Shown here in pieces: positions 1 to 32,000 of a stretch of DNA of 32,000 nucleotides. Below the pieces are notes generated by a model. It was not told the origin of the DNA and made no database searches. It worked only from the letters and a program-made list of their open reading frames with translations. Numbering within the stretch: the stretch's first letter is position 1; every line of letters starts with the position of its first letter. The stretch comes from Thermoproteus uzoniensis 768-20. GTDB taxonomy: Archaea; Thermoproteota; Thermoprotei; Thermoproteales; Thermoproteaceae. The position numbers and the translations under genes are program-made. Location: contig NC_015315.1 in the NCBI RefSeq assembly GCF_000193375.1, forward strand, positions 410,622-442,621. Reading direction: 5' to 3'.

Positions 1-1236
1 TCTATAATTGTTTTGAATAATACATATAACTATTTAAATAATTTAACATTTGCTGTTAAATTATTTAATAATTTAATATATAACACCACAAATAATTTGA
101 ATAACCTAGTCAGTATATTGAACCTAAGCTCGGCGGCGTTCGAGGAGGGGGCTAAAGGCTTAAACGCGTCGCAATACGTGGTGAAGGCGCTCAACTCCCA
201 ACTGGCCGCCATATCGGAGTCTCTTCTCGGCGTGGCGTCTACCCTGAATAGATCGTTGCTCCTTATACAGTACGAATACGCCTATCTTGCCGCCCTTTCC
301 AACGCGCTGGAAACGCAAGCCATAGCGATAGAGGCCTATGAAAACTCTCTCTCGACCTCTGTGCAGGCTCTCAATTCTATAGAAGGAAATTTATATACAA
401 TTTACTTCTCATTACAAAATACTGAAAATTCTATTAATAGAATTTATTTAAGTCTTATTTCTATAAAACAAAAAATTAATCAAATAAATTCAAATAATAC
501 ATTGGTGGAAAACGCAACGAGGACGTTGAGCCAAGAGCTGGACTACGCAATTGATTTGACCCGGAGCTTGCAATCCACGGTGGACTCCGCCAAGACCTCT
601 GTGGGCGCCTTAATCGGCATAGTCTCCACTACCAGAAACGCCTTGGTGGCCATTGGCGGCCAGCTGGGCCAAGTGGAAGGCTTGTTGAATCAAACGGCGC
701 TGGCCACGAGGCGGAACGCCACTGCCATGTTGAGGGAAATGCCGCCGATAATAACAAACGCCTCCAGGTCTTTGGTGGATATAGCGAATAACCTGACGGT
801 TGTGGCGAGCCAAATAAACCGGCTAATTGCGCCCATTAACGACGGCGTTGCCTACCTAATCTCCGCCTCAAGCTCTTTAAAATACAGCGCAGGTCAGATC
901 AAGTCGCTCTCTACGGCGTTGGAAGGCGAGCTTCCCTACCTCGGCCTAATTAACTCTATAGTATCAAACTATAGATACAATATTACAAAAACAATAGAGA
1001 GGTATGAATATTTTAGTTCGGTGGCTAAAACCTATAAAAAAATATACGGTACCGGCGTTATAAGGTACGAATTCTTCTTAACGCTTCCCATTGCCGTTAA
1101 TCCTGCCTCCTTCACCTTCAACTTGACCGCCCCCAGCGTAGCTAGTAATTCAGGGAAAGAGCTCCCCACATCGCTGGCGGCGCTCGCAGGAGTACTGGTG
1201 GCTATCTCTATGGTTTACCTCAAATTAAGACGCTAG
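1..1236 (+). CDS. C-terminal part of a surface-exposed coiled-coil glycoprotein with a C-terminal membrane anchor (5' end lies outside the window)
   Basis: The reading frame is open from nt 1, so the TTG at 13 in the track is probably not the start. The sequence is Leu/Asn/Ser/Ala-rich and heptad-like. I count 14 N-x-S/T sequons. A single C-terminal hydrophobic helix (LAALAGVLVAISMVYL) is followed by KLRR. Confidence 0.6.
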   Translation, partial: SIIVLNNTYNYLNNLTFAVKLFNNLIYNTTNNLNNLVSILNLSSAAFEEGAKGLNASQYVVKALNSQLAAISESLLGVASTLNRSLLLIQYEYAYLAALSNALETQAIAIEAYENSLSTSVQALNSIEGNLYTIYFSLQNTENSINRIYLSLISIKQKINQINSNNTLVENATRTLSQELDYAIDLTRSLQSTVDSAKTSVGALIGIVSTTRNALVAIGGQLGQVEGLLNQTALATRRNATAMLREMPPIITNASRSLVDIANNLTVVASQINRLIAPINDGVAYLISASSSLKYSAGQIKSLSTALEGELPYLGLINSIVSNYRYNITKTIERYEYFSSVAKTYKKIYGTGVIRYEFFLTLPIAVNPASFTFNLTAPSVASNSGKELPTSLAALAGVLVAISMVYLKLRR

Positions 1237-1427
1237 GATTTGCCCCTGGCCGACATATACCTAGCATATATAGAGCACCCGGATCCTCCATTGTTGCAGT
1301 ACTTCTCTAGTTGCGCTCTGCTTATCCGCCACTCCTCAGGAGGTATTAGTATACACCGGGTCCCGTCGGCTGTGGACCTATACATGGGGCAACGCACGGC
1401 TTTAAATCTGGAGGTAATTAAAGCCTT

Positions 1428-1973
1428 GTGAAGGATTGCCAGAAGGTGGAGGAGTATATAGCGGGTAGAGGGTTCAAGGTCGTCGAGCATAAATCCGACC
1501 TCTTATATGCGGCGCTCGGCAACCTCTACGTCTCGTTCTGGTGCCCGGAGAAGAGCCATATATTCGATGTAGATCCCCTAGAGCTTGCCGACCATCTGAA
1601 GTTGTTCAACTCAGATGTGCTGGTGGTCGTTGCGTATAGGCCCTATCTCGTGATCGACGAGCTCCAGAGCGTTGCTGATAGGATCAATAGGTGGTACGGC
1701 AGGGATCTCGGCGTTAAGCTAATCGGCGTCAACGCCGCGGATATCGAGGAAGGCTTAGAGGAGGCCGTAGGCCATGCCATGGCTTTCAGGCCATTTAAAA
1801 TAGGCCAGGGCCTGGGCGACGGCGATATATGCCCCAACTGCGCCAGCGCACGGATGAGGATATATGTGTCGGAGAAGATCTTCTCGGCGAAATATAGATC
1901 TCTGATCAGCCACATCGTGATGGGGTGTCCCTCGTGCGGGTTGAGGATACGGAGGGTGGAGATGCTCAGCTAA
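1428..1973 (+). CDS. Hypothetical protein: N-terminal domain loosely resembling a restriction-endonuclease/Hjc-like fold, plus a C-terminal CxxC...CxxC zinc ribbon
   Basis: GTG start sits 27 nt downstream of TTTAAAT (1401-1407). The C-terminus has CPNC (x37) CPSC. The N-terminus, GFKVVEHKSDLLYA...LYVSFWCPEK, is reminiscent of the Hjc DLIA...EVK pattern; this is weak and judged by eye only. Confidence 0.55.
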   Translation: MKDCQKVEEYIAGRGFKVVEHKSDLLYAALGNLYVSFWCPEKSHIFDVDPLELADHLKLFNSDVLVVVAYRPYLVIDELQSVADRINRWYGRDLGVKLIGVNAADIEEGLEEAVGHAMAFRPFKIGQGLGDGDICPNCASARMRIYVSEKIFSAKYRSLISHIVMGCPSCGLRIRRVEMLS

Positions 1974-2889
1974 GCGGCCTCGCGCCGGGATCCAGGGCGC
2001 GGACCACGTCCCCTAACAGCCTCGGCAGATCGGCCTTGGTCGCCTTCATCTTCACCGTGGTCACAGAAGCGCCTCTATGGCCTCCTCCGCTTCCTCCTAG
2101 AAGTTCGCCTATCCTCGCCGCTATCTCGCCCACGTCTACCTTGTGCGATCTATACACGAGCCTCACCTCGCCGCCGTGGCGCGACGCGACGATCGCCACG
2201 TCGCATCCGGCCGAGGTCAGCAGGGCGGCCACGTCCGACTCGTAGGCGTCTACGTGAGTGGCGCAAACCACGCCCAGCCTGGTTTCGTAGATCGCGAGAC
2301 GCGCCAACGCCTTAAGCTTGGCCATCTTAAGGGATCGTTCCTCCCCCTGTTGTACTATATACTTCTCGAGCGGCCCTATCTCCGATATCGCGAAGGAGAT
2401 TGCGGCCAGAGTCCTCTTGTCCGCCCTCAACAATCTGGCCGTATCTGAGTAGATCCCCAGAGCCGCCGCTATCAACGAATCACGCCTGGGCCTCACGCCA
2501 GCCTCGATGGCGAGCTCTAACGCCATCTCGCTACAGCTGGGCCTCTCCTCCCTCACGCCGGGCAACTTGTCGCCGACCGCATGGTGGTCGAAGATCGCCA
2601 AGGGCACGTCTATGGGGGGGACTTGTGCCAGCGATGCAACGTCCGCCAACACGGCCATCTCTATGTCAGGCGGCACCTCCTCGGAACACCTAGCGTAGGG
2701 ACCGGCGTCCTTGGCCACGCCGTCGGGACACACGACAACTGCCTCACGGCCTAGGCCCTCCAGGACATCGCGGAGCACCAGGGCACAGCCTAAGGCGTCA
2801 AGATCCGCGTGTCTGTGCGTGACTACGGCGATCCTACGCCGATTCCCTAATACGTTTAAGAGCCTCTCTAAGTACATGTCTCCTGTCAT
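1966..2889 (-). CDS. DHH/DHHA1-family phosphoesterase (NrnA/RecJ-like)
   Basis: Motifs present: HRHADLDALG (DHH motifs I/II), IFDHHAVG (DHH motif) and GGSGGGHRGASV (the GGGH motif of DHHA1). Confidence 0.8.
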   Translation of the reverse strand: MTGDMYLERLLNVLGNRRRIAVVTHRHADLDALGCALVLRDVLEGLGREAVVVCPDGVAKDAGPYARCSEEVPPDIEMAVLADVASLAQVPPIDVPLAIFDHHAVGDKLPGVREERPSCSEMALELAIEAGVRPRRDSLIAAALGIYSDTARLLRADKRTLAAISFAISEIGPLEKYIVQQGEERSLKMAKLKALARLAIYETRLGVVCATHVDAYESDVAALLTSAGCDVAIVASRHGGEVRLVYRSHKVDVGEIAARIGELLGGSGGGHRGASVTTVKMKATKADLPRLLGDVVRALDPGARPLS

Positions 2890-3172
2890 CGCTGGGCTGT
2901 ACCGCTCCTTCCTTTACCAAATCGGCGACGGTTATCCCGAGCTCCGCCGCCTTGTCGACAATCTCCCTCAACCTGTCCTCATCGACGAGGGCGCCCGCGC
3001 CTGCCTCCACCGATACCGTCACAGAATTGCCGTCGAACGCCACCTCGACCTCCGCCTCGACGAACTCCTCGCCTAATTCTCTAGAGAGGTATTCATATAC
3101 CACCTCCGATATCAGCTCAGCTACGTTAACCTCCTCCCTTTGCGGCCGCGCCTGTCTGTTGCTTCTCTCCAC
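2834..3172 (-). CDS. Small acidic conserved hypothetical protein in the prefoldin/exosome superoperon
   Basis: 112-aa ORF, Glu/Asp/Val-rich, co-directional with its neighbours and overlapping both (prefoldin 3' end and DHH 5' end). The start codon is uncertain because no TATA is visible for it. Confidence 0.5.
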   Translation of the reverse strand: MERSNRQARPQREEVNVAELISEVVYEYLSRELGEEFVEAEVEVAFDGNSVTVSVEAGAGALVDEDRLREIVDKAAELGITVADLVKEGAVQPSDDRRHVLREALKRIRESA

Positions 3173-3521
3173 CTCCTCTAATCCGCGCCAGCTCTTTATT
3201 TATATCATCTCGCAGTTTGTCCAGTTGCTCCCTCAACATAGACTCCTGTCTCGAGAGAGTCTTTATGTGTAGCTCGAGGAGCTCCTTCCTCTCCTTCAAT
3301 TCTTGGAGAGCTACGTCTCTGCTCGTCTGGAGAAGGAAATTGCCCACAGATTTATAGACTTTGGCGTCTTGCGACAATTTCTCTATCTCGCCCATCGCCT
3401 TCTCCACATCCCGTAGCTCGGCCTCGTACTGTTGTTTCCTCAACAAGACGCTCTGTAGCTGGTTCTGTGCCTGCTGAAACCTATTCACGAGATCTTGAAG
3501 CGATGGCGGGAGTTGAGCCAT
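3126..3521 (-). CDS. pfdB: Prefoldin beta subunit
   Basis: Two coiled-coil arms flank a central KVYKSVGNFLLQTSRD beta-hairpin region. I place the start at the ATG at 3521 (MAQLPPSLQDL...) because TTTAAA lies 26 nt upstream on the minus strand. The track's longer start at 3539 is a GTG downstream of that TATA, inside the TATA-to-ATG spacer. Confidence 0.85.
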   Translation of the reverse strand: MAQLPPSLQDLVNRFQQAQNQLQSVLLRKQQYEAELRDVEKAMGEIEKLSQDAKVYKSVGNFLLQTSRDVALQELKERKELLELHIKTLSRQESMLREQLDKLRDDINKELARIRGGGEKQQTGAAAKGGG

Positions 3522-3560
3522 GTGGATGAGACCGAGCACTCTTTAAATTTTTTCGGATGC

Positions 3561-3782
3561 CTAGAGTTCCTCGACGCCTTCAATTACGTAGAGTACTCTC
3601 AGTATCGTGTTGGCCAAGCTCCTGGCGCTAGCTATATCGGCCGCGTACGCCCGCACCTCGAGTTGATCTCCCTCGACAAATATTTTAATTCTTCCTCTAC
3701 GGAAAACTACTTCTTTTTCCAATGATTTAAACGTTTTCTCAATAATTTTATCTTTTTTAATCCTAACTAATATTTCGTACAT
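3561..3782 (-). CDS. pcc1: KEOPS complex subunit Pcc1-like protein
   Basis: 73 aa. The C-terminal helix DIASARSLANTILRVLYVIE matches the Pcc1/CTAG signature as I remember it. Its position next to Brix and prefoldin is typical of the archaeal superoperon. Confidence 0.6.
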   Translation of the reverse strand: MYEILVRIKKDKIIEKTFKSLEKEVVFRRGRIKIFVEGDQLEVRAYAADIASARSLANTILRVLYVIEGVEEL

Positions 3783-4323
3783 ATTTAGTTTTCATCCCTT
3801 TAACTTTTATGGCAAGACCTCGCGGCCCTAGATCCCTCCCGTCGATGAGCTCTACTAAGTAGCTCCCCGGCCTCCCCCTGATCACCACCAGCGTGTCGTA
3901 ACGGCCTCTAATCTTCTCTAGATCCACGGAGTAGAACAGCGGATATCCGAATATCTCTAGAAGCACGTCGGCCAGCTCGCTCGCGGTGTAATCAACTATA
4001 GCCGCGCAACAAGCCTTGGGCTTTCTGGCCACATATACCTGGAGATCCTCCCGCATCCTCACGCCGGATATGGGGATCGAATAGGGGAGCCAGCGGCGCC
4101 CCGCTACGTCTAAGAACTCCAGAGATGCGGGGTTGCCTCGTCGAGAGGTCACTAACATGATGTATCTGGCGCCCCTAACTACTGCTTCTTCCAGCAGAGC
4201 CTTGTAGGACCGCTTCCCCCTCACTATCTTCTCGACGCCGGGCAACGCGGCCGAGAGCTCGTTCAGGAATTCGTTAATTTTTTTGGAATAGAGTCGAGAG
4301 GAAGTCGCCAGGACTCTTGTCAC
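3763..4323 (-). CDS. Brix-domain (Imp4-like) ribosome biogenesis protein
   Basis: N-terminus (V)TRVLATSSRLYSKKINEFLNEL resembles the Brix ITTSR.PS..R.F motif. The GTG at 4323 overlaps the L37Ae TGA stop as GTGA, so I prefer it over the track's ATG at 4353. Confidence 0.7.
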   Translation of the reverse strand: MTRVLATSSRLYSKKINEFLNELSAALPGVEKIVRGKRSYKALLEEAVVRGARYIMLVTSRRGNPASLEFLDVAGRRWLPYSIPISGVRMREDLQVYVARKPKACCAAIVDYTASELADVLLEIFGYPLFYSVDLEKIRGRYDTLVVIRGRPGSYLVELIDGRDLGPRGLAIKVKGMKTKYVRNIS

Positions 4324-4637
4324 GAGCCAGATTCTTGCGACGCCCCTCTCCACCTGGCCTTCTGTATCTCGACTTGCTTAAGCTCCTCAGGAGTCAGAGT
4401 CCTGCCCAGTATCGTTTGCGGGATCCAAGCGCCGCCGGCGAAGGTGAAGCCGCACTTGGGGCATTGCCAGATGCCGAAAGCAAGGCGCCTCAGCCTAACC
4501 AACGACCTGCAGTTGGGACAACGATGTAGGCCCCTCTGCTTGACCTCTATAGCGGTTATCTTCCTCCTTATGCCCATGCCGTAGCGCGCGCCGTATCTGC
4601 CCGCGGGCCCCACTACCTTGGTGTGGCTATAAGGCAT
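4320..4637 (-). CDS. rpl37ae: 50S ribosomal protein L37Ae (eL43)
   Basis: N-terminus TKVVGPAGRYGARYG, zinc ribbon CPNC...CPKC, and AGGAW. A TATA (AAATTTTATATA, minus strand) sits upstream in the 60-nt gap. Confidence 0.9.
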   Translation of the reverse strand: MPYSHTKVVGPAGRYGARYGMGIRRKITAIEVKQRGLHRCPNCRSLVRLRRLAFGIWQCPKCGFTFAGGAWIPQTILGRTLTPEELKQVEIQKARWRGASQESGS

Positions 4638-4697
4638 GGGCCCAAATGATCTGGGCTATATAAAATTTAGCGGCCGACGGCTTGATATAGGGCCCGG

Positions 4698-5519
4698 CTA
4701 GACCAGGCTCTTCAACAATATATCTTTGAACTTGTCCCTGACAGAGTAGGCGAGATCTACCGCTTGTCCAAGCTCTTGTTCCGTGAAGTAGCCCATCGTC
4801 TTCTGTATAGACACTATGGAGTCTTGAGCTATGGTCACGGTTATTCGGCCGTCCAGCGAGAGCTCCTCCTCGAAGTTGGGATCCACTATAAGGCGGTTGT
4901 CTATTTTCCCTATCGAGACGGCTATCGGCGCCTTGGATAGATCGGACGGAAGCGCCGTCTTGTTATTTCTATCCAACTTGACCCCCGTCTCGTCCTTGAC
5001 CGCCGACGGCAACATGGTGGATCTCAGCGCGGCCAGAGCGGCGAGGTTCGCGGCGTCGACGAGGTTGCCGTCGTCGTTTAGGACGTAGAGATCCACCCAA
5101 AGTACGTAGACCTTGTTCTGGTCTATCGCCAGCTTCTTAAAGTCCACGAAGCCGCTGTGGCGTATGCCGCGGTCGACGACGCGGGCGAGCTCTATAGCCG
5201 TCTCGTCCGGCGGCCCTATCTCGCTGTAGGGGGATGCGTGGGGCAAGATCTCGGCGTTTACGATCAACACCCCCTCGTCAGGCGCGTCGGGGAACGGCTG
5301 GCCCAGGCCGACCTTAACCCCGGCCACGACCCTGGTCTTTCCCAATAACGCTTCCGCTGATCCGTCAGCTGTGTTGACCACGTTAGTCGTTATGGATACC
5401 TCCCTCAGCTGATCCGGCGTTCTGCCGTCTATCCTAACGCCCGATGATATAAGCCTCCTTATCTGGTTACGTCGTATGTACGAGATGAAGCGTTTGCTGT
5501 AGGGCGATATTGACGCCAT
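4698..5519 (-). CDS. rrp42: Exosome complex RNase PH-like subunit Rrp42
   Basis: 273-aa RNase PH fold (RIDGRTPDQLREVSI...). It shares one nucleotide (5519) with rrp41: the last base of the rrp41 stop is the first base of the rrp42 start. Confidence 0.9.
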   Translation of the reverse strand: MASISPYSKRFISYIRRNQIRRLISSGVRIDGRTPDQLREVSITTNVVNTADGSAEALLGKTRVVAGVKVGLGQPFPDAPDEGVLIVNAEILPHASPYSEIGPPDETAIELARVVDRGIRHSGFVDFKKLAIDQNKVYVLWVDLYVLNDDGNLVDAANLAALAALRSTMLPSAVKDETGVKLDRNNKTALPSDLSKAPIAVSIGKIDNRLIVDPNFEEELSLDGRITVTIAQDSIVSIQKTMGYFTEQELGQAVDLAYSVRDKFKDILLKSLV

Positions 5520-6256
5520 TATTTAGCCACCTCCTCGGCTATTTCAAAGTATTTTGTCTTGAGCGCCTCGCGCGCCTTGCTGTAGACGTATTCGGCCCCC
5601 TTTATGGCGAGTTTTAAGGCCTCGGCGAACTTATCCCTACTCCACGAGCCGTCGAGCTGTAAGAGGGTTATCCGGCCTAGGTTCGGCATATATCCGACCG
5701 GCATATCGCCCTCGCCGTAGTTGTCCTCAAGCCCGTTAAGATCCAACACGACGGTGCCGTTGACTAGGCCGACCGATACGCCTATCACTAAATCCCTCAT
5801 GGGCACGCCGGCGTCGGCGAGCGCGAGAGACGCCGCGGTCAACGAGGCCACCCGCGTGGATCCGTCTGCCTGGACTATCTCGACGAATACGTCTATACGG
5901 GAACGCGGGAACTGCTCCAGAAATATCGCGGGCTCAAGCGCCTCCCTCAACACCTTCGAGATCTCTATCTCGCGGCGCGACGGCGCCGGGTTCTTGCGCT
6001 CGTCCCTAGTACTGAAGGGCGCCATGTGGTACCTCACGCGCATGACGGCGCGATCCGGCAGGGACAAGTGCCTCGGGTGCATCTCGCGCGGGCCGTATAC
6101 TGCAGCAACGGCCGTGGTATTGCCGTAGGACACCATGGCGGAGCCGTCGGCGTTGGAGATGACGCCGACAGATATCTTGACCTCACGCATCTGGTCTGGC
6201 GTCCTCCCGTCAGCCCTCCTGCCTTCTACCAGCAGAGGCACAGGCGGTTGCTTCAT
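5519..6256 (-). CDS. rrp41: Exosome complex catalytic RNase PH subunit Rrp41
   Basis: RADGRTPDQMREVKISVGV...NADGSA...DGSTRVASLTAASLALADAGVPM, the typical Rrp41 sequence. It overlaps the rrp4 stop by 4 nt. Confidence 0.9.
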   Translation of the reverse strand: MKQPPVPLLVEGRRADGRTPDQMREVKISVGVISNADGSAMVSYGNTTAVAAVYGPREMHPRHLSLPDRAVMRVRYHMAPFSTRDERKNPAPSRREIEISKVLREALEPAIFLEQFPRSRIDVFVEIVQADGSTRVASLTAASLALADAGVPMRDLVIGVSVGLVNGTVVLDLNGLEDNYGEGDMPVGYMPNLGRITLLQLDGSWSRDKFAEALKLAIKGAEYVYSKAREALKTKYFEIAEEVAK

Positions 6257-6963
6257 TGCCTAGCCGAACCCGCACTGGTTTTATATCTTTCAACTAGCGC
6301 CTTGACCCTATCGGTAAGCCCGGCCACATGGCTCTCCCTATCTATCTTCTCTATTATTTGCAACAACACGAATTCGGCATCGGGTCCGGGGCATTTTGCC
6401 CACAGCCTCCCGTTCTGGCCAACTATAATATCGCAACCGAGCTCCGAGATCGTGGAGATCATGCTACCCTTCTTGCCGATCACGCGCGGCACCTTGACGG
6501 GCGAGAGCTCGACCACGAACCCGCTCTCTATCTTGCCCAGCCTCTCGCCTTCTCTGAGCGTCAGCATTACGGGGAACTCGTCGGTCAGATCCACGTCCTT
6601 CACCACGGCTATAACGGCATCGCCTATATTGAGGAGGCTCGTCAAGCTGGTCTTCTCGAGATCTATGTACTTGGCCGTGGCCTCGCTCACGGGCAACCAC
6701 GCCGCCAGAGGCGCCCTCACGTCGACTTCCCAACCCGATGCAAGGACGTCGGTGACGTATCCGATCACAACGTCACCGGGCTTAGGTCTGTAGGAACCCT
6801 CCAGAGGCACTACGACTATCTTGTTGTCTCTGAACTCCACCAGGCCGACGGAGGACGCTCTGTACTTCCCGTCGTCGATATACACGGCGCCCTCTACGCT
6901 CTCGTCCGAGGTCGCCACCAAGTCGCCGGGGAATATCACTTGTCTAGGGGATACGTACTTCAT
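6253..6963 (-). CDS. rrp4: Exosome RNA-binding subunit Rrp4 (S1 + KH domains)
   Basis: The true start is the ATG at 6963 (MKYVSPRQVIFPGD...), which shares one nucleotide with the SBDS TGA stop. The S1 domain contains PKPGDVVIGYVTDV and the KH domain contains VIGKKGSMISTI. The 130 upstream codons of the track ORF are Arg/Gly-rich and lie inside the SBDS gene. Confidence 0.9.
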   Translation of the reverse strand: MKYVSPRQVIFPGDLVATSDESVEGAVYIDDGKYRASSVGLVEFRDNKIVVVPLEGSYRPKPGDVVIGYVTDVLASGWEVDVRAPLAAWLPVSEATAKYIDLEKTSLTSLLNIGDAVIAVVKDVDLTDEFPVMLTLREGERLGKIESGFVVELSPVKVPRVIGKKGSMISTISELGCDIIVGQNGRLWAKCPGPDAEFVLLQIIEKIDRESHVAGLTDRVKALVERYKTSAGSARQ

Positions 6964-7658
6964 CAATACACTATTTCTAGTATCTTCACGTCGCCTTCTC
7001 CGTGGGTTATGTCGTTGACTCTCCCTATTATCATGTCCTGAAGGCCCGCGGGCGCCTCGACTATGGCCTCCCACGACCCGTCGCTCCTGAACCTCTCGTT
7101 GACGATCTTTGCCGACTTGCCCACGAAGCCCTTCACCTTCTGCGCGTATTGCGACGACACGCTTACCGCTATTCTGACAGTGGCCACCTTTATCGGAAGG
7201 ACTCTCTGGAGCTCCTTCAAGATGTGGTTTATCTGCTCCTCCACCGGCTTGAACGGATCTATAGCCGCGCGCACTTGCTCCAAGGCGTTCTCTACCCTCT
7301 GGGGCGGCACAGGGGTCTTGGTCCGCACGTCGATGCAGTTGCGCGAGATCCATTCGACTATCTGCCTCCTCTTGTCCTCGACCATCTTGCGCCTCTGCTC
7401 GGCGGTTATGGGGATCTCCCCCTCCCTTATTATGATCTCGGCCACCTTGTGGACGTCGGTAGTCCCAAACGCCTTCTTTAACGCCTGTTCGGAGGCCCTA
7501 AGGCCTTTACGGGCATCCTTATAGATCTCCTCGTGGACCAACACCTTATCTAGACCTATCGACTTCCCCGTCTTCAGCTCCAACGCGGCGTCGGGATCTA
7601 CCAAGATCTCGAAATGCTCGCCAGCGCGATCCAACTTCGCTATAGCCACCTTAGTCAT
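6963..7658 (-). CDS. sdo1: SBDS-family ribosome maturation protein (Sdo1)
   Basis: LDRAGEHFEILVDPDAALELKTGK...IYKDARKG...AFGTTD, the typical archaeal SBDS N-terminus. 231 aa. Confidence 0.85.
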   Translation of the reverse strand: MTKVAIAKLDRAGEHFEILVDPDAALELKTGKSIGLDKVLVHEEIYKDARKGLRASEQALKKAFGTTDVHKVAEIIIREGEIPITAEQRRKMVEDKRRQIVEWISRNCIDVRTKTPVPPQRVENALEQVRAAIDPFKPVEEQINHILKELQRVLPIKVATVRIAVSVSSQYAQKVKGFVGKSAKIVNERFRSDGSWEAIVEAPAGLQDMIIGRVNDITHGEGDVKILEIVY

Positions 7659-7739
7659 ATAAGCACCTATAAAAACACGAGAAATAAATCTATCGAGGCG
7701 GGGCTGTTCGAGCTTAAATAACGATGCTATCAGGAAGCC

Positions 7740-8060
7740 ATGAGCGTCTATGTGGCCGATAGAGGCGTTGTGCGTATAGAGTGCGATATGGCCTACACCA
7801 ACTATAGAGGCGAGGGCGGCTACTACGTGCCGTGCGAGATAGAGGGCCCGGTCTCTCTGGGATGTCTTGCCGAGGGGCTCGGCGCGTCTGGAGACATCTG
7901 TGCCGAGACGGAGTTGCTCAGAGTATGCAGAGGGGGGGAGGGAAAACTCAAGGTCACCATAAACGTAACTAAATGTATGTCCAGAGGCATAACGCCGGGC
8001 GAGCTCGCAAAGCAGTTGTTAATTATAGCGGAGCTCTGCGCCCGGAGAGCTACTTCTTGA
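7740..8060 (+). CDS. Hypothetical Cys-rich small protein
   Basis: 106-aa ORF with 7 Cys. The ATG is about 27 nt downstream of CTTAAATA (7713-7720). It converges on psmA with an 11-nt overlap. Confidence 0.5.
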   Translation: MSVYVADRGVVRIECDMAYTNYRGEGGYYVPCEIEGPVSLGCLAEGLGASGDICAETELLRVCRGGEGKLKVTINVTKCMSRGITPGELAKQLLIIAELCARRATS

Positions 8061-8769
8061 TTTTAGCCAGAATAGGGGCGAGCTCCTCCTTAGACATCTT
8101 CCTCATAACCTTGCTCTTCACGTCGCCGTATGCGACCTCTATCCTATCCGCATCAATAGACTCCATCGCGGTGCTGAGAGCTCTCAGAGCCAGCTCGATA
8201 CATTGAGGCACGTCCATGTCGTGGCTGTAGTTCTTCTCCAAGAATTCGACGATGGCTGTGGACTCGGCCCCTATCGCCGTCGCGTAGTAGCCGAGGTAGA
8301 CGCCGCCTGGGTCTGTCTGGAAGAGCTTAGGGCCCTGCCTATCTATGCCGGCCACCAGCAGGGCGACGCCGAAAGGCCTGGCGCCCCCGAACTGTGTGTA
8401 TTGCTGCTTCAGGTTGCATATGTCCTTAGTCAACACCTCGACGTCTATAGGCTCGTCGTAGAGGAACCTATGCGCCAACGCGACCGACCTGGCGTAGTCG
8501 ACGAGCACTCTGGCGTCCGCCAGAAGGCCGGAAGGCGAGATCGCCACGTGGTCGTCCACAATATATATCTTCTCCAACGACGATGGGTCGAACAACTGCG
8601 ATATCTTGCGTTTCTCGGCCGCCAGGACCACGCCGGAGGAGCACTTGACGCCGACAGTTGGCCAACCCCTCTTCACGGCCTCGCCCGCGTACTCTACTTG
8701 GTAGAGCTTCCCCTCAGGCGAGAATATCGTTATGGCTCTGTCGTAACCTGCCATTGAAGGCGGGAACAT
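8050..8769 (-). CDS. psmA: Proteasome alpha subunit
   Basis: YDRAITIFSPEGKLYQVEYAGEAVKRG. The first ATG lies 27 nt from a minus-strand TTTAAAT. Confidence 0.92.
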   Translation of the reverse strand: MFPPSMAGYDRAITIFSPEGKLYQVEYAGEAVKRGWPTVGVKCSSGVVLAAEKRKISQLFDPSSLEKIYIVDDHVAISPSGLLADARVLVDYARSVALAHRFLYDEPIDVEVLTKDICNLKQQYTQFGGARPFGVALLVAGIDRQGPKLFQTDPGGVYLGYYATAIGAESTAIVEFLEKNYSHDMDVPQCIELALRALSTAMESIDADRIEVAYGDVKSKVMRKMSKEELAPILAKIKK

Positions 8770-8788
8770 GGTAGCCCTCTAATTCTCC

Positions 8789-8800
8789 AATTTAAATATT
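8789..8800. promoter_or_regulatory. Shared A/T element (AATTTAAATATT) serving as back-to-back TATA boxes for psmA (-) and the 8819 gene (+)
   Basis: The distance from the TTTAAA core to the psmA ATG (8769) is about 27 nt, and to the GTG at 8819 about 28 nt. Confidence 0.6.
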
Positions 8801-8818
8801 AGCACATCAGCATGGGCC

Positions 8819-9286
8819 GTGCAGGAGCCTTGTTCTGTTAGGTCGATAAAGGCAGTCGCCTATTGCCACTCCACTGAGGATTGCGACAAGGTCGCCAAGG
8901 CGTTGAGGAACGTGTTGCCGGGCGAGGTACATGTGGAGAAGGTGACAGGATATTACGGTAATGTCATCACCATGATGTACGCAGAGGCCGTCGGCTGTTA
9001 CGCCACAACCATCTTTGCTAATATACTTAAATCTATAGATAATTTAGATTTTCAAATATTGTTAAATAATATAAATATATATAAAAATAAATTATTTATC
9101 AGATTTAATAAGCAGAAGGCTTTGCACGGAGTTCTGCGGCTCGATAGCGGCGACGACGTAATCCATGTAGAGGTCAGGGTGCCGCGCGCCGCGGCAAATA
9201 GCTTAATAGAGACCTTAGTAAGGTTGCGTGGATCCGGCAGAGGTTCTCAGGAAAAGCTTGAAGGAGGTGGAGGGCCTAGGCGCTAG
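8819..9286 (+). CDS. COG1325/DUF54-type RNA-binding protein (predicted exosome-associated)
   Basis: 155 aa. The N-terminal AYCHSTEDCDKVAKALRNVLP resembles the H(A/S)TED motif of this family. Lying next to psmA is the usual position for this family in the superoperon. Confidence 0.55.
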   Translation: MQEPCSVRSIKAVAYCHSTEDCDKVAKALRNVLPGEVHVEKVTGYYGNVITMMYAEAVGCYATTIFANILKSIDNLDFQILLNNINIYKNKLFIRFNKQKALHGVLRLDSGDDVIHVEVRVPRAAANSLIETLVRLRGSGRGSQEKLEGGGGPRR

Positions 9287-9434
9287 GGCGGTTCTGAACT
9301 ATGTCCTGTACGAGTTCGAGGTAGGAGGACCCTCGCGCGAAGTGGTCGAGGAGGCTCTAAGGATAGCCCAGAGAGAGCTCGATGAGCTTCAAAAGGTAGT
9401 CAAAATCCTTCAGGAATTGAAAGTATACGTGTAG
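9228..9434 (+). CDS. Hypothetical small helical protein
   Basis: 68-aa ORF with a GTG start that overlaps the previous gene by 59 nt. It is acidic and helical; no motif recognised. Confidence 0.4.
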   Translation: MDPAEVLRKSLKEVEGLGARAVLNYVLYEFEVGGPSREVVEEALRIAQRELDELQKVVKILQELKVYV

Positions 9435-9443
9435 TACACGTAA

Positions 9444-10379
9444 TCAGAGAGATACCGAGAGTATCGACTTGTACTGGATCTTGAACAGCTCGGCGATGTC
9501 GGGCCTGTGTATTTCGGCCACTATCTGGCCTCTTGATATCTGCTCGTTGAGGTAGCTGGACAGTATCTCGGCCACGTTCTCGTTAAAGCAATAATCGAAG
9601 TTGTCGACGAGCAGTAGGTCGGGCTTAGCTATGACTGCTGTGGCCAACGCCAGCGCGGCCTTCAGGCTACAGGGGAGCCTAGAGATCGGGATCTTGGCGC
9701 CGCCGATATACGCCACGCCGGCTAGAACGCCTCCCCTCGCCAGCCCCACGGCAAGTTTAATGCCCTTTTTCCTGAAAGATGCCCTGAGCCTGTCGTAGGC
9801 GTCGGGAGCTTTGAGGGCTAGCCTGGCCAACACGCCGACTAGGTTGCTTCCGTCGGGCTTGAGGACGCCCGTGGCCTTGGCGGCGTCGTGGAACGTCTTC
9901 GGGTCTATATACGGGCCCAACAAGATGGCCTTCAGCGAGAAGGTCTTTCTAAACTCGCCTAGAAGCCTATTCACCTCTTCGACCTCCTCGTCGGCAAGAA
10001 TGGAGACGTGCTCGGCGACGTCTACCTGAGGCATCAGGATATCCGCGTTTTTTATCGCAAGCTCGAACGGCTCCATCACCCTACTGATACGGGAGCCGTC
10101 TAAGACTCCGTACTCTATCGCGACTTTCCTGCCTCCATCCTCGAATATCTGTCTATAAATTTTGCCGTTTTTTTGCAACGAAAAAACTTTATTATTTATT
10201 TTTATAGATATACTAAATTTATTATAATAGATTTTTGGTATTTTAGATCCAATATTAGATAAAATTAAATAAATAGAATTTATGAAGACGCTTTTACCCG
10301 ATCCCGTTACAAATGTCAGCGGAGTCAGCTCGCCGGATATCTTACGCTCTCCTAACTGCAACGCTACGTGGCTTATCAC
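9444..10379 (-). CDS. Stand-alone ABC/SMC-like (AAA_21/COG1106-like) ATPase with a degenerate P-loop
   Basis: Walker A-like FVTGSGKS, DGSNLVGVLARL motif, signature-like ISRLPCSLKAALALA, Walker B LLLVDNFD, and H-loop-like AEIHRP. Confidence 0.6.
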   Translation of the reverse strand: MISHVALQLGERKISGELTPLTFVTGSGKSVFINSIYLILSNIGSKIPKIYYNKFSISIKINNKVFSLQKNGKIYRQIFEDGGRKVAIEYGVLDGSRISRVMEPFELAIKNADILMPQVDVAEHVSILADEEVEEVNRLLGEFRKTFSLKAILLGPYIDPKTFHDAAKATGVLKPDGSNLVGVLARLALKAPDAYDRLRASFRKKGIKLAVGLARGGVLAGVAYIGGAKIPISRLPCSLKAALALATAVIAKPDLLLVDNFDYCFNENVAEILSSYLNEQISRGQIVAEIHRPDIAELFKIQYKSILSVSL

Positions 10380-10483
10380 GCATCCAGCCTGCCGGCGTTA
10401 AATAATAAGGTTTCGCGCCCTCCGGCTATGGAGATAGGCGGCTTGAATACAAGGGCATATATTTATCGGCCTCTATATGTGTC

Positions 10484-11392
10484 ATGTTTCCCCTAGAGCT
10501 CTTGTCGGAGAGGGTGATGCAGCCGCTCAAGGGATTGATAGCGCACGAGCTCTCGCGCCGCGGCTTTTCGCAGAGCAGAATAGGCCAGATACTCGGCATA
10601 TCTCAACCGGCCGTAAGCGCCTATCTTAAACTGGATAGGGGGCACTATGAGCGGAGGCTTGCAGAGGTAGGGCTATCTAGAGAGGAGGTAGGCAGAGTTG
10701 TCGACGTCGTTATAGCCGCGGTGGATCAACAGAACTACCCTGAGGCGGTGGAGTATTTGAACAACTTCGTGTTGTCCCTACTCTCGTCGTTGAGGTTCTG
10801 CGAGTTCCACAAACGCGTGGCGCCCTACCTAAAAGACTGCGATGTATGTAAAAATATATCAATTATAAATGATGTTAAAAATAGAATAATTATTAGTTTT
10901 AATATGTTAAAAAACAATAAATATATAATAAATTTAGTCCCGAGAGTTTTAATGAACATAGTAGAGCTCAGCGGCGAGGGCCCTATCGGATATCCCGGCC
11001 GTATCTCGGTCGTGGGGGAAACCCTCGCGACTACGTCCGAGCCCCAGCTATGGGGCGCTAAATTTCTAGGCAGACTTATATTAGCTATAAATAATATTCA
11101 TAAGGATATAAAAGCAGTTATAAATATAAAATATGATGAAGGTTTAATTGATTGCATTAAAAAATATAATTACAAGTACGCTGTAGTGGGCCCCAGCAAT
11201 ACTGAGGAGGAGAGCATAGAGAACATAACGTCGGCCATGCGTAGCCACGCCTACGACGTGGTTTTCGATAGGGGAGGGATAGGCATAGAGGCTAACGGGT
11301 ACGTCTTCGGCTTCGACGCGCCAGACGCCGCTACTAAGATATTGAAAATAGCTCGGTGCAGGTCGGGCGCCCAAGACCAGGCAGACGTGTAG
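10484..11392 (+). CDS. HTH regulator fused to a ThiN-like (thiamine-phosphate-synthase-like) domain; ThiR-like
   Basis: N-terminal HTH: FSQSRIGQILGISQPAVSAYL. The C-terminal part (IGYPGRISVVGE...FDRGGIGIEANGYVFGFDAPDAATKIL) resembles ThiN domains. TATA CATATATTTATC lies about 27 nt upstream of the ATG. Confidence 0.5.
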   Translation: MFPLELLSERVMQPLKGLIAHELSRRGFSQSRIGQILGISQPAVSAYLKLDRGHYERRLAEVGLSREEVGRVVDVVIAAVDQQNYPEAVEYLNNFVLSLLSSLRFCEFHKRVAPYLKDCDVCKNISIINDVKNRIIISFNMLKNNKYIINLVPRVLMNIVELSGEGPIGYPGRISVVGETLATTSEPQLWGAKFLGRLILAINNIHKDIKAVINIKYDEGLIDCIKKYNYKYAVVGPSNTEEESIENITSAMRSHAYDVVFDRGGIGIEANGYVFGFDAPDAATKILKIARCRSGAQDQADV

Positions 11393-11487
11393 CCCTCGTG
11401 ATGCGGGGCGGAGATCTCCGGCGGCCGTCAAGCGCCGGGCGGCGCGACCCGGTTGCAAAGCTTTAAATCGTCTATCTTACCCCCCAC

Positions 11488-13074
11488 GTGACCGTTACCT
11501 ACGCCTACGAGGCCCTTCCTGTAGCTGAATGGTTCAGGAGAAATAGGGAGATAGCGGGGTTCCAGAACCCCGCGAGGGCGATGTACCAAACTGTCAGAGA
11601 GCTCGTCGAGAACAGCCTCGACGCCACAGAGCCCTACGGCATTCTGCCCAACATAACTATTACCATAAAGCCTGTGGACGAAGCGAAGAGCTGGTATTCT
11701 GTATATGTGGAGGATAACGGGGTGGGGATACCGGGCCACGAAATACCCAACGTCTTCGGCAGAGTGTTCTACAGCTCTAAGTACAAGATAAAGCAACATA
11801 GAGGCGTCTTCGGCCTCGGCCTCAAGATGGTGGTGTTGTATGCGCAGAGCACCACGAACCGGCCAATCTCGGTAAGATCGGCGGCGGTCCGCTCGGACAA
11901 GATATATGAATATAGAATAATGATAGATACTACAAAGAATGAGCCCATTATAGTTGATATGAGAGAATATGAAAATAAATATAAATGGCACGGCACCGCG
12001 GTGAAAGTGGTTATAGAAGGTAATTGGCTGAATTCCAAGAAGAGAATAGAAGAATATCTAAGAAGAACTGCAATAATATCGCCATATGCTGAGATATATT
12101 TCAAGGGGCCAGATATGGAGATGTTTCTGAAAAGGCGCACTATCAAGATACCTCCTCCTCCTGAGGAGGGCCTGCCCCACCCCAAGAGCGTGGACGTAGA
12201 CACAGTGAAGCAGATGATCTCGGAGAGCAAGACGGCGACACTCGCCGAGTTTTTGATAAACAATTTCGACGGCGTCGGGGAGGGGCTGGCGCGATCCTTC
12301 CTGGAATGGGCGGCATTGGACCCCAACAAGCCCGTGGGCTCCCTCACACAGGACGAGATAGTGCTTCTGGTAGAGAAGATGAAAGCCTACGAGGGCTGGC
12401 GGAGGCCGAGAGCCGACTGGCTCTCGCCCGCCGGGCCCGAGCTCTTGGAGGTAGGCGCCAAATCTATTCTGGGCGCAGAGGCGGTCTTCGCGGTGACTAG
12501 GAAGCCCAGTAGCTACTCGGGACATCCCTTCATAGTCGAGGCGGCCATAGCTTGGGGAGGGCAGATAGTTCCGGTGGACAAGCCGATACTCCTCAGATAC
12601 GCCAACAAGATCCCGCTGCTCTACGACGAGGGGGCCGACGTCGCGAGGAAAGTAGTCGACGAGTTCAACTGGCAGAACTACAAGGTTAAGTTCCCCGCAC
12701 CCGTCGCAGTGATAATACACGTGTGCTCCACGAAGGTCCCCTACGCCTCGGCCGGCAAGGAGGCGATAGCCGAAATACAGGAGATAGAGGAGGAGATGAA
12801 GCTCGCGTTAAGGGACGCCGCGAGGAAGCTGAGGATCTACCTCTCTAGGAAGGAGAGGGAGTTGGAGCTCCTCAACAAGTACACGTCGCTGGCCAAGTAC
12901 GTGGACGAGATAGCCCACAACATGGCGATAGTGACAGGCCTCGACAAGGACGCGCTCGCTAAGAGCCTCTATAAGCTGATCGAGAACAAGCTGGGCCTCA
13001 CAGTTGAGGAGCTCGCCAAACACGTCTTGTCCATGGCGTCCTCGATAAAGGAAGAGGCGGCCGAACAAGGCTAG
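11488..13074 (+). CDS. top6B: DNA topoisomerase VI subunit B
   Basis: GHKL ATPase motifs: ELVENSLDA, VEDNGVGIP, and KQHRGVFGLGLKMVVLY. 528 aa. The GTG start is about 27 nt after CTTTAAAT. Confidence 0.92.
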   Translation: MTVTYAYEALPVAEWFRRNREIAGFQNPARAMYQTVRELVENSLDATEPYGILPNITITIKPVDEAKSWYSVYVEDNGVGIPGHEIPNVFGRVFYSSKYKIKQHRGVFGLGLKMVVLYAQSTTNRPISVRSAAVRSDKIYEYRIMIDTTKNEPIIVDMREYENKYKWHGTAVKVVIEGNWLNSKKRIEEYLRRTAIISPYAEIYFKGPDMEMFLKRRTIKIPPPPEEGLPHPKSVDVDTVKQMISESKTATLAEFLINNFDGVGEGLARSFLEWAALDPNKPVGSLTQDEIVLLVEKMKAYEGWRRPRADWLSPAGPELLEVGAKSILGAEAVFAVTRKPSSYSGHPFIVEAAIAWGGQIVPVDKPILLRYANKIPLLYDEGADVARKVVDEFNWQNYKVKFPAPVAVIIHVCSTKVPYASAGKEAIAEIQEIEEEMKLALRDAARKLRIYLSRKERELELLNKYTSLAKYVDEIAHNMAIVTGLDKDALAKSLYKLIENKLGLTVEELAKHVLSMASSIKEEAAEQG

Positions 13075-13093
13075 TCAGCCATTGCCGGTTGCC

Positions 13094-13123
13094 TGCATAC
13101 TTTGAGTATGCAAATTTTTTATT
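13094..13123 (+). terminator. Perfect 8-bp hairpin (TGCATACT-TTG-AGTATGCA) followed by AATTTTTTATT, a candidate top6B terminator that overlaps the next gene's TATA region
   Basis: Inverted repeat 13094-13101 / 13105-13112. The T-run at 13115-13120 lies 20 nt after the top6B stop. Confidence 0.5.
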
Positions 13124-13145
13124 AGTCAAAAAATGAACGGCGGCA

Positions 13146-13859
13146 ATGAAGAAGATCTACGTGGCAGTGGTCGGTGCGGCGATAGCCGCTCTGTTGACAG
13201 TATATCTGGCGTATGCGGGATCTGTCAATAAGCCGTCAGGCGCCGGACCCAAGCCGTTTCACGTGAAGTTGTTGGTTAGGGGCGATAAGTTGATAGCGCT
13301 GTACGATAACGGCACAGTATTCGCGGTTCTGAAGCTACACATGTATCGCGATTCAGACATAAGGATAGCCGATAAAGTGCCCAACTTTACAGCGACGGGT
13401 AACGTGATAAAGGTGAGGCTGAAAGCAGTGATAGAGAACGGCACTATCAAGGCCATAGAGGTAATCTTCGACAACGGAACCGAGATAGTTCTCACCAACG
13501 TGACCATACACAGTTCGGGCATAAGAAAAGTCGGCGCTACGGATACGCAGTCGACGAGGCCGCAGATCATAGCCGTCTCCCAGAACATAGGCGGACCGCC
13601 AGGAAGTCAGGACATGTATGGCCCATACCCAGGCGCCTTGGCTCTCCAGTTCAACCTATCGTGGAGCCCTACGTCCACGGGGCTGTGCGTTGGGTACTTC
13701 TATGCGGAGACAGACAACGGCGAGGGGTACTGCGGCTGGGGAGGTAGTTTGAGCTACAGGTTTAACTTTAATGGCGTGGACACTGCGTATGCCGTAGTCT
13801 TCAATCCGTTTACAGCAACAGTAACACACCAAGGAACTCTAACGGCATACATTTGGTAA
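13146..13859 (+). CDS. Secreted or membrane-anchored hypothetical protein
   Basis: N-terminal signal/anchor MKKIYVAVVGAAIAALLTVYLAYAGS. The body is beta-rich with 6 N-x-S/T sequons. Confidence 0.6.
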   Translation: MKKIYVAVVGAAIAALLTVYLAYAGSVNKPSGAGPKPFHVKLLVRGDKLIALYDNGTVFAVLKLHMYRDSDIRIADKVPNFTATGNVIKVRLKAVIENGTIKAIEVIFDNGTEIVLTNVTIHSSGIRKVGATDTQSTRPQIIAVSQNIGGPPGSQDMYGPYPGALALQFNLSWSPTSTGLCVGYFYAETDNGEGYCGWGGSLSYRFNFNGVDTAYAVVFNPFTATVTHQGTLTAYIW

Positions 13860-13888
13860 AATTTTTAAACTTATATTTTTAAATTCTT

Positions 13889-14518
13889 ATGGATAAAAGA
13901 TTTAGTCCTTCAACATATGCCGATAAATGTAGAAGAAGATTTATTATATTTGCCGGATCTCTGGCGATGCCCTGGCTGGCCCTCCTCATCCATTACCTGT
14001 ACGTCATTGGGCGGATTGACCGCATATGGTACCTAGCTTTGGCCGCCTCGTCATTGGCGGTGGCCATGACGCCGAGATTTCTGCAGTTTAGATGGGACGA
14101 TATAGGCGCTTTCGGATACCTCTATAGAAGACGGCGGTTCTGCGCGGCCTCGGTCCCTCTAGCTGTCACGGCCTACGCTACCTTGTTAGCCGTCGGCGCC
14201 CTATCCCTATACCTCTACTTCTTCTGGCCTCCCTCGACGGTTCTGAGGCTTGTGGACGTCAGCAAGGGGACGGCCTTGTGGATCGTGGTATACAACGTCA
14301 CTATTCACAACAAGACGATGCTATTCCAGATACAGATACTAGATCGCTACTTCCAATCGCCTCTGAGCTGGCCCTTCTACGCCCTCGCCATCATCGGTGG
14401 GCTCCACACAGCAGTGTCGGCGTCGTTGCTGGCGTATTGGAGATCCATAGGGAGTGTGAACGACGCGGTGGCTAGATCCATGGAGCTCTATGAGCGGGGA
14501 AGAAGACTTCTTACCTGA
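13889..14518 (+). CDS. Hypothetical integral membrane protein (about 4 transmembrane helices)
   Basis: Several 20-aa hydrophobic segments. The gene is preceded by an AT-rich TATA region. Confidence 0.55.
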   Translation: MDKRFSPSTYADKCRRRFIIFAGSLAMPWLALLIHYLYVIGRIDRIWYLALAASSLAVAMTPRFLQFRWDDIGAFGYLYRRRRFCAASVPLAVTAYATLLAVGALSLYLYFFWPPSTVLRLVDVSKGTALWIVVYNVTIHNKTMLFQIQILDRYFQSPLSWPFYALAIIGGLHTAVSASLLAYWRSIGSVNDAVARSMELYERGRRLLT

Positions 14519-14771
14519 CTTCTACGTGTTAGCCAGAATACTTGCGTTGGTAAGGAACGGGGTCAGGAAGAGGCGTAGCCTCGCCCTCATGTCTGGGCTC
14601 AACTACCGCAGTTTCCAACGATACCTAGACTACTTAGTCGAGAAAGGCTTGGTGAGGGACGGCGCGGAGATAACGCTGACGCCTAAAGGAGCCGAGATAT
14701 TAGATAGGCTGGAGGACTTGATAAAGGAGATATCGTCGAGGGAGAATCCGTTCGACACCAAGAGGAGATGA
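14490..14771 (+). CDS. Small winged-helix DNA-binding protein
   Basis: LALMSGLNYRSFQRYLDYLVEKGLVRDGAEITLTPKGAEIL is a typical wHTH of the archaeal HTH_45-like type. It overlaps the upstream membrane protein gene by 29 nt. Confidence 0.6.
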   Translation: MSGEEDFLPDFYVLARILALVRNGVRKRRSLALMSGLNYRSFQRYLDYLVEKGLVRDGAEITLTPKGAEILDRLEDLIKEISSRENPFDTKRR

Positions 14772-14987
14772 TAATTTTGCCAAGAATATTGGCCGTCCAT
14801 ATAGCTTTTGGACCTACGAGGTTGCCGTAAGCCGCCTCGTACACGCATCTAGCAACGTATTCAAGACGTGAGCATCGCCGGATTTCGTTTCGAGAGTTAG
14901 ATCGTACAAGTGATAGCACGGGGCTGTGACTAACCGGCGCACGGCCCCGGTGCGGATCCCAGAAACGCTTTTGCGCACTTCGGCAAA

Positions 14988-16121
14988 ATGATATATATTG
15001 CTCACGCTAAGCGCCCTGTGAGTGGCCGGGCTGACTTCTTAAAGCGGTTGGAGGAGTGGGGAGCCGAGCTCGCGAAATCGGCGTTGAGCCTCAAGGAGCC
15101 CGTCATGGAGATACCGGCCCGCACCCTCAGCAACACCATATGGGACGAGAAGGCGAGGATGTTGAGGCTGGGCCCCGAGAAGATACACAGGAGGTTCCTC
15201 GACGTGAAGGAGTCTAGGAGGTTTATGCAGACCGTGTTGATGTTGAGGCTGATAGTGGACGCCATAAGGGCCGACGTGTACCCGACGATACGCGACCTCT
15301 ACTACAACGGAAAACACACGATAGTATTCAAGGATCCGTTGGGCAGAGTCCATAGGGAGAACACCTGGGACGAGCAAGCGGAGTCCAACGGAGTTATAGA
15401 AGATATAGAGGTTGCTACGAATATATTGAGGGAGGAGATGGGCATCAGCGCAGACGTAAAGGGCAAGGTGGTGGGCCCTATAGTGGTCCGCTCCCAGGGA
15501 TACGAGCTGGACGCCTCCAAATTCGGCGAGACGGCCCTCAGCCTCCCCGTCAACGTCGACGCGTTGGAGATAGTCAAGGTCGAGGCCTCCTACGTCTTGG
15601 TCATAGAAAAGGACGCGATCTTCCAACGTCTAGTCAGGGAGAAGTTCTGGTCGCAGGAAAATGCGGTGTTAATAACCGCGAAGGGCATGCCCGACAGAGC
15701 CACTAGGAGGTTTGTCAAAAGGCTTAACGAGGAGTACAGGTTGCCGGTCTACGTGTTGACGGACGGCGACCCCTACGGAATCTACATCTACTCCGTATAC
15801 AAAAGCGGCTCGATAAAGCTCAGCTACGAGAGCGAGCGGCTGGCGACGCCTAAGGCCAAATTCCTCGGGGTGGCGCCTCTCGATATAGAGAGGTACAAAA
15901 TACCCGACCAGTTCGTGATAAGAGCCACCGACAGAGACATAAAGAGGGCGCAAGAGCTCCTCAAATACCCATGGTTCCAGAACGACGTCTGGAAGAAGGA
16001 GCTGGAGTATTTCTTGAAGACCAAGAAGAAGGTTGAAATAGAGGCCCTGTCGGCACATGGGTTAAAATATCTTCATGACTATATAAAAGATAAAATTAGA
16101 GGTAATAAATTTATAGATTAA
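14988..16121 (+). CDS. top6A: DNA topoisomerase VI subunit A (Spo11 homologue)
   Basis: RDLYYNGKH and a Toprim region VLVIEKDAIF...LTDGDPYGIYI. An alternative leaderless start is the GTG at 15018, 27 nt after ATATATATT (14991-14999). Confidence 0.92.
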   Translation: MIYIAHAKRPVSGRADFLKRLEEWGAELAKSALSLKEPVMEIPARTLSNTIWDEKARMLRLGPEKIHRRFLDVKESRRFMQTVLMLRLIVDAIRADVYPTIRDLYYNGKHTIVFKDPLGRVHRENTWDEQAESNGVIEDIEVATNILREEMGISADVKGKVVGPIVVRSQGYELDASKFGETALSLPVNVDALEIVKVEASYVLVIEKDAIFQRLVREKFWSQENAVLITAKGMPDRATRRFVKRLNEEYRLPVYVLTDGDPYGIYIYSVYKSGSIKLSYESERLATPKAKFLGVAPLDIERYKIPDQFVIRATDRDIKRAQELLKYPWFQNDVWKKELEYFLKTKKKVEIEALSAHGLKYLHDYIKDKIRGNKFID

Positions 16122-16233
16122 ATATTTTATTTAAGAAAGATACTATTATTTATCATATTATATGAATTGTATATATATACAGAGGGCGAGTATATGCAAT
16201 AAATAGTTATATATAGGTCTTCAAGATAACACC

Positions 16234-17241
16234 ATGGAAGGCGAGGTGCGTAGGGTACAGTTGACGGGCGGCGCCACCCTCATAGTCAGTTTGCCTAAGG
16301 AATGGGCACGACGGACCAACCTATCGCCGGGCGACGAGGTGCTCATAGTGCCTCAGCCCGACAACACGTTGGTCCTAATACCGCGGAAACTGGGCCGGCG
16401 GACGTCGCTGTCCGTGGAGCTCTACGTCGACGAGAAGACGAGCGTGGAGGAGCTGGAGAAGATCTTCATGTCCATCTACATCGCGGGAGCCGAAGTCATA
16501 ACTATAAGGTTTGCCCCAGGAGCTACCCAGTACCGTAAATACCTCAAGGATTTCGTCAGGAGGAGGGTCATAGACATGGAGATAACGGAGGAGTCCAGCG
16601 ACAAGCTGGTCGTCCAGGCGATGGTGGCCGCCACAGAGCTGGCCATAGGCGACGTAGTCCTCAAGATGTTGAAGCTCGCCGACAATATGTTGCTCGATCT
16701 GGTAAAGGGTCTGGAGACGGATAACATGGAGTTGCTGAGAGACGTCACTGAGCGGGACGACGAGGTGGACAGGCTCTACTGGCTCGTCGAGCGCCAGCTC
16801 AAGAGAGCCGCCATGTCGCGCTACATAATGCTGGAATTAAAGGTCGAAGATCCCCGCGATTTAGTCGAGTACACGATAATAGCTAAATCGATAGAGAGGA
16901 TAGCTGACCATATATGCAAGATATCCTATATAAATCAAGAGGAGAAGGTGGACTTAAGGGTAGTGAGGCCGATCCTAGAAAGGGCCGTGGAGCATATGGG
17001 CGCCCTCATGGACTTCTTCGGCGGCAACGTCGACGACATGAAGCTGGCCGCCCTCTATAGAGAGCTCACCGACTGGTCCCTCAAGATGAGGAAGGAAGTG
17101 GTTCTGTCCGACCCCGCCACCTCGCTGGCCAGAGACAGCGCCGTGAGGATAAACGAATACATAAGCGACATACTGGAGTCGTTGTTGCATATAAGGCTCA
17201 AGAACTTCCAGAGACTGGGCGCAGAGGCTCGACAGCAATAG
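16234..17241 (+). CDS. phoU: AbrB/SpoVT-domain + PhoU-domain regulator (phosphate uptake regulator-like)
   Basis: The N-terminus RRVQLTGGATLIVSLPKEWARRTNLSPGDEVLIV is an AbrB swapped-hairpin motif. The C-terminal helical repeats contain ERDDEVDRLY and AKSIERIADH, which are PhoU motifs. Confidence 0.75.
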   Translation: MEGEVRRVQLTGGATLIVSLPKEWARRTNLSPGDEVLIVPQPDNTLVLIPRKLGRRTSLSVELYVDEKTSVEELEKIFMSIYIAGAEVITIRFAPGATQYRKYLKDFVRRRVIDMEITEESSDKLVVQAMVAATELAIGDVVLKMLKLADNMLLDLVKGLETDNMELLRDVTERDDEVDRLYWLVERQLKRAAMSRYIMLELKVEDPRDLVEYTIIAKSIERIADHICKISYINQEEKVDLRVVRPILERAVEHMGALMDFFGGNVDDMKLAALYRELTDWSLKMRKEVVLSDPATSLARDSAVRINEYISDILESLLHIRLKNFQRLGAEARQQ

Positions 17242-17722
17242 CCACGATATCCTCGAAAAACCTGTGGACGACTTCCTTATCCACTATTCTGCCTAGCGCC
17301 GACACAGCGTCCTCGACCGCGTCGGCCCTGCCCAGTGTGCTGTATGTCAACACTAGCAGGCGCGGCCTGTAGGCGAACGCCCACCTCAATATGTGGTTGA
17401 TGAGCCCGTAGTCGTAGATTGCCACGGCCTCCAAATCCACGGGCGGCTCCTCGGGCGGCAGATAGGGCGGGTTGCTGACCACTAAGTCGGCTCTAGATAT
17501 GGCCGAAAGCCCGTGCGCGCACAGCGCGTCGTACTCCTTACATCCGGCGCACGCGTAGGGGTTTATATCCACGGCCACGACGCGCTTGCAGAGTCTGCCC
17601 AACGCGCGCGTGAGTATACACGAGCCGGCGCCTACATCTACACATATATCGAATTTACCATTTATTCTAGATAGTAGATTTAGAGTTACATAGCTATCTT
17701 CTTGTGGTTTATATATAAACAT
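17198..17722 (-). CDS. NPPY-motif SAM methyltransferase, Mtq2/HemK-like (release factor glutamine N5-methyltransferase)
   Basis: YKPQEDSY (cf. the YEPAEDS motif of Mtq2), VDVGAGSCILT (SAM motif I) and VVSNPPYLP. Confidence 0.7.
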   Translation of the reverse strand: MFIYKPQEDSYVTLNLLSRINGKFDICVDVGAGSCILTRALGRLCKRVVAVDINPYACAGCKEYDALCAHGLSAISRADLVVSNPPYLPPEEPPVDLEAVAIYDYGLINHILRWAFAYRPRLLVLTYSTLGRADAVEDAVSALGRIVDKEVVHRFFEDIVAIAVEPLRPVSGSS

Positions 17723-18464
17723 GCAATACTAGGTAAACAAGTATAGGGATCACGAACATACCTGTAAGGTAGGCCAATAACGCGGTCTCGTATTTGGAAC
17801 CCATATCATAAGAGGTCACAGTGGACAGCGTGCCGCATGATAATAATAACAATATAAATTTTAATGCATATAGAATATTATAATTTTCTATTATAATAGA
17901 AATTGAAGGATAAATTAATAATGGAAATAAACCAATTATTATATGAGTTAAAGGAACTCTTCTATGTGTAGTAAAGTAAATTGAGAATAAAATAAAAATA
18001 AAAGATAAAATAGAAATAAATAAAATATTATAAATATTAGTAAAAATATAAGTATATATAATACCTATCAGTGCCGACTTAGAGACATATATAGACGCCG
18101 TCCATATTATTAACAACAACGCGGTCACTGCGTTGAGGTACGGCGATGCGAGCATGGGGACCACGAACGGGCGTAGCCCCAGCGCCTCTAGTATCGACAA
18201 GTTCCTCAGAGGGGCCACCGACAACAAGATAGACGCCACCTTCACCCCCTTGTCGGTCAGCTCAACTAAGCCGCCGTCCCTCTTGATAAGTCCCAGAGCC
18301 TCGAGCGCAGATATGTCAAATAAAAGCGCCGACGACGAGACGCCCAACTTGCTTCTGAGCTTATTTAAACTGGTCGCGCCCTGGCTATATAGTATGAGCA
18401 AGATCTCGCGCCGTCGGCCATAGGCGGCTTTGTATATTAAGTCCTCCACGTCGCGCAAGATCAC
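17709..18464 (-). CDS. Membrane-anchored winged-helix (ArsR-like) protein
   Basis: The N-terminal wHTH is ILYSQGATSLNKLRSKLGVSSSALLFDISALEALGLIKRDG. About 5 hydrophobic helices follow. It overlaps the methyltransferase start by 14 nt. Confidence 0.6.
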   Translation of the reverse strand: MILRDVEDLIYKAAYGRRREILLILYSQGATSLNKLRSKLGVSSSALLFDISALEALGLIKRDGGLVELTDKGVKVASILLSVAPLRNLSILEALGLRPFVVPMLASPYLNAVTALLLIIWTASIYVSKSALIGIIYTYIFTNIYNILFISILSFIFILFSIYFTTHRRVPLTHIIIGLFPLLIYPSISIIIENYNILYALKFILLLLSCGTLSTVTSYDMGSKYETALLAYLTGMFVIPILVYLVLHVYI

Positions 18465-18543
18465 TGGGGCTTAATTAAGGATATTCGCGCGCGGTGGTTG
18501 CGCCGGAGTAATCTTTAAATAAAGACCAATAGCATGGCGGTTC

Positions 18544-18825
18544 ATGGCAGCGACAGAACAAACAATATTGGTGGGTAAAAAACCCACTACGAACTACATA
18601 ATAGCTACGGTGATGGCGTTCAACGCCGGTACGAGAAAGGTGGTGTTGAAGGCTAGGGGAGCGGCTATCTCTAAGGCTGTTGCGGCCGCTGTGATGGTGC
18701 GCGACCGGTTCCTCCCTGGCAAGGTCAACATAAAGGAGGTCAAGCTACTCAGCGACAAGGTCCAAGGCCAAGGCGGGAGGGAGAGGACGGTAGCCGCCGT
18801 CGAGGTAGTACTCGAAATGGCATAA
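18544..18825 (+). CDS. albA: Chromatin protein Alba (Sso10b family)
   Basis: ILVGKKPTTNYIIATVMAF...VVLKARGAAISKAVAAAVMVRDRF. TTTAAATA lies 28 nt upstream of the ATG, and a T6 run follows the stop. Confidence 0.9.
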   Translation: MAATEQTILVGKKPTTNYIIATVMAFNAGTRKVVLKARGAAISKAVAAAVMVRDRFLPGKVNIKEVKLLSDKVQGQGGRERTVAAVEVVLEMA

Positions 18826-18921
18826 TTTTTTAGAGGATTAGGCGGGCCGTTGCGATCTCGGCGCCCGCCGCCTGTTCTCCGCCGACCGGTTAAGTTTAAT
18901 TACAGGTATAGGTGGATCCCC

Positions 18922-19257
18922 GTGGTCGTGGTAAAGGGCGTAGTAGTAAGCAAACAGCTGGTTGCGGATCCCACAGGCACCCGTTACGTGAAGATAGATG
19001 TAGTGGAGGAAAAAGATGTGCCGGGCCCCTTAGTGATGGCGCCGTCCGACGAGCAGACGGCCCCAGTGGCGAGGGAGATAATGCCGCTGGTGTCCCAGAT
19101 AATCAGATCCCTCCCCTTCTCCCTTAACAAGATAGCCGTGCCGCGCCTCACCGTCTGGCTGACCGACGATGAGGTGGAGTCGCTTGGAGACGTCGACGTA
19201 GGCGACAGCGTCGATATAGAGATCGATCAAGGAATAATTAAAATAAGGCCCAGCTGA
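18922..19257 (+). CDS. Arcadin-1-like small protein (first gene of the arcade cluster)
   Basis: Assigned by its position immediately upstream of crenactin. I prefer the in-frame GTG at 18922, 27 nt after TTTAAT (18895), over the track's TTG at 18850. No motif recognised, so the assignment rests on synteny only. Confidence 0.5.
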
Positions 19258-21175
<1,918 letters not shown>

Positions 21176-21204
21176 CGTAAATATAAACAAGCCGCGATAC
21201 GTAC

Positions 21205-21381
21205 GTGGATATTTTCAAGATAATCGAGGAGGAGGCGAGGAAGATCTTGGAGGGCTCGGATATAGATATAGTAATGGATATAATCAGGGCGTATAGATCC
21301 TCGGGCCCTAAGGGGGCCAGGGGGAAGGTGAAGGAAATCCTCTCGCAGTGGGGGATCTATGTGGAGGATCGCGAGGATTAA
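21205..21381 (+). CDS. Untracked 58-aa ORF (arcadin-3 candidate)
   Basis: My own translation gives VDIFKIIEEEARKILEGSDIDIVMDIIRAYRSSGPKGARGKVKEILSQWGIYVEDRED. The GTG is about 24 nt downstream of AATATAAA (21180-21187). An in-frame TAA lies at 21184. The ORF overlaps the arcadin-4 start by 23 nt in another frame. Confidence 0.4.
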   Translation: MDIFKIIEEEARKILEGSDIDIVMDIIRAYRSSGPKGARGKVKEILSQWGIYVEDRED

Positions 21382-23758
21382 GCTAAGGGACTTCAAGGTC
21401 TACGAGGGCGAGTACGAATTCAAGCTATCGCCGGTGACGGCCATCGTCGGCAGAGTCGGCGCCGGCAAATCCTCGTTGTTGCAGGCGGTCGAGTTCGCCC
21501 TATTCGGAAAGGAATTGGAGGTCAGGCAGAGGATAGCGAGGCTTGCGGACTTAATCAACCTCAACTCCGACAGCGCCTTGGTGGAGCTGGAGCTGACCGA
21601 CGGGTCCAGAAAAGCCCTGGTGAGGCGGTCGGTGGGGAGGGGAGGCCGGAGCCGCCTAGAGCTTAGGCTGGACGACCACAAATATACCGACGAAGACGCC
21701 GAGAGGACGCTCGCCGAGCTGACCGGGATAACGAGCGACGACTACGACAGGGTGATCTATGTATCCCATTACGCGCTCGAGGACTTCATCCACGGCGATA
21801 GGCTTAAGAGAACCTCGTTAATAGATAAAATACTTCAGATCGATATATTAGATAACACTCAGAAAATAATAAATAATATATTAAAAAATATAATGGAAGA
21901 AATAGAAAAAATTAGAATAAAGATATCGTATTACGAGAAATATAGGGATATAATAGAGAAGTACGGAGGTCTGTCTAAGTTGAAGGAGGTCAAGGCGTCG
22001 CTTGAGAGGGAGCTTGAGGGCCTCACGCGGCGGGAGGCCGACCTCTCGTCGAGATATAGGGAGCTCTTGGAGGAGAGGCGCAGATACGCGGACAAGTTGA
22101 CCAGTCTCCAGGACAAGATAAACGCCTATTATAGGGCAAAGTCTGAGCTGGAGTTGCTCGAGGAGTCCGGCTACTCCTACGCCTCGGAGCTGGGGCAGAT
22201 AGAGGAGTTGAGGGATAGGTTCGTCGGCGTGATGTCCGAATTCGAGCACATGCTAGATCCGCAGATGATAGAGAGGATATCGCGGGAGCCCGACGCGGCC
22301 AAACTGGCGGAGCTCCTCCAGGAGGCGTATGGAGAGCTCGCCAAGGTCAAGAGCTCCCTGGAAGAGGCCCTCTCGGCGGCCGAGGCCCAGAGGAGATCTC
22401 TGGCGGCTAAACTGGACGAGGTACGGGCGGAGATCTCGAGACTTAGGGCAAGGGTCGACCAGCTTGAGGAGGCCTACAAGAAGTTCAAGGAGATCTCGGC
22501 GCGCTATGGGCCCCCCGAAGAGGCCAGGAAGAGGTTAGACGAGATGAGGGAGAAGGTCAAGGAGCTTGAGAGAAGGGCCAACTACGCCTCGTCGTTGAGG
22601 TACATTCTCCTGTACGTGTTGGAGACAGGCGCCGAGAGGTGTCCCGTATGCGGCGGCAAGTTGGATAGGGACGCCGCGTCCAGCAGACTAAAGGATATAG
22701 AGAAGGAGTACTCGCAGGAGCTCGAACAGCTGGAGAAGGCCAGGGAGGAGTTGGAGGCCCTGGAGAGCGCCTACAAGGAGATGGCGTCGTTGCTCGGGCC
22801 CGTCTCGGAGTATCTCAAGGCCAGGGAGGAGCTGGAGAGGCTGGCTGGCGAGGAGGAGAAGATCAAGGCGAGGTTGGACCAAGCCGCTAAGTCGTCGTCC
22901 CAGATCTCGCGCCGCCTCGAGCTGTTGGCGGGCTTCCTAAACGACGTGACTCCGGAAGCCATAGAGGAGGTGGTCAGGAGGTACAACAAGGCGCTTAGGG
23001 TAAGGCAGCTCCGCGAGGAGCTGGAGGGCTTGGAGAGGGAGCTCAAGAACCTAGGCCTAAGCGGCGCGGCTCTGGAGGCCGAGGAGGAGTTCCGGAGGAT
23101 CTCCGATGAGCTTGACAGGACGAGGAGGAGGAAGGCGGACATATACGACGAGCTGAGGAGGCTCTCGGAGGTTCTGGCCAACGTAGACGAGGAGCTAGAC
23201 TCCTTGAAATCTAAGCTAGAGAAGTATATGTATTCATATAATAGATTCTCTAATATAATAAATAAGATAGATATATTAAAATATAATGTTAGATCTAGGA
23301 TAATTAAGGAGATAGAGGACGAGCTGTGGAGGAACTTCTCGAAGATATACCCGTATAGGGATATCGAGTCGTTGAGGCTGACGTTGAGGGACAAGGGGTA
23401 TGAGGTTGAGGCCAGGCTGGCCGACGGAAACGTCGTGGGGATCTCCAAGCTCAGCGACGGGCAGAGGCTGGCGGCGGCCCTCTCGCTCGTGATATCCATG
23501 CGCAGGTTGCTGGGCCCCAAATTGGGCTTCCTCCTGCTCGACGACCCTCTGCCCTACGTGGATCCCAACGTCAGGTCGTCGCTGGCGGGCCTCATCGCGT
23601 CGCTCAGCTCGGAGTACCAGATAGTGGTGGCGACGCAGACTGGCGATCTGCCCAGAGAGATAGCGGCCAACGGAGTCGACGTGAGGGTCATAGAGCTCTC
23701 GCGCGGCTCGGGAAGGCCCGAAGCAACGACTAAAGATATATTTGCGGGAAAGGATTGA
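21359..23758 (+). CDS. Arcadin-4: Rad50/SMC-like coiled-coil ATPase with a central CxxC zinc hook
   Basis: Walker A GRVGAGKSSLL, about 550 aa of Glu/Arg/Leu-rich coiled coil, CPVC at residues 428-431 (nt 22640-22651), signature LSDGQRLAAALSL, and Walker B FLLLDDPLPYVD. Confidence 0.8.
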   Translation: MWRIARIKLRDFKVYEGEYEFKLSPVTAIVGRVGAGKSSLLQAVEFALFGKELEVRQRIARLADLINLNSDSALVELELTDGSRKALVRRSVGRGGRSRLELRLDDHKYTDEDAERTLAELTGITSDDYDRVIYVSHYALEDFIHGDRLKRTSLIDKILQIDILDNTQKIINNILKNIMEEIEKIRIKISYYEKYRDIIEKYGGLSKLKEVKASLERELEGLTRREADLSSRYRELLEERRRYADKLTSLQDKINAYYRAKSELELLEESGYSYASELGQIEELRDRFVGVMSEFEHMLDPQMIERISREPDAAKLAELLQEAYGELAKVKSSLEEALSAAEAQRRSLAAKLDEVRAEISRLRARVDQLEEAYKKFKEISARYGPPEEARKRLDEMREKVKELERRANYASSLRYILLYVLETGAERCPVCGGKLDRDAASSRLKDIEKEYSQELEQLEKAREELEALESAYKEMASLLGPVSEYLKAREELERLAGEEEKIKARLDQAAKSSSQISRRLELLAGFLNDVTPEAIEEVVRRYNKALRVRQLREELEGLERELKNLGLSGAALEAEEEFRRISDELDRTRRRKADIYDELRRLSEVLANVDEELDSLKSKLEKYMYSYNRFSNIINKIDILKYNVRSRIIKEIEDELWRNFSKIYPYRDIESLRLTLRDKGYEVEARLADGNVVGISKLSDGQRLAAALSLVISMRRLLGPKLGFLLLDDPLPYVDPNVRSSLAGLIASLSSEYQIVVATQTGDLPREIAANGVDVRVIELSRGSGRPEATTKDIFAGKD

Positions 23759-23762
23759 GGCG

Positions 23763-24404
23763 ATGCAGGAGAACTGCGGCGTTTTCGTGGTCTCGGACCT
23801 CGGCGAGGTGGGCGTCTATAGGGGCGACAACTACGTCGTGGCCAAGGTAGAGCCCTACGGCCTGGCCTTCAACGACTACGGGAAGGTCGTCGTGTTGTAC
23901 GACACGGTCGCCCTCTACGAGAACTTGATGGAATTTATATCAAGGGAATTGAATGGATGTAGGAGGCTCTCGTTGGAGATCGACGCCAAGGAGATAAAGC
24001 TGGAGTCCGTACAGGCGTTGCACAAGGCGCTGGACTACACCACGTTGTTATATCTGCTGGCGCTGAAATCTCGCCCATCGTTGATACACGTAGTCGGCCG
24101 TAAAGGCCGCCAGAGACGCCCGGCCCAGGGAATAGGCAAGATAATGGCGAGGACCAGCCCCATACCTCCTCAGTACGTGGCCAAGAGGACTCCCCCATTC
24201 CCTCTGCCCCCCGTAGTGGAGGAGGTCTCCATCACAGCCCGCCGGGTCTCCGGGGAGAGGTACAGAGCATTTGTGAGGGTGGTCGGAAGCGCGACGTCGG
24301 CGAGGGCTAAGGTCGTCGAGACGGAGACTCTGTATAGGCGCATAATAAGTGGACTGGTGTCCGCCCTTCCGCAACTGGACTGGATGGAGTACGTATACTT
24401 ATAA
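23763..24404 (+). CDS. Hypothetical protein apparently co-transcribed with arcadin-4
   Basis: The ATG at 23763 lies 4 nt after the arcadin-4 TGA; the track's TTG at 23742 would overlap arcadin-4. 213 aa with a central Pro/Arg-rich segment. No motif recognised. Confidence 0.55.
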   Translation: MQENCGVFVVSDLGEVGVYRGDNYVVAKVEPYGLAFNDYGKVVVLYDTVALYENLMEFISRELNGCRRLSLEIDAKEIKLESVQALHKALDYTTLLYLLALKSRPSLIHVVGRKGRQRRPAQGIGKIMARTSPIPPQYVAKRTPPFPLPPVVEEVSITARRVSGERYRAFVRVVGSATSARAKVVETETLYRRIISGLVSALPQLDWMEYVYL

Positions 24405-24511
24405 ATCAGCGCTCCAGACCCGCCTCATCTATTCGGAGGGCTCACCTCTAGTCATCACGGACGTCGATGCGCCCAAGTATATAACCCTCGCGGCCTCGCC
24501 TAACGCCGGGC

Positions 24512-25228
24512 TTACCTGACCGGCTCGGCCCTATCCCACAGATAGTTGAAATACGTCTTGGCTATGTCGAGGAGGTAGCGCTCGTTGCTGTGTATGCCGA
24601 GGAGGCCCTCGCCGTGCCTCACCGCCAGAAGGGCCGAGTTCCCCAGAGCGCCTCCGCCGAACATATCCTCCAGAGCCCTCACGTCGACCCGGGGAGGCAG
24701 ATAGACGTACTTGGCGAGCCTCTTGGTCAAGAGGAGCTTGACCTCAATCCTCTTGGACTCCTCCTCGATAGCTGCTATGACTCTCGGCGCGGCGAGCTCC
24801 GGATAGGGCAACGCCACGTACACAGCCGACTCGCCGGACCTTATGACCTCCTCTAGTAGCTCCATGACCTTATCGCCTCTTATCAAGGCTATGAAGGTGG
24901 TCGAGGCCTTCCCGTGTCTGCTTTCGTAAAGCGTCTGTAGGAGGTCCATGTGCTCCTTTAAGGCCTTGAGGGCGGCCGAGGCGTAGGAGACCAAGCCTCT
25001 GTAGACCTCGGCAGGCGGCCTGGCGGCGTATCTGGCTGGGCGCCCCTCTACGCGCTCCACGAAGCCTCGCCCCTCAAGCGCGTCGAGGTGCTGGTATATC
25101 TTGGTGTAGGGCACGCCGACGTTCTCGGCAATTTCCCTAGCCGTGAGCGGGCCCTTCTCGACCAAGAGCGCGTAGATCGCTAGGTCCCGCTCGTCTAGCC
25201 CCAGAGCTTTAAGGACGGCCTTATTCAC
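24512..25228 (-). CDS. TrmB-family transcriptional regulator
   Basis: N-terminal wHTH LGLDERDLAIYALLVEKGPLTAREIAENVGVPYTKIYQHLDALEGRGFVERVEGRPARY. The GTG start is 25 nt from the TATA. Confidence 0.8.
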   Translation of the reverse strand: MNKAVLKALGLDERDLAIYALLVEKGPLTAREIAENVGVPYTKIYQHLDALEGRGFVERVEGRPARYAARPPAEVYRGLVSYASAALKALKEHMDLLQTLYESRHGKASTTFIALIRGDKVMELLEEVIRSGESAVYVALPYPELAAPRVIAAIEEESKRIEVKLLLTKRLAKYVYLPPRVDVRALEDMFGGGALGNSALLAVRHGEGLLGIHSNERYLLDIAKTYFNYLWDRAEPVR

Positions 25229-25246
25229 GGTATTAACGGAATTCTA

Positions 25247-25262
25247 TTAAAAAATTTTTAAA
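25247..25262. promoter_or_regulatory. A/T near-palindrome TTAAAAAATTTTTAAA acting as a bidirectional TATA for the TrmB-like gene (-) and the radical SAM gene (+)
   Basis: The spacing to the GTG at 25228 is about 25 nt and to the ATG at 25283 about 28 nt. The whole intergenic region is only 54 nt. Confidence 0.6.
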
Positions 25263-25282
25263 CAGGAGGCCCGGCAGGCGCA

Positions 25283-27007
25283 ATGAGCAAGCAAGTGCTG
25301 GAGCTCGCGAGGCCCACCAGGCTGGTGGACCTAAGCAAGTTTAACCTCCCCAGCAGGTACAAGTCCACTCTGCTGAACGAGGCCTGGCAGAACGCCGTCA
25401 AGAGGCAGTTCGCCCTGCCGGAGCACGTGAGGGTCGTGAAGACCTCCCTGTCGGTGTGCCCCGTCTGCAACAGGAGGATACCCATGGCCGTATACGAGGA
25501 GAACGGCGCCATATGGCTGAAGAAGGTCTGCCCGGAGCACGGCGTCTTCGAGGACCTCTATTGGGGCGACGCGGAGATGTACTACTACTTCCTCCAGTGG
25601 GACACGCCCGAGTATATAGCCAAGGGGCTCGCCAACCCCTACACCGACCTCCAGTTCTACACAGAGATGGGGTCCTGCCCGATGGGCTGCGGCCTCTGCC
25701 CGGTCCACAAATCGGACACCGTGCTGGCCATAATAGACGTGACGAACAGATGCAACATGGCCTGCCCCGTGTGCTTCGCCAACGCTGGCGCCGCCGGCTA
25801 CGTCTACGAGCCCACCCTGGAGCAGATAGAGTACATGTTGAGGACTCTGAGGGCGCAGAGGCCCTGGCCGCCCAACGCCCTACAGCTCTCCGGAGGCGAG
25901 CCCACCTTGAGGGACGACCTGCCCGAGATAGTCAGGATGGCGAAGAAGCTCGGCTTCACCCACATAGAGGTGAACACCAACGGCATAAGGCTCGCCAACG
26001 AGCCGGAGTTCTACAAGGCTTTGCTTGACGCCGGCCTCTCCACGTTGTACCTCCAGTTCGACACTATAGACGAGAGCAACGAGGGGGTCGTGAGGCACCG
26101 CATGTACAACCCCAAAGCCTATGCGGCCGTCAGGCGCAAGCTGATCGAGGTTGCTCGCAAGCTGGGCCACAGATCCATAGTCCCCGTGGTCACCTTGGCC
26201 AAGGGCTACAACGACAAGGACCTGGGCAAGATATTGGACTTCGCCATACAGAACAGAGACGTCATCAGATGGGTCAACATACAGCCGGTGTCGTTCGCCG
26301 GCCGCGCGAGGCTCTACAGCAAGGAGGAGCTGAGGAAGTTCAGGATAACCATACCCGACACCATAATAGAGATAGAGAGGCAGACCGGCGGCTTGATAAG
26401 CAGATGGGACTGGAGGCCCACCAACTGGCCCGTGGCAGTGGCCAAGATGGTGGAGGCGCTCACCGACTCGCCCAAGCCGCTCTTCTCCATGAACCCCGTA
26501 TGCGGCGCCGCGACGTTCATATACTACGACGAGGACGAGAAGAGGATATACCCGATCACGAAGCTCGTCGACGTCGACGCCTTCGAGAGGATAGCCTGGG
26601 ACGTCTACAGAACCGCCAAGAGGGGGAAGACCGTCTGGAAGGCCGTGGCGGCGACGAAGGCAATGAAGCTCTTGAGGACAGTCAAACACAGGAAGATAAG
26701 AGGACTTATACAAGACTTCCTGGTGAAGAAGGACTACGACTCGTTGGGCCAGTTCTTCTTCAACATAGTGGGCCTGGGCATAATGCACTTCATGGACGTG
26801 ATGAACTTCGACGTAGAGAGGATACAGCGTTGCGACATACACTACGCCACCCCCGATGGAAGGGTCATACCGTTCTGCACGTACAACAACTTCCACAGAG
26901 AGAGGATAGAGCAGTCCTTCAGGATAGACCCCAAGATGTGGACCAAGATAACCGGCGTATCTCTGACAGGCTGGAAGAGGACCGCCGCGCCGGGCCGCCT
27001 CCTCTAA
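25283..27007 (+). CDS. tes: Radical SAM enzyme of the COG1964 / tetraether lipid synthase (Tes, GDGT-MAS) family
   Basis: N-terminal Cys4 knuckle CPVC...CPEHG, the radical SAM motif CNMACPVC (Cx3Cx2C), and GGEPTLR. The 574-aa size and the N-terminal zinc-ribbon-like motif match Tes-type enzymes as I recall them. Confidence 0.6.
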   Translation: MSKQVLELARPTRLVDLSKFNLPSRYKSTLLNEAWQNAVKRQFALPEHVRVVKTSLSVCPVCNRRIPMAVYEENGAIWLKKVCPEHGVFEDLYWGDAEMYYYFLQWDTPEYIAKGLANPYTDLQFYTEMGSCPMGCGLCPVHKSDTVLAIIDVTNRCNMACPVCFANAGAAGYVYEPTLEQIEYMLRTLRAQRPWPPNALQLSGGEPTLRDDLPEIVRMAKKLGFTHIEVNTNGIRLANEPEFYKALLDAGLSTLYLQFDTIDESNEGVVRHRMYNPKAYAAVRRKLIEVARKLGHRSIVPVVTLAKGYNDKDLGKILDFAIQNRDVIRWVNIQPVSFAGRARLYSKEELRKFRITIPDTIIEIERQTGGLISRWDWRPTNWPVAVAKMVEALTDSPKPLFSMNPVCGAATFIYYDEDEKRIYPITKLVDVDAFERIAWDVYRTAKRGKTVWKAVAATKAMKLLRTVKHRKIRGLIQDFLVKKDYDSLGQFFFNIVGLGIMHFMDVMNFDVERIQRCDIHYATPDGRVIPFCTYNNFHRERIEQSFRIDPKMWTKITGVSLTGWKRTAAPGRLL

Positions 27008-27046
27008 CCAACGCATAGTTTTTAATACGGTCCTATATAGGTCGAC

Positions 27047-27628
27047 GTGTGGGACGAGTTCGTGAAGCGCGAGATAATCAAGTTCGGCGACTTCCAGCTG
27101 TCCAGCGGCGGCCGTAGCCCCTACTACGTGGACCTCAGACAAGTGCTCGCCCACCCCGATCTGTTGAGGTGGGTGATAGGCAAATACGGCAACCTCTTGA
27201 GAGACATCGACTTCGACGTCATAGTGGGGGTCGCCACGGGCGGCATACCCTACGCGTCTATACTGGGCTTCAACATGTTCCGCCCGATAGCCTACGTCAG
27301 GGAGAGCAAGAAGTGGTATGGGTCCAGGAGGGAGATAGAGGGGGCTATCTGGCAGGGAGCGCGCGCCGTGGTGATCGACGACGTGATAACCACCGGCGAG
27401 TCCATCGTCGAGGCCGTCAACAAGCTCAAGGAGGCGGGCGCCAACGTGGTGGCCGCGGCCGTGTTCCTCGACAGACAGCAGTGCGGCGCCCAGAGAGTCG
27501 AGCGGGAGACCGGGACGCCGGTGAGGGCGGCCTACAAGATAGGCGATGTCCTGGAAGAGATAAAGGACCTCATAGGGCCGGCCCGCTACCGCGAAGTCCG
27601 CGAATATGTAGAGAAGTTCAAGTGCTAG
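27047..27628 (+). CDS. pyrE: Orotate phosphoribosyltransferase
   Basis: FGDFQLSSGGRSPYYVDLR, and the PRPP-binding motif VVIDDVITTGES. Confidence 0.9.
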   Translation: MWDEFVKREIIKFGDFQLSSGGRSPYYVDLRQVLAHPDLLRWVIGKYGNLLRDIDFDVIVGVATGGIPYASILGFNMFRPIAYVRESKKWYGSRREIEGAIWQGARAVVIDDVITTGESIVEAVNKLKEAGANVVAAAVFLDRQQCGAQRVERETGTPVRAAYKIGDVLEEIKDLIGPARYREVREYVEKFKC

Positions 27629-28515
27629 CCCGGCTGGTCGAGCTGATACCGTCGGAGATCACCAGGAGGCTGGGCAAGGCCCTCTTCTCGATACCTCTAC
27701 CTCCCTGTAGGGCTGAGGCCAGATGGCGCGTGGGCCCCGTAGAGACCAACGGGCCCGTGGGCATAGCGGCCGGCCTAGACAAGGAAGGCCTCTACACGAG
27801 GGCGCTGTCGGCCTTCTGCCCCGGCTTTATAGTCGTCGGCTCCACCACCGCGAGGCGCAGAGAGGGCAACAAGCCACCGCTCACCGCGAGGCTCAAGCCC
27901 CGCTCCTTGGTAAACGCGATGGGCCTCCCCAATCCCGGGCTCCCCGTCGTGCTCGCCAGGGTGTCCGAGGTGGACTACCCCATCTTCGTCAGCATCGCCG
28001 GCTTCACGGCGGGAGAGCTCTTGGCGCAGATACGCTACGTCGAGAGGCACGGACACAACGTGAGGGCGATAGAGGTCAACCTCTCCAGCCCGACCTACAA
28101 AGGCGCCTGGGACAGAGCGGCGCCTCTCCTAAACTCCAAGAAGCCACTGTTCATAAAAGTAGGCCCCACGTCGGACCTCAGAGCCTATCTGGACTTGGCT
28201 AGAAAGGGAGGACACGGCCTAGTCCTCACCAACACGCTCCCGGTCGACGACCGGCGTATAGGGGTCGGGAGAGGAGGGATAAGCGGCCTCTGGCTCTACC
28301 CCCTCATGATGAAGATGCTCGAGAAGGCCAGGTCGTATCTCGGCAGAGACACGCCCATCATAGCCGTCGGCGGCATCATGAGCTGTAGGCAGGTAAAGGC
28401 CGTCATGAGGCTGGCGGACGCCGTAGAGGTCTTGACGGGCGTGCTCTATTACGGCCCCGGCTTGGTCGGACGGCTCAACGCGTGCGCCGTCCAGATTGCC
28501 GAGGACGGCCGATAA
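27622..28515 (+). CDS. pyrD: Dihydroorotate dehydrogenase
   Basis: The GTG at 27622 overlaps the pyrE stop. Motifs: NPVGIAAGLDK-like (NGPVGIAAGLDKEG), NAMGLPNPG and GGISG. The first 151 codons of the track ORF are pyrE read in the wrong frame. Confidence 0.85.
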   Translation: MLARLVELIPSEITRRLGKALFSIPLPPCRAEARWRVGPVETNGPVGIAAGLDKEGLYTRALSAFCPGFIVVGSTTARRREGNKPPLTARLKPRSLVNAMGLPNPGLPVVLARVSEVDYPIFVSIAGFTAGELLAQIRYVERHGHNVRAIEVNLSSPTYKGAWDRAAPLLNSKKPLFIKVGPTSDLRAYLDLARKGGHGLVLTNTLPVDDRRIGVGRGGISGLWLYPLMMKMLEKARSYLGRDTPIIAVGGIMSCRQVKAVMRLADAVEVLTGVLYYGPGLVGRLNACAVQIAEDGR

Positions 28516-28910
28516 AGGCGCGGGCATCTAAATACCTATCCGGCGTTGCGGATCTCTCCGCACGGGCCGACCGCCCCACATACGGGCCCGAGCCTCATCA
28601 ACGCCTCCAGGGCGCCGCCTATGAGCAGTGTCTGCTTTGGGTTTCTGCTCCACATCTCAAGGCCTTAAGCGCAATCACGGTCCTCGCGTAGTCCGCCTCC
28701 CGTCCTCCCTCCGCGTCGGCGTATATGGCTACGTATCCTCTAGTAGCGCCGCCTCTGGTCTTGAAAATCTCGCTTCCCTCCGATCTCCCGCCCCTTCTCC
28801 ACGGCGACTTTCACTACTAGTCCCTCCTCTTGCCCTCTCACTCCGCGCCCGTCTCGACGCGCGCTCTCGACGTCCGGCCATCGACCCCTCGAGGGGAGCT
28901 AAGCGAGGAA

Positions 28911-28922
28911 AAAGCTTAAAAA
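28911..28922 (+). promoter_or_regulatory. tRNA promoter (BRE/TATA) AAAGCTTAAAAA
   Basis: The same 12-mer recurs at 29348-29359, and as AAAGCTTAAAAC at 30414-30425. The G of GCTT is exactly 29 nt upstream of the first nucleotide of tRNA-Trp and tRNA-Val, and 27-28 nt upstream for tRNA-Ile. Confidence 0.75.
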
Positions 28923-28942
28923 CTACTAACAATATACGTAAA

Positions 28943-29049
28943 GGGCCCGTAGCTCAGCAAGGCAGAGCGGCGGAGGTGAACGCCGCCGTGGCTCCAGACC
29001 CGTAGGGCGGGGGTTCAGGCGTAGCCGCCTAAAAATCCCTCCGGGCCCA
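28943..29049 (+). tRNA. tRNA-Trp (anticodon CCA at 28994-28996) with two intron-like insertions
   Basis: Hand-folded cloverleaf: acceptor GGGCCCG/CGGGCCC, D arm GCTC..GAGC, anticodon stem GCGG[17-nt insert 28974-28990]G / CCCGT, loop CTCCAGA, and T arm GGGGG-TTCA[16-nt insert 29018-29033]AAT-CCCTC. The discriminator is A and CCA is encoded at 29050-29052. Confidence 0.8.
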
Positions 29050-29116
29050 CCAAGCCTCTATTGCTATATACTGAACTAACGACGTCTTCCGCACTAAGGT
29101 CGGCAGAATTTTATGG

Positions 29117-29238
29117 TGCCCCGGCCGGGATTTCTGGGCGGAGCTTCCCTGAACCCGGGTCCTGGGCTCTCTCCGGCGTTCCTCGAAAGGCCCATATCCG
29201 TAGTCGGCGAGCCTTTGACCGGGCTAGACGACCGGGGC
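29117..29238 (-). tRNA. tRNA-Glu (anticodon TTC; plus-strand GAA at 29185-29187) with three intron-like insertions
   Basis: Minus strand reads GCCCCGG TC GTCT AGCCCGGTCAA AGGC T [15 nt] TGGGC CTTTCG [15 nt] A GCCCA GGAC CCGGG TTCA [17 nt] AAT CCCGG CCGGGGC A CCA. Inserts lie at 29195-29209, 29169-29183 and 29133-29149. The minus-strand TATA AAAGATATAAAAATT (29258-29272) is about 30 nt upstream. Confidence 0.8.
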
Positions 29239-29257
29239 CTAAACGCCGTAAATCCTC

Positions 29258-29272
29258 AATTTTTATATCTTT
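29258..29272 (-). promoter_or_regulatory. TATA element for the minus-strand tRNA-Glu
   Basis: AAAGATATAAAAATT on the minus strand, about 30 nt upstream of tRNA position 1 (29238). Confidence 0.6.
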
Positions 29273-29347
29273 GTCGCCTTGCGGCCAGCGGCGCCCGCGC
29301 CGATTGTTGACGCTCGCGCTCGGCGGCCCGGCTAAGTACGGTAGGGC

Positions 29348-29359
29348 AAAGCTTAAAAA
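29348..29359 (+). promoter_or_regulatory. tRNA promoter AAAGCTTAAAAA (tRNA-Val)
   Basis: Identical 12-mer and identical spacing to the tRNA-Trp promoter. Confidence 0.75.
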
Positions 29360-29379
29360 TATGTTGAAATATATGTAAA

Positions 29380-29512
29380 GGGCCCGTAGTCTAGCGGTAG
29401 GATTGAAAGCCGTTCCCTAAAGCCCGCCTTACACGGCGCCCGCGCCACAGCGCCTGAGCGCGCGGGAGATCCCGGGTTCGGGCGTAGCCGCCTAGAAATC
29501 CCGGCGGGCCCA
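29380..29512 (+). tRNA. tRNA-Val (anticodon TAC at 29430-29432) with three intron-like insertions
   Basis: Acceptor GGGCCCG/CGGGCCC; D arm GTCT AGCGGTA GGAT; an 18-nt insert within 29404-29422; anticodon stem CCCGC/GCGGG with loop CTTACA[27-nt canonical 37/38 intron 29434-29460]C; T arm CCGGG-TTCG[16-nt insert 29481-29496]AAT-CCCGG. CCA is encoded. Confidence 0.8.
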
Positions 29513-29653
29513 CCAAGCCTCTTTCCGCCGATAGGCCGGGACCTGTCCGTGAGGCTCTATAAGCCGGCCTTCAACATGCCAGCACGCTGGCCGCCTTCCC
29601 CAGATGCGCCTCGGCTACCCTCCGTGGGCAGCCGACGTGGCTACCCATCCTAT

Positions 29654-30046
29654 TTAGACGAACTGCACGATGTCCGCAAGCTCGCCCCTCTTCAGCGCCT
29701 TTTCCAGTTCCTTCTCTCGCATGAAGAGGGCGCGCGTGTTCAGCCTCCGTGCTAGGGCGATTGTATAGCAGTCCGGGAGCGATATTGCGTGTCTGCATTT
29801 GCACATGGCGGCCTCTCCGTGGAGGTCGGCGGCTGGGTAGGGCCTAAGCGTCCTGCTGTTGAGCAACCTCTCCACGGCTCTGCGCGCGGCCTCTGCGCCG
29901 AGTCTACGGCATAGGACGTACATGACCTCTGTTAGGTTGTACTCTGTTATGTAGAGCCGCCAGCCCCTCTTTGCGTATTCCAGCAAGGCGTCTGTGGTCC
30001 CCTCTAGAGTCGCGAGAACTACGCTTGTGTCAACCGCCAGCCTCAT
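29654..30046 (-). CDS. vapC: PIN-domain toxin VapC
   Basis: 130 aa. MRLAVDTSVV supplies the first acidic residue, YITEYNLTEV the second, and ISLPDCYTIALA the third. Confidence 0.8.
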   Translation of the reverse strand: MRLAVDTSVVLATLEGTTDALLEYAKRGWRLYITEYNLTEVMYVLCRRLGAEAARRAVERLLNSRTLRPYPAADLHGEAAMCKCRHAISLPDCYTIALARRLNTRALFMREKELEKALKRGELADIVQFV

Positions 30047-30293
30047 CCTCGGACCGCCCTCTCCTGAGCTCCGCGGTGAGTTCGCCGGGCTTGACCAAGC
30101 GCCGCACCTCCGCCAGCACAGCCGCCAGCTCCTCGACGTCGGGGCTCTCGGCGCTGTCTAGGAGGTAGCTGATGGCCTCGTCAAGCGACACCTTGCGCCC
30201 CAGCTTGGCTTCCAGCCTAGCTCTGAACTGTATTAGGCGGCGCTTCGTATCCTCCCTTATCTTGATGGATTCCACATTTTCTACATCTTCCAC
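30030..30293 (-). CDS. vapB: VapB-type antitoxin (UPF0330/COG1753-like)
   Basis: It overlaps the vapC start by 17 nt. SIKIREDTKRRLIQFRARLEAKLGRKVSLDEAISYLL resembles the TI.I.d.vy.rL...K..geSfsdvI.rLl family pattern. The real start may be the GTG at 30277, given the TATA AAATTTAATTA at 30297-30307. Confidence 0.7.
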   Translation of the reverse strand: MEDVENVESIKIREDTKRRLIQFRARLEAKLGRKVSLDEAISYLLDSAESPDVEELAAVLAEVRRLVKPGELTAELRRGRSEDEAGG

Positions 30294-30413
30294 CTAATTA
30301 AATTTCACGTCCGTCAAAACGTAACGCCGCGTCTGACTCGCCGAAGTAGCGCTGGCCGCGAACGCCTCAGCCTAAACTACGCATCAAGCCAACGCGGGGT
30401 TTAGGTCGGTCAG

Positions 30414-30425
30414 AAAGCTTAAAAC
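30414..30425 (+). promoter_or_regulatory. tRNA promoter AAAGCTTAAAAC (tRNA-Ile)
   Basis: Same motif as the two other plus-strand tRNA promoters, with similar spacing to the tRNA 5' end. Confidence 0.7.
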
Positions 30426-30443
30426 CAACTGTGTTTGGAGGGA

Positions 30444-30552
30444 TCGGGCCGTAGCTTAGCTAGGTGGAGCGCCCGTGGAGATCCGGCGAGGCTGATAAAG
30501 GGCTCCCGGCCCGAGCAACCGGGAGGTCCCGGGTTCAAATCCCGGCGGCCCC
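30444..30552 (+). tRNA. tRNA-Ile (anticodon GAT at 30493-30495) with two intron-like insertions
   Basis: (C)GGGCCG TA GCTT AGCTAGGTG GAGC G CCCG[15 nt 30475-30489]G CTGATA[20 nt 30497-30516]A CCGGG AGGTC CCGGG TTCAAAT CCCGG CGGCCCC A CCA. The T loop is uninterrupted. Position 1 is ambiguous (see findings). Confidence 0.7.
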
Positions 30553-30648
30553 ACCACTTCCTCTGAAGATCTGCGTTGATTGTCCCGCCATGCCGAATTG
30601 GCGGGAGAGCTCTGTGGAGACGCCGGGTCAAAAACTGGGTTTGGGAGA

Positions 30649-32000
30649 TCAGGTTAGCTTGAACGGGTAGGGGTACAACAGCAGGTGGACCACCGCTATG
30701 GCCACCAGCAGTAGCACGAGCGATATGGAGTACGGCAGGTTGTTCCTAATTATATCGCCCTCCCTCCTCACGTATTCGGTGGTCGATATGCCTGCCGAGA
30801 CTGTCTGCGGCGCCACGGGCTTGCCGAGCTCGGCCCCTACGCTCTGGACTGCCGGAAGCAACAGCGGCGGTATTCCGAGCAGGTTGCCCACGGTGTATTG
30901 GAGCGCGCCGAACAGCGCGTTGGAGGAGGTGTTGCTCCCTGTAAGTGCGGCTCCCAGCCAGCCGAGGAACGGCGATATTAAGATGAACAGTATGCCGGCG
31001 AAGGAGGCCATGTAGGCCAGGCTGTAGGCCATGCCGCTGTAGTTGAAGACGAAGGCCAGGCTGACCACGAAGGCCCCTACGGCGACGGCCGCCCAAGTCT
31101 GCCTCACGGTTGTGGCCAACGCCTCCTTAACCACCTTTCTGCTAGGCCTCATGACGGCCATCGATACGAGCCAGGCGACCAAGGCGGCGGTGCCCGTCGC
31201 GAAGGGGTTGAAGGCGTAGGACACGGCGACTTTCTTGCCGAGTATCTGAGAGTAGGCGGGGACCGAGAACACGGCGACGGACATCTTGGGTAGCGGCGAG
31301 ATTGGAGAGGCCCAGAGGCCCATCACGGCCACGAAGACGAGTAGCGAGGCCCAGGCCACGGCCGCCGGGCGCCCGCTGTTGTTGGCCATATGCCTTATGT
31401 CCCTCGGGGGCTCCACTATGCGGGCCGGCTTCCAGACTCTGAGGAAGAGCACAAGCGCCACGAAGGCGGTCAGCGATCCGACTACGTCTGGGAGATAGGG
31501 GCCGACGTATGTGGCCACTGTGTATTGCCCCGCTACGTATCCGAGGCTGCCCACCAAGGCGGCCGGCCACGCGTCTCTAATCCCTCTGAACCCGTCGACT
31601 AGGTAGAGTATTATGAAGCTTATGAACATGGCGAGTATGGCGACTACGTGCGCCACGGCCGACGACACGGCCATAAGCGGGACGCCTATCACGCCGGCCA
31701 GCGTGATCACGGGTATCCCGAACGCGCCGAAGGATACCGGCGCTGTGTTGGCCACGGCCATTATCGTTATGGCTCTGATGGTCGGTATCCCGAGGGCGAC
31801 CAGCATGGGGACTATGTAGGCCCACGGCGTCCCGAAGCCTATGAGCCCTTCTATCAAGGCCCCCATGGCCCAGGCGAGGGTTATGGCGAAGATGCGTATG
31901 TCGTATGTAATATTTCTAAGGACCCAAGACATAAACGCGTCTAGGTATCCGCTGAGCCTCCACGTGTTGAAGAACACAATTCCCCAGAATATCAGCCAGG
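30649..32000 (-). CDS. lctP: L-lactate permease (LctP family), N-terminus outside the window
   Basis: A polytopic membrane protein containing GLIGFGTPWAY and NTAPVSFGAFGIPV, which are LctP-type motifs. The frame stays open to nt 32000, so the GTG at 31977 in the track is not necessarily the start. Confidence 0.75.
   Translation of the reverse strand, partial: WLIFWGIVFFNTWRLSGYLDAFMSWVLRNITYDIRIFAITLAWAMGALIEGLIGFGTPWAYIVPMLVALGIPTIRAITIMAVANTAPVSFGAFGIPVITLAGVIGVPLMAVSSAVAHVVAILAMFISFIILYLVDGFRGIRDAWPAALVGSLGYVAGQYTVATYVGPYLPDVVGSLTAFVALVLFLRVWKPARIVEPPRDIRHMANNSGRPAAVAWASLLVFVAVMGLWASPISPLPKMSVAVFSVPAYSQILGKKVAVSYAFNPFATGTAALVAWLVSMAVMRPSRKVVKEALATTVRQTWAAVAVGAFVVSLAFVFNYSGMAYSLAYMASFAGILFILISPFLGWLGAALTGSNTSSNALFGALQYTVGNLLGIPPLLLPAVQSVGAELGKPVAPQTVSAGISTTEYVRREGDIIRNNLPYSISLVLLLVAIAVVHLLLYPYPFKLT

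Follow-up and report, generated by a model that had tools for sequence, protein, structure and literature searches.

The window analyzed here, a stretch of 32,000 nucleotides from the hot-spring archaeon Thermoproteus uzoniensis 768-20 (NC_015315.1, positions 410,622 to 442,621), contains four neighbouring tRNA genes that are broken up by short insertions. Are these insertions introns of working genes, where exactly do they begin and end, and how did they come to be there? The initial annotation, made from the sequence alone, had counted two insertions in the Trp gene, three each in the Glu and Val genes and two in the Ile gene, with lengths of 15-27 nt. All ten were present at the indicated places, and the counts and sizes were right (15, 15, 15, 16, 16, 17, 17, 18, 20 and 27 nt).

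We used our own predictor, which lists bulge-helix-bulge (BHB) candidates and rates how well the product left after splicing fits a cloverleaf (maximum score about 34). In all four genes, the sequence that remains without the inserts forms a canonical cloverleaf in which the anticodon loop and the T loop have 7 nt each. The spliced Trp, Glu and Val products scored 33, and the Ile product scored 31 once both the insert at 30476-30490 and a 20-nt stretch of the anticodon loop (30498-30517) were deleted. ARAGORN accepted all four spliced products, as Trp-cca, Glu-ttc, Val-tac and Ile-gat. The insertions fall into five position classes, 21/22, 25/26, 30/31, 37/38 and 56/57. Four classes had been proposed originally; the assignments to 30/31 and 37/38 and that of the first Val insertion to the place between D stem and anticodon stem (here 25/26) stood, whereas the first Glu insertion and the T-loop insertions had to be shifted, to 21/22 and 56/57. 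We consider it highly probable (about 93%) that the four loci are functional single-copy tRNA genes with two to three protein-spliced, BHB-type mini-introns each, and we infer that these are excised in RNA (Table 1).

Table 1. Interrupted tRNA genes, their introns and upstream boxes (positions are those of the window).
Feature	Position	Strand	Remarks
tRNA-Trp(CCA) gene	28943..29052	+	CCA encoded; sole Trp tRNA gene of the genome
Trp intron 1	28974..28990	+	17 nt, 30/31, strict BHB
Trp intron 2	29017..29032	+	16 nt, T loop 56/57, relaxed HBh'
tRNA-Glu(UUC) gene	29114..29238	-	CCA encoded
Glu intron 1	29200..29214	-	15 nt, between last D-loop base A21 and G22, relaxed HBh'
Glu intron 2	29169..29183	-	15 nt, canonical 37/38, strict BHB
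Glu intron 3	29134..29150	-	17 nt, T loop 56/57, relaxed HBh'
tRNA-Val(UAC) gene	29380..29515	+	CCA encoded
Val intron 1	29404..29421	+	18 nt, 25/26, strict BHB
Val intron 2	29434..29460	+	27 nt, 37/38, strict BHB; outer and inner helices 5 bp each
Val intron 3	29480..29495	+	16 nt, T loop 56/57, relaxed HBh'
tRNA-Ile(GAU) gene	30445..30556	+	CCA encoded; position 1 is C, facing C72
Ile intron 1	30476..30490	+	15 nt, 30/31, strict BHB
Ile intron 2	30498..30517	+	20 nt, anticodon loop, 37/38 by homology; no canonical BHB
AAGCTTAAAA promoter-like box	28912..28921	+	21 nt upstream of Trp gene; putative promoter
ATATAAAAATT TATA-like box	29258..29268	-	upstream of Glu gene, read from sequence; putative promoter
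AAGCTTAAAA promoter-like box	29349..29358	+	upstream of Val gene; putative promoter
AAGCTTAAAA promoter-like box	30415..30424	+	upstream of Ile gene; putative promoter

A strict BHB motif (hBHBh', with both cuts in 3-nt bulges and a 4-bp helix between them) was found at five of the ten insertions. Four further insertions carry the relaxed HBh' form (HBh' and hBH motifs have one bulge with flanking helices), exactly at the boundaries that restore the cloverleaf. As a stand-alone test, strict motifs show no excess (1-2 per gene versus 0.6-1.0 in dinucleotide shuffles), and relaxed HBh' motifs are frequent by chance (9-22 matches per gene versus 10-13 in shuffles). The motifs count as support only because they fall precisely where cloverleaf and orthologues put the boundaries. 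The 37/38 intron of the Ile gene has a degenerate motif, with a central helix of 2 bp versus 3 bp in the tRNA-CAU paralogues; at this site, the central helix of the Ile orthologue in genome G003 is a perfect 4 bp (CTGA/TCGG). By cloverleaf alone, the register of the Ile gene, and hence its anticodon, is ambiguous, since AGC, GGC, GAC and GAT all score 31. An Ile model built from BHB motifs only was wrong (score 22), and a motif-free deletion search was required.

In orthologous tRNAs of related genomes, a comparison that the initial annotation had proposed, the exons are the same and the inserts are present or absent. Exons are kept among Trp, Glu and Val orthologues that carry between zero and three introns. 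The Trp orthologue in G002 is intron-less and matches the predicted spliced product at 72 of 74 bases. Across the eight same-genus genomes in which the gene was found, mature Glu-UUC differs by no more than one base, in the D loop, and the sets of introns vary. Because congeners keep the same exons with fewer introns or none, the exon boundaries are independently confirmed.

The introns themselves are not of one age. Four of them are old and occur across the order, namely both introns of Ile, the one at 37/38 in Val and the one at 30/31 in Trp. An intron occupies the Ile 30/31 site in all ten aligned orthologues, and the Val 37/38 intron is present in every Val-UAC orthologue examined, as the only intron in G001 and G002. 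The Trp 30/31 intron is present in G001, G005, G008, G033, G037 and G038 and absent from G002 and G004. The Glu 37/38 intron is lacking in G002, G003, G004, G009 and G011. Only close relatives of the species share the Val 25/26 intron and the three T-loop introns at 56/57. The former is missing from Val-UAC of G001, G002, G004, G010, G013 and G019. The Trp 56/57 intron is absent from G001, G002, G033, G037 and G038, and the Glu 56/57 intron was found in G000 and G005 only, among 11 genomes compared. Val-UAC of G008 and G013 has an unrelated 17-nt intron at 53/54 in place of the one at 56/57.

Within one genus, the Trp gene thus occurs with zero, one or two introns and the Glu gene with one, two or three, in four combinations; G002 has none in Trp and one each in Glu and Val. 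Because orthologues differ in the introns they carry, the locus records intron gain, for whose study it had been thought suitable from the start. We suggest, tentatively, that the locus and its orthologues may capture successive stages of intron turnover in one genus, as a natural time series.

The introns fall into position-specific sequence families that are common to different tRNA genes and were gained at different times. Such families were found at 56/57 (Trp, Val, Pro, Arg; seven genes altogether, including Trp intron 2), 25/26 (Val, Ala), 30/31 (Trp, Lys-CUU) and 37/38 (Ile, tRNA-CAU). The Trp 30/31 intron is identical at 16 of 17 positions to that of tRNA-Lys(CUU), the Glu 56/57 intron at 15 of 17 to that of tRNA-Pro(GGG), and the Val 56/57 intron at 15 of 16 to that of Pro-UGG and at 14 of 16 to that of Trp. 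The Val 25/26 intron recurs without change (18/18) in Val-GAC and Val-CAC, and Ile intron 2 is identical (20/20) to the intron of a tRNA-CAU gene at G000:1629470-1629584. In the pairs of different isotypes named here, intron identity is at least 80% (14/16 to 20/20). In part of these cases (the three Val genes, and Trp with Lys-CUU) the flanking exons are identical as well, and the sharing may reflect gene conversion rather than transposition.

The families that emerge from genome-wide comparison are not the ones expected from the 8-mer GAACGCCG, to which the initial annotation had drawn attention in a Trp and a Glu insert. The quoted inserts and the match between them are exact, but a match of this kind is at chance level, arising in 17-21% of shuffled intron sets (P 0.17-0.21). 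The orthologous introns in G008 do not keep the 8-mer, and it otherwise occurs only in Lys-CUU, in the copy of the Trp intron there. We therefore rejected it as a family marker.

A rival reading of the local accumulation is that gene conversion between neighbours carried the 56/57 intron from one to another of the three adjacent genes. Three of the seven 56/57 introns of the genome lie within 0.6 kb, and Trp and Val have in common not only 14 of 16 intron bases, but also the acceptor 3' strand, the CCA and the trailer AGCCTCT. However, the intron of Glu is nearest to that of distant Pro-GGG and not to those of its neighbours, and the intron of Val is nearest to that of distant Pro-UGG. The Glu intron was gained after those of Trp and Val, because G008 is without it. 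Moreover, a run of four consecutive genes with at least ten introns arises in 9% of shuffles. The case for proximity-driven spread is weak, and we regard it as unlikely.

Very improbable, in our view, is the original placement of two kinds of boundary, which put the first Glu insertion between D stem and anticodon stem (with AGGC as the 3' strand of the D stem) and the T-loop insertions after position 57. AGGC can also pair with GTCT, so that a formal cloverleaf results under either Glu model. Yet the Glu genes of G001 and G007, which are without intron 1, read contiguously GTCT-AGCCCGG(T/A)CAA-GGAT-A-TGGGC. This contradicts the original model and puts the insertion at the junction of D loop and D stem, 21/22. 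An HBh' motif for this intron exists in the 21/22 register only. In the T loops of Trp and Glu, the 56/57 and 57/58 registers yield identical mature sequences. In Val, the 57/58 register would read TTCGAAT, and 56/57 alone gives TTCAAAT, the loop found in Val-GAC and Val-CAC of the same genome and in the orthologues of G001, G004 and G008. As the Val T loop is TTCGAAT in the orthologues of G002, G010, G013 and G019, the 56/57 register of Val rests mainly on the HBh' motif and the close relatives. We placed the T-loop insertions at 56/57.

That the loci are decaying pseudogenes filled with junk is effectively refuted: ARAGORN detects none of the four unspliced genes of the window, the Rfam tRNA model at its gathering score detects only Ile, and the first acceptor pair of Ile is a C1-C72 mismatch, but the 99.9%-complete genome, a single contig, has no other genes for these four tRNAs (Trp-CCA, Glu-UUC, Val-UAC, Ile-GAU), near-identical exons occur in the orthologues with variation confined to the inserts, promoter-like boxes and the encoded CCA are kept in all four, and none of the four anticodon arms recurs in the genome as a contiguous, intron-less copy. 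The initial annotation had coupled this possibility to orthologues without the insertions; the orthologues do vary, but with conserved exons and no second copies the loci are not pseudogenes.

Functional, intron-bearing genes call for a splicing machinery. By sequence similarity, the genome encodes both predicted subunits of a broad-specificity (alpha-beta)2 splicing endonuclease, an alpha subunit of 182 aa (L021:1237-1785, E 2.4e-83 to PDB 2ZYZ chain B) and a beta subunit of 96 aa (L101:1480-1770, E 2.1e-39 to 2ZYZ chain A), as well as the ligase RtcB (G000:620709-622019). The AAGCTTAAAA box and leader are also found ahead of many other tRNA genes of the genome. From known biochemistry, each gene would be transcribed from its own TATA-like box. 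The heterotetrameric (alpha-beta)2 endonuclease would then cut at the two 3-nt bulges flanking a 4-bp helix, and at half-motif sites (HBh') in the relaxed form. RtcB would join the exons, and the CCA tail is already encoded in the genes. A search for sequencing runs yielded none with RNA of this organism. Hot-spring metagenome contigs aligned to the stretch contained no splice joints, and one metatranscriptome contig carries the Ile gene unspliced. Apparent splice joints in aligned contigs turned out to come from contigs of paralogous tRNAs and not from splicing.

The density of introns within 1.6 kb had appeared striking at first sight. By the shuffle test above and the genome average, it is not exceptional. 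We counted 46 tRNA genes with about 61 introns, or about 1.33 introns per gene, where the D-loop introns of Gln, Gly-GCC and Asp, not placeable by cloverleaf alone, were each counted as one. The 46 expected tRNAs (44 anticodons, with CAU three times) are each encoded by exactly one gene. ARAGORN recognizes all 46 spliced tRNAs versus 16 of the unspliced genes, and a genome-wide Rfam search missed 6 of the 46. Published genomes reach a ratio of 1.54 introns to each tRNA gene, and single tRNA genes of Asgard archaea have up to five. In Thermoproteus tenax, of the same genus, 48 introns were reported in 46 tRNAs (Plagens et al. 2015, PMC4731332), compared with about 61 here, and its two-subunit endonuclease cuts BHB motifs in vitro (same study).

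The value of the result is chiefly that of a warning and of a data resource. These genes mostly escape standard tRNA finders, and spurious ORFs are called over them. Congeners with differing introns in identical exons are a good data set on archaeal tRNA intron gain. Should the spread of the 56/57 family be continuing in the lineage, near-identical genomes could show how intron DNA enters archaeal tRNA genes. Such entry might proceed by gene conversion, with paralogues of matching exons as donors, or by reverse splicing.

The expectation of multiple, mostly non-canonical introns of the Thermoproteales type was borne out. The phenomenon, the positions and the sequence families are already known for this order (Sugahara 2008, Fujishima 2010) and not unusual for the present genome. 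Multiple BHB introns, and non-canonical ones, were described in Thermoproteales tRNA genes by Sugahara et al. (2007, 2008), as summarized in two reviews (PMC4090602, PMC4033280). The same reviews list introns at 25/26, 30/31, 37/38 and 56/57, with a maximum of three per gene, and describe the strict BHB, HBh' and hBH motifs, the (alpha-beta)2 host endonuclease and intron families across isotypes. Fujishima 2010, as cited elsewhere (PMC4033280; bioRxiv 10.64898/2026.10.13.758758), agrees with the present picture. We found no difference in kind from the reviewed introns. As in the transposed intron families of Thermoproteales, near-identical introns occupy the same position in different isotypes here. 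The Glu D-loop site is 21/22 here versus 20/21 and 22/23 in the reviews, which may be a difference in numbering only. Pyrobaculum islandicum tRNA-Pro(UGG) has introns at 25/26, 37/38 and 56/57, exactly the set of Val-UAC in the window.

The genome of T. uzoniensis 768-20 is a single contig of 1,936,063 bp (59.7% G+C). Interval 28,9xx-30,6xx of the window holds four tRNA genes. Between the third and the fourth lie a gene for a PIN-domain (VapC-like) protein and, upstream of it, a small ORF. The PIN-domain gene (130 aa, Pfam E 4.7e-10) is preceded and overlapped by this 87-aa ORF, which has no Pfam match, and the pair has a vapBC-like appearance. ARAGORN called no tRNA genes in the window, and Rfam reported the Ile gene alone at the gathering score and Trp solely in E-value mode. 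We rely on a custom predictor, which enumerates bulge-helix-bulge (BHB) candidates (outer helix, 4-bp central helix, two 3-nt bulges, inner helix), cuts after the second base of each bulge, also allows the relaxed forms HBh' and hBH, and assigns a cloverleaf score to the product of each set of removals (three or four at most). Intron coordinates were checked again against the window sequence. Once spliced in silico, all four genes were accepted by ARAGORN, each with the anticodon expected.

Features of the tRNA locus and of other sites in the genome (window coordinates, or contig coordinates where marked C1; strict, hBHBh')
Feature	Coordinates	Strand	Intron position	Length	Motif
Trp(CCA)	28943..29052	+	30/31	17 nt	strict
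Trp(CCA)			56/57	16 nt	HBh'
Glu(UUC)	29114..29238	-	D-loop/D-stem junction	15 nt	HBh'
Glu(UUC)			37/38	15 nt	strict
Glu(UUC)			56/57	17 nt	HBh'
Val(UAC)	29380..29515	+	25/26	18 nt	strict
Val(UAC)			37/38	27 nt	strict
Val(UAC)	29480-29495		56/57	16 nt	HBh'
Ile(GAU)	30445..30556	+	30/31	15 nt	strict
Ile(GAU)			anticodon loop	20 nt	canonical motif absent
PIN-domain gene	29654-30046	-
87-aa ORF	30030-30293	-
Putative promoter/leader block	28909-28942
Putative promoter/leader block	29346-29379
Ile segment in X23 contig	30446-30553
Thg1-like protein	C1:352661-352951
Glu-CUC, Asp-GUC	C1:590737-591103
Pro-CGG	C1:1407835
Weak Rfam tRNA match	C1:1748480-1748542	-

The predictor reproduced the insertion counts of the initial annotation for Trp (2), Glu (3) and Val (3), with cloverleaf scores of 33 of about 34. 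A strict or HBh' motif was present at nine insertions, the exception being the 20-nt insert of Ile, which lacks a canonical motif, so that it took a deletion search independent of motifs to find it (score 31). Dinucleotide shuffles of these G+C-rich genes yielded 0.6-1.0 strict motifs each and abundant relaxed ones. BHB motifs alone are thus weaker evidence than their appearance suggests, and their weight lies in exact coincidence with boundaries fixed independently by orthologues.

For this comparison 40 related genomes were searched, more stretches were fetched, and the same predictor was applied (genomes are denoted by G numbers). Trp-CCA of G002 is intron-free and differs from the predicted spliced RNA at 2 of 74 bases. 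The 30/31 intron alone is present in G001, G033, G037 and G038, the T-loop intron alone in G004 and G021, and both in G005 and G008. Glu-UUC exons are identical, or differ by at most one D-loop base, in the 8 same-genus genomes in which the gene was found. Three Glu introns occur in T. uzoniensis and G005, D-loop and 37/38 introns in G008, 37/38 and 59/60 introns in G001, the 37/38 intron only in G007, and the D-loop intron only in G002, G003, G004, G009 and G011. Since ...CAA GGAT A TGGGC is the reading in Glu genes that lack the D-loop intron, the boundary is 21/22, which excludes the earlier placement between D stem and anticodon stem. With two boundary corrections, the initial observation is confirmed.

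Val-UAC has three introns in T. uzoniensis, G005 and G008, the 37/38 intron only in G001, G002, G010 and G019, 29/30 and 37/38 introns in G004, and 37/38 and T-arm introns in G013. The T-arm intron of G008 and G013 (loci L003 and L011) is 17 nt long and lies at 53/54 (AGGG....CCCCGGGAA); the 56/57 intron of T. uzoniensis and G005 is unrelated to it in sequence, which means that either one intron replaced the other or the arm gained an intron on two separate occasions. Both Ile-GAU introns were present in all 10 aligned orthologues, one of them from another family of the order. The cloverleaf alone cannot fix the anticodon-loop register or the anticodon of Ile; the 37/38 register and GAU are supported by G003, where this intron has a perfect 4-bp central helix (CTGA/TCGG).

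No other gene serves any of the four anticodons, and a genome search for intron-less copies of the four anticodon arms found none; the loci are therefore not pseudogenes.

A census of the whole genome from Rfam matches, paralogue searches and the predictor gave 46 tRNA genes, one per expected anticodon with three for CAU, and about 61 introns (none in 7 genes, one in 20, two in 16, three in 3, Arg-CCU being the third three-intron gene). The commonest positions were 37/38, 30/31, 56/57 (7 genes), 25/26, 29/30, 45/46, 51/52, 59/60, the D loop and 3/4. ARAGORN recognised all 46 spliced products with the expected anticodon, versus 16 unspliced. The Rfam search gave 41 matches, 40 belonging to real genes; the six genes missed (Trp, Glu-UUC, Val-UAC, Thr-CGU, Pro-UGG, Pro-GGG) all have a T-loop intron. 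One weak Rfam match (23 bits) shows a good T arm and an anticodon arm resembling GUG, lacks both an acceptable D arm and acceptor stem, and may be a tRNA-His-like remnant or fragment.

A total of at least 10 introns in four random genes has P = 0.002, but 9% of shuffles contain some four neighbouring genes that together attain this number. Because the run was chosen after it had been seen, the density described as striking is not remarkable, and the initial interpretation is only partly supported. Nor does the 8-mer common to Trp and Glu inserts point to kinship: chance gives it in 17-21% of shuffled sets, and it is absent from the orthologous introns of G008. Sequence families do exist. Among the 56/57 introns, those of Trp, Val-UAC, Pro-UGG, Arg-UCG and Arg-CCG have pairwise identities of mostly 81-94% (75% for Trp against either Arg), and a second subgroup comprises those of Glu-UUC and Pro-GGG (15/17). 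The 30/31 introns of Trp and Lys-CUU match at 16 of 17 positions; all three Val genes carry one and the same 25/26 intron, with close versions in two Ala genes. The 37/38 introns of Ile and one tRNA-CAU gene are identical (20/20), the central helix having two pairs in Ile and three in tRNA-CAU. The adjoining Glu-CUC and Asp-GUC genes carry long 3/4 introns within the acceptor stem (38 and 48 nt, 75% identity).

The genome encodes RtcB and both splicing endonuclease subunits, catalytic alpha (182 aa, E 2.4e-83 to PDB 2ZYZ chain B) and short structural beta (96 aa, E 2.1e-39 to chain A), which make up the heterotetrameric crenarchaeal enzyme. This enzyme reportedly cleaves relaxed motifs anywhere in pre-tRNA (PMC4090602, PMC4033280, PMC4731332) and would excise these introns. 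An 851-nt contig from run X23, a metatranscriptome whose label reads hypersaline lake, agrees at every base with the unspliced Ile gene and may stem from DNA carry-over, a precursor RNA or a mislabelled sample.

In Thermoproteales, positions 25/26, 30/31, 37/38 and 56/57, at most three introns per tRNA gene and near-identical introns across isotypes have been published, and the three intron positions of Val-UAC recur in P. islandicum tRNA-Pro(UGG) (PMC4090602, PMC4033280). T. tenax is reported to have 48 introns in 46 tRNAs (PMC4731332); the 1.33 introns per gene found here lie within the published range. Multi-intron tRNA genes are already known; what remains of interest is how introns turn over among congeners, together with two oddities noted alongside.

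At least 10 tRNA genes whose acceptor stem is GGGCC(C/G)G have in common a putative promoter and leader block of ~32 nt (AAAGCTTAAAAA, 8-9 nt, GAAATATATGTAAA), in the window at 28909-28942 and 29346-29379, and Trp and Val-UAC have the trailer AGCCTCT 3' of the encoded CCA. In two single-copy tRNAs, Ile-GAU and Pro-CGG, C1 stands opposite C72 (CGGGCCG/CGGCCCC); Pro-UGG, Pro-GGG and one tRNA-CAU have the same stem with G1. Template-dependent 5' repair is conceivable, since the genome encodes a Thg1-like protein. The Ile gene begins with G1 in G008 and G003, and with C1 only in T. uzoniensis and G005.
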